Assembly (NCBI GenBank): GCA_011109175.1 | Contig: RDEW01000062.1 | Location: forward strand, 124,001-188,000 | Source of the DNA: Dicyema japonicum | Taxonomy: Eukaryota; Animalia; Dicyemida | Reading direction: 5' to 3' | Length of the DNA: 64,000 bases | Shown: piece by piece, positions 1 to 64,000 of the stretch | Layout of the letters: the number at the start of each line of letters is the position of its first letter | Numbering within the stretch: position 1 is the first letter of the stretch | Made by a program: the position numbers and the translations under genes | Notes under the pieces: generated by a model | What the model was told of the DNA's origin: nothing | Seen by the model: the letters and a program-made list of their open reading frames with translations, nothing else | The model's database searches: none

Positions 1-347
1 CGGTTACCAATCTTTTACACCCTCTTCTGTTCGAAGCTAGACTCCTTAGAGTACCATGGTCCGCAGTGATTTCTTTACCAGCATAACATGTAATCTTAAT
101 CAAATTTCAATATAAAAGATTAAAATCGTAAATATCCATTATTCAGCTGATTTCAAATAACTAATCGATAACACATCAGTCAAAATAGACAATATGGGTC
201 TTTTCAGCTTTACTTCAATGTGTTAAATTACCATAATCTCATTAAATCTTGTTGAGATAAGGGATAATTGTCTTTTAATTGCTTCATTTATCGTTGTAAC
301 GCTGAAATATAATCCAACAATTGTTATTTTGAATAGTCGAGTATTCA

Positions 348-1534
348 ATGATTGTCAACTTGATTCTATTCTTTTTCTCCACTTGTGGCGAAAATGACTA
401 CCCAAGACATTGGTGATTATTTCAAGTGTTTATTGTTTTAGGTTATCAATGTCAGCGATTAAAGAAGATTATAAACCGGTCAACGACATTCTTTCATTGG
501 CAATTGAAATTAAGAACTACTGCAGTAAAGAGTATGGCCTTCAGTACAACCAAATTAAATTATGTCGTCAGAATCCTTCTCATATACGCGTTCTTGTAAA
601 AGCTGCTAAATTGGCTTTAAAAGAGTGCCGGCGAATTTTTGTAAATGAACGATGGCAGTGTGATCCAAGTCATTTTTCTAACTTTTCGAAAAAATCAAAT
701 TCAAAATATTCCCTATTCTCTTATGTTCTTAGTTACGGTTTAATATACACATTATTTTTAGCTAACAGAGAAACCGCGTTTTTATACGCTTTGTCTACTG
801 CAGCATTGCATCATGTACTAGCTGAAGAATGTAAAAATGGGAAGCTACCACGAGACTGTGGATGTTCTTTAGGCCCTCCTCCTGATTACATGGATAAGTG
901 GCAGTGGAAGGGATGTGGAGATAATATAGAATACGGAGAGGAATTTTCAAAGAGATTTACTCAAAATAAAGAAAATGTAGAGTATGATATTACTTCACAA
1001 CATAACAGTGCAGTCGGCGTTAAAGTATCAATATCCTTTTTAAAATATATTGATTATATTTTTAATCTTTAGGCTGTGAAAAAAATGGCAGAAATTGAAT
1101 GCACGTGCTACGATATGGAAGAAGGATGTGAAGCAAAAACCTGCTGGCAAAAGTTGTCTCAATTTAGTAAAGTGGCTGACTATATTCGAGAGTTATATAA
1201 CTCTGCTGTACAAACAACAGTGGTAGACGGTAAATTGAGAAATCAGTTCCCGACGGATACATTAATTGAAGATACTTTAGTTTATCTTGTCAGTTCTCCT
1301 AATTACTGTGATCGTTTTGAAGACTATGAAATCAGGGGGACACAGGGAAGAGAATGTAACCCAAGAAATGAATCTCAATATAATCTTCCCAGATGTGATG
1401 AATTGTGCTGTGGAAGAGGATTCGTCAGAAAGGAATTGATTAAAGCGGAAAATTGTAACTGTCGGTTCGTATGGTGTTGTCGTGTAGAATGTGACACGTG
1501 CTATAAGAAGCAAGTTATATACTATTGTCGGTAA
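348..1534 (+). CDS. WNT: Wnt ligand, most similar to Wnt9-type; multi-exon (introns at about 413-441 and 1025-1072, probably also 738-761)
   Basis: Hydrophobic N-terminus MIVNLILFFFSTC; motifs CRRIFVNERWQC, RETAFLYAL, CGC, WQWKGCGDN, KTCW, LVYLVSSPNYC, GTQGRECN, CCGRG, CNCRFVWCCRVEC; joining ORFs 410..1072 and 1076..1534 across GT-AG introns restores the frame. Confidence 0.95.
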
Positions 1535-1964
1535 TTTGATTGTAAAATACTAATTGATCTTAATAAAATAATTTTTGTTTGCTAAATTATTAAAGATATC
1601 GGTTATTACATTAGAGTAGAAAAAACCTGTTAACCAAGGTTAATTAATCGGAGGATCGATATGGTGAAGTACCTCTATTGCTGGGGATGTCTATTTATCA
1701 TTTCACTTCTTCTCATGATCTTAACAGGGGTGATGAATTTTGGATACGTCGGAAACTCTATGTTTTGAACGGATAAAGTGTCAAATACACAAGTATCTAG
1801 GTTCAAACTTCTCCCGTCCTGGGCGAGTGGTTGTCATTTCACACTCTTCAACAGAAAAACAGCTGTCTTTTCGGGTTTTTTTGCTTTGATGTCAAGTTGT
1901 GTCAAAAATATTTATTTTTGACATTTTTTTTTTTTATTACAAAATTTATTAACAATAAAATATT

Positions 1965-3126
1965 ATTTATTAACTATGGGGGAGAGCGGCTGCTGACATC
2001 ACGGAGTAAGCGTTTCCGCGAATAACTGCGATACCAATTCTTTGCCTCAGCCAGACAGCTTCCCGCACGTCTTTCTTGCGGTGGGGCCAATTTTCCCCCG
2101 ATTTCCTTTAGGAAAGAGGCTGTAATACTTCCAGCCGCACCAGACGTCTCGATTGCTACCGGTACAAAACGGTAGCGGTCTCCAATTTCGCCATATTTTT
2201 TTAATCTTGATTTTTCGGCCAGATCGGCTGCCGATCCAGCAGACTGCGCCGAGCTGAGCATCATCGAGTTCGAGAAAGAGATCCACAACAGTGCTAGTCC
2301 CATACGAGCGATTTTTCCCTCAGTGAACGGAAAGATAGTTAACCCATCCGGTCTTTTCCCATCTCCGCGGTCCAATCCCACAGGTTTCCAATACTGCCGG
2401 GAAGCCTGCCGCTTCAAGAGCTCGCAAGACAATGTTGTTCATAGCAGCATGGGGGTGCTCTGCCCGCACTCCTTTTGCACGAGAGCGCGGTGCAGCCCTT
2501 TTGGCATCGACGATCCCTTCACAGCGGACATTGGTGTTCGACGCAAACATCAGCTCCCAGGCGTTGTGCGATTCCAATCCGAATACAGTCATCGTCCAAT
2601 AGGGTCCCAGGGAGAAGACGGGAGTGCATCCAGCCACGCTCCGCTCCCATGGTTGGCGGCGGACACGAGGCATGCAAGACGATGCTGGTTGGCCTCAGAC
2701 TTTAGCACGTCGAAGATATTCTTGGAGTAATATCATCCCAGTCACGTTGCCTCGAAGGATCGTTCGGCATATCCAAACCAGTTTCATACCATTCGCAACG
2801 AGCTTAGTCGAAGACTTTTTCCCAAGAGAGTCGGTTGTAATACGTAGGATTTCTTGGACCAAAAGGCTTCCACTTGAGAGCGATGACACATATGCTGGAT
2901 AGGCGATCTCCAGCGCGACCTGAGAACCCGTTCCTCCGAGGCGTGTAGGAAGCTTGCATTGGTTCCAACTCGGCGCATCAAACTGGATGTTTAGAAGTAA
3001 TTCAGCTGATTTTCTCAATGTCCTATCCAGTGACAGGAGGATGTCACGATGTTTGAAGCAGGGAGAACATCGGAGAGCATATAAGTGTTTGGGCAAGCCG
3101 ATGCTATTCTTCAAAAGGAAGAACAA
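1965..3126 (-). mobile_element. CRE-like non-LTR retrotransposon, 5'-truncated and frameshifted (RT tail plus restriction-like endonuclease)
   Basis: Minus ORFs 2695..3126, 2320..2673 and 1974..2432 carry LPTRLGG, GLDRGDGKRPDGLTIFPF, KKYGEIG and FVPVAIETSG. Confidence 0.85.
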
Positions 3127-3234
3127 GACATTAATTTTATTTTTTTGACATTAATTTTATTTTTACTTTTATACAAAAGTAATTTTTTAAATAAATATTT
3201 TAAATAAAAAATAAAATTTTATGCTTCGTGGTAG

Positions 3235-4761
3235 ATGAAGCAGTTTACCGTTCGATTTCAAAAATGCATTTATATTGAAGGAGGCTATTCAAAAAATTCA
3301 ATTGCAGTTGGAGATACTGACAATGACGGGGTTTACATATTCTATTTAAAACTAAGAAAGATGAAATCATAATAGGAGGTTTACAGGGGAATTTTATGAT
3401 ATTTAAAAATTTGGACTCTGGTCCGGATTTTAAATTAAATAACCTCGGCCATGTTAACATTAATTGTTGAGAACTTAGATTGTGATTGTTAAGTTCACCA
3501 AAACTATAAACGAAAGGCCAGTAATTGCGGTTTTTATTGTTGATGGAACAGTCTATTTGTATACCATAAACGAGAGGAAAACCGTATTTTGAATGTTTAC
3601 TTTAGAGTCCTTTGTCGTCTTCCGCGTCTAAGTACATTCGTGTTTCGAATCAATTACTCAAACTTGACCCCGTCAGTGCTATTTTTCATTACTTTGGTTG
3701 AGTGTCTAATAAATTTATTTTTTAGAAAACGAAAAACGAACCAAATTAATTTTATTAAATGGAGAATTCAAAGTTACTATTTTTTTGTTAGAAAATTTTC
3801 ATTTCATCAAACTTGTTACCTTAAATCTGCCGATAAATGTATTTTTTAGATTTTTACTTAATAAAATTATTTAAATTTAATTTTTAAGGCATACTCTTTG
3901 AGTTCCCACGTGCTATCGACAGGAGTGACTGGATTTTATGTCGGCTGTTCTAATTCTGGACAGCTTATTGATTTGAGTGAACCTATTTTGAATGCTCGTA
4001 AGGTTTCTCCCTCTTCATTGCTACAGAAAGATTTGAATAAAATAGATTTGTATATTTAAAAATCATTTTAGACCTGAAAACAAAAATTTAAATTTAAAAT
4101 CTTTTAAGCATATTTGTGTTTTAGGAAATATTAATTTTGGCTCCAAAAATCAGAAACGATTAGCTTGTTTGACACGTGACGGTGTACGCTTGAATTATTC
4201 TTTAGGGTCTTTCTATTTGATGGTGAACAATTCAGTGCTTACCAATTTGGATCTTCCCCCATTGGGATTGAATTTACAAAAAATGCCCACTCTGGTTAGA
4301 ACTATTGAACATAATTTAGTTATCTCTCGAAAAAGTTGGAAAGAATGCTGATGATATTTTCATGTGCACAAGAGACGGTCAATTTTGTATTATTTGTGCT
4401 GATGGGTCTATCTGCCGTTGTAATTTACAACAGCAGGTCCAGTCGTTTCTAGTGGGTTGGCTTTGGCTGTGGAATCATAGGTAGGTTTAAGTTTCTCACC
4501 AAAATATGTCGGTTAATCCGACGCCGACTTTTCTTTATATTGGAAATGACGGCTATCTGCGGATCGCTATGGATTTTACTGATGGGTCCGTTCTATCAAA
4601 AAATGGATCAATTTATGGCTCGCTTTTGAAAAATAAGAAAATTCGAGAGTTTTTGAACAATAATAGTTTTCATATATTTTTATGATTTTTTAGAGAGCGT
4701 AACCAATGAAATTCTAATGAAAATTATATATGACCCAAATTTTAGTATAAATAAAATTAAT
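3235..4761 (+). CDS. ITFG2: ITFG2-like KICSTOR subunit (FG-GAP repeats), about 8 micro-introns
   Basis: Spliced translation gives SIAVGDTDNDG-KDEIIIGG and DDIFMCTRDGQFCIICADGSICRCNLQQQVQSF, matching my recollection of ITFG2 (ICLGDVDND..ELVVG; VVACAWDGQTYII). Confidence 0.7.
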
Positions 4762-6399
4762 TGATTTTGAATGAATTTTTAAAATTAAAAAATAAATTTT
4801 AGTCTGAATTTAGTAGGATTAGATTTATTTTTTATAGGTAAGGCAACTGCCGGCTTTTAGCGAATCATGATAGTCATCCTGAGAAGGAATTGCCACGCAA
4901 TCAGGGCAGCCGTTGTATGACCCTTGGCTGACATTTCTTTGTTTTCAACTACTCTTTAAATCTTTTTGAAATAGTTCAAAAATCTGTACTATGCTCGACA
5001 CTGTTTGAAAGTTTACTATTGCAGCTATAATTTGGGGTTGATAGACTTAATTTTAAGAACATAACGTGAAGATTAATTTTAAGAACATTCTTGGACCTAC
5101 AACAGATTCTTGTAAAGTGGATGAATATATTTTCAAAAAATTTCAAATGACTGGGATTTTAGAAATACTATAATATTCGAATAAAAGTTTCCCACCATCT
5201 ATCTATGCAAATCTTGGAGTTTTACTGCCACCTAGGTTTAAAGTGCTATTTCGCTAATATCAAAGATTCTCACAAAAGATCGAATTTTTAAAATCGAAAA
5301 TATTAATGTTTATTTGATTTTTTTCTTTAATATTTTTATAAGCACTTATTATTTTTTTAATTTTAGATACGAAAATAAAAAATGCTATTTTTTCTATTTT
5401 CCGATTAATAATAAGGGAAACGTTTTTTGATAACCTTGGATATACTTGAAACGACTTTTATCTAATTTCCCCAATCGGAGTGGGGCACATTTTTTAAACT
5501 TTATTACCTCTCATATCGTGAACTCCCCCAATGGAGTAGAAAAAAGAGAGATTTTTCGATGCTGACCAGACACTAGGCGTCTTCTAAGTTAGGTGGATCC
5601 CATGACACCTCTAAGGAATTGAGGAAGACAAAGAGCAGATCGAAATCTATTGGAAATTAAAAAAATGAATTTTATTTCTAAAAATATCTTAAGTATATTG
5701 TATTCTTATTGATAATTTCATTTTTGTAATTGAAATAAAAAAAATTATCTTTTTTTGAAAATGACCAAGGGGTAGATTTTTAAAAATTAAAAATCAATGC
5801 TCGAAACGCCAGTGTGGCACAACTCAGAGATTATGTGGACGGCGATGGATTTTTGTTAATGGCAATCGTCCGTATAAATTCTTACTATTTCTTGGCAATT
5901 AGAGAATTTTCTATTTATTTAAGAAACTTCAAGACCACCAAGATAAAAATGTGATAAATACAACTAACTTAGCGCTTACGTCTTATAGAAACTCCCGGAC
6001 TCTTTGCAAGTGGTCCACTAGCGATCCCGAACTCGATCTGGGTGTTCTTCTTTATAACCAGTCGGTATTAACTTTTCTCCAAATGGGTTCCTTGGTTCTT
6101 TACAGAAACGCACTCTTAAACGAAAATACCAATTGATGTTTTTTTTCGTACGGGGGAGGAAGATGCATCGTCAAGTGTATAATGTGCTCGATTTTCGAAA
6201 AGAAAAGAATATCCAAGCAGAAAAAATGTATTTAACGGTCTGAGATGTGATCTGGTGTTAAAGCCGTCTGATACATGTCACGTGAGAGAAAAGGGCTCTT
6301 CTAATAACCTTCAAAACGTTTTACTTTCGAAGCCCTTTGGTTGTTTAATTTTAATAACCACGGATATACCGGAAAATGGTTAAGAGTTAATTAACGTAT

Positions 6400-6690
6400 A
6401 ATTAAAGTATATCCAGTTCCTGCAGTAGGAGTAAGATGTGTCCTTTTCAACATCATGTTCATCAATACCCACCATAGTGGGAACCTTTTTAGTGTAGAAA
6501 AGAAGAAATAGATCCTTTTGGATGTTGCCTGCCACAGAACGTCTCCTGAGACGAGTGGATCACTTGATGCCTTTTAGGATTAAGCACAGATCAGAAAAGG
6601 TCTCTCCACCAGGTAGTAGCGTGCGAGAATCAAACCTACAGCTGATTGCGACCCGAGCGACAGTAATAGCACTATGCTACCTCCTAGCAG
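6400..6690 (-). mobile_element. tRNA-derived SINE copy (degenerate)
   Basis: Reverse strand reads gctaggaggtagcatagtg...gtttgattctcgc...cctggtgga and later actgcaggaactggat, homologous to the 12334 copy. Confidence 0.55.
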
Positions 6691-6789
6691 TGATTCTTTA
6701 ATTCTGTTTTAGATAAACAAGCTTAGACAAAATATAAAATTATTGTTCCTATAGATTAGGATAAAATGTAATTTCTTTTAAAAAATTTG

Positions 6790-8103
6790 TTAAAGCACTT
6801 TCCATAGATCTTCAATTGTATATCCTTCAATAGGTTTTTCGAACGCTATTTGGTATTTATCGGAAAACATTATTTCCGGTTTTTTATTTTCTTTTGTTAA
6901 TAAATATGTCTGTTAATATAATTTTCAAAATATTTACCCCAATAACATCTTTGTATTCATTATTTTTTGCATTGTTCGGTAAATCTTCCTTTATTTCCTG
7001 CCTACACTGTATTTTCTCTTCCTAAAAGTTAATTCAGATTATTCACGTCATTTAGTTCTTCCATAATGTCTACACCAAATATCGGCTTTTCTCTGTACTC
7101 TTGAAGTAATTGGCTGATATGGCTTATAATGAGTTCTTTCTGTTCTTTGTTTTTTGTCCCGAAACAGTAACAGCATTCATTTGTCTCCCTAGAATCACTA
7201 GAACTACCAATCTTGAAGTCACAATATAAAATGCTATTTCAGGATTAGACTTGAACGACTTTATTTTGCATTTCTGTAATTTAAACCTTAAATATCACCA
7301 AATGAAAATATGAAATGCTTATATTGTGCATTTCATCGAACATTCCTATCCAAACAATCCGAATATTAGTTAAAAATAAAGTCCCTAAAAACCCCTAGAA
7401 CTTCAAAGTATTTGAGACCTTATTTCTTGTCATTGCTGCAATTCCGTCGTAGCTCTTCACGAATGTCTCACGTGGCAATAATTTCAGATAATTTCCTAGC
7501 GAAAAAATCCCGCATTTTTTAACAATTCTGTACAACCTTGATGATTCGAACGCTCTAAATGATTCAATAATAATAAATTACCTGAAAACAGCATTCACAC
7601 TGTTATATAGTTCCTCGTGTTTATTGCCCTTTAAAAATAAAAAAATATAAAAAAAACTTTGCGATAGAATAAAAATTCATATGATTCTCTCAGAAAAGTT
7701 GCACGAATACGCAGGGTTTCAACATTTCCAAAAAATTTCTATCATTAAATTATCACTGAAACAGAGATTGAAGATTTAACAGTTAACTTGGTCACTGATT
7801 CAAATCCAATTACTTAAATAAGACTGCTTGTAATACCAAAGTGAATTTCTCCAACACTATATTTACATTTCCAAATTAGTCTGAGATTTGTGATAGTCAA
7901 AGTCCCTATAAAATAATGAATAATAAAAAACCGGTAATTCCTAAGTTAATGTTTACGTCTTCAATATTTGAAAATCGTCTTATAATGTATTCGCCTGGGA
8001 AAATTCTCAAATATCTTTGTTATAAATTTAAATACTTTTCTGGTATTAAAGACGAAACCGAATCAACTTGGTAAATATCTGCTAAAGCATCATTCTCGTG
8101 CAT
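6790..8103 (-). CDS. BBS5: BBSome subunit BBS5, multi-exon
   Basis: Spliced: GTLTITNLRLIW, AFESSRLYR, LKLLPRE, GFLGTLFLTNIRIVW, and C-terminal IAFEKPIEGYTIEDLWKVL*. Confidence 0.85.
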
Positions 8104-8379
8104 TTTGAGTTTCTATAGAATTTTTTTCATAACTTAATTAATTGAATTAAATTTTTAAAATATTTAATTAAAAATTATATTTTTTAAAAATAAATTATTT
8201 TATTGATAATAATTTTTGTTGGTTATTGGTTGGCACCTCTCTAGTAATATCTTTGTTTCTAGTTAGTAGTATTTTATTTATGGTAATGATGTAAGATTTA
8301 AAATAAGATTAATTATTTAATATTAAAATTTATGTGGTTTTTTTAATTGATTAATAAAGTGGCCATTCGCTTGTAAAAT

Positions 8380-9509
8380 TAAAAAAAAGATAAAACCTGA
8401 TATGGAAAAAATGTTATTCGAAAAACAAATGAAAGAGCTTTTTGTACAAATTTTTCTGAAAAACGACGTGGACAAGGTAAAAAGCTTAAATCGATATTTA
8501 AGTTATTTTTCTCTATCTTTGGAAAAATCAGTTTATTATTATTGCATTGTTTGATTAAAAAGTCATTAATGTTAATCTTGTCCAGTCTTGTAGATCCGGC
8601 GGCCAATCTTCTGCATGTCTTTCTGTTGTGCGCTTTCTTACAGTTTCGAGACCCTCCAAAATTAACGATTTTATTTTTATATTGGAGATAGCCGGTAGGT
8701 TACTTTTTTTGGTTTGCCTCAATAATTTCCACTCGTGGTTAGCGTTAAGTACGTCCTCATTACATAGATGGCTGAGTTACGAATTCCGAACGTAGGACAT
8801 GCCCAAAATTTTTCATATATATTCGTGAATTATCTCCAATATTTTTTCAGTATTATAACAGAAATACATTTTTTTGAATTGAAGTCTTTCCATAAGGACT
8901 CGCCTTCATCGGAACGTGTACATTTTGGCGAGTTCAACTCTGCTTATCCCAGGTGCCGGCGTTTCACGTAAAAATTTAACGCATGAATGCAATATATATA
9001 CTCTCATAAAGGATTTTTCTCTCTTTTTTCTCTCGGAAAATATTTCACAATGTTATCATACAAAATTGCCAAATGATATTTGATGTCATGAAGTACTAAA
9101 TCGTCCAATGCGCATTCTTATTCATATGAACTTTTTTGAACATGACTTTGAGAATTTCTGCAAATATATGTGCCTCTTCACAACGTGCAACAAAATAACT
9201 CACCTGTTTAATTAAGATAAGATAGTTATATACTTCATAAGATGCTCTGGTCTAAATTGGAAATTTCTAACTTGCTCCTTGTAGATGCATTCTATATTTT
9301 TTGAATCTCTTATGCAATTATTGTTTCTCATTAAAAATCTTATAGAATTGACTAATTGACTAACTAACCCAAAACAGCTACAAGATATAAGCGTGGATGT
9401 TTAATATATTTTAATAATTAAAAATTATTATTAAATAATTTATAATAAATTTCGCGGAACCCTAAAACTGGCTTCGCGGAAACCCAGGAACCCTGGTTGT
9501 GAACCACTG
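8380..9509 (-). mobile_element. Decayed hAT (Buster/Charlie-like) DNA transposon with one terminal inverted repeat
   Basis: Minus-strand terminus CAGTGGTTCACAACC at 9509, subterminal ttccgcga repeats, and a fragmentary RASYEVSYFVAR-type transposase segment with many stops. Confidence 0.5.
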
Positions 9510-10116
9510 AATTAAGGTAAAACAGTTCCCGTGGTCGGAGTGATACGCTTCCTTTCCAAACATTATGCCCATCCATATCCGCCATTGTGGAGACCTCTTC
9601 ATTGGAATATATCTTTTTTCAAATGTTAGAAGGTGCTATGTGTCTTTAAGACTTGTGAATTACATGGTTCCTCTTAGTATTAGAACAAGGCACAGAACAT
9701 AATGGAATCCTTCGATCAGGTAATTTGGAAATAAAACCCACAACTAATCACGACTCGGACGAGAGCACTTTACCATTATACTATCAGCATTAGCCTTAAA
9801 TAATTCAGCCAACGCTCCAGAAATCCGACAGGTATATTCTGTGCAGAACTCGGAGGTAGACCTGACAAGAGAAAAAGTGATTCGTCTACTGGTTGTTAAG
9901 AAAGCACGGTGGGCATAGTGGAGAAGATGATTATCCAATCCTGTACAGATACGAATGTACATCTCTTGGGATTTTTTATTTTTTACTTTAATATTTAAAC
10001 TTGTAATTTTTTACTTCAATATTTAAACTATTCTAATTAAAAATAGTACAAACCAAATATAAAGATTCTTTATCAAATTAATTTCCGTTAAATAATATTA
10101 TCTAAGTTAACCTATC

Positions 10117-11529
10117 CTAAAATCCAAATAGAGGATTGTGCCTGCATATTGAAGGCCCATGCTCCGAATAATCTGATTTTGTATGGACTACTTTTCTAAA
10201 TTCATTCTGTAACAATTTTGCATAACATATACAGTGTAAGCCATCATAGAACAACCGAAGTAAACAGCATACATTTGCTTCGAATGTGCATTTACGACAA
10301 TTTCCATTGCTTTCCCCTGAAATATCAATATGTAAAAATCAACTCCTTGTTCTCTGGTGGCAAATATTTTTTTCAAATCTTGATCAACTCTACGGTGTAA
10401 ATTTGGATAACACGTTGAACCTCCACTAAATACAATGTTCTAAATTAAATATTTCAATCTCATGCACTTTGCACAATCCCCTGCGAACGTCGATAGGGCA
10501 ACTCAATATTGAAGAAAATATCAATTTATCCAATGAAGTGGTAAATTCAGGATTATAAATGTCCGGTTCAAAGAGAAGTTCCGGAGCGAGGAACCGTTCG
10601 TAAGACATATCGAATTCGAATGGCTTTTTTGAAGTTTTGTTAAATCCTTGATATTTTTTAATTATTTTATCCGGCTGACTTTCAAGTTTGGAAAACTCCA
10701 TACAAGTGCTCTTGCAAACATAGCAGTGTTGCTCCTTCAAACAATAAAAAAGAAAACTTTGACTGTTTTGGCTACGTCATACAGGCAATCGGAGGGTACA
10801 CCATTTTCTCTTTCTCTGATCAATTGCTGAGTGAACGCTGTCATTTCAGTTCCGGCAATTGGCAAATATTTCATTGCAGTTCCAATGGCGTAACAATCAC
10901 TCTAAATGTAAAACTAAAATTCTACAATCGGAATGATGTGAGTTAGTCCGTGTCCTGAATCAATAACGATTCCAGTTGTCGGCCTATCGTTGGTATTTTT
11001 ATTCGCCCACGAAGCGGTCAAGGCCATCATAGCCTGAGTGCCAATATACATTCCCTTTACTCCAAAATTTTCAAACATAATTTCAGCCAAAAATTCTCTG
11101 TTTTCTGGTGTGTTGAGTGGCGGTTCAGTCTTTATTTAATAAAAATATTTTTCTACAAGGAAAAACAAATGATTTGAAGGATCTACCCCGAGATATGAAT
11201 AAATTGAAGCACACATTAATTTTTCATACAAATTGTAGTCATTTATAATTCCGTGTTTCATGGGAGACTGAAACTTATCCAAACTTTAAACTTTTTGAGT
11301 TAATGAAGCATTTCCATAAATATCATCTCCAATGGCAAAATCAAGATCCTGAAGAACTTTGGGAACTGTCCCAACTTTTCCTTTTCCAGAAGATTCTTTA
11401 ATTCCAACGAATGAAGGAATGATATATTGCGGCAATTCATGTCCTGCAAACCCCATTTTAGTACGGCTAAACTCATATTTAATATTAATACCCAGTTCCA
11501 ACATCAATAATACAAGGAAGAGTATCCAT
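10117..11529 (-). CDS. ACTR3: Actin-related protein 3 (Arp2/3 complex), 7 micro-introns
   Basis: Complete spliced ORF: [76 protein letters not shown]; no frameshifts. Confidence 0.97.
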
Positions 11530-11728
11530 TTAATTATTATATATGTAAATTTTATTCATATTTTTTCAAAATTTGAAAATAATGAATTATACTTAAAATA
11601 TAATTTCAAATAATTAAAATTTTTATAATGTTACTAAAATTATAATTTTTATTGATTATTGAAAAATCAAACTAATTATCGAATTGCCATGAAACTAAGG
11701 GAAGTGTATTGCTTTGGATTAAACCTTT

Positions 11729-11810
11729 GGTTGCGGGAACTGGGATCAGCTAACTAGTTGACATTACTTTTGTCTTTTTTTCTCGGTGATCCCAGAGTTA
11801 ATAAATAAAC
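11729..11810 (+). mobile_element. 3' end of the dispersed 'GIT*' LINE-like family
   Basis: ctgggatcagctaac...tttgtctttttttctcggtgatcccagagttaataaataaa is near-identical to the reverse complement of 50150-50235. Confidence 0.6.
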
Positions 11811-11819
11811 GTGCACGGA

Positions 11820-12085
11820 CACTTTCTCAAATGAGAATTTGCTCAAATCATCGTTGCGCGTGGGTTCCGCAGTGAGCACTGCTGAATATTTGAAAAGGAG
11901 AAAGTACTGCGGCATTGCGGACAGGTTCGCTTTCCACTCGATCTCTGTTGAGACGTCTGCCGTTATTGGTCCGAGCACGTCTGAGTTTATCAAATTAATC
12001 GGGTGGCTTGCAGGACTGCGGAGGAGTGAGTGCAAAATATCTCTTCCAGAACATTAGGCTCGCGATCATAAGAGGTAATTGAGAG
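11820..12085 (+). mobile_element. CRE-like endonuclease 3' fragment
   Basis: ORF 11839..12057: AEYLKRRKY...FHSISVETSAVIGP. Confidence 0.7.
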
Positions 12086-12333
12086 ATTTGATCGTCGATA
12101 TTACACCAATATGAAATCCATTTCACCATAGAAGACGCAACTTAATACATTCGGATTTCACTAGAAAATTATGTGGAATTAAGAAAAATCTGGAATCTGA
12201 GGTTCTTTTTATTACAAAAATGAAAAATAACTTATTCCTCCTGAAATTCTTAATGAAGATCCTAGGTGGGTAAAAAAGCTTAAGAAAAAGCAGACCTTGA
12301 TGATCTGAGGAATTTGGCTTTAGAGGAGGATGA

Positions 12334-12612
12334 GCCAGCTGGCATAGTGGTTAGGTGTCGGGCTAAAGTGACTTATGCTACGGGTTCGATTCTCGCTGAT
12401 GTTCACCTGGTGGAAGGTTCCACGCATCTACGATGCCAAAACGGTTTGACGAGTGACGTCGACATCAGTGGATACTCACTGCGGAACTGGATTGTCTAGA
12501 AAGGACCCACACACAAGAAAAAGAAAAAAAGAAGTGAAGATTATTCCTTGGTTCTACGATTAGTTTAAATTAACTGTTCCTGCCTATGCGGAGCTATAAA
12601 TATTATGGCTCT
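12334..12612 (+). mobile_element. tRNA-derived SINE (most complete copy)
   Basis: Pol III A box TGGCATAGTGG and B box GGTTCGATTCT; its tail (ttccttggtt..ctacgattag..aactgtt..tcctgcct..atggct) recurs at 46590 and 63500. Confidence 0.7.
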
Positions 12613-13179
12613 CGTGAAAAGGCTATTAAACAAGGAGGATGAAAGAGATTGGTAGCCAAAATCACCCAAGGGCGGCACATGTAAAATTATAGTTCTATAA
12701 GTCCATTTGCTTATAAAATTAATATCGCACAAGTCCATCCAGAATCAGCGGTAGCGTAAAAACGTCTAGTCATTGCACTTACGAGAATTTTTAAGTGAAT
12801 GATCCAAACGAGAGGTGAAGAGTAAATGATCCAATTTCATGCTATCCTGGTTGGCATTTGGAGTCAACTGAGAATGGTGGATCACATGGAGGAAGAGAAC
12901 ATTTCTACCAAGGAGGTAGTTGGGAGAATTGAATGTAAAGAAATTGTTAGAGACATGAGATCCTAACCACTAAACTATTTGATCATATTCATACAAACTG
13001 CTAGTTTGTGAGGTGATTCTTCGGAGTTCTTTTTGTAAATAACATTTATTTATTTTATTAAACTTCTATTCCATCCAGAGATAAGTTACAATAATAATCA
13101 ACAGCTACAGGTCAACCCACGCAATAGAAGGTTGAATTGAACTGACAATGAAATGAAAATGAAGTGATATTTACGAAGA

Positions 13180-14420
13180 CCAAGGTAATAAACCAACTAG
13201 CTACTAATTCTAACCTACTCACGTGATCTCGACACGTGATCGCATTTAAGCCTAATGATTTTCCTACGGGCCCACACAAACACTTATGAGACGTAGAACT
13301 AGATGGTCATAGGTGAACAGGCATGTCGCTCGGTTCTTACAAATTATTATTAGCAACATGACGTAGAATGTATAGAATTTTCTAAGTTGAGTTTAATAGG
13401 CTCGATCGATCGTTTTTCTCGATGTTTTTTTCATCATAGAAAAGATCGACTTCTAGCGATCACCATGCTCAGTTGACACAGCTGAAGACTTCCAGCTCAC
13501 GGGTTTTAATCGATGGAAGATGCGGGTTTGCTGTGAATTCCCTTACCGCTCTTCGTTATCTTCGAACAGCATTGAAAAGAAATTCCTGACAAGCGAGGTG
13601 AAAGAAGCTGTGGTACAGACTTTTGTTGACATCAAAGGAGAGGTTGGACATTGAAGTGACTTACTTTTTGTTTATTTTTAAATAAATTAATTAATGATAC
13701 AAAGTGATCCTGGCACGCTCCAACAGAAAGCTCAACTTGGCACAATGTTCCTCTTTCGAGCCCACACAAGCACGTATTGGCCGCACAACTGTATACTCGT
13801 AGTCGACGGGCCCGCTCCTAGGTTCATGCGGATTAGGAAAGTTTAGGACTGGGTGATTTCAGCCCCTCCATAATCCTGAGAGGTTTTTCGGAAGTTAAGA
13901 CTTTTCCCCAAATTTGATAATCTCGTTTTTGACATCCTGAGAAAAACACATGTGCATGTCGAATGTGACTCCCAAAATTTTATGGTGTTTGCTAAATGGG
14001 ATTTCGAAATTATCCGCTTTTAGCTTTACCGTCCGTCTGTTTAGTTTTCTATCAAAAGCGAACAACGAGGTGACTGATTTCTCAGGACTTATTTATAGGC
14101 GAATTCCTCTAACCAAACGTTAAGACGGTCCAGGTGCTGTTGCAAGCTTGATGTTGCAAACTGAATATAGGGTTTTCTCGACCAATAGCGTAACTTTCCC
14201 GATCAATAGCGTCAATTTATACTCATTAACATTGGGATAAGGGTAAATATATTTTTGGATAAAAAACATCTAAAAACTCATAATGAGGTCGGATTTTCAG
14301 TATCCTAAATAGCAAGACGGGGAGAGCTGTTTCAGGATCTTCTACATATATTCCTGTAGGAGCCCAGAACCAGAAGTTTCATTATTGAGTTATGTCGGTC
14401 ATTGCATCAATGACTAATAT
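13180..14420 (-). mobile_element. Decayed LINE remnants: RT tail plus two 'GIT*' 3' ends (13180-13300, 13660-13810)
   Basis: Minus strand HKFLGVTFD motif near 13960; cgtgcttgtgtgggc...ggatcac 3'-end motif. Confidence 0.55.
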
Positions 14421-14454
14421 TTCTGGAATCCTTAAAAAATCTTTGTTATGAAGA

Positions 14455-14720
14455 GGTAATTGAAGACCAGATGTCTTTAATAATGCCTGTTTCATCATTA
14501 TAAGGAAAATCTCCATGTTCATTACCCCTTACTTGCCATTTCTCAATCCAATTGAGAATTTATTCAGCTCATGGAAAAATAATGTATCCAGAGGAGTGCG
14601 GAAAATGAGAAAATTTAAAAAAAAGTTTATTTTTACCCTTAAAAAATTTAGTGACGCTATTGATCGGAAAGTGACACTAATCGTCGGAAACCGTATATCT
14701 TGATCACGTGAGGCCACAAT
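14455..14720 (+). mobile_element. Tc1/IS630-type DDE transposase fragment
   Basis: NNACFH upstream and TPYLPFLNPIENLFSSWKNNV (YSPxLNPIE motif). Confidence 0.7.
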
Positions 14721-14779
14721 ATTGTCATTATTGTAATGGAGATTCACAATAAGAGTTATATCCTTCCCGTCGTTTGTGC

Positions 14780-15030
14780 CACCGCCGGATGATACTGTCT
14801 GCTAGACTCCCCACGCACTTCTAAGATTACTCAGCCAAATAACAATGTCATCTGCATAATTAATCAATGCTAATATTAAGTAAGAATCACTAAGTAAACA
14901 ATAATTAGAAGGAAAACGCCATCGAGTTATCGCGGCTTCTCTCAGAAATACTCTCATCTTTGCCTTTGGTTGCTCTCGGGAACCGACACATTTTCGATAG
15001 CACCGTTTTTCTGGCGGTTTTACAATTTGG
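14780..15030 (-). mobile_element. LINE fragments: YADD segment and a 'GIT*'-family 3' end
   Basis: Minus strand LINYADDIVIW and RKCVGSREQPKAKMRVFLREAAIT. Confidence 0.55.
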
Positions 15031-15166
15031 GTGAATTAATGAGTGTTCTAAGTGATAATTCGCGAAATAATAAATAAATTATTATAATAAAATTAAAAAT
15101 TAATTAAAATTAAATAAATAAATTTAAAACATATTCACGTTGTTATCCTTTTGCTGTATTGCAATT

Positions 15167-17439
15167 ATGTTAATCATTACAGACTTGCCAAATCAACCAA
15201 TGGGGGATTATGCAAACAAAGAATATGAGGAATCACATAAAGATGGTCATATTAAGTACATTTATTCGTAGAAGAGAATATAATCGTCCTCGGCTCAGAT
15301 TCTGAAACGAGAGATGAATACTTACTGGATGATAATTATTCTGATTGTGAGATCACATCGTTGTTATGGTGTTAATATTACTAGTTGAAAATGAAAAATT
15401 CTCCAAGAGGATGAACATAGTAAACGAAAACAATATGAATACGAGAACAAATTGGCTCACGAAAACATTCTAAGACAAAATTTGATCAGCAAATTATCTA
15501 ACAAAACAAATTCAAATAATGTCTCCCCAGAAGAGAGGTATTAAGTTTAATTAATTTATATTTTTTTAATTTTTTTATAAATTTGAAATTTTATATAAAT
15601 TAGAATTACGCAATCTGAGAATTTTTCAATGTTTTCTGAAACTTCTGATAAAGTCTTAAATGATGTGAGGTTTTATATAAATGAGTTAAAGTCAACCAGT
15701 AAACCTGATGAAACTTCTGAAAAGTCAGAAACTGGTTTATATTTCCCTTTATTTTAGAAACTATTAACATTCTGAGAAAGTGTGTCGTTATGGTGCACAA
15801 TTTTCCCGTCAAAACAAGTGCAGAGTATTTGAGAACTTTCTTCAACAAATTCGGACCAGTTGTACGATTTTTTTACTTTTAGGTTTCCCGTTGTTTGGTC
15901 CTAGCGAAACCTGATGGAAAGAAGTTTGGATTTATTGAATTCGCTTCTCCCGAAGACGCCAAGAAGTGCCAAGAAAGTCCAGAACCAATCGTTATGGATG
16001 GAATTCGTTTGGTATTCGAACAGGTTGTTTTCCCATTGTTATCAGCCTAATCACCAAGTTTTGAAGATGCTTAGCTCTCAGAAGGGAACGATACCCCAAA
16101 ATCGTCCTGATTCTCTTAATGGTAAATTATGTTTTATTTTATTATTTTTATGCTATTTTTACTGATATATGTTTGGTAGATAAAATAAACTTTATGTAAC
16201 CTTGTAGTGCCTGAAACTAATACTGGGACGCGTCCAAAGATGAAGTGGGATGATTCTGACGACTCCTACGATGGGAGATTAACTAAGTCCAAGAGGGGAA
16301 ATAAGGATCCGCGTGACTTGAGTGGGTTGGACAGAGAATTGCCACCAAGGGGAAAACTTATGGTTCGTGCCAAAAACGAGGACTTTTCTGGAGGTCGCTC
16401 TCCAAAGACCGAAAGGACGCATGTTGCTAATAGTTATAAAAAGGAGGAGCAGAAACGTCATAGAGAAACGGATCATGCCGTTAAAGATGAATTTAAGGTC
16501 CGAACCCACAGAGAAGACAGAACATTTCCTAGGAATGACAGGCGGAACTTTGATGAAAGAGATCGTCAGTTTTCTTTTAAAAGGAACGACAGACGTTCAC
16601 CGATAACAAGAAAATCACCCATTAGAAGAGACAGAGGTTCCACGTACAGGGAAGAGAAACCCGACTTTAAAAGGGAGGAACGAGTATATCATCATGTGAG
16701 AGAACGTGGATCTTCAAGGAGTGAAAGAATTTCAAGTCATGGAAGAGACGCGAAGTTTATGAGAAGAGATGAGGAAAACTTCAAGTCACCTCGCAATGTT
16801 GAGCGAGAAGTCCCAGTGAGTTAATTGGTGAAATTGAATCTGCAGAATTACTACAAATCGCCTGAGAAATTTGGAGCCTTCTACAGATCTAAAGAGGAGC
16901 AGAAATACAGACCAGATTATAACCGGGATTGCCACTTCAATACTTTCTCGAGGGATTATGACATGAGAGGAGAGGAAATGCGGCTGAGAAGAGAGAAAGA
17001 AGAAATTAAGTAGAATCAAGATTTTTTCATCATTGATAGACGAGAGCGGTTGAAGTTAGAAAGAGAACGAGAAAGACTTGAAGAGGAAAAACGAAATCTC
17101 GGTCGGTTTGCTGAAAGTCAAATGGGCCGTCCCAACAGCTTAAACTACAGGCGAACTTCTCGTGGAAGTGATTTTGACAGATTCCACGTACCCACACCAG
17201 ATCATTACTCCCCTGTAAAGCGCCGATATGAATATTCAAATCCTGAAAATCGTCCGAGATATTCAGGTGAACAATGGAGACATGGTGAACGGGAAGATTG
17301 CAGGTCATCATCTCCACGTGATAGAAGGCCATTTGCTCAGCAATACGTTTTAACTTTGGTTTTATTGAATTACTAGTCTCCCGGATTTTATAGTGGATCT
17401 GGTCGATCACGAAATGATCGTTTTCAAAAGGACTACTGA
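15167..17439 (+). CDS. RRM protein with acidic N-terminus and Arg/Glu/Ser-rich C-terminus (SAFB/SLTM-like); start codon uncertain
   Basis: Spliced RRM VMVHNFPVKTSAEYLRTFFNKFGPV-VSRCLV..KKFGFIEFASPEDAKKC; ORFs 16207..16824 and 17050..17376 are R/E/S-rich (LERERERLEEEK); one apparent homopolymer frameshift near 15395. Confidence 0.65.
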
Positions 17440-18094
17440 ATTTGTTGATGTATTTTTTCTGATTAATTAGTGATTCATAATTAATTAAAATAAAATTCGG
17501 AGATTTAATTTTTGAAATTTTATTTATTGTTCGAAATTTTATTATAATTAATAAAAGGAAAGAAAGCAGACTAAACAGAATTCACAAAAATAGGAAGAAT
17601 GAGTACACTGTTAATGATAAGTGGTAAACAACATGGTCCCTTTGTAGGAGAAAGTGAGGATATTATATGAAGTAAAAATTTATTAAATGCGGCTATTCAT
17701 AAACTAAAGAATTTATGGGTTAAACCAAAATCCATAAACATAAATAAAACTAAGATTAATTTTGTAAAATTCGTTTGGCGATACTATACTTCTATACAAC
17801 GTTTGGATGGGTCACTTCAAAACAAGAACTGGAGAGGTTAGGTTATTTTCATAGGAATCACTGACAAATTCGACTAAAGCATTTTACAAGAAACGAGACT
17901 CCTGTACACACGCGAGGGCCTGTCGCGAGCTTCGATTATTTGACAAACGACGATGAGTTTCTTAAGGGCTTATTCCAATATTAATGAGCGTGGACAGGTG
18001 TCTAGTTTTGATTTAAAGTATTTTATATTATTATTATTGTTTTTTAAAGACGATTATTATTATTTTAAAGACGATTATTTAACAAAGAAACAAA

Positions 18095-18180
18095 TGTTAG
18101 TTGAGGAAGCCGGCTACGTGGATCGCTAACGAGTTCCATCGGAGTATGGCCATTCCAATCTTTTGTCTCAGTATTTTATT
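18095..18180 (-). mobile_element. CRE-like 3' end fragment
   Basis: RQKIGMAILRWNSL C-terminus, closely similar to 28987-29180. Confidence 0.6.
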
Positions 18181-18504
18181 ATTGCATTTGTAAGAAGAGT
18201 ATTTAAATAAGCAACTTAAAAAATCAAGATTTGATTGTTTTACGCACGTGCGGTGTCTCCTATTGTCCCTTATCTCCGGTATCTCGTAATAGTGCCTAGA
18301 AATGATTAAATTGAAAGTTTTTGAAGTTAGCATTGAAGGTCACGCCACTTGACATGATGATATTGATCGAAATTTTCAGAAATTCAAACTCTTCATATCT
18401 GGTTCACTCACTTTTTCGGCAATGTTTTAAGTCAAGGACTTAAATGAAACTAAGTCAGTAACAAATTCGACCTTTAACCACGTGGGTGGGTCTATTAGTT
18501 AGTG

Positions 18505-18552
18505 ATATAAAAATTACTAATCAGTGATATAAAAATTACTAATCAGTGATTA
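18505..18552 (+). repeat. Short tandem duplication (about 22 bp, two copies)
   Basis: agtgatataaaaattactaatc repeated. Confidence 0.8.
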
Positions 18553-18589
18553 TTGATTAAACCTAAAGGTCAAACTTTGTTATTTGTTT

Positions 18590-18730
18590 TAGGCCAGCAC
18601 CGTCTGCATGTGACGACCAAATTCATCTTCCAATAATCCATTACAGGCTTCCGCTTCTGAAGAGAGGTGAGAAGTAGGTCCCCTTTTTCCATTTTCATAC
18701 ACCTCTTACCGTCACAGACGCATGACTCCT
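18590..18730 (-). repeat. Dispersed repeat family B, copy 1 (probable LINE 3' region)
   Basis: accaaattcatc..ccattaca..cttccg..gaagagaggtga(g)aagtaggt shared with 33490-33800 and 52010-52250. Confidence 0.7.
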
Positions 18731-18849
18731 ATCGTCGAACTAATCTCCAAAATTGCATTTTAACTAAAATATAAAAATCAAAATTTTGATCTCTTTTACC
18801 TAGGAACCCGCTCACGAGGTCCCTTGATTTACCAGCGATGAAATTACCG

Positions 18850-19270
18850 GTTACCAAAGAATGACTCTTTCTTGGTTGATAGGAAGGACCTACTGTAATA
18901 AATACAGTTTCACCCCATCTGCGAGTAAGATATACAGGTTTCTTAGTAATGGAATAAGATTGCCAGTCGCGAGTTTAAATGCAAATCCGGTTTGCTGTCA
19001 GATGATAGTTTCAAATCAAGATGGAACCTCTTTGGTCAGACGTCTAAATGACTAGGTCCCCGCAAATGTTGCAATGGACAACTACTTGGCACACACAGGA
19101 GCCGGATTCCGTGGAAGGTCAAGAACGCACTTCCGACTATTTTGACCTATCGGCGGTTGGTTTAGACTAACTTCGGCAGACGACCTGGACTACCTAAGAG
19201 AACTAGCATGCAACAGAAGATCATGGTCGAGGCTGACGGAGAGGATGATTCTGAATACGGCACAAGGGAA
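18850..19270 (+). mobile_element. RTE-like LINE C-terminal fragment
   Basis: PANVAMDNYL..GFRGR..SADDLDYLRELACNRRSW. Confidence 0.6.
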
Positions 19271-19329
19271 ACTTAACTAATTTTCTTTTTTTCGGAAGTG
19301 CTTTTTAATAATAAAGTCGCGAAATTTAC

Positions 19330-20800
19330 TATCGACTCTAACACAGAAACCACTTTTCTGATACGTTTTGGCTTCTCAATTTGGGGGTTTGATATAACGT
19401 GAGAATCGCCCAGGTGGTCACCAACGAGATGATTCATTGCCCACTTCTCGAAACACTATTGCAATAAGACAAAACATGTCTTTGCTGTGAAGGATCGCAT
19501 GTTTTTCCGGAATGCCTGGAACCAATTAACGAAAGATCATGTATCTACTGTGGATCAACCGGTCACTGGGTCAACCATTGGGGCTTTAGGTGGCTAGGAA
19601 AGCAATGACCTTTATACGAAGACCAGATGACTATGGTGTGAAACATGGGTGGAAGAAGAACAAAACTCCTCCCTTTTCACTCTACCCAGTTGAGAAACAA
19701 TAGGTCAACATCCATATGATGAATAAAAGAGGAGCTACCGATGATAAATGGATACCAAAATATATCCTTAACGTGGAAAGATTGAGCTATTTTCTGGAGT
19801 CCCCACTTTAGAGTTATCCGAGAATAATTGCCTCCACTTTTTAAGAATTCATTTCAATTAAATTATATTGCTTCAAAGATGGATTTCTGTCTGCGGATTG
19901 TATTCAAAGAGCCTGAAGATATGCACTGAAGAGATCACAAATTTCTTCATCTATGCGAGAGCATCAATTGTGGTTGGAGATCTAACTCCAAGTACCAATG
20001 CTTTGGCTGCAGAAAAACAAAGCAGAATGGATGCTTGGTGAAGACTCTATCTGGCCAGATTTTGCGTGCTAACGTCTAAGGAGATCGATCAATTCTCTTC
20101 TTATGGAGGAGATAGATGTTCCTTGTCTCTTCTCTTCTTATGGAGTACACAAATCCACCTAACGATTACAAAAGATAGGAAATTATCATTTTCCTAGATA
20201 ATGAAAATCAATCTCACTCAAACAAAGAGAGCCTCTGGATTGTTTGTAGGCTAAAACACCGTTCGGTGTACTAGAACCAGTATAGGATCTTTGTCGCAAC
20301 TAGGCTGACTCGATTTCACATTTTTCTTGACGATAAGCGAATCGTCCGGAAGAATGTGAAGATAAGAGACATAATGATAAGTCGGCTTCCTGAAGAACTA
20401 ACAGTAAGGTTTCCTTCTGGGAGATCTATTGGAGACCTTTTTTTCTAAACTCAAAAATAGTCAAAGCGAGAGACTCAAGTGTCATCTGAGCGTCTTTTTC
20501 CTTGATATATCGAAAGCCTTGCAAATTGTCAGTGGAAATTCGCTCAATTATAAGAGCAGGCAGAAATTGCTAACTTTTCAACTTCTTAAAAATGGCTAGG
20601 TCTTCTGAAAGCCTCCTTGAAGAAAAGATTCTTGCCTACAGGAGTATCCTCGTAAATTTGAAAATAAACTTTCTCTTTTTGGACACTTGTGAAAGATTCC
20701 AGACAAAACCAGAACAGAGAGAGATGCACTGACACCTGGATCACTTAATTTAGACGATAACTTTTTCTTCTTTCTTATGTTCTCTGGGTTATAAGAACAA
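19330..20800 (+). mobile_element. Highly decayed LINE (ORF1 zinc knuckles, then endonuclease/RT remnants)
   Basis: CLCCEGSH and CIYCGSTGHW knuckles near 19480-19570, then IVVGDL-type AP-endonuclease remnant near 19970. Confidence 0.5.
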
Positions 20801-20875
20801 TATAAAGAATTGGAGGAATAGAAAAAAAGATTAGACAGGAAGATTAGTGTTTCTGTTAATTATTGTTGTTTAGTG

Positions 20876-21905
20876 CACTGTTTCTCAACCTTTATTTGTA
20901 TCGCCCCTATGAAAAAATTTTCGCCCGGTAATAATTTGTCCCCCATAATAATTATAGTAATGTTACAAGGGCTTCACACGCTCTCTTGCCATTTCAGCAG
21001 TGGCCAGGGATGCCGCCATCGACGGGGTTGTGAAGCTCTTCCATGAAGCGTTAGAATTCCCGTTATCACTAGAACCGGTGGGCCTGGATCGTGGAGATGG
21101 AAAACCATGGGTAACTTTCTTCCCTTTATCTCGTGAGAAATGTTTGATTAGGGATGTGGCCTGCGTCGAAACCTTTTCCCAGTCGAGACTTTCAGGTTCT
21201 GCGTTGAAAGTTGGGAAAGCAGTTCGAGCATTCGAGAATTTCAAAATAAGAAAATATGATAGCCTCTTAACAAGATTCTATATACATCCCGTAGTCGTCG
21301 AGAGACCAGAATCTTCGGACCCAAGATGGTCTCTTCTAAGATTTTACTTTTGATTACTTCAAAAAATTCTTAAACTGCATAATTATCATAGTTCTGGAAT
21401 GACTCACATAATGCTTGTTTGAGTTAAATCCATATTTTAGGCTTCTAACCATTCATGCTATAAATTCAGTCAGGTCTCTTGATCAGACTTATTTTTACTT
21501 AAAGTCGAATATCACCTCGATCAAAAATTTTAAATTGGTTTCGTTCAAAATGAATTCAATATCTTTACATTGTTATAGAGCCGTGCTTCCCGATTGGTGG
21601 TGCTTGCATTCACTAAGGGAGCGAGAAATAATTTTAAAAATCATGATTACTTGTACATATTTGCAAATGATCTTCAAATTCAGGAAATGATCTTGAATGT
21701 TTGAAGGCTAAAAGGTCACGATACGATATCCAAGGAACGCTTCCGAAGCTTGAATTTACCTGCATTGACGAATTGTTACTTTTGGCGTCATTCAAAGTAA
21801 CATATGAAGCTGCGAAATCAAAGAAGCCACATGCTATTGCAGAGACTCTTATTAATAAAGCCATGTGCATTGGAAATGGTGAAAACAGTTCTGAATTGCA
21901 CTAGC
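20876..21905 (+). mobile_element. hAT Buster-type transposon 5' part, interrupted by a CRE fragment
   Basis: Terminus CACTGTTTCTCAACC at 20876; ORF 21701..21904 LASFKVTYEAAKSKKPHAIAETLI (ZBED5/Buster-like). Confidence 0.65.
20960..21350 (+). mobile_element. CRE-like endonuclease fragment
   Basis: ORF 21000..21353: LEPVGLDRGDGKP..FPLSREKCLIRDVACVET..KIRKY. Confidence 0.75.
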
Positions 21906-21949
21906 AAACAAAAAAACCACATCCACATTTAGTTAATTAAAGCACATCC

Positions 21950-22650
21950 GCGTTACCAGTAAACACTGCCTATGGTTTCGCTTGTGCATGTTTTTCGACA
22001 ATCCTTTCCGTTAACCTTCTCCATCTCTTTCGTTGTCGTGCTCGCCTCCTGATTTCGTCTAGATCGTCTGCATCCATCAGTCGGCCCCATCATACCATAA
22101 TCCTCAGCAAGTGTCCTGGGAAGACAACTTATTGGACGTCTTCTGAATGTAGAAGATACAGTATGGCTGAAAAATTTTTCCATGGGGGCCAATTCGGAAA
22201 GCGCTGTTATAGAAGATGCTTGTGTTGCGCATGTTCTAATAAACGTCGATATTGTAGTTGACCAGGAAAATCAAACCGAATTTTCAAATTTTCTTGATAT
22301 TCCAGGGTTTCTACAGCAAATGATTATTAAAAACACGTTCACAGAACCGAAGAACGTTATGTTTACTAAGGTCCACGTTGTGTTTACGTTTGTGCCAGAC
22401 GTTTCGAAATTTTCTTCAATAGGCGTCTCCACCGGCCCTTGTCATTTTTATTGCTCGTCGGTCCACACATATTTTTCTTCCAATCCCATTAAGATCCTTA
22501 TTTAGAGCCGCGGGGATAGTGGCTTTAGGCTTTCCATTGTTAAGTATACAGCACATATTAAGTCTAAAGGATGGGGCACCGATTATTATGACGAAAAAAC
22601 TTAAAGTTAGCAGACTCTGAGGGAAGCTAACTGCGCAAGTTAAATTAAAA
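21950..22650 (-). mobile_element. RTE-like LINE 3' fragment
   Basis: FRRRPISCLPRTLAEDYG segment homologous to the 18850 and 24700 RTE pieces. Confidence 0.5.
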
Positions 22651-22945
22651 AGTAAAAAGTCCAAAACTAACTAATTTCTTTATCCTGACGCGTTTCCAAA
22701 CCCAAGGACCCTCACCCCAGCATAAGTGATCCAGAGAGTTAGTTTCCGGGAAGCTGAGGTCAATTCCAGAAACTCATGGCCAGGAGCAAATTGTCTCCCG
22801 GTGGAATGAATAGATAGATCGTTTTGAATGTCGGGCCAGGGGCATCGAGCGTCTCTTAGGTTAGGCGGATCCATTGACGCCACCAAAGGGAAGGAAAAGA
22901 TCTTCAATCAGGTAACCGCATGGCAACCACGTGGTCATCTCAGTT
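22640..22945 (-). mobile_element. 'GIT*'-family LINE 3' end
   Basis: Shares gctgaggtcaattccagaaactcatgg with 25560 and tgacgcgtttc with 48875; ends gaaacgcgtcaggat..ttagttagtttt. Confidence 0.6.
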
Positions 22946-23065
22946 GTTAATTTAATATAATAATAATTAGTATAAATTCTGCAAAATTCCTTATTTACAA
23001 AAATAAATTTAAACAAAACCACAAATTAAGAACACCATATATTAGAATCAAAAAAGAAATGGACC

Positions 23066-23992
23066 CTAAGCCCTTGCTGCCTGAGCACCTTCATTCTCCT
23101 TAATCAGATTTTCCCGCTCTTCTTTAGTATAGAAATAAATATTGGTATTTTTCTGGCAGGAGAAATTAGAAATGTTGGCATCAGTAGTTGAAGATGCTTT
23201 GGTTATAGTTAGCAACTTCAAATTTTTCAGGAATCAATTTCCCAGCTAGAGAAGACTTTGTAAGCACGTGGAATGCTAAACTTCACAGCTTCTTGCAAGG
23301 TTAAATCGCTTTTATAATCTTTTTTAAGTATTTCAATAGCGCCCTAAAAATAAATTTAAAAAATAAATATTAAAATAAATTAAATTCAAACCCCACTGTT
23401 GTTTCCAATGCACGTGGCCTTGTAACCAACATAATTTCCACTTGGGTCACAGCAAAATAACTGAAGTCCCTTCTGTTTATCCCAGCCTGCGTAAATAAAA
23501 GAGACGCCAAAAGGTCTCAACCCCCCATACAAAGTGTAACCATGCTTTAACTCGCACAAAGTTAGAACCAAGTCCTCACATCGAATAGGTTCCTGATGGG
23601 TCACATAATGTCTTAGTTATGAAAAAATTGAACCTTCTTGAGTACCTTTTCAGTTCTTCGACTAAAACACTTGCGTCTGCTGTAGCGCCGGCAACCGTGC
23701 AGATCATATCACTAAAATGAGCTGTTTTGTATACTCATGAATTTGATATATTTTCTCAGCATGTGAAGGAAACGTCGAGAAGGGATGAACTGCTCTTTTT
23801 TCGGCGACAATTACGATACCTTCCAGACAGTGAATCCCGATGCAGGGTGACGAGTTTTCAATAGCTTTCATTGCATATTCAATTTGGTGCAGACGGCCTC
23901 AAGTAAGATAGAAAAAAATAAACCTTCAGGAGAAAAAGTTGTAGTATGAGAATCATATTTTCTCGACTAGATAACTAACAATAACGAACCAT
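23066..23992 (-). CDS. PSMA4: Proteasome subunit alpha type-4 (alpha3); two apparent +1 frame breaks near 23280 and 23210
   Basis: [67 protein letters not shown]. Confidence 0.95.
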
Positions 23993-24144
23993 ATGATGGA
24001 AGTGTACTAAATAATTTAAATAAAATAATTACTAAAATAATATTTAAATTATTATTAAAGTTTTTAATCAATTAGCTAGAAATTGTGGCGCTGCGCTATC
24101 AACCAGAGATTTGAAAGTGCAACAACAGTCCTGAGAATTGACCT

Positions 24145-24940
24145 CTACCTCTCTAGGGCCTTTGACACGGTCCGCCGTGGTCTACTTCTCAGGATACTGG
24201 AATAATTCTTGGACCCTGATTCTGTCAGTATGATCAGAGTGTTGCTATCTAACACAAAGCTCAGAGTGCGGGTCGGTAAGACGTTTTCCCGTGAATTTAC
24301 GTGCAATGTTGGTGCTCCCCAGGGAGATTCCCTCTTGCCCCTGCTATTTGTCATATATCTGGAGGCGGCATTACAAGATCTTCGGAAGTTCTATGATGGC
24401 AACATCGTCGAAATTGCCTATGCGGACGACGTCGACCTTGTGTCAAAAGACAAATCGGCACTGGTGGCACCTGCTGAGCTGAAACGATGGTTCCTTGGAA
24501 TGAACACCGCAAAAACTGACATTGTGGAAATCAGGAGAATGGAAAGCAGATCAGGTGAAACATGACGAAAAACAAACAAACTTGGCTCTTTACTTGGAGA
24601 CTTCAAGATATTGCCAGAAGGAAGGCCCTTGCTTGGAAAACGATGAACAAGTTGATGAAAGAGTGGTTGGCAAACGGCAATCCTGCACATAACTTTGTTT
24701 GAGACTGTATGAAGCCTATGTCAAGCCGATCCTAATATACAATTCATCGACCTGGGGGACGTCCAAAAGCGAACAACTTGGACTAGACTTTTTCCATCAA
24801 AGACAACTTAGATCGCTACTAGGACTGAACTGGCCAGCAAGAATAAACAAGGAATCGCTGTACAAGAGATGTTGCACGGGTCCACTGAGTCTCGAAATTG
24901 CTGATATGCGCTGGAGGTTTAAATTCATATCATTTAAAAT
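24145..24940 (+). mobile_element. RTE-like LINE reverse transcriptase fragment
   Basis: GAPQGDSLLPLLFVIYL, AYADD, RLYEAYVKPILIYNSSTWG, HQRQLRSLLG. Confidence 0.85.
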
Positions 24941-26439
24941 TCTCGTCACTTGGTTGAAGATTTCTTTTCTACTGTTTCTGTTCTTCTTTGTTCTCTAGAG
25001 TGGAGCCATGTGATCCACCTTTTTTCAGGTGGCAGCCAATGATTATTAACTTCAGATATTAACTTTTATTAACTTCAGGTCAATAAATGAATAAGAGTGT
25101 ACGTTCGATATACACATGGAGCATCTCATGGAACATAGAAAATGTACTGAAAATGGAAGAAAATCAATTTACTGATGAATATCTTAGGACTATGATAGAT
25201 CGGCAAATCCTAGAAATGTCATACAGAGTACATAAAGGCATGAATTTTGAAACATGCGGTTTTTGGACTCCACCCGATCTCTTGAAACAATTACTGAGAT
25301 CACAGCTATTTGGAAAAGGACGTACAGAATGGCAGAATAGTGAATAATTTGAAAGAAATCACTGTCACCAACTCTGAAAACCTTAATTTATCTAAACATC
25401 GCAGGGCGTCAATTACATCTTGACCGTACTGTTCTCATTCCATTACGGTCTTGTATGGACTCAATGGAGGAGCACCGAGTCATGTTGAGGGCTTAGTTTG
25501 AAAATGTTAACCGATAAATTCATTGCTGATAAATTTTAAGGGACCACGTGGGGTAGGTTCGCGGGGAGAGTGGCTGAGGTCAAATTCCAGAAACTCATGG
25601 TCAGGGACCTATATAGAGAATGTTTAAAATTTGTTTTTTTATATTATAGTTAAAATTTTGGGGGTTAATTCGGCGATAGAAACCACGTGGCCTGGAAAAA
25701 GAGTGTTATTTTGTAAGCAGGAAGGTTGGTTCTTGGTTTGTAAAGAGGAGGTAATTGGTAGTGAAAATTACCCTGGGAATTTTACTGAGGAGATTGTTTG
25801 ACAGTTTAAGTTAAAAGACGAGCCTCGAGGACGATTATAACGTAAGTTGGAAGGCGTGGTCGTAAGAACGTCGAAAATTAAATTACTGAGAAAGAGGATC
25901 TCCAGGCACAGGGATAATCATCTTCAGTTTTTCTAAATGTTCTGTCGAATCTTTTGTTATATCAATTGAAAACAATGAGTGTTCTCCGGTGGTTGAGATT
26001 GTTAAACCATTGGCGATTAAAAGAAAGATGTAAGATATGAGTTTCAGGTAGAATGAAAAAAAAAGGAATCTGTGTTGGGATTCTGTAACAACAGGTATGA
26101 TGTGATAAAATTCAAATGTGGCTCATTTCGCACTTTTCGAAACAATAGCATAGCAAAAGGCAAGACTGTCCACAACTCATTCTTTTTTCTATAGTTAACT
26201 AAAAGAGTGTAATTATGATATTGATAAGTTCCCCCTAACTTTTAGCCATCTTCTGAACATGAAATCTCCAACAGCGAAAGTTTTTGTGGTAGGGAAGTAA
26301 TGACGTATCAATAAATTGTCTCAAAGGATTGCACATTAGTGTTGCTAGGAGAAGGCCGGTGTGAGGACTAGAAGGGTTTCTGTTTTGAGTGATTCTTTTT
26401 GACTGTTTTCCAAAAGACCACCAAAAAAGGTTAAATCAA

Positions 26440-26900
26440 CTAATTAGTGACTCCGACTTACAATAAACATCCGAACACTCTGCGAGTGTTAGCAGTGTCT
26501 TACTCTCTTCGAACCTACTGGTATGTCTCCGAAGAATCTATTGGAGTGCCCTTATTTATAGTCGATCGGAATTTTTTCTGTGTAAATCATCTTTGCTCTG
26601 AATGGGTTTTCTATGTTTTACATAACCATAAGAAACCCTGGGCCATTTCTCAATTCTTTTTGAAAGGAGTAGCTATGGATGAGCTGTATGGTTTTCCGCC
26701 TGAGCGAGTTTATACACTAGATCCTTAAAGAGGAAAAATGAAGGGAGAATCTCTAGGAGAAAACAAAGCATATTCAATTGTCGGCGCAATAACTCGAGTA
26801 TAGATCTTATGTGACCCAATATGGGGAGTAACCTTGACTTTGAAGTAGTTTTTATTAATCCTGAATCTTCACGACAACCAGTAAACAATTTTTCCAGTCA
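26440..26900 (+). mobile_element. Tc1-like transposase remnant
   Basis: MDELYGF..RVYT followed by YSIVGAI segment, typical of the first catalytic Asp region; multiple stops. Confidence 0.4.
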
Positions 26901-28986
26901 TAGCTGATATTAGGAGGTTAAGTTTGAATTAAAGATTTTCTTTGTTAGAAGTGTGTTTTTATGTTAAAACCTTCTGTGATGAACTGGGAGACGGCTCCCA
27001 CATAATTGCTGTGGAACGTTCAAGTATTGGCAGAATAAGGAAGTTTAACATTAATACCAGTTTCTCAAGCAGTTTTGACAAGGTGGTAGATTATTTTTTG
27101 GTGTTCCCGGCTTGAGAATTGGTATCAATGCCTGAGGCCTTACGTGCTTGAGAGTCACAGAAACTGGTGAACATAGAAATTTAATAGACTTGTCCACATC
27201 ATGGGGTGCGAAGAATGTAGTATAAGGTTTCTACTGTGAACTACATTTTTGACTCACAAAGAACGAGATAAATTTTGTTACTGGTCGACACAAAATATTT
27301 CATAAGTTTCTTTGCAAGTTTGAGTTTGGGTTCCGAGGTACTGAAAAAACGGTTTGCTCTTCCATCACATTATATTTTACTTTCTTTAGGATTTTCCAGA
27401 AATTAGCACAAGAGTGTTTATGACAAAGCCTTCTAACCAAATGGTCCCATATGAGCTTGTGGTTGGTCCCTGATTAAGTGGGTGATTCTTGAATTTAGAA
27501 TTTAGGAAGAAGTAACAGCCTCACCGTGCTACTGTCTCCTTTTTATGGGTTTCGTTCTCTAATAAGCAAAATGGCGTTGGATGGCAGTTTAGGGTTAAAT
27601 CTCATATACGATGAACGTGGAATAAATAATTTATTCTATTCCATAAATTTTTTGATAACACCTTTGCTGCATAATCGGTGGAACATTCACGTGTGAAATC
27701 AGATATCCGATTGTCCACATAAGTACTGAACCCAACACAGTCCTCCTTCGAATAGTTCTTCAATCTTGTAGAATATCGATGAACACAAAGAGGACCCCTG
27801 ACTCGTAATACAATAAGGTCGTGGCGACTTGAAAATCCATAGCAAACAGTACATGAAATATGTTCTGCTAAAAATGGTGAACACAACGACATGTTTGGAG
27901 AATTGGAATTATTTTTTTCTACGGATACTGATCGTGGTATGACATCCTGGGTGTTAAGAATAATTACTTCGTCCGTAGAGATAGGAATATACTCTCCGTG
28001 ACTGTCGGTTGATTGTGACACAAACTGACATGGATTTTTTTGCTTTTAAGTCGCCGCATAATAACAAATCCTTTAGTCCACAATCTTGATAGGCTGTGAA
28101 TATAGAAGTCGTACAACTCCTTAAAGTGGGATATAAATATTACACAGTGAAGTACATCTCGCTGGCGAAAGAAGCTACTTCAATAAAAATCTGTTCAAAA
28201 ATATTATCCCCTGCACAGAGAAAATACAAATCAAGCGACGTCCGTTAATATAAGTCCTTCCTTAACAATTGTCAATAGTCCTCCACCGAGACATCTTGTC
28301 CGGTTATGCGAAGTACAAAATAACCTAGAAAACAGAGGATGGTGGATGTTCGAGAAAGTTTCAATTCCAGGATGAGGGCAATGTTCATTTTCGATTAGGC
28401 TAAAAGGGAACGTAGTTCAAACACTTTTTATTGCGGATTCTACTGAAATTTAATTGTAGAATTATCTGCTTAGAGCAGAGACTCAGATTAGGTACTATAT
28501 CGCCAGAAAAAAGGGAAATTGATAGGTCACCCTTCCAAAAATTGTAGAGGGGTAGCGAATGTTGAAACGGTTCTTTTCCATGCAAAACTTGAACTGAGCG
28601 ACACCACAACAAATGAACTACATGATACCACGCTTATAGGACAAATTAATGATAGAGAGTAAATTAAGGGTGACAATAAAATCATTCCATTTTTGTGTTT
28701 TAAAATAAGAATTGTCAATTTTTTAAATATCTCAGACACGACGTTTTTTAACAGAAAAGTGACCTCAGGCTTAAATACAGCCTTGTGCAAATGTTACCGA
28801 CAGGGTCAAGTAATTCATAAGATAAGCAAAGATGTTACTTTTGTTTGATAATTTTTATCATTTTTAAAAAAGAAATATTCTTTTTAAATTTTTAGCTCAA
28901 CTAATCTATTTTTTATTTTCTAATTATACATTTTTTTTAATTAAAAAATTTTTATTATTGTAAAATTATTATCTTTTTTTTAACAA

Positions 28987-29180
28987 TTAAACAAATATCA
29001 GTTGAGGAAGCCTGCTGCGTGGATTGCGAACGAGTTCCCTCGGAGTATGGCTATTCCAATCTTTTGTCTTAGGCCATAGCCCTTCTCGTTGATCCCTTTT
29101 CTTTCTGGCAAGCAATCCTCCGAGTTCTTGCAAGAATTCAGCCGTCATTGGATACATTAAAAATGAGATTTTTTCGCTTT
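28987..29180 (-). mobile_element. CRE-like 3' end fragment
   Basis: EFLQELGGLLARKKRDQREGLW then QKIGIAILRGNSFAI in an adjacent frame. Confidence 0.65.
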
Positions 29181-29199
29181 TTACTTTTTTTAACGAAAA

Positions 29200-29530
29200 A
29201 CAAACCCGTGCATATGTTACCGCCACTTTACTCAAAATTCAAGATAAACCGAGATTTTTGTTAAAAAATTGTAAAATTAATATTTAGAAGTTCTTCTTTT
29301 ATTGCAAATAACTTCGTCATTATTTTAGGCATGGATTTGTATAATAATTGTATATATTCATTGTCCATACTGTTCCAAATATTTTGAGCGGTTATCAAAA
29401 GTTCTGAAACTGTTTTTGGACTTTTATCTGCTTTACCTATCCACGACGCTACTTTTTTAACAGAATTTGAAAAAAACGTGTGATTCTCTTGGGATTTACG
29501 CGTTGAGGAGGCTTCTACCAACTATAGAAG
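29200..29530 (-). mobile_element. Tc1 transposase C-terminal fragment
   Basis: ORF 29261..29521: PKTVSELLITAQNIWNSMDNEYIQLLYKSMPK. Confidence 0.7.
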
Positions 29531-29591
29531 GAAACAATCAGATTCGACTAATGCAAAAATAATTTATTAACAAAAAAAAAACTAAGAATCA

Positions 29592-30088
29592 TTATTTTTT
29601 ATTAAAATAAGACGAAGAATGAACAAATCCGTAAAGAATGCCCAAATTAACGGCCACAGGGAAACCAATAGAATGTTTTACTTTTTTAAACAGCACAAAA
29701 AATAGACGAAAATATAGCAAACATAACCACATTTCTATCAACACTTCGATTCACAGGATTGGATCTGTATTTGTAACAAGAATTATAGAAGATTTGATCA
29801 CTTTCATCAAAAAACATTGGAAGAGATATTAAAGGCGACAGAAGACCAGCTCCCACAGCCGATTCTAGTGCCAAATAAGATAGAAGTCGGAAATGATAGC
29901 GTATATTGGTTAAGAATCCGAGTTTTAAAAATAGAGTAAATTGGACCGCATATTAAACTTCCTGTAACAACTCCAAATTCAAGTGATTTAAAAAATGTGT
30001 TTATGAAATGCTCCAAACGAGGATAAGTTATGTAACCAATTTCATTTTTTCCAAATTCTTTATTTAAATAATAAAGATACAAGTCCAT
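29592..30088 (-). CDS. Small multi-pass membrane protein of unknown family; two apparent +1 frame breaks
   Basis: Three consecutive frames give YPRLEHFINTFFKSLEFGVVTGSLICGPI, AVGAGLLSPLISLPMF..YNSCYKYRSNPVNRSVDR and GFPVAVNLGILYGF..*; flanked by AT-rich gene-boundary blocks. Confidence 0.5.
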
Positions 30089-30174
30089 CAACAAATAGTT
30101 AATTTTCAAATATAATTAATTATTGATAATTTAATTAATGAAAATTTTAATAATTATATTAAGAACTCGTAATA

Positions 30175-31000
30175 AATTTTCGACGTGGATCGCCTCCTCG
30201 CGGCAAAATTTGGATGTTATGTTTTACATACAAAATTTATTTTATTTATTTTTAAAGATCTACGAACTTTTGCCCATGGGATCTTTTGGCTGTTCTCAAG
30301 GGAGCGCTCACACCCTTCTCCGTCTCTTACTCTCTCCGGGGACATCGAACTTAATCTGGGTCAATCGAATACCTAACACTTCCAACTAAATATTAACGGA
30401 ATCTTGCGAAAATCAGATTAGCTGATGGATTTTTTATCTTTTCATGACGTGGGCGTTGTTTTAATATAGAAAACTCAATTTTAACCATAACGTAAACTCC
30501 TCGATTCAAAGGATACTCATCCATTCACATGGATCGTCCTAGTGGAACGAATGAGGGAGGAGGTTATCTCACTTGTTCGTGACAGTATCCCCTTTATTGA
30601 CACAGCCGAATCAACACACTCCACATTTCTATCTGATGCCCATCTGGAGCTCACCTCGTATTGATAAAAATCAACAACGTAGCGTACGCAATCGTCAACC
30701 TATATATCCCTCCTCCCAGTTGCTCCAAATTGTATCAACCTGACCTCTCTTGGATCTCGTCCCTGAAGAACACAATCGTGTGCAGGAACTTAAATCTCAG
30801 GAATCATATATGGTCTGTCGATGTAAACTATGTCTCGTAGTCCTAAATGACCCGCACCAATACACCCGTACTGCTTTACGACCAGAAGATTCTAAAATCT
30901 CCCCCAATTGGATTATCTCCAAGAGATGACCTTATCCACTACGAAAGTCTCGCGAATGTTCAGATTAGGACAAACGTTGCCAATGGGAAAGGCGTCAGTC
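30175..31000 (+). mobile_element. Decayed LINE 5' part: 2A-like peptide followed by AP endonuclease
   Basis: LLRLLL-SGDIELNLGQ (30315-30364), then FQLNINGI..K..LMDFL..DV.V.I (APE motif I) and IVNLYIPP. Confidence 0.65.
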
Positions 31001-33130
31001 GGACATAGTGCATAGGACACCTCTTTAATCCGCTGCGGCTTTTTTATTGGAAGGAACATGATCACATGGACGAGAAGAAGTCCGGTGATTTGTTATAACT
31101 CTCAACAAATAGGACATTTCGCATAACAATGCAAGGAGAAGTGTTTCCGCTGTGCCGGGGAACACGACATTTCCGACTGTAAGATGGATCCTTGATGGAG
31201 AATAAACTACGTCAACTCCGGATCTTCCAAACACGAGGCTAGGTATGGAGGATGTCCATGTTAATAACAGCTAGACAAAAACTGTATACTCGCAACAGTA
31301 AACCGGAAGCAAGACAAATGGAAAAGACCAAACTCAGATGTAACACGGAAACACTACCGAGAATAAATATGCTCTCAGAATCTAAGACACGGGCAGAGAG
31401 GGGTAAAAGAATAGCCGTCCCTCGAGAAAGTAACCTATCAGTTTGACAGACCCGAAGTAACATCACAGAAAAGATCTCCCGAGAATCGGTCAGGCAGACA
31501 CGAGGTAACATTCTTGAAAAGGTCTCCCAAGAATTTAGAGATATAATCTCAAGACCGAAAGAGTTTAGTGCTATCCTAGAAGTGGATTTAAACAAAATGA
31601 TTGACAGCAATGGAGACCCCCAAAAAGTCACTTAAAAAGCAATTGAAGAAAGATCTGAAAATAGTGTTGGTGAATGCCCTATTCCTAAGAAAAAGGCATC
31701 GCGATCTGACACTAATTGCGACGACCACAAAGGTTGATGTTTTGGTGGTCAACGAGACAAAAGCAAAAAAATGATACTCACTTTATGGATGGGTTCTACT
31801 CCATAAATATCTCATCGCGATCTGACACTACTTGCGACGACCACCAAGGTTGATGTTTTGGTGGTCAACGAGACAAAAGCAAAACAATAATACTCACTTA
31901 TTGGATGGGTTTTACTCCATAAATATATCATGGGAGGAAGGTACTATGGCTGCCACGGGAACCTTCCTCTTCTACCGTGATGACTTAAAAGTGCGGAATC
32001 CTAACATTGTCTCGGGCTTGCAGTGCGAATTCGTGTCCATTGAAATACGCTGCTGCGAATTATGGATGAACGTTAGGGGATCTATATTTGAAAGACATTA
32101 GGAACTGTTCTACAGACATTAGCAAATTCTTTGAGCAAAATACGATGGCTACACTGGTGGGTGACCTAAATGCTAAGAAGGTGAGCTAAGGGTGCTACAA
32201 AACGGACGACGACTGAAGATCTTGGCCGAGAATGCTGGCCTTGAAGTCATGCTATCGGATTAGCCAAACCACTTCTCTCACCATGGCGAGACATGCTTGG
32301 ATTGTTCCTTGTATCACCGCAACTACAGGCCTATGTGTAGAGACCATGAACTATTGGATGGTCTTAGAGATGCTGAGAAGGAAATCAAGACGGCAATCAA
32401 AATATTCAAGGCAAATGGTCCGAAATTTGACTTCATCAACACGATAATGTTCAAGGAAGATCCGGAAGCCTTGCTACTTGTTCCACAGAATTTGTTTGAC
32501 ACAAGGATAAGTATGGGCATATTCCACAACGGTGGAAGAATTTGACTGTAAAAATAATACCAAAGCCAGAAAAGTCAGGGAGTGACCCTTTCAACTATAG
32601 GCCGAACAGCCTTATATGCTAAGATTATTGAGCAGATTATCTTCAAGAAGCTGTGTCATATAAAAACGGTTTCCTCCTCGCAGAACAATGGAGATTCCAT
32701 ACAGGAAAATCCTGCATTGATTGTATATACCAAAAGTAAATGGTTTATTAAGAGGGATAAGAAAGCAAAAGACAGATGAACCTGGTGTGCCTTGATATTT
32801 CCAAAGCCTTTGATAGTGTTTGGAATAAAGCTCCCATATCAAGGCTAATGTTAGCGGATATTCCAAGATACATGTTTGTATGGCTGAGGAATTTCCTAAT
32901 TGGGAAGATATCTCAAGTGCGTATTGGAGGACTCGCGTCCCGCAGGGCTCTGTCTTAAGCTCCCTTTTGTTCAACGTATTCCTATCAGACTTCCAGATCC
33001 CATCTGATCGGAATTCAAAATTACTTATATACGCGGATGAAATCTTAATAATGGACATGTCTGGTAAGTCAACCCTATCGGAGAGGAGGCTCAAGAAATA
33101 TATTAATTATGTTCAAGACTAGTGCGACCG
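31000..33130 (+). mobile_element. Jockey/I-like LINE, decayed (ORF1 knuckles, APE, RT)
   Basis: ICYNSQQIGHF and CFRCAG.H knuckles; LVGDLNAK; LDISKAFDSVW; VPQGSVLSSLLFNVFLSD; LIYADE. Confidence 0.8.
31697..31930 (+). repeat. Tandem duplication of about 115 bp inside the LINE endonuclease region
   Basis: catcgcgatctgacacta..gcgacgacca..aaggttgatgttttggtggtcaacgagacaaaagcaaaa..atactcactt..ggatgggtt..actccataaata occurs twice. Confidence 0.9.
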
Positions 33131-33474
33131 GTGAGGGATGAATCTCGCATTGTGGTTCAGATTCAAACAAGAAACTTAATGGATTTCCTTAATCCTACCC
33201 TGTTTAACATTTTCTTGTCGTTTTCTCTTTCAGTCAATGTGAACTAAAGTGGCTGTCTAAACGGATAATATCGTACTCTGGGACCACTTGTGGAGATCAG
33301 TGTCTGAGGATGTAAGCCGCTGTTTCGATAACAGAGGGCTCAGGCTGAGACCTGAGAAGTACAGGTTACTAGTTTTTAACACCTAGAGTGATCGTCAATA
33401 TGTCTCCTGTATCGGTCACAGAAAAGATAAATTATTTGTGGGTTACTTTCTACTCAATCGCGACATACTTTATT

Positions 33475-33800
33475 TATTAACCACCGGTTTACGATCTTGG
33501 TAAACCTAGCAGAAACAATCACAACTAATTAATCCAAGGAAGGAAACCAAGGGAGGACATTTGCTTGTGTGGACCAAATTCATCCTCCTATACTCCATTA
33601 CAACCTTCCGTTTCAGAAGAGAGGTGAAGTAGGTTCACCCTCTTGCATTTTCATCGCACGTTCTACCGTCGTTGACATCACTTCATTCTTCAGCGCAAGT
33701 GATTTTTTTATAATGGTAATCTTCACCAGTGGAGTTGGTCAGGAAGATGGTAGGAAGATCCCTTTAAACAACTGTGTGGTACCAAATGGACTCGTCGCCT
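33475..33800 (-). repeat. Dispersed repeat family B, copy 2
   Basis: Aligns by eye with 52010-52250 and 18590-18730; minus strand ends in ggttaataaataaa. Confidence 0.75.
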
Positions 33801-34435
33801 CACGGGTGGAGTCTGTTTGACGAGAATTGATCTTCAATGAATAATCCATCTTTCAAATTCGAACCCACTACTGTCAGATCCGATGTCACCAGACACATTC
33901 AGCAAGAAGACTGGCCAAGAGTTTATGCCATATGGTAACTAACTCATCTCCTCTACCTACCCCAATAATAATTCTAAAGCTCTAAACATATCTATCAATC
34001 CAAAATCAAGCATTTCCCCGAGAGAAAAAAGATTAAAATTAGTTGAAGGTTCAAGGTTAGGGAACCACAAAATGTAACCAGTGACACATGCGAAGGTGGT
34101 GGGCCATGTGACAAATTAATATAAATTTTAATGATTCTCACTAATTACATAACAAAACATAGAAATTAAAACATTCAGGAATTGATAAATGACTAATGAT
34201 TCCCTTGTTATTTATCGAACCACGTTTACTCAAATTCCTTTAAATTGAGCCAAACAGGATTATAAGCCAGACTTTTATTCATCGATGCTTTCTCATTTCC
34301 AAAAGTTTGCCTAATGACAGCAATTTTCCTCTCTTTTATTTAATTACGATTTTTGGTCTTCAAATAATAAAAAAGACCACAAAAACATCAAAATACAAAT
34401 AAATAAACCAAATTTGAAAAATCAAAAAGAATCAA

Positions 34436-35618
34436 TCAAAAATTAAAATAAGCCGCAGCATAACTAACTGAAGAATCACGATAAGAGGTGATCCTACTAG
34501 ATTGGTCATACTTAACAAACTGAAGCTTCCCCTGAGAAGCAGTTTCACATTTTCTGATTGTCTAAAAAAGTAATACATCATCTACAACATGTAATAAAAC
34601 AAGAATCGGATTCCTGCCACATATCGTGTTGCCAGTTCGATTTAAATATTCATTGAATGAATCAGGATTCAACTTCTCAATTAAATCCATCCCCTGTTTT
34701 AAGCAAAATTTTAACCTCTCTATCCATGGATTCAATTGATTGCCAAATATCTCCAATCCTGCGATCATAGGGAGTGAATATGAACCGATCTCCTGTATTA
34801 AAATAAATTTGTTATAAATATTAAAAAATAACCAAAAATAAATTTAAAGTAATAAAAAACTTAAAATAAAATAAATAAATTTAAAATCTAATTAATGCAT
34901 GTTGGGAGCTAAATTTCCCACTTACCCCAATGACAAAAATCCGAAGAAATTACAAACAAATTTTGCTTATCTGCTAAAAATGGCGACAAAATCTCTGAAA
35001 TCTCATCCAACGACGTGGAATTACAACTCCCAACCATAATGGGAACGATTTTTATATTTTTACTAAAGCTAGAATAAACAAGTACCCTTCAAAAACTTTA
35101 AAAATAAAAGGGAATTGCATCTCCAACGAATGCTCCGCCATATCTTGCTTTAGATTTAATTCTTTGAATATTTTTGTACATTTTAGATTTTCCATAACTT
35201 AAGTAAAAATAATCGCGACTTTCCAAATCAACCTCAAGGTTGCCCATTGGAGTTTCTATGACATTGGCTGGAGAAAGAGCGCATCCACTAAAACCACAAT
35301 GATGACTTGGTCCAAGCACAAAAACGCGAGAACTAAGAGTTACATCGAGACCAACATTTCGTTAGGATTTATTTGTTTGTAGGCGAATCCTGCACACGGA
35401 CCGCTATAGCTATATCCGGCGTGCCTTTAACGTACATAATGAATTTATACGGAGTTATTATTGCACGAGATGAGTTTGTGAAACATTTAGCGTTATTCAA
35501 AAAATTTTCTAGCTGATTTGAGAGAAGATTAGCTTAAGTTTAGGTTATGCTCCTTACCTTCTCCATCATACCATGAGCCGGAATGTCTTGCTTTTCGAAC
35601 CAGTACATCAAAAGTCAT
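34436..35618 (-). CDS. MEMO1: MEMO1 (UPF0103) protein, multi-exon
   Basis: [63 protein letters not shown]. Confidence 0.95.
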
Positions 35619-36399
35619 TAGATGTAATCAATTATATTATTTAATTTAAATACTTTTTGTTATTAAGAATATTTTAAAATTATTCAATATCTTAATTGAA
35701 AGTTCAATAAACCAATATTCAAAAATTTTAATGAATAGTTTTGTTGGTTAGTTAGTATTTGGTAGAATGATTGAGGCGGCGAAATAGTTTTGGTTCATAA
35801 TCGCTTGTAAACTTAATGTCTTCATCTCTTTAATGTAATCTTAATCCCTCTCTTAGACTCGTTAGACATCGGATGCGAAAACTTTCTTATATAGAGAAGC
35901 ATGAGATCACTAATATTTAAACTCGAATTCCGCCTGACTCAAATTGAAAGATCTCGGATATGCCTGTTTTGAGGAGGAACAAGGAAATTATTCGTTAGTT
36001 ATTAATTCTCGAATGTTCTTTTAATATGTCACGGCCCAATGGTGTGTCTCGATTGATACCAGATTATTGTTTCAAAAAATGACGGCCCAATGATATCAGA
36101 TTTTATTTCGAAGAAATGAGTATATACTACAAACTGCCAATCTTAGAAACAGACTTTTTGCAAAATCCTTCTCAGATTACCAGATACTACGTTACTCACA
36201 TAAATAGCAGATTATCATTCTATAGCCAAATTATTTCTTGTAACACCATTTTTTGTGTTCTCTACCTCACTAGCTTTTAGTAGGCCAGTTGTCTCCAAAC
36301 AAGCAGCAACTATAGCTGGACACTTTCACAAATCTCTGATAGTCAACGGTTGACCCGGAAAGGAAAAAACTTAACATAGAATCAAAAAATGGTACTGGG

Positions 36400-38470
36400 A
36401 AAACAGCCAGGAACCCGATTAGTCCCTAATGAAGAAATATCTTTGAACTGAGTTGAGCTAAGGTACTCCTTGTTCCTCCGTCGAACGTGAACTTCAAGAC
36501 ATCCACAATGACGAAGATTTCTGCCAAAAATGATAATTATAAAAATTTGCTAAAAAGGTATTTGATATTGAAACTCCATAAGCCCATGAGGCACAAGCAT
36601 ACTCAACCGTCGGTTTTAAAAGTTGATTGTACAAGACGACATATTCACTTGACGGCCTGGACTTTAAGAACGATTTCATTATATTCAGTTTCCTGAGACC
36701 CTTTGTCATAATGTTCTTCACATGTTGAGAAAATGTCATTAAAGGGTTGAAGGTCGCTCCCAGAATAATTGGATGAATCTGTAAAGAGTCTCCATATATG
36801 CTCAAATGTAGTGTACATTTTTATTCTGTCTGCGATGAAGATAGTATACGTTGATTTATCCCTGAATATGGAGAAACGATTCAAATTCAACCATATCATC
36901 AATATGTGACTGAAGCTCTGATTTTGCCATATCCACGTATTTACTCCTACTAGCGATAATTAAGTCGTCAGCATTTGTAAGAAGCATTGAATCTGGCCCT
37001 CCAGGGTAGGGTAAATCGTTTAGGAATAAATTGAATAGAGCCAAAAAGAGGAGTGATCCTTGAGAGACGGCATTTGGTAGAAGACGGGACCTCGATCTTG
37101 CATGACCTATACAGACACGTGAATATATAGAAAGCTATACACAAAAAATGAATAATGTATAGAAAAGCTGAACATTTTTTTAACTGCTGTTTTGCTGAGA
37201 ACGTAAGAAGCCCTTCGACTTAAGCATCCATTTGATATTATTATAGGCACGTACGCGATGCCAAGATCATGACAAAGCATGTACAACACGAAAAGTTAAC
37301 AATCTAATTAACGTCCCCCATCTTTTTCGATCCGTTGCCATGTTCCGTAGCGTATCCTGAGATCTTCATCTAGAATAACCGGCAGTGTTGTCCTCGGCCG
37401 GCCGCGGAAACGAGAAGCTTCTAAGACAAAATACTCCTCCATTGCTATGTTGGCAGGGGTCCCCATATCGTGGCGGAGTATGTGTCCAAAGAGCCTCCAT
37501 CTTGAATCAGTAATCTCACATGATATTGGCTCAGTTCCTGTTCTCTTGTATAAGATTTCAAACTCCTCCGATATTTTTGTCTCTTGGAGACATCCGATTG
37601 ATATCTTGTATTTTGAAAGGTCTTCACAAAGTTCTTTTCTTTTCCATGCACTAGAGAGTCCTTTGACATTGAACGTTAAAAGAGAGAAGTCATTTAGGTT
37701 GCAATTTTCGTGTTTTTTCAGACATACTTTTCAAATCCATTTGATAAATGTTTGTAAAATTATGCCCGAAGCGAATATTTTTTGTGCTATTACGAGAAAC
37801 TTGGTAATCGACAAGGACAGTGTCTTCCATAAAATTATTGAATTAATTTTTCATGTTAGTGGAGAGATTCCAATCATGGGCTCAATAGAAACCAAGAGCG
37901 AAAGAAGCAAAACTTAGTCTGATCGAATAGTAGCCCTCGAAGTCCTTATTGGGATTTTGTGAAGAGTAGAGTGAAATCTTCTATCCGGAAACTGTAGAGG
38001 TGTTGTTCAATAAAATATGTGAATGCGTGTCACACTGCACGTGAGAAGTTGAAGATGGTTTTTTTTGTGAACCAGGGGAAGGACTCTGAGATGTTATGCA
38101 AAATATTGCTACCCGGGATATGGTTTCTGATCAGTGTAATAAGGCCACCTCCCTCCAATGACTTCTGTAAGGTCTGAAAACTGAATATCCAGGAATAAGA
38201 GTCGATGAATGACAAACTCACTAAACTTCAGCAACAATTGACCAAATTCAAACGAATAGTGAAATAAACTGGAAAAAGCAATTTGACGAGAAAAACTTGA
38301 CTTGTGTGGATCCTGAATCCGAGAAGCTGATGGCAGACAGTAATCCGTCGACCAGGGGCGCATGTTCTTTCAGTGGAAGAGAGCTAATGGTTTTTTCGGG
38401 ATGCTTTAAGAGCATTCTGAGCGCCTCCAGAATTGTTGATCCGGTGAACCACATGACGTCACGCTAATTT
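36400..38470 (-). mobile_element. Decayed Jockey/I-like LINE; it continues at about 40157-40380 beyond the inserted CRE copy
   Basis: ALFNLFLNDLP..NADD, ILGATFNPLMTFSQHV, LKPTVEYAC; APE-like GGGLITLIR near 38150. Confidence 0.7.
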
Positions 38471-38475
38471 TAATG

Positions 38476-40149
38476 GCAGAAGCAACTAAATTAGACGGGG
38501 AATAAGTATCAACACACGTCGCGTCCCAGATCAGGTTCGTCCGTTGGCGAATGGAAAAGTCGTCATCCCATCAGGGCGTTTTCCATCGTTTCGGGAAAGA
38601 CCAGCAGGTTCTAACAGGCAATGGTGTCCAGCAGAGGCAAGGGAATTCTTTAATGTCATGTTAAGACAGGAGTGCCTGGGGAAACGACCCGCACTCATCT
38701 TGCATGACAAGGGATGATAACCAAAAGGATCGATCCAACGTCCACAGCGGCATTTTCTTTCGGCACACAATTTAAGACCAAGACGAAGCGAGGTAGCTAT
38801 TCTCACAGCCTCATCATCCAACAGGTTTCCAATTTCGGCAGATGGATAAGCGTTCATCCAGGCCCCCGTCGAGTGACAACTGGCTGTTTTGAGGCAGGCA
38901 AGCCTTCTTACATCTTCCGTCTTTTCAAGGGACTCTTTCTTCTTTTCGAAGACACAAAACAAATAGGACTTTTGCTTATCACAATTGGCCGGAGCATTCA
39001 GGTACAAATTCATCCATTCATCCCAGGCTCCCGACGGCGTCAGCGGTACGTTTAGTCCGGAAGTAGAGTGAAGGACCGTATCCACTAAACGCCTTGACGA
39101 GCCGAACGAAGATAAATAGGCGCCCAAAGCAACGTCCGAAGGAAGAGAAAGACCCAAACCACCGCAGGCTACAGGGAGTGAGGCCTGTAACCATCCGAAA
39201 TCATCAAAACGAACATTAAGAATGGACCCCATCGTCGACCGGATATCCATATCAATTAACGATAGAAGGTCTTTTTCGGCGTAGCATGGGGATCCCCGTA
39301 GAATAAAAAGGAGTTTTGGGAGAAGGAGACAATTCTTCAGCATAAAAAAGGCGACATGACGGTCCAAAAAACTCATCCTGTCGGCATACTGACGTAAATT
39401 AGTCCTCTTGCCTTCCAATAACTCCCTCACCCGGTTTACCAAAATCCCACACCCAAGGAAGTCGAGAGAATCAATATGAGTCTCCCTAACCCCTGGGATG
39501 ATATCGCAGAGTTTTCTATGAAAAAGGTAGAATGAATCGGAACTCAAATTCAGATTAATTGCTTCGCACTTTTCATTGTTAAATTCCAGACCGATTTTTC
39601 CACACAAACTTGATCGACGCAACTTTGGAGAGAATATCATCGGGACTTCCACCGAGAATACAATCGTCCAGATACCAGACGTTTAGTAGAGTGCAACGGT
39701 CCTGGGCAATATGGTCGATAGACAAGGAAAATAGAAGAGGACCGAGTGGGTCCCCCTGTTGAACTCCGGATCCGGACGAAATAATTCCACTGCCAAAAAC
39801 AAGAGGGGATGGATCCGAATACGCGAGATATACAAAGGGATAAATCTGAGGAATCCTCCTCCTACAGGTATCAAGAACGGTGTCCCTTCTGACTGAATTG
39901 AAGGCATTCCGGAGGTCCAATTTGAATAAAAACTCTGTCCTGATCTGGGACGCGACGTGTGTTGATACTTATTCCCCGTCTAATTTGGTTGCTTCTGCTT
40001 CAGACCCAGGACATGCTTCAAAGCAGGCCGAGGAACGAAAGAGGAGGAAGTACCAGAGAATTTCGGAGGAGTATCTTTTTGTTCCATTCGCGGTGGAAAC
40101 GTCAGGAATCCTTGGCCCCCAAGCAGATGAGTTGGTTCGTAAAAAAAAA
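38476..40149. mobile_element. CRE-like retroelement copy with inverted 5' part (38476-39938, minus) and sense 3' part (39939-40149, plus), A9 tail and 7-bp TSD
   Basis: LDLRNAFN, GVQQGDPLGPLLFSL, WYLDD and DGKRPDG on minus; LIWDATCVDT..FVPFAVETSG on plus; tttaatg at both 38469-38475 and 40150-40156. Confidence 0.9.
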
Positions 40150-40439
40150 TTTAATGTGAAATACACAATTCTTTGTGTTCCTGAACTCTGTAATACGTGG
40201 TCCAAAAAATGATGATCGACCGAGTCAAAAGCTAATTTCACTTGGATCCAAGTCGAAGACGAGTTGTTCTCTTTCGTTGGTTCAAGTATTTGTTGATGAT
40301 GGCTTGTTCTTTCGCGCCTTGACACATTCTTCGGCTTCCCAGTTGATTATCACTTATCAAATCGTATGATTCAATAAATTCTAACTATTTTTTGTTCACA
40401 CATTTTGTCAATAATTTATGTACATTAAGCGTACAAGTG

Positions 40440-41360
40440 ATTGGTCTCACCTTCTTGGGTGAATCATATTCACTTTATGAATAAGGTACGTGATCCCAGT
40501 ATAGAACCAACTACCAAACTTGAAAATGTCGAAATTGACGGAAATACAGCAAGAATATTTATTGGAAAAAATTGACAAGAAACTGTTGAACTCTATTTTA
40601 TTTTAGTTTTTTGAAAGACATAGAAGTGAATTTTGCTGAATCCTCTGGATGTCAGTGCATGTAAATCACTCCCCGTAATCGAAGGAAGGCTGTGTCTGCT
40701 TCAGAATCGAAACATGTTTTTTGATTACTGAGAAACTAAGTGCGGACATTGTAAATCAGCAAAGAAGACCGTCGATCACCTTGCAACTAGGTGTGGGAGA
40801 ATGTTGAATATCTCCTATCTCAGGCGGCATAACGAAGTGATCAGATGTTTACACCTACGTCTCTGCCGTCAATATGGAATAAGAAAAAACTAAGAAACTG
40901 AAGACCTACTCAGTCCAATCCGTGGTCGCAAATGAATTTATGGAGATTCATGTAAACACTACAATCTGCAACAAATAACAAGCCCGATTTTTTTCAATAT
41001 TATTACTCTATTGAAATTGGGATCACTTCGCAAAACTGCCTCAAGTTCCACAAGTGTGACGTACTGGGGAACGAACTTGAGATTATCCATCGCGCAAAGG
41101 TGAAAATAATCTGTGGTCATTACGTGAGATGGGATTATCTCAAGATTCTTCAAGGCCTACCTGGATCCTCAAGATAAAAAAAACGGTGAAAGCATATATG
41201 CAAACGATAACACTGCGGAAGACTCTGGAGAGCATGGAGTATCGATGCCTGGTGAGAGAAAGATGGTATGGAATATCAACCTAGGGTACCTCTGAATGTC
41301 GGGTTTACGTCGACGTGAAAACATCTATACGGGCAATAGAGTTGGCTCCAAAAAATAAAC
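40440..41360 (+). mobile_element. R4/Dong-like non-LTR element, C-terminal part (CCHC knuckle plus restriction-like endonuclease)
   Basis: LLQNRN, CGHCKSAKKTVDHLATRCGRML..RRHNEVIRCLHL..YGI, IEIGITSQ, DVLGNEL. Confidence 0.8.
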
Positions 41361-42199
41361 GGATGTTAATTACTTTTACTTGGGACTCATTGTTACGTTT
41401 ATTTAATTATTTTTCAAACATATCGACAACTTGAATAATAATCTCCACTTCGTGTACAGACAATCAACGTCATCTTTATAGATTAGTTCTACGGAATTTT
41501 TCTTTAAATAAAATATTTTTTTCTGAACTTGGCAGCTAATAAGGAGCAGCTATATTTACCCCGTGAGAAATCGAGCCGTGGACTGTGTGGAGTAGTCCAA
41601 CTAAGTAAGCGTATCCTTATAAGAATGCACGACACCCTGATAGCTGGGTAAAGTTGTCTGCTAGGAAACGTGTCATAAAAAATTAATTGAAAGAACATAG
41701 CTAAAACACGGTGACAACTCACCGTTGTACATGTATATGCAAGACCAAAATATTTTTTGGAGTTGACCAACAAATACATGTCCCCAATTTTAGTAAAGGA
41801 ACATGATGGTTGATCATTTAGCCACTCGGTGGGATCCATGTTCTACCACGACTACTTCATCTCTTACTATGCAATAAATATGGTTAAATAACTCTTGGAT
41901 AGCTAAGTTTATAGTATAAAGTAATTGATGATTTTTCTAGTAAAATAATGATTCTGCCATATAAAAGAATAGTTTATTGGCACTCCTCTTGGACCAGTCG
42001 TCGACACATCCACATATTGCAATAAACTCCTTTCAGGACATTTCTCAGTACGAGAGGGATATATGTGCTTTCTACATATTTATTTGTTGTAATTTTGTTT
42101 CGAGAATGTCAGTGATTCCGTCAGGGGTAGCCAAAGCTTTCTGTTGCCCCGGAAGAATGTATGATAATGATGCTCCTTATAACTAACAAAAAATTGGTA

Positions 42200-43044
42200 T
42201 TTAATTTTTTAAACAATAAACAAAAAGTTACTTACTTCCACATCCAATCGCTCCTTTGATGTGAACAAACCCAGCCAAGTTCAACTAATGAAGCAAGAAA
42301 ATCCTTCGCATTTTTTGGAAAACTTCTGTTTCTAATTCGAAAAAATGTAAGACAGTCAACGAGATAAGCTCACGTCAGTCTCAAAATGATTAGGCAAAAT
42401 TCTGACAGTGTTATTTCAATTTTCAAATGTTCCTTGTTTTCAACATCAATTGAATCCAGCTTTACTGAGAATAAAAACTTGTCAACGAGCCTACGAATGC
42501 GGCATGAGCGTTCTGAAAGTTTATTATTCAGTATGTCTGCGAATTCATTCATTATTCTTTTTATTTCATCAGCTACTGATAAGCCTTCGTCTTTCGCACT
42601 CTCTCCATGCATCATTTTCTTTCACCTGGCTCTTGCCAAGAGTACATTCCACTTCTGAAAATATTCTGACGTCGACCCGACTGCACTCTTAATGATGTCT
42701 TCAGATTTAATATCAATTATTCTATTGAGCCCAGCAAGGTCTTCGCTTGTCTGAACTAAATCAATCTTGGGATCTTGTAAACGTTTTGTCACTCTGTACT
42801 GATGACAGAATAAGACACCAAACTTCAGAGAAACAAATGTTGCTGCAATGAACGGAGAGTAAATAGACATTAGATTTTGTTTCACTTGTAAATTTGCCAT
42901 ATTCAAAATGCTCGATATACAATTTCATAATTTTTTTGAATGACTTCAATTGCGTTGTAATGTGAACTCTACGGCTTAGATCTGCTGCCCCTACAACGTG
43001 CTTCTTGAGACGGCTATCTCTATGGCCCCCTAAGCACACCACTG
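42200..43044 (-). mobile_element. Decayed hAT transposase (ZMYM1-like type) with 5' terminus
   Basis: Terminus CAGTGGTGTGCTTAGGGGGCC at 43044; SVHC, RLQDPKIDL, KKMMHGESAKD, RSF-K..LNLA..LDVEV motifs; in-frame TGAs at 42622 and 42370. Confidence 0.6.
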
Positions 43045-43139
43045 GATTCCGTCCTCTGTAACGAAGTATCCAAATACTTCTAGTTGATGTGCTGTATTAT
43101 CTTTGACCTTGAGAATGATCTCTCTGAACATGGAAAGGA

Positions 43140-43560
43140 ATATTCATTTTGTTTTTAGTGAATGTCCGAACAGAGTGAACTGATGCTTCACAACCACCGG
43201 GAGTGCCGACCCTATTTGGGTGGTTGCAGCTGTTTGACAAGCGCAGGGAAAACTGCTATGCATGCGAGTTTTGAGGTTAACCGACGGAAAACCAAGCCAA
43301 AGGAAATGGGGCGTATTTATTCTTTCTTATCGAATGGGAGTAACTTGGAAGATAACATGGTATAGAGAATTGTTTCAGGTGATTAGTTTTTTGATACTTG
43401 ACACAATTGTTTTTGCAAAACTATGCCACCATGGATCAAGGACTCCAACAGCCTCAACAGCGAAAAGAGAATCCATCTGTCATTCTAGTATTTATTCTTT
43501 TAGTATCTTTAATCACATAAGCTTCTCACACGTGCTCTGACCAAATGTAGATTCGCGTTC
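43140..43560 (+). mobile_element. piggyBac transposase remnant
   Basis: KPSQRKWGVFIL and FLILDTIVF..LCHHG correspond to the piggyBac KPxKyG and DNxF motifs. Confidence 0.55.
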
Positions 43561-43883
43561 ATAAAAATGCATGTGCATGTGTAATTCCACGAGGAAGTTT
43601 TCTCTTTATTTTATGGCAATTCATAAAATTAAAAAATTATTAGGTCAATAAGTCCTATTAGCAATTACTGCAGTTATTTTAGCTAAGATTTAAAATATCA
43701 TTTATTTTAATTGAATTAAATAAATTAATTGTTCACCATTGCGAAAGTCAAGTTAAAATCTTTTAGATATAAGGTTTTGGTAGCACTGAGTTTAAATTAA
43801 TATTTAATTTATATTTAATTTAATTAATTTATTAAAATTCAAATTAGTAATTAAATTTATAGATTACAAATAACTTTCTTGTA

Positions 43884-44782
<899 letters not shown>

Positions 44783-45859
44783 ATTTAACTATTTATTACT
44801 AATTTAATTCTATTTCTTAAGAATTTGATATATTTTTTCCACTTTAATTATTGTTTTTAAAACTAAGGAAAGGCTAGCACAGCGCCAATTGAAAAGGCGA
44901 GATATGTGGAAGATCGATTAATGGCAGCGCTGGAGTGAATGGCAGTTATCAAAGTGATCAAAAAAATCTTGGAAGCACCACTGGGTGTTTCACGAGGATC
45001 TCCCTTGTTTATTTGACAAACACTTGTCCACTCTCGTTCATCCTTACGCATTAGCCACGTGATGCTATGAGAATATCTGATTGAAGATTTTTGTTTTTCT
45101 TCTGTTCCTCTTCTTCCCCTTTCTACTAGATTGTCGTCATGTGATCCACCTGTCTCAGGTGACGCCCACTGCCAGGGTGGTATGTAAAAGGATCATTTTC
45201 CCTCCCCACTTCACTACAGGAGTTCCCACAACTGCAAGGAATGGACGTATTCCACCTTTGGTTCTAGGTGGACTTTTATGACAGTGGACGGCTCTGTAAT
45301 TATTAGTACACCTAGAAACTACGAATTTCAAGTCATTCGAGTCTACCACATCGTCCAGTCTGATAAGTCATTTACCCGTCATAAACGTCGTATATATTCA
45401 GCGCAATAGAGGTACGTCGCTACCTTACCTTCTGCTAAACGAGTTTAATATCTGGTCACAAATCAACCACCTCAAAGCAGGCGATCACTGCTAATATTCC
45501 CCGATTTTCGGCCGAGATTTTGACCAGTACATCTGATTACACTCTGGTCTCTTTAGACACTCTTTTTGATGAGTTGATGTGCCAATTCTCATATTGAATC
45601 TCTAATTAAACACTTGCCTTGCTGGAAAACGTTCGAGAAGCTGCCTCTGATTGTGAAATTCTCCGCAAAACACTTTCCTAGTCTCCACACGAATTCATAA
45701 AATGAGAAATTTATTAGATCGTCATATGCAGCGATATATATGTGCACCATCAATTGTGATCATTTTTGTTCCTGACATTCTGTGACTCTAATTTAATCTA
45801 TTAAAACAAAAACAAGTAATTATGAGAAATAAAGCATTCAGCTCATTAGAACAGCATCA

Positions 45860-46150
45860 CCAATTCAACCTCCCAAAATGAGGACGTTCAAAAGAAGGCT
45901 TTCAGAATGACGGAGCGGTGGTCTTGTGGGAGACACAGAACCGGACCGACTACTCAGGGGCCCTGATTAAACAAAACTCCGGCATGCGGGAAGGTGGCCC
46001 TGCAAATACAGTCAGCCGCCCTGTACGAGCTTGTGTGGGTACTAGGGAGGAGCACCGGGAAAGAATGAGGATTTTGGCGGAGCGCATCGGGATCACGTGA
46101 TAGTTAGTTTTGGTTTTACCGTAATCTTGGGTGTTAAATAAATAAATTAA
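45860..46150 (+). mobile_element. 'GIT*'-family LINE 3' end
   Basis: RPVRACVGTREEHRERMRILAERIGIT* then tagttagttttggttttaccg..gttaaataaataaa. Confidence 0.7.
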
Positions 46151-46589
46151 CCTCCCTGACTAATCGATAAGCTGATTAGTCTTAATTAGTATATTGCTCG
46201 AGAAACCGAATGGTTGTTCCAAAGGATTTCTCTGGCAGTTGTCAGGGGAAACAGTCATTCCATCTAATCAGCTGAATTATTTTGACTGTCTTGAACGTAA
46301 TAAATTGTTTTTTATTGAAAAATTAATTAAAGGAAAACGGCCCCCAATTAACCAAATGATGCTAAACCGTAGGAAAAAATCGATAACGGAATGGCGACCA
46401 TCCTTACTGCTCTTCTCATTGAGTATTGAATTAGCTCATATTTTTGGTAGTTTTCAAGGTATCTAAGAAGGATTTTGTAAAAATAGCTATTGGAAGGTCG
46501 GTTGTCATGTGAGATTTTTGTTGTCGATCATATATGATCATTTTATGAGACATTGATTCATCCACACATAATAAAAACTGACCTTGTAC

Positions 46590-46720
46590 GCAGAGCCATA
46601 TCAGGCAGGACAGGCACTTTATTTAAAGAACAGTTATTATAACTAATCGTAGAGGGAGAACCAAGGAATGCTCTTCACTTATTTTGATGTATTTCCTTTA
46701 TAGAAGATCGGCTCCGCAGT
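46590..46720 (-). mobile_element. SINE tail copy
   Basis: Reverse complement gtgaagagcattccttggttctccctctacgattag..aactgttc..tcctgcctgatatggct matches the 12530-12610 and 63510-63605 tails. Confidence 0.7.
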
Positions 46721-46814
46721 GAAATGTTCCTACTTAATAAGCTATAAAAATATTCTTTAAAGACAAGCACATATAATAATTGTTAAAAGAAATCGAAAAA
46801 CTAATCATTGTTTT

Positions 46815-47432
46815 TTATTGGGCGAATCTCTGCGAATGAAATTTTTCCCATAATTTGGAATAGTCGTAGTGATGTACTACACTATGAAACCAGTCATACG
46901 TGATTGTTGTCCATCGCCAATCGTTTGCAGAATTTTGGTCGTATTTATTATAAGATGGCTGCAAATACTTCATATCTGATCCACTTGATGAATTTTGTCC
47001 AATCAAATTGTGAATTGCGTACGGATTAGTCGCAGTCTTTTCAGGAGTTATCATAACAGGCATCACCACAGAGTTTGACGGACCATGGATCACTAAAATT
47101 GACGGAAATGTTTAAAAACCATAATTATTGTTAAAATTCGTCTGTGCTTGCGCCTGTAATTGTAGGTATTGATTGAAATAATGATTCTTCTCACGTGTAT
47201 GAGAAACGACAGCTTTTGACTGATTTACCTTATCCATCCAAGTCTATCGATTACATTTCTAGTAAAATACCTGATGAAGATCTGAAAGAATCTGCTCATC
47301 AAGTCCTTCCTGTATAAAAAGTTCTTTGGATGCACCAACTACATTGGTAATAACTGTTAACTGTTTGGTAGAATTGAAGCTAAATAACATGGAGTTATGA
47401 AAGACACATACCACTGGATTAACACCCGACAT
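46815..47432 (-). CDS. GTF2A1: TFIIA large subunit (GTF2A1/TOA1), alpha-domain portion only
   Basis: YQTVITNVVGASKELFIQEGLDEQILSDLHQ-TWMDKVNQSKAV matches the TFIIA alpha N-terminus (YRSVIEDVINDVRDIFLDDGVDEQVLMELKTLWENKLMQSRAV); Q/N-rich linker follows; frame stops at 46815. Confidence 0.8.
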
Positions 47433-47639
47433 ACGCTACGCTGCTTTTATAACAACAAACGTAATTACGAAAAATTTATTATTTGGTTAACCAGTGTATA
47501 AAATAAAAAATTAATTTAAATTTAATGTTGTATTTAATCTTTTATAATCATATGATATTCAGTCATTCAAAATATAGTTAAAATTTCAAAAATATTAATT
47601 GTTGAAATTTACCACTATTAATCAATTTATTATTCATCT

Positions 47640-48165
47640 CTTAGTTTGTCATTGGTGCTACGTGGATAGTTGCATTTTCCTTTTTTTCGATGGTGTCACT
47701 GGATCCACCTTACTGAGGAGGTCCCCAATGCCTGGCCGGCATCAAGAGGATCCAATAATTCTTCTCCCGAGGACAACGTCGTTACCTAGTGACAAGTTCT
47801 GGAATGCTGGAACGAGTCAGGATCGAGCAGTTAGTTAGTTTAGTTACCCTTGGTCTTTTGAAATAATTTTAATTTTTTAATTTAATCTCTTGGACGAAAG
47901 TCTTGAAGATCGAAGCTAGCAGGAAAAGAGCCTCCAAAATCACAGAACGCTGGATTTCTGGAGAGTTCCAGCCACCATTGCCACTTGAAGCCTTGATACG
48001 AATGAACCATGGAACGCGTCGTCGTGGCTGCAAAGACCCAGTCACTCGACCGATACGTGCTTGTGTGGGAACGAGGGATGAGGGAGCGACAATATGAGGT
48101 CCCTGCTAGAACGTGCTGAGATCACGTGATTAGTTAGTTTGTGTAACCGTGGTCTCTGGTGTTAT
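47640..48165 (+). mobile_element. Two adjacent 'GIT*'-family LINE 3' ends
   Basis: gagtcaggatcg..gttagttagttt at about 47810-47840; RPIRACVGT...gagatcacgtgattagttagttt at about 48040-48140. Confidence 0.7.
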
Positions 48166-48834
48166 TATTATTATGTTCGATTTCTACTCATCCTTCAGAG
48201 GAGTCGACCAGAAACAATGGCCGAGGTTTCCTGCGGTTCTCTAAGAAACTAAGAAACCTTCTTCATAAAAAGAATCTTAATTAGTTTTGAAGACAGACAC
48301 CACGATAGAGTTCTGCATGAATTTGAGACTATACTTCAAAGTGACTTTGATGTGGCAGACTATTCAAGGAGAGTGTGAGAATTAATAGAAATTGAAATAA
48401 CTTAAATTTTTAGCTTTCATACTTTCTCTGTTATCTTGTGGTTTCTTAAATTAATAAAAATTAAATAAAATTCATAAGCTATTAATAAACGAAGTAGTAG
48501 CGTTATTCATCACTGACCCTGTTAAACAGAATCGGATCGCTCATTGCTTAGAGGAAAAATGATAGAAGAGAAAAGAGCTGACTAGTTGAGCGCATTTTAA
48601 TACAAATCTTCGAGGGAAATGCGTTCAAAATTATGAGAGCGGTCATTAATTGCTAACTGGTTAATTTTCGTCTTTAATTGGCTTAATAAATTAAAAAAAG
48701 AGAAAAAAAGGTCAAGATATTGCATAGTGATTTAGCTATAGTTCACTTAACATATTATTTTCTAAGGTTAGATATATATATTTTTTTAGGATAAATATAG
48801 ACAATATTAATTAAACTTTGAAATGAAATTATTG

Positions 48835-48990
48835 CTAAGACCATGGGTAAAATTAATTAGCTAATCACGTGATACTGACGCGTTTCAGTAGAGCCTTCAT
48901 CAAGACACAGTGATATTAAGCTGAGGTCGAAGTTGTCAGGGAGCAAAATAGTCTCCGATAGAATAAAGATATGGATAATTTTGGACGTCT
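48835..48990 (-). mobile_element. 'GIT*'-family 3' end
   Basis: Minus strand gaaacgcgtcagtatcacgtgattag; shares gctgaggtc with 22770. Confidence 0.55.
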
Positions 48991-49284
48991 CCTGAAGTAT
49001 GTGAAGCTGACGACATCAATACAGTTAACAATTATATAAAATATTTTTTAAATTAAATGTGTTCTCAAAGCTAAAAAAGCTTCTTCCCTCACGATTTGTA
49101 AGTAAATGCGTTCAACGAGCCATCTTCTCTCTCGATTATTCCTTTTCTTTTTTACGATAATCGATCCGATGCGATTCATCTGAGTTAGTGACATACTTTC
49201 AATGATCCCTGACGCTTTGATGATGACCGGTTAAACTGTCTAAAAAATTGTCATTTTTTATTTCTAACAATTATAGAATCATCC

Positions 49285-49529
49285 TAAAGGATGATTACTG
49301 GGACATCACTTGTGTTAAGGGCTTCTCATCCAACCTCACACTTACAGTTCCTCAGGAGAATCAGCTTAAGCAAGAACTGGAACTCTTAATAAAAATTATA
49401 GGACACTTGGAAGATAGTTCATCTTCAAATCCGTTTCACACTAAACATCGAGGTTTCGAGGATTCGAATCGCTATCCTTTTTACGTGCCAAATAGTGGAG
49501 GGACCGCGGAGAAGAGGGTTGGCTTATAA
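49285..49529 (+). other. Possible terminal exon of an unidentified gene
   Basis: AG acceptor then open frame RIILKDDYWDITC...EKRVGL*; no upstream exon resolved. Confidence 0.2.
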
Positions 49530-50149
49530 AGCGCATTCCCATACAAATTGTAAGATGAAAGGCGCTCTCAATATTACGATTAACAATTAGATTATCTGAT
49601 TATTTCTGCCTAAGGTTTTTCAATTACCATAACTGAGAATCGAACTCTAAGAATTTTTATATTCAATATTTTTTAGAACAAGAACATTGGAAAATACTAA
49701 AACGACGATATTTCGGTTAAACACTTTTAAGAGAACTTGCCATCTGTTCTATCACTTTCGACCTTCTTAACACTTTTTCTGTGAGTCATGTTTGTGCTTC
49801 ATAATAAAGTCAGCCTAAATTGAACAACCATCTAGTTCAAAATTTCTCAAACCTTTTTTTCCTGGAGATTCTCAAATTTAGAGGAAATTTTCTGAGAACT
49901 CCTAAGTTTTTATTGTCTTAAATTTTAACTCCTATTCGTTGATTCCGGGAATTTGTTTTTAAATAAAACGAAAATCTTTTGTGAGCAAAAAATCATGATT
50001 TAAGATTATCAATCAAAAGTACGAAATGGATTTACAATCTAATCTTAAAAAACACTGATTTAGTTTTTCTTGGATCATTCTAGCGTTGATGTTTCAAGAA
50101 TACAATTACAAACGGGGCGAAAAATATATCTGCCTTGAGGACATTTATT

Positions 50150-50420
50150 TATTTTTATTTATTTTAATAACCCCGGGAACACCGAGAAAAAAAGACAAAA
50201 GAGTCAAACAGTTAGGTGATCCCAGTCCTCGCAATCAATTGTGCCATTCGACGTCTGTGATCTTCCATTGTCCCCACTACTTTCCGGAAAAGTCTTCTCT
50301 CGGTTTTGCAGAGGAATCCGATCGGGGAGGGGAATTTCTTAGGACATTAAGTCTACTATCTCTATGTCAGTGTGCAACAACAACGTCACCAGCTCAACCA
50401 TCCAACAAATTAACTATGTT
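50150..50420 (-). mobile_element. 'GIT*'-family LINE 3' end
   Basis: FRKVVGTMEDHRRRMAQLIARTGIT* plus a tail matching 11760-11810. Confidence 0.7.
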
Positions 50421-50956
50421 CACTTGTTAAAATAAGATCGCTTAAATATTGCTGAGGTGGTGACGTCCCTCAATTTCACATGTCTAAGACACACTCTGGA
50501 AAATCGTACTTATCGAAAACCAAGACCTATACACAGTTGGTAAATCGAAGCACCTGGACCCAATGAAGATTATTTGGGCGCATATTACGGATGAATCATG
50601 CCGTTCCTGCTTATGATATTATGGAATCATACTTCCTCTACTCAGGGGGCTCTAAAAGACCGATTATCCTAGTATGGCACACGCGAAGGGTAGGATATGG
50701 CGTTTGTGGCATTTTTCGTTGTCCTTCTCTTAAATGAAATAACCACAAATGTGTCTACCAACAAAGATATAATGTTCTTTGATATTCAACTATGGAAGTA
50801 ATTTATATGAGGAAGTAACAGATTCAATGGTAGAAATTTTTTCGGTTTTGTTAATAAACAAAGTTAAAATATATTTATATAATTAACATATTATTTTTAT
50901 AAATAAAATTTTAAAATATTATTTGAAATCTGTGTGTGTCTGTGTGGACTAATCTT

Positions 50957-51744
50957 ATGAAAACGGACTTTGAAGATATCCCTGATTACATGTCAGACGA
51001 AATTCTATCAAATTGGTAAAGAAATAGCTATATTTTAGTCAGATATTAAACCTGGACTTCTCACAAGAAATGGTAGAAAGAAATTGGACGATGTGAAGAA
51101 AACCATAAAATCAAATTTATCAAATAAACAGCTTCATCAATCAGTTGCTTCACTGGAAGACCAAAATCGTAAAGAAGGAATGAATCAGTCTCTTAATCCT
51201 TCAAACAAGGGATTCAAACTGTTGTGTAAAATGGGCTACAAGCCAGGAGAATCTGTAGGGAAAGGAAACGGAATTACCGAGCCTTTAAAATTCGAGCTAA
51301 AGGACGACCGAACAGGAGCAGGCCATAAACGTACAAAAGAACGGGAATTGCTTAATAAGATAGTCAAAAAAGGACAAATGGAAAAATCCTTCGTTTGCGA
51401 TTTTTCGGAAAAACGGCGAAAAACTAATTTAAACATGTTTCTGTGCAAAAATTTGCTGGACGCAAGAAAGGCCTGTGAAAATCTCGATTTAAATTCTGGG
51501 ATTGAATTTCCTCGAGAATCTTATTTTTGGCCTACCTATTCAGACGCAGATCAGATTGATGGATGCGACTCAGACGTTATGCGCACGATGTTGGATAATA
51601 TTGTGAGTTATCTACGTTCTGAATATTTTTATTGCTTCGTTTGTGGGATTAAATTTAATGGTAGTTGTTTTATTAATGTTCTTAGACTTTGAAGATATGG
51701 AAAACAACTGTCCAGGAGATTTACAAAATCATTCAGATGTATGA
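50957..51744 (+). CDS. GPATCH11: G-patch domain protein 11 (CCDC75)
   Basis: DYMSD, DIKPGL, NKGFKLLCKMGYKPGESVGK..GITEP, YLRSEYFYCFVCG, NCPG; first intron is 1 nt out of frame as assembled. Confidence 0.9.
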
Positions 51745-51829
51745 TTATACTTTTGATAGTTTTTATTTTTATATATTTTTTTATTTAAAAGTTAGCCATT
51801 TTATTAACAACAAATAAATTAATTTAGAC

Positions 51830-51990
51830 AATAATTAGGACGACAGAATGGCGAAGGCGTTACCTCTGATAATCGCCATTTCGAGCCTCTGCCTCAACCA
51901 GAGTTTTTTCCGTGGCTCGCACCTTTTAAAGTTATTTTGAAATGTCCGAATCGAGGCCTTTAGTAGTTCAATCCAATATTGGTAGCACTT
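51830..51990 (-). mobile_element. CRE-like 3' end fragment
   Basis: EPRKKLWLRQRLEMAIIRGNAFAILSS*. Confidence 0.7.
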
Positions 51991-52009
51991 AATTTATTTA
52001 CCTTAGGCT

Positions 52010-52250
52010 TACTTTCTTTGGTAAGCCCAGCAGAAGAAATCATAACTAATTAATCCAAGGAAAGAACCCAAGGAGAACGCCTGCTTGTGCCACCAAATCC
52101 ATCCATTACAGACTTCCGCTTCCGAAATGAGGTGGAGAAGTAGGTTCACCATCTTCTTTCACTTCATTCTTTAGCGGGAGATTTTTTATAATAGACAATC
52201 TTCAGTGGATTTGGCTAGGGAGAAGTTAGAAAGATCCCTAAAATATATAC
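52010..52250 (-). repeat. Dispersed repeat family B, copy 3
   Basis: actaattaatccaagga..gcttgtg..ccattaca..aagtaggttcacc shared with 33500. Confidence 0.75.
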
Positions 52251-52741
52251 TGGCATCATTGAATATCTTAAGGCTTATAATGTCCACAATGAGTGTTGAA
52301 TCAATTGTTCGTGATTGGGAATGGACAAAACAGCCAGTATATAATTAAATCTTCGATGCACCACGTCAGAATGGAGTTGAACTAAAGGCCGTACTATTAC
52401 TGTCAGCGAAATAAATAGAATCACATAATTATCATTTTATACGACAGCTTCTGCGAGCTAGTCCTCAAGTTCTTTCAATATTGGATTTGAACGCTGAACA
52501 TTTCTTTCCTTCGTTCAGAATGTCAAATTTCCAATATCTCCGATGTCCGCTATCTCCCCATGCTCACGAGAAGGAAGACAAGAACCTTTGTTCACCATGA
52601 AGCTAAGTAGACTATCTCAACGACTTAAAGGCTGTGTGATTTAAAAATTTCCTGCAAAATTTAATTCCCTAAAGAAATATCAATGTTAATTTTTATAAGA
52701 AGTTTTGTTAAAGACAAAGATTAATTTTTCTAATTTCTCAT

Positions 52742-54600
52742 TTAGGACTTTAGTTGATCGTAGTAACAATGCAAGAAATCTGAAATATTAGTGTATTCTG
52801 AAGTTCCTGCCGCGGTCTTGTAGAGACGTTCGAATTGTTCTTGGTCTAATTTTACTTTAGAATTAACAAGTAATTCATTCAACTGAAAATAAATATAAAA
52901 TTACCTCATCCCTCGTTAATGGTTTCAAAATATCTTCAATTTTCAACCCCCAATTTGTGAATATGCTTGGATTTAAAACAGCGTGTGCATTCAATTCATC
53001 CCATATGAAGTAAAATCACTCGTCTTCTTAATCACAGGAGGAGTCAAATCTCTTCTAACTGTGGGTAATCCATAAACGCGATCAGTTTTATCTACCAATT
53101 ATTTGAAGACAATTTAAAAATAAAAAATATTTTAGTTATAATTTCAAAATTAGTTAGAATAGTAATAAAAAACCTTTACAAAGTCCGTTATAACGAGAGG
53201 CTTTTGAATATTGCGAATATGAGGTCTGAGAAGAATTAAAATTCTGAGAACTAACTTTGAACTCGGAATTTGAAAATTCTCAAGTAAATCAAAAATCTTA
53301 ACCAATATTATGAAATCCTCTATTATAGTTCATCACGTTAATGATTTTGGCGATATTTAAACATTTAGGTTCATTTTCGCTGCAAAAATCGATTATAAAA
53401 TTAATATAATTTTGGTCGAGATTTATTTTCATCACATCAACCACATTTAAAAAATCACAAATTTTAATAAAATCGTTGTTCGACTAAAATTAGTAAAAAT
53501 TAACTTGATTATTTGAATTTCTCAATAATTTTTCAAATTCTGCAAAATTTTTCAATCCGTTATTTTTAACTTCCACCGCAAGTCGGCTATTAAACTTTGG
53601 CATTCAGGACTCAAATTATCAATGTCGTCAAATTTGTTTTCGTGGAGAATTTCAGAGACCCCAATTTTGTCGCTTGTGGACGAAATACCGAAAGTGTAAT
53701 CATCTGTCAAATTCTTAGTGCTCTGAATTCTGTCAAAATTATTTTTTAATTTTTACGGATCATGGGTTTTTGAGAGTTTGTATTTGTTTAAATCTCTCCA
53801 ATTACTCAGAGATTTGTCACATACAGTAGCCCCCTGTTTTAGTTCTTTCACAGAAATAGGGATCTCCATTCCTCTTTTTCCGTTAGTTCCGTCAAATGTT
53901 TTATTTTGTGATAAAACCCCGAAGCACTGATTTCCATCAAAAGGAGGTTTATAATCACGTGTGAGCTGCTCAGAAGGAAAATAACTTTTGTGGGACAATA
54001 AACATTGTTTGTGAATTTTTTCAGCTTCGTGTGGGTCAATTTTTTCAGAAACGTCGTAATTTATAATATTTTTGTTTTTTTCTTAGAAATGTCATTTATA
54101 ATAAAGTACCTACTTTGTTTGCCATTCCACACGTGTAGTTAAATTGATCAAAGTTATTTGGAGTATTCGCGAATTTTGTACTCTTTGAACCCAAAGGGCA
54201 TTTGTTCCTTTCATAATTTTGTTCACTTATTGTATTCAAAAGGTTGTTGAACCTAAAAATATGGAAAAATAGGACCAAGTAGTTGGTTTCGGATTTAAAA
54301 CGTCAGATACTTGAGCTGAGTTACATTTCATTTTTCCATGACTTAATTTTTCAAGTTTTGCCACTTCTTCAGCTTCGAAAGTACCATTAAACTTTTTTCG
54401 CCCAAGAGGAGGATTGTAGTAATCCTTGCGTACAATGACATTTGATGGCAATTTTTGATTATTTTGCGTTATATTATATGAGAGGCAGTCTATTACGTGA
54501 TCAGATTCTTTTAAACTGCTAATCCCGGCCTATTTTATTAATTTTAATTACTGGCTTTGATTCGCCTATAAATTCATAATAAAAGTTTGTTCTGTTTCTA
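52742..54600 (-). CDS. EFHB: EF-hand domain family member B (CFAP21)-like ciliary protein; 5' end approximate
   Basis: VYGLPTVRRDLTPPVIKKTSD..YGDELNAHAVLNPSIF..EDILKPLTRDE..VKLDQEQFERLY matches my recollection of the EFHB C-terminus; N-terminal PAG..DCL and PLGR; one G missing near 53000. Confidence 0.75.
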
Positions 54601-54679
54601 TAGAAATATTTTTATTAAACCACATTTTCTTATTTTTTTAAACTTTGAGATTAATAATAATTTATTTAATCACTTCAAT

Positions 54680-54790
54680 TCTCCAGAGGATCACTTGTTC
54701 ACTGCGTGCTTGTGTGAATCGAAGGAAGACCACCGGGCCAAGCTGAGATCCTTATTGAAATTCGTCGGGATCACATAATTTTTTGTTTTT
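54680..54790 (+). mobile_element. 'GIT*'-family 3' end in the EFHB/REV3L divergent intergenic region
   Basis: PEDHLFTACLCESKEDHRAKLRSLLKFVGIT*. Confidence 0.6.
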
Positions 54791-55234
54791 ATCTTTAACT
54801 GTGTCTTTGGAAATAAATTTCAATTTCATTCCCGATATAGTTATATTTGTTTTCAGTATTTTTTCTCTCGTGTGAAAAACAATTTTTTATTCTGTTTTTT
54901 GTTGATTCGGAATTTCACATGTGGATAGTTAACTTTGTCAAAAGCATAGTAAACATGTTGATACTATATCTCCATACTTACCAAACTGAGACAGATGATC
55001 ACATGAAGCCACTCTATCAGAAAGGGGAAAAAGAGGAACAACAGAAACAAACAGAGATCTTTAATCAAGTAGTCACGTGGAACCACGAGGCCTCATTCAA
55101 AAGATTTTATATGGAAATTTTCTGACAGTTTTTTTGTAATGAATAATTATTTTAAATTAAAATTCAATTTATTTTAAAAATTAAATTTAAAAATAACAAT
55201 GTTGCACAATCAAATAATATATTGACGTGGTGAA

Positions 55235-58200
55235 ATGGCCATGACTTTGTTAAAAATTCAGAATTCCCAAATAAAATCAATTAAAAATTATCATACAGAA
55301 ATTTCCGAGTTTACTTTATATCCTGTATGCCGTTTTTACGGATTTACTGACTGCGGTACTTTTAGATTAATAAAAATCTTCAGGACTTAGCATTTGCTGT
55401 CACGTTCATGGCTTATTTCCCTATTTATATGTTCTTTTGCCGAATGGCGAACCCGAAAATTTAATAAATGAACTGGCAGGCAAAATCGACAAATATTTAA
55501 GTGGTGGAAATTTCCGGAAATTTGTCTATAAAACTGAAATCGTGGAGTCTTATTCGATATATGGATTTTATCCACAAAAGAACAAATTTTTAAAAATTTA
55601 CTTTTATAATCCAAATACAATTTCCACGTATTATTTATATTTATTATAGTGTTGCATCTGCGTTGTCAGCAGGTGATATTACGAAAACTAAACTGCAACC
55701 TTTTGAAGCTCACATTCCATTTGCCTTACAAGTTTTTATATTCCTATTTCTTAAGGTTTGCATTGATTTGAAAATTTGTGGCATGTCAAGGATAGAGTTT
55801 GCCAATTTTACTGAAAGAAGCGGTATATCTGATTATTTATTTTTTAATTTAATTATTTTATACAATTTTCATTATTTTTATTTGATCTAATATTTTTATT
55901 ATGTTATTAAATATTACAATTTTGATAAAAATAGATAATTAATCAGAACACTTAATATTATTGCTGCTAACTATCAAGATCATGACAATCGCTCTCCCCT
56001 ACTTGGGAGAGTTATTTTTATTTTCTAATATTTTTTAAATAAAATTTTAAAAACAAAATATCAGGGAAGTTTTGCAAACGCTGCTGTCTATTCGAGCGAA
56101 TTTCACTCGCAATCCAGAGGGGAATAGCCACGCAGTTAAGGCTGTGGTCCTCTAACTCTATTTTTTTGTTTTAAAACCAAAATTACTTTAAAATTTAATA
56201 TTTTTTATTATATATTTTTTAAATATTTAAAATTTGTTTTTATATATATTAAATTAACTTGAAGTACTACCTAGGTGAAGTGTTGGTGAATAAGTGTAAC
56301 TTGGAAGACTGTATTTGTCAAAAGTTAAGTACATCAAAGCATTCTGCTTTAGAAAAACTATCAACTTGTGACATTGAAGTTGACGTTTTTTATAAAGATA
56401 TTGTTACAAATATTGATGGTAATTATTAACATACATTAAGACAATTCCGCTTTGGAAAAATTTTGTCAGAATTTGAGACTTCAATTCCCCGAAAAAAACT
56501 TGGAATCTTCGATGCCTGCTTCGAACGGTATTTTTCGATAAATAATACTTAGAGAGGCGGATATACAGAACGGATGAGTACTTTATTAAAAAATTGGCTG
56601 ATTTCATCTGTCAGTCTAAAAATTCGTCTCCTTCTCGCTCTCGTTATAAGGAATAATAAATGATAGTGACCTCTCAGGATTTTATTTTGGCTGCAAAAAT
56701 GGCAGAAATAGATGACCACATCAATGAAGAAAATTCTGATAATTCTAACGAAGAATTTGTGGAAGAAATGAATAAGTCGATGGTTGAGTTGTCCCCACCC
56801 TTCAAAAACTAACGAAGATGACATCAGAGATGAATTAAAGTTATCAAATTGTTACCGGACTACCATTCAGTCAGAATTAACTAATCTGAAAGGATTTGAT
56901 ATGGTTTTTATGTTTTTACCACTAAAGACCTTATTTGAACTAAAAAACCCGCCTAAATTTGAATTTGAAAGCAATATCGATTGCACGAGTAAATGTGACT
57001 TGCAAAATTGCCCGAAAATGTCTTTTGGTTCATTTTACAGTGCAATTGATCATAACTACACACTCGAGAAAGAATTCAGTCAAAATGACACCTTTTCAAC
57101 CGAATTTGATATCATGTTGAGCTTACTGTGTTTGGAAGTCTTTGCTGATAGTAGAAACGAGCTATCATCAAACCCACAACACGATTCTATCCGATTTGTA
57201 GTCTGTTATTTCAAAAGACGGACTCAAAAATCTCCAAATTTTACGATTTTTGCCTGCCAGGACGACCGATTGATCGAAAAATCCCGCTTAGGATTTAATG
57301 CGGCGGTTATGGTTGAAATGTTTTACTCAGAAGCTGAGCTTATAGAAGGGCTCGTGAGATATATTCTATTGTATTTTTAATAAAATAGTTTAGAATAGAT
57401 CCTGATCTCCTTGTTGGCTTTGAAACTGATAGATATTCTTGGGCCTATATCACTATGAGAGCTAAGGTGCTGAAAATTGACTTTATCGACCGAATTGGAC
57501 GAATAAGATCGACAAACACTTTCGCTGAGCGAAATCTGAGTGATGATGTCATTAATGGCCGGATTCTGCTTAATATATGGAGAATTATCAAACACGAGGT
57601 TTTAATTTGTATTAAATTTATTAAAATATCTATCATTATATTTATCAAATTTCCAAAATGTTATAAAATAGTAAGTAGCTTTCGTGATTTAGTGTCTGTA
57701 TTATTTCTACGGAAATGCGCTCAATCAGTCATCTTTTTCCCCTTGTCCCTCCTTTTTTGCTTTCAGCGATTTAATTTATTTATTTCCATTTTTTAAGAAA
57801 AATATGTTTATTTTTATTATTTAATTTTTAAAACATTTAATTTCAAGGAAGACTTGTTGAGTTATTCATTTGAAGAAGTCGTGAGGAAAATTTTAAAGAA
57901 GAATTTTCCTTCATTTACTCAAAAAACGCTGTTATCATTTTATCAAACCTCTACAAGGCTCAGGTTGCCATTTTTGTCTAAATTAGGCTAAACACTATCC
58001 AATATTTTATGAAGAAATGTGAATTAACCTTAGAGCTTATGGACAAGCTTTCCATCATTCAAAAAGCCGCAGAATTTTCCCGCGTTTATGGAATTGAATT
58101 TTACCACGTGTTATCACGTGGCTCACAAGTTTGAATCTAAGGTTATTTTTATAGTACAGAGTAGAGTCCATGCTGATTCGGTTGGCGAAATCTCTCAATT

Positions 58201-60666
58201 TTATATGCATGTCTCCGAACAGTCATCAAAGAGACAATTCCTGCAAACCTGAACACGTGCCTTTTGTATTTGAACCAATTCCATCATTTTATCGTGATCC
58301 TGTAGTTGTATTGGACTTTCAATCTTTGTATCCGTCCATTATGATTGCCTATAATTACTGTTATTCTACGTGTTTGGGGAAAGTGGACAACATTATTGCT
58401 TCAAAGTTTGTTTTTTCTGATTTTTTTAAATTTTAAAGCTTAGTTTTACTTTTAGTGGCAATGAATTTGCTTTTGGCTGCGGTTCTCTAAATCAGTCTAC
58501 ATCTGAACTGAAAAGGATTATTGACAGGATCACTGTTTCTCCCAGTGGAACAGCATTTGTTGACAAGTCTATTAGAAAGGGCTTGCTTCCTCAGTTAGAT
58601 ATGCATTTAATCACAGATTACTAGAAGAAATTTTAGAATGTAGAATTATGACTAAAAAGGCGGCAAAATACGTTGATCAAAATTCTGTTAGTTTTTTTAA
58701 TTATTTATTATTTTATTTATTTTTATCAACATTTTTATATATATTACCATTATTAATGCACTTTCGCTATGCCATGGTCGTCTTAAATAAAACTTCCTGT
58801 CCAGCCTAAGTAGAAGATAGTAGTGGCATTACTACTTCTCAATGATAAAGCCGTAAAAAAACTTACTCTAATTACGCTCAAAGGACGCAAAATTATTTTT
58901 TTACTGTTTAAAACCTCAAATTAATATTTAAACGTAAATTTATTTATTATTCTCCGCTATTCGTCAATTGCCTATCCTTAAAGGGCTCAAATCACATATT
59001 TAATCGTAAGATCTGGTATACTCTTACTATATATTTGAAATATTTTAATTTTTTAAAATGTATTTTTATTCTTATCATCATTTTAATAAATTATGCAAGG
59101 CCAAGTTTAACGCCTTGAATTTCCGTCAGCTTGCTCTGAAAATGATCGCCAATGTGACTTACGGGTACACAGCGGCAATTCATACAGGAAGAATGCCTTG
59201 TGTGGAAGTACTATTATAAAATTATATTTTATGTGAGCGACAGCATTGTAAGCAAAGCACGAGAAACTCTTGAACGAGCAATAAGATTGGTTGAGACGAA
59301 TTTCAAAGCACGTGTCATTTATGGAGACACTGATTCGCTGTTTGTTCTACTTGAAGGCAGTTCGCTTGAAAGAGCATACCAGATTGGGAACGAGATTGCT
59401 CAGGCTGTTACAGCTGAAAATCCTAAGCCAGTAAAGCTTAGATTTGAAAATGTAATAAATGACTTATTTTTAAGGTATACATGCCTTGTGTGCTACTAAA
59501 GAAGAAGAGATATGCTGGGTTTAAATTCCAGCCATTTTCTGACAGTCCTGGCAAGCTGGAAGCCAAAGGGATCGAGACTGTCAGACGGGATTCTTGTAAA
59601 TTGACATCAAAAGTTGTTTTTCCTTTGATTTTTAGATTCTAAAGACGGCGCTTAGTAATTTATTTGAGAATGGCCCTGAAATTGCCAAGAACTACGTAAA
59701 GAAGCAAATATTGAAAGTTCTTGAAGGGAGATGTGAATTTTCTGACTTTATCTACTGCAAGATTTTCCGAGGTTTTGATTTCTACAGTCCTCGTTCAAGG
59801 GTTCATGTGGTTGAGATTGCTAAGTAATGGATTTTTATATTTTTAGAAGAATGGAGGATAGAGATCCAATGAGTGTCCCCCTTAAAGGATCGCGTGTACC
59901 GTATGTAATTGTTGAAGGAAGAAGGGTAGAAAAATTGATTAATTTGGTTCGCCATCCTGAGGAGATAACGACCGGAAAAGTTATTCGTGTTAATATTGAC
60001 TATTATATTGAGAGAGGCCTATTACCTTCTCTTAATAGGGTATTTTCCCTTGTTGACATGAATGTATTTGAATGGTTAGTATTACTTATTCTAGTCCTAT
60101 GATTAGGTTTAAACTCACTATAAGCGGTTTGTAGTTATTTTTTACTCCAAACTTTTTGATAATTCTTATTTATCGCTTAAGAATTACAATTAAATTTAGA
60201 ATATATATTTTTTAAAGATTATATTTAAAGTACTAATAATTTAATAAAAATTATTTTTAGGCGTTCCGAGCTTCAACGACAATGCTTCGTACCAGAATCA
60301 CTAAGAAGGGTTTGTAATCTTAAAATAATGCTTGAAGGGTACTCTATTGGATTACTTTAAATATTCTCGTTGTTTGGCATGTCATTCGTTGGTTTTGGCT
60401 TCGAGATTCTGCAAGGATTGCAAGGACGATTCGGCGAGACTACAAAATGGAGTTTTGCTAAGATTTGGTGATTTAGAGTGGAAGAGACAGTCGATAAATG
60501 AAGTTTGCTCTTTGGCTAAGCATAGTTCTGCAAAAAGTGTTCTGGTGTTGATAATTCGAATGTTTGTTGTCAATCGTGGTTTTGTCCAATGAAGTTTAAA
60601 TTCCTCAAAAATGAGCATGACTATGATAAATTGAAGAATATAATTATTTCCCGTGATTTATTTTGA
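55235..60666 (+). CDS. REV3L: DNA polymerase zeta catalytic subunit, about 20 introns of which four are 186-452 nt
   Basis: HVHGLFPYLY, EAHIPF, STCDIEVD, SRGSQYRVES, VVVLDFQSLYPSIMIAYNYC, KMIANVTYGY, YGDTDS, KKRYAG, AKGIETVRRD, CysA (CLAC..CKDC) and CysB (CKKC..CQSWFCP). Confidence 0.95.
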
Positions 60667-60724
60667 TTTTATATTAAACTAATTTAATTTTATCATGAAT
60701 TACAATCAATAATTAAATTAAATT

Positions 60725-60900
60725 AACACAGCCAACCATCCAAGGTGGACCCCGCCAACTTCATCGACGCTGCATTGCCTCTCACGATTGCAACAGAAAT
60801 CAACTGGAGAAGCGGCCGGGTCTCACGTGTAGCTATGCGTCCAAGTTTCTTTAGGAAGCTAAGCGATTTTTCACTTATTCCTCCAGTTGTCTCGAACACG
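60725..60900 (-). mobile_element. CRE-like 3' end fragment
   Basis: Minus strand LQLISVAIVRGNAASMKL-type C-terminus; homologous to 63000-63060. Confidence 0.6.
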
Positions 60901-60949
60901 ATTAAATATTGTATATTAAAAGCTTTAGAAATTTTGAAGTTTTGAAATA

Positions 60950-62415
60950 CAGTAAACTCTCATTAATCTGAAATAAAATAATTGGATGCCTTTCGGATTG
61001 TGAAGGTTATCGGATTATGAAGGGAATAAATAATTAATTTCATTGTAGTTAATTTAATGTTTTCACACATGATAATAATCCTTCCATTTTAGCATCAATA
61101 ATTTCCTCGCCGACATTATAATCTTCACAAAGAATGACGATTTCGTTCTCGTCGAGCATTTCTGTTTGAGTTATTTCTTATTCATTAGCAATTTCAGTTC
61201 TTTTCGATTCCATTTAAAACAGGATTTTTGCATTATATCTTTATTAGCAAATTAATCAAGATATTTAATTGGCCTCAGTCTTTTTAAAAAGCAATTTTAT
61301 GGCCTTCTTTTACTTCGTGTGTGAGATACCATAATGATGGCTTTTCGTAAATCCACAAAAGATTCTTTTCAAATCAAGGATATATAATCTAAAGTTCTTG
61401 ATTATGCTTACATCCATGGTTGGAAGATGTGCAGTTGTGTTTTTTTTGAAAGGAATAAAATTTCAATTTTTAAAAATTTCGGTAAAACGTGGAGCATTAT
61501 CAATCAGTAAAAAGAACTTTTTTCCGTAACATTTTAATTCACCACTTGATGATGATGAAAATATTAAAAATTATGTTGTCATTCAAACCTTTTTTTTACA
61601 TAGTGCAATAATTTTCAATGTCAAAATCTTTTAAAAATCTCGGTCATTTAAAATTGCCAATAAAAAGGATTAATTTTTATTGTTCCAGTTTCATTAGAAC
61701 AAGAGCTATAGTATTTTCACTTTTGATTGCTTTATGCTATTTCTATCTTAAGATGAAATTGTTCCAGAAGGGTAAGATTGAAAAAAGAGTTCAGTTTCAG
61801 TCATGTTTAGTAATACGTCATGGTCAACCTCTTTTAACTAATCATATTTGTCTATTCAAATTAATTTCATCTTGTGTTAAGCTGTTAGCTTCTCCGTGAA
61901 GAACTTTTAGTTTAAGATTAAAGTTTCCTTTAAATCTGTGTAGCTTTTACTAATTTCAAAATCATTGATTCCAAGCTTTTCACCAAATACTTTAGCTTAT
62001 GAAATGATGATATCTTTAGTAATAAAACCATTAATTTTATCCACTCAACAAGTGAATTATCAAGTTGATGATGTTTACTACTTGGCCGTTTTGACTTGTT
62101 TATCGTAGTTTCACAGTTTTTCCAACTTTCAGAGTTTTTTAGAATTTCTGAAAGTGTAGAAATTCCCAAATAAGAGTTCATTTTTATTTCACAGATATGG
62201 GATAATTCTTTGAGACTCATATTTGATATATTTTTATTTCACAAATATTACTTTTTTCTAACAATTTGGTACTGTTAGATTTTAAATTTAAATGTAAATT
62301 CATCTGAATGTATGATAAAAACAAAATAAATTAATCCGAAATTTTTAATAAATGTCTTTCGGATTGCGGATTATAAAGTTTCGGTTTATGAAGTTCGATT
62401 AATGAGGGTTTACTG
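60950..62415 (-). mobile_element. pogo/Tigger DNA transposon, both ends present, transposase decayed
   Basis: TIRs CAGTAAACTCTCATTAATC (60950) and GATTAATGAGGGTTTACTG (ends 62415) with TA TSD; CENP-B HTH (QLDNSLVEW), HGEANS, KVLLLIDNAP. Confidence 0.9.
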
Positions 62416-62999
62416 TATTTATTTTCTACTTAAAATTATCTGCTAATCTATTTTTAGTTTCTCAAATTTTTAACTTTACAATTAACAGCGATTGTTTTAA
62501 TTTGGAAATTAATTTTAATTATAATTAATGGTCCCCTAGTAGTAACATGAGATTGTATTGTGAGCAAGTTTCTATAAAAACCATCAAAACGAGATATATT
62601 CAAGTGGATGACACTATACGGGAATATATTCAGACTATCGTGATAAGAAGATCTTTGAGAGTATGCGTGTGGAACGTAATATGGGTTGGCCACACCTGAC
62701 GACTCACAAGAAAGTGATGTCGATATTGAGAAGATTGACGAGACATGCTATTGGAAAATGCTGCTTGCTTGAGAGTCTGAATGAAAAAATTGTGGGAAAG
62801 AAAACTCAGCACGAGAAGGCCAAAACTATTTACTACGAAGATCCGGTAAGAGGATGGTATGGTTCAGTGGGGAGACGAATTAATTGAAATCAACTCTATT
62901 AATTCATTTTAATTAATTCTTTAAAATAAATTCGGTTTTTTAAAAACAAGAGCATTTATAAAGTTTTAGCTATTTATCCTAGCTGACATAATTAACGTG

Positions 63000-63200
63000 G
63001 TGTTCCCTCTCACGATAGCAGAAATCAACTGGAAGAACGATCGAGTTTTCCGGACGTCATTTAGTTAGTCCGACGTTCCTGTCTTTTTGAGAAAAAAAGC
63101 CCCGCATGTGAAGCAAAGAAACAAGGTTAGATGTCATTTTTTTCCATGCTCCCCTGTTCCTAGTCAAGGCTCTCGTGTTGTCCAGGTCGTCGGCATTTTT
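63000..63200 (-). mobile_element. CRE-like 3' fragment
   Basis: cctctcacgat..gcagaaatcaactgga shared with 60780. Confidence 0.55.
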
Positions 63201-63414
63201 AGATTTCTTTTTGATATTGACCAGGTTTTTTTGTAAACTATTGGCAGTGTTGTTCTAAAAAATTATACATTATCCATTCTTTGACGAGACAATCCTTTTG
63301 CTTTAATCGGTTCTTTTATATTGACGTGAATATTTCTATTCGCCTTTAACTGTTAGAAATACTCTTCCAGGAACTTTATTTCGATTTTAAATTTTAGCAG
63401 TAAAAATGACTTGA

Positions 63415-63610
63415 CGCTTTGCCTTGACTAGTGACGACATCATCAGTGAATAAATCACTGCGTGACTGGATTGTCTATCAAGGACATACACGCAACAAAA
63501 ATAAAACAAGTGAAGAGAGTTCCTTGGTTTCCCTCTACGATTAGTCATCATAACTGTTCTTTAAAGTCTGTGTCCTGCCTGAGCGAGCTATAGCTAATAT
63601 GGCTATTAGT
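63415..63610 (+). mobile_element. SINE body and tail copy (5'-truncated)
   Basis: agtgacg..catcagtg..tcactgcg..actggattgtcta..gtgaaga..ttccttggtt..ctacgattag homologous to 12450-12610. Confidence 0.7.
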
Positions 63611-64000
63611 AGAAGTGCAGTTTTTGACAATAAAAATCTTAGATTTTAATTTTAAAATTTTCTTATAACTAAAATCAAATATTCAAGTTTTAACGTTAAT
63701 TCTTAAATTATGTTTAAATATGTTAGCGCTGTAAATAATGAAGATGTGCATCAATTGTTTCAAATATTGTTAGAATGTCCTGTTCTCCGTTGATGACGAC
63801 TCCAATCTTTTTATCCATAAAATATTTCTATTTTATTAATTTAGTTTACTCTTAAATCTTTTTCATTTTCATTAAATTCGGCAAGTTGTTTATTTAAGGG
63901 ATATTCGAAATTTTTTGGATTCTGGACTAATCTTCGGGCAATGTAGCCAGATTCGGGTGGATTTGATCTCAAATTGTAACTTTTTCCAGTTATTGGGTCC

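What the first reader, a model, noticed from the sequence alone, without database searches (positions are those of the whole stretch)
1097..1149. Wnt ligand that has lost the palmitoleoylation serine (probably lipid-free, WntD-like convergence)
Seen: the hairpin-2 motif reads CTCYDMEEGCEAKTCW, whereas Wnts normally have C[KR]CHGxSGxC. The Ser position is Glu and HG is YD, while the cysteines, the WQWKGCGDN motif and the C-terminal RFVWCC finger are intact and the ORF is complete. Known: Porcupine acylates this Ser (Ser209 in Wnt3a); the lipid is needed for Wntless transport and Frizzled site-1 binding; Drosophila WntD lacks it and is secreted independently. Inference: an independently evolved soluble Wnt with an acidic thumb, possibly signalling without Porcupine/Wntless or through a non-Frizzled receptor in a reduced parasite.
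Basis: partly seen in the sequence, partly recalled or inferred. Interest (0 to 1): 0.82.

Follow-up and report, generated by a model that had tools for sequence, protein, structure and literature searches.

The report
Dicyemid parasite Wnt without its lipid site
An intact, strongly conserved Wnt signalling gene of a dicyemid (a tiny parasite of octopus kidneys), probably the only Wnt in that genome, has lost the serine that carries the lipid almost all Wnts need. It is a rare natural candidate for a lipid-free Wnt, alongside Drosophila WntD.

Summary
Window 348-1534 (+) holds a complete four-exon Wnt gene of 361 aa with a signal peptide and introns of 29, 24 and 48 nt. Both halves match Pfam wnt.

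Its thumb reads CTCYDMEEGC where other Wnts have C-[KR]-C-H-G-x-S-G-x-C. The acylated Ser is Glu224 (GAA, 1118-1120).

The only close relative found is a dicyemid contaminant contig in the Octopus sinensis assembly. It shares two tiny introns at the same positions and also lacks the Ser (CDCLGKGGKC).

The two proteins are 59% identical, with dN about 0.3, saturated dS and an ML omega near 0.04. The six loop residues are 0/6 identical. A 20-residue block over the index finger is 100% identical.

Of 61 family-wide conserved columns the window protein keeps 53. Five of the eight it loses lie in the thumb tip.

So this is a functional Wnt whose acylation motif alone was released from constraint. 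It is most likely secreted lipid-free, as WntD is.

The "acidic thumb" is not conserved. Porcupine/Wntless loss and receptor use could not be tested. The subfamily is unresolved.

Published counts give Dicyema japonicum one Wnt and one Frizzled. This is a new variant of a known kind, of moderate to high interest.

The parts
348..412 (+). Exon 1: start codon and signal peptide (MIVNLILFFFSTCG...), ending in phase 2 (TG|G = Trp)
   Evidence: Read from sequence. The orthologue L001 9921-9970 has the same hydrophobic leader and the same ...HW split codon.
413..441 (+). Intron 1, 29 nt, GT..AG
   Evidence: Same position and phase as a 23-nt intron in L001 (9971-9993).
442..737 (+). Exon 2: N-terminal helical part of the Wnt domain, including RWQC (650-661), where the family has RWNC (an N-glycosylation site)
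   Evidence: Pfam wnt 2.9e-31 on 443-1024. Family column N 92% is Q in both dicyemids.
738..761 (+). Intron 2, 24 nt, GT..AG, phase 1. It is in frame and free of stops, so it is invisible to ORF finders.
   Evidence: L001 has a 27-nt GT..AG at the same codon position with unrelated sequence (10266-10292). Removing it restores the family spacing LF-x8-RE.
762..1024 (+). Exon 3: ETAF...WQWKGCGDN (899-925)...HNSAVGVK
1025..1072 (+). Intron 3, 48 nt, GT..AG, ending in an in-frame TAG. It is absent from the orthologue.
   Evidence: The junction GVK|AVKK aligns with the continuous GIKVVKE of L001.
1073..1534 (+). Exon 4: thumb hairpin, linker and C-terminal domain. Stop codon at 1532-1534.
   Evidence: Pfam wnt 7e-40, profile positions 152-305 of 305. 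PDB hits Wnt5a 2e-27 and Wnt7a 2e-25.
1100..1147 (+). Thumb (hairpin 2) CTCYDMEEGCEAKTCW. The four Cys scaffold is kept but the WNT motif is lost.
1118..1120 (+). Codon GAA = Glu224 at the position of the palmitoleoylated Ser (Ser209 of Wnt3a)
   Evidence: Alignments; coordinates.
1442..1501 (+). Index finger block KAENCNCRFVWCCRVECDTC, 20/20 identical between the two dicyemid species. This is the Frizzled-CRD site-2 hairpin in solved complexes.
   Evidence: Pairwise alignment. The role of this hairpin comes from the XWnt8-Fz8 CRD structure 4F0A (my own knowledge).
1562..1567 (+). AATAAA, candidate polyadenylation signal 28 nt after the stop
   Evidence: sequence only; not validated.

Best explanation
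This is the functional Wnt ligand gene of a dicyemid mesozoan, probably Dicyema japonicum and probably its only Wnt.

The protein keeps the signal peptide, all conserved cysteines, the two-domain Wnt fold and a perfectly conserved index finger. The tip of the thumb hairpin has lost the Porcupine acceptor Ser (now Glu) and the surrounding C-[KR]-C-H-G-x-S-G-x-C motif, and that tip now drifts freely between species.

Most likely the protein is not palmitoleoylated. It would leave the cell by the default secretory route without needing Porcupine or Wntless, as Drosophila WntD does. It would engage its receptor through protein contacts, chiefly the index finger (site 2), rather than by inserting a lipid into the Frizzled CRD groove.

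Shown here: gene structure, loss of the motif, its sharing by two species, purifying selection, and the fold. Inferred: absence of the lipid, the secretion route, and the receptor mode.
For: - **Wnt identity.** Pfam wnt matches both halves. Solved Wnt5a, 7a, 3a and 8 align end to end, with the thumb in register and Glu on the acyl Ser.
- **Orthologue.** P0001/L001 shares introns 1 and 2 at identical positions and phases (23 and 27 nt against 29 and 24 nt). Its thumb is CDCLGKGGKC, with no Ser or Thr in the loop.
- **Selection.** Identity is 205/348 = 59%. dN is 0.30-0.33, dS is saturated, and ML omega is 0.04. Of 205 identical residues, 128 use different codons.
- **Localised loss.** Of 61 family columns conserved at 85% or more, the window keeps 53. 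Five of the eight lost columns (H, G, S, G, S) are the thumb tip and none is a Cys. By my hypergeometric arithmetic on those counts, p is about 1e-5.
- **Contrast within the protein.** The loop is 0/6 identical between the species. The index finger block is 20/20 identical.
- **Fold.** The AF2 model of the orthologue has pLDDT 88.4 and pTM 0.86, with the thumb a confident hairpin. Foldseek's top hits are Wnt3, Wnt7a and XWnt8, with target-normalised TM 0.75-0.82.
- **Family census.** S 125, T 5, C 2, F 1 of 133.
- **Literature.** The WNT motif is present in all 19 human WNTs (PMC12371475). WntD naturally lacks the site, carries no lipid, and is secreted without Porcupine or Wntless (PMC2427328, PMC10112924). 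D. japonicum has 1 wnt-domain and 1 Frizzled-domain gene (PMC6736024, table S6).
Against: - There is no biochemical evidence on lipidation.
- There is no transcript evidence. The window's ORF products are not in the public protein or contig collections.
- Presence or absence of Porcupine, Wntless and Notum in this genome could not be checked.
- Only two species are available, so per-site selection in the loop cannot be measured. The loop could be under species-specific selection rather than none.
- Thr219 in the window's C-T-C is a hydroxyl residue near the tip, but it is Asp in the orthologue.
- The identification of the window as D. japonicum, and hence 'sole Wnt', is an inference.
Confidence: 0.7

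Rival explanations
1. The protein is functional and lipid-free, but it is not a classical Frizzled agonist. It could act as an antagonist or feedback inhibitor (as WntD does for Dorsal/Toll), or through another receptor, within a rewired or vestigial dicyemid pathway.
For: The thumb supplies site 1 of the Wnt-Frizzled interface, and its tip is unconstrained. Unchecked notes on the same genome report a Frizzled without the KTxxxW Dishevelled-binding motif and a stripped-down Dishevelled. The published Pfam count gives 0 Dishevelled-specific domains.
Against: The index finger that binds the Frizzled CRD at site 2 is 100% conserved over 20 residues, and one Frizzled gene is retained. Nothing here identifies another receptor.
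Confidence: 0.15
2. The Wnt is still acylated, at another residue or by another enzyme, so it remains a lipidated ligand that depends on Wntless.
For: The window has Thr219 two residues before the loop. In 5 of 133 representatives the canonical position is Thr, so hydroxyl residues other than Ser do occur at the site.
Against: No Ser or Thr is conserved in or beside the loop: CTCYDMEEGC against CDCLGKGGKC. Beyond the acceptor Ser, the window fails the WNT motif at K/R, H and both G, and the orthologue fails it at K/R, H and the [LIVMT] position. If the loop carried a modification it would not be 0/6 identical between species.
Confidence: 0.07
3. The gene is a decaying relic that evolves neutrally after collapse of Wnt signalling in a roughly 30-cell animal.
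For: Dicyemids have lost many developmental genes and evolve fast (PMC6736024). The branch leading to the pair is about 2.5 substitutions per site.
Against: The ORFs are intact in two species whose synonymous sites are saturated. ML omega is 0.04, all conserved Cys are kept, and 51 of 61 family-conserved columns are kept in both species.
Confidence: 0.04
4. The odd thumb is an artefact of assembly, sequencing or gene modelling, and a canonical thumb exon exists elsewhere.
For: Tiny in-frame introns do mislead ORF-based reading here. Intron 2 is read through in the NCBI model of the orthologue.
Against: The thumb lies inside a continuous 459-nt exon with canonical Cys spacing. No other Wnt-like exon exists in the 64 kb. 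An independent assembly of another species shows the same loss.
Confidence: 0.02

Closest known systems
Drosophila WntD (Wnt inhibitor of Dorsal; PDB 4KRR)
   Same: A genuine Wnt-fold protein that naturally lacks the acyl-acceptor Ser in the thumb. For WntD, absence of lipid and secretion independent of Porcupine and Wntless have been shown experimentally (PMC2427328, PMC10112924).
   Different: WntD is one of seven fly Wnts, and the other six remain lipidated. The dicyemid gene is apparently the only Wnt in its genome.

The dicyemid protein keeps a full-length thumb scaffold and C-terminal domain. It matches 4KRR only weakly (3.7e-5, Foldseek rank 10).

Common descent of the loss is implausible on taxonomy, because all sampled Wnt8 representatives keep the Ser. 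My trees cannot formally exclude a Wnt8 affinity (AU p 0.088).
Canonical lipidated Wnts (Wnt5a, Wnt7a, Wnt3/3a, Wnt8; PDB 9Z67, 8TZO, 6AHY, 7DRT, 4F0A)
   Same: About 30-35% identity over the full length, all conserved cysteines, the same two-domain fold, and the WxWGGC-like, CCGRG and C-x-C-x-F-x-W-C-C motifs.
   Different: The WNT motif C-[KR]-C-H-G-[LIVMT]-S-G-x-C is CTCYDMEEGC. The RWNC glycosylation Asn is Gln. The gene belongs to none of the 12 subfamily clades recovered.
Other database Wnts lacking Ser/Thr at the site (a Glandiceps talaboti tandem-Wnt protein, P0005, CRCHGFKGC; a Mytilus trossulus protein, P0127, CVCPGINKSC; P0053 and P0086 with Cys; P0149 with Phe)
   Same: They show that natural loss of the acceptor Ser recurs at low frequency, roughly 3-4% of the cluster representatives sampled.
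   Different: The two whose source is named, a hemichordate and a mussel, belong to groups that generally keep many Wnts. Most retain the C-H-G triplet. None has been checked for being a real expressed gene. None is related to the dicyemid pair.

Membership tests
Wnt family (Pfam PF00110) | Significant match to the family profile over the whole domain | tested here: met
   Exon 2 region scores 109.5 bits (profile positions 4-150) and the last exon 137.9 bits (152-305 of 305), against a cut-off of 20.3.
Wnt family (Pfam PF00110) | Conserved cysteine framework (22-24 Cys) | tested here: met
   There are 24 Cys outside the predicted signal peptide. None of the 8 deviations from family columns conserved at 85% or more is a Cys.
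Wnt family (Pfam PF00110) | Two-domain fold: saposin-like N-terminal domain with thumb hairpin, plus a cystine-knot-like C-terminal domain with index finger | tested here: met
   Tested on the orthologue P0001. AF2 gives pLDDT 88.4 and pTM 0.86. Foldseek matches Wnt3, Wnt7a and XWnt8 at E 1e-21. The window protein itself could not be submitted spliced.
Wnt family (Pfam PF00110) | N-terminal signal peptide | tested here: met
   A hydrophobic leader lies in a separate exon in both species. This was judged by inspection only; no predictor was run.
Lipidated Wnts (PROSITE-type WNT motif C-[KR]-C-H-G-[LIVMT]-S-G-x-C) | Acceptor Ser (or Thr) at the thumb tip within the motif | tested here: not met
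   CTCYDMEEGC has Glu at the Ser column and keeps only one (Met) of the six specified non-Cys positions. The orthologue has Gly at the Ser column. Motif as quoted in PMC12371475.
Lipid-free, Porcupine/Wntless-independent Wnts (WntD type, a functional class) | No acyl acceptor in the thumb | tested here: met
Lipid-free, Porcupine/Wntless-independent Wnts (WntD type, a functional class) | Demonstrated absence of lipid, and secretion without Porcupine or Wntless | not testable with these tools
   This needs expression and labelling assays. The genome outside this window could not be searched for PORCN or WLS.
Wnt8/WntD subfamily (orthology with WntD) | Falls inside the Wnt8 clade | tested here: inconclusive
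   The Wnt8 clade is recovered without the dicyemid pair. Forcing them together costs 7.8 lnL, with AU p 0.088, which is not a rejection.
Any named Wnt subfamily (Wnt1-11, 16, A) | Supported placement inside one subfamily clade | tested here: inconclusive
   Placement changes from tree to tree: with long-branch sponge Wnts, weakly sister to Wnt9 (SH-aLRT 75), or at the base of Wnt5. Best BLAST hits mix Wnt5 and Wnt16.

The most novel reading that the evidence does not exclude
Dicyemids as a lineage have abandoned Wnt lipidation altogether. Their single Wnt is non-acylatable. Porcupine, Wntless and Notum are dispensable or lost. The ligand signals to a co-diverged Frizzled/Dishevelled pair through the index finger alone. 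That would be the first animal group whose entire Wnt signalling runs on a lipid-free ligand, and a natural test of whether the lipid is intrinsically required for Wnt-Frizzled activation.
Probability: 0.4. Interest if true: 0.8.

Novelty: new variant of a known kind. Interest (0 to 1): 0.62.

Why it matters
The palmitoleate on the thumb Ser is treated as near-universal and essential for Wnt secretion (through Wntless) and for binding Frizzled at site 1. WntD is the standard lone exception.

Here an independent lineage shows the same loss in what seems to be its only Wnt. The rest of the protein, and especially the index finger, stays under strong constraint. This gives three things:
- A second, evolutionarily separate system in which to ask how a Wnt can be secreted and can signal without lipid.
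- A prediction that can be checked in the genome: loss or divergence of Porcupine, Wntless, Notum and the CRD lipid groove.
- A marker for how far developmental signalling can be stripped down in a roughly 30-cell animal.

It also shows that Ser-less Wnts are scattered at low frequency in public data, and that the O. sinensis 'Wnt-1-like' protein comes from a parasite.

Tried and rejected
1. **A 93-nt intron 2 (669-761).** Rejected. The orthologue conserves SLFSY[VI]L.Y, which is encoded inside that stretch. A 24-nt intron (738-761) at the position of the orthologue's 27-nt intron fits instead.

2. **P0005 (323 bits) as a close relative.** Rejected. It is a hemichordate protein with two tandem Wnt domains, so it is scored twice.

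3. **CNCRFVWCCRVEC as a subfamily marker.** The five short hits share it, but it occurs in the Wnt8, Wnt16 and Wnt6 clades, in other representatives, and in metagenome-derived fragments. The word-based search selects for it.

4. **Subfamily assignment by three ML trees and an AU test.** The result is unstable, so the gene is left as an orphan. The Wnt9 AU test did not finish.

5. **Exact look-ups of the window's ORF products in public assemblies.** I hoped for transcript or second-assembly evidence. Nothing is on record.

6. **A first profile alignment (A1).** It misaligned a fragment tail, so I rebuilt it as A2 before the library search.

7. **Earlier scan notes and the literature for Porcupine, Wntless, beta-catenin, LRP, Ror, Ryk and similar in this genome.** Nothing found. 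This says nothing about whether those genes are present.

8. **'Acidic thumb' as a selected feature.** Rejected, because the orthologue's loop is basic and Gly-rich.

9. **Organism names for P0053, P0086 and P0149.** Only assembly accessions were returned for P0053 and P0149, and P0086 is not on record.

Full report
**What is at the coordinates**

It lies in the last exon of a eukaryotic Wnt gene.

The gene model has four exons, 348-412, 442-737, 762-1024 and 1073-1534, separated by GT..AG introns of 29, 24 and 48 nt. The product is 361 aa. It has a hydrophobic leader (MIVNLILFFFSTCG) and 24 further cysteines. An AATAAA lies 28 nt after the stop.

Pfam wnt (PF00110) matches the first half at 2.9e-31 (profile positions 4-150) and the last exon at 7e-40 (positions 152-305 of 305). 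tblastn with eight Wnts from different subfamilies finds only this locus in the 64 kb, so there is no alternative thumb exon.

**The serine is really missing**

HMMER alignments to the solved structures of Wnt5a, Wnt7a and Wnt3a align the region without gaps. CKCHGVSGSC of those proteins falls on CTCYDMEEGC.

The acyl acceptor (Ser209 of Wnt3a) is Glu224, codon GAA at 1118-1120. His-Gly is Tyr-Asp, and the following Gly-Ser is Glu-Gly.

Measured against the PROSITE-type WNT motif C-[KR]-C-H-G-[LIVMT]-S-G-x-C, which is present in all 19 human WNTs (PMC12371475), only the three Cys and the Met survive. The Cys spacing is canonical. The change needs several base substitutions, so a read error is not an explanation.

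**Which organism**

- Introns of 24-48 nt.
- About 36% GC.
- Abundant retroelement fragments.
- The single close relative in 5.8 billion proteins is labelled 'Wnt-1-like [Octopus sinensis]' (P0001, 55% identity).

Together these point to a dicyemid, the kidney parasites of cephalopods.

The O. sinensis contig (VCDQ01005863.1, fetched as L001) carries introns of 23 and 27 nt at exactly the positions and phases of window introns 1 and 2. It also shares transposon families with the window. It is therefore dicyemid contamination, not an octopus gene.

The published D. japonicum genome has 36.7% GC, a mean intron of 38 bp and 49% repeats. It has exactly one wnt-domain gene, one Frizzled-domain gene and no Dishevelled-specific domain (PMC6736024, text and table S6). 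An earlier agent of this scan also called this genome dicyemid.

That the window is D. japonicum itself, and that this is therefore 'the' single Wnt, is my inference.

**The loss is shared, local and set in a constrained protein**

After correcting the NCBI model (adding the signal-peptide exon and removing the read-through 27-nt intron), the orthologue is 349 aa and 59% identical, 205 of 348 aligned positions. Its thumb is CDCLGKGGKC. The Ser column is Gly, and the loop has no Ser or Thr.

Between the species, dN is 0.30-0.33 and dS is saturated, so NG86 and YN00 fail. The ML estimate is dS 7.4 and omega 0.04. Of 205 identical residues, 128 use different codons. The gene is thus under strong purifying selection across a deep split.

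Against a MAFFT alignment of 133 Wnt cluster representatives, the window protein keeps the consensus in 53 of the 61 columns that are at least 85% conserved. Of its eight deviations, five are the thumb-tip columns H, G, S, G and S. The other three are the Asn of RWNC (Gln in both species), a Leu to Ile change, and a Gly to Glu change. No Cys is affected.

By my hypergeometric arithmetic on those counts, the chance that all five loop columns fall among eight deviations out of 61 is about 1e-5.

The six loop residues are 0/6 identical between the two dicyemids: YDMEEG (net -3) against LGKGGK (net +2). The flanking CEAKTCWQKL is identical. A 20-residue block over the index finger, KAENCNCRFVWCCRVECDTC, is also identical.

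So the hairpin scaffold is kept and its tip is released from constraint, or at least from any shared constraint. There is no conserved 'acidic thumb'.

**Fold**

I ran AlphaFold2 on the orthologue with a 95-row alignment, because the window protein could only be supplied in pieces. It gives pLDDT 88.4 and pTM 0.86. The thumb is a confident beta-hairpin (strands 193-199 and 207-213) and the index finger is long.

Foldseek's only significant PDB hits are Wnt3, Wnt7a, XWnt8, Wnt8a and Wnt3a (E 1e-21 to 1e-16, target-normalised TM 0.68-0.82), followed by the WntD N-terminal domain at 8e-10.

**How rare this is**

In the 133 representatives the acyl column is S 125, T 5, C 2 and F 1.

Two longer proteins also lack the Ser. 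One is a Glandiceps talaboti protein with two tandem Wnt domains (CRCHGFKGC). The other is a Mytilus trossulus protein (CVCPGINKSC).

Ser-less Wnts therefore occur at a few percent of clusters. None of these other sequences was validated as a real gene. The two whose organism is named come from a hemichordate and a mussel, groups that generally keep many Wnts.

The literature held here treats WntD as the exception. It has no lipid, and its secretion is independent of Porcupine and Wntless (PMC2427328; PMC10112924). No paper in the library mentions the dicyemid Wnt's thumb.

**Phylogeny**

All twelve sampled subfamilies are recovered as clades. The dicyemid pair is a 100%-supported clade on a stem of about 2.5 substitutions per site, and it lies outside all twelve. 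Its attachment moves from tree to tree:
- with long-branch sponge Wnts when those are included;
- weakly sister to Wnt9 in the quick tree (SH-aLRT 75);
- at the base of Wnt5 in the careful tree.

Forcing the pair into Wnt8, the subfamily of WntD, costs 7.8 lnL and is not rejected (AU p 0.088). The subfamily is unresolved.

Convergence with WntD follows from taxonomy, since all sampled Wnt8 representatives keep the Ser. It does not follow from the tree.

**Mechanism**

Shown:
- a complete, selected Wnt;
- no acceptor Ser or Thr conserved in the thumb;
- an unconstrained tip;
- a conserved finger.

Inferred from what is known of Porcupine, Wntless and the XWnt8-Fz8 CRD complex:
- the protein is not palmitoleoylated;
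- it does not need Porcupine or Wntless to leave the cell;
- it is probably more soluble than ordinary Wnts;
- it binds its receptor mainly through the index finger (site 2) and protein contacts.

I put this at about 0.7. The main alternative (0.15) is that it is functional but acts as an antagonist or through another receptor in a rewired pathway. Unchecked scan notes on a Frizzled without KTxxxW and a stripped-down Dishevelled in the same genome hint that way. Residual acylation elsewhere, neutral decay and artefact are each unlikely.

**What could not be done**

- Only this window of the genome is readable, so PORCN, WLS, Notum and the Frizzled CRD could not be examined.
- No transcript evidence was reachable.
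- The spliced window protein could not be submitted by reference, so whole-protein searches and the fold used its exons or its orthologue.

**Verdict**

This is a new, independent and lineage-wide variant of a known rarity, the non-acylatable Wnt. It is made more interesting by apparently being the only Wnt of its genome.

Noticed in passing
L001 (O. sinensis assembly GCA_006345805.1, contig VCDQ01005863.1, 522 kb), gene at 9921-11020: The NCBI protein 'Wnt-1-like [Octopus sinensis]' sits on a contig with 23- and 27-nt introns and with transposon families shared with this window. It is almost certainly dicyemid contamination of the octopus assembly. The NCBI model also misses the signal-peptide exon and reads through a 27-nt intron.
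   Followed up: partly
window 1958-3126 (- strand); also about 11800-12080 and 39900-41200: GC-richer repeat or retroelement fragments have translated similarity to L001 5850-6190 and 16900-18900. The ORFs have no Pfam match. This agrees with the repeat-rich dicyemid genome.
   Followed up: partly
window 650-661 (RWQC): The Asn of the near-universal RWNC N-glycosylation site (92% of the family) is Gln in both dicyemid Wnts. N-x-S/T sites remain at N102 (window only) and N307 (NES, conserved in both).
   Followed up: partly
P0005 (XP_077998206.1, Glandiceps talaboti); P0127 (XP_063447148.1, Mytilus trossulus); P0053, P0086, P0149: Other database Wnts lack Ser/Thr at the acylation column. One is a hemichordate protein with two tandem Wnt domains and a shortened CRCHGFKGC thumb. 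Natural Ser-less Wnts may be more widespread than the 'WntD only' view suggests. None was validated.
   Followed up: partly
window 51084-51692 (+): An ORF with a G-patch domain (4e-12) plus DUF4187, which looks like an ordinary nuclear RNA-processing gene. Most other long ORFs in the window have no Pfam match.
   Followed up: no
window 738-761 and L001 10266-10292: Both introns are multiples of three (24 and 27 nt) and free of stops, so ORF-based reading inserts 8-9 spurious residues. This is a general trap for annotating dicyemid genes.
   Followed up: yes
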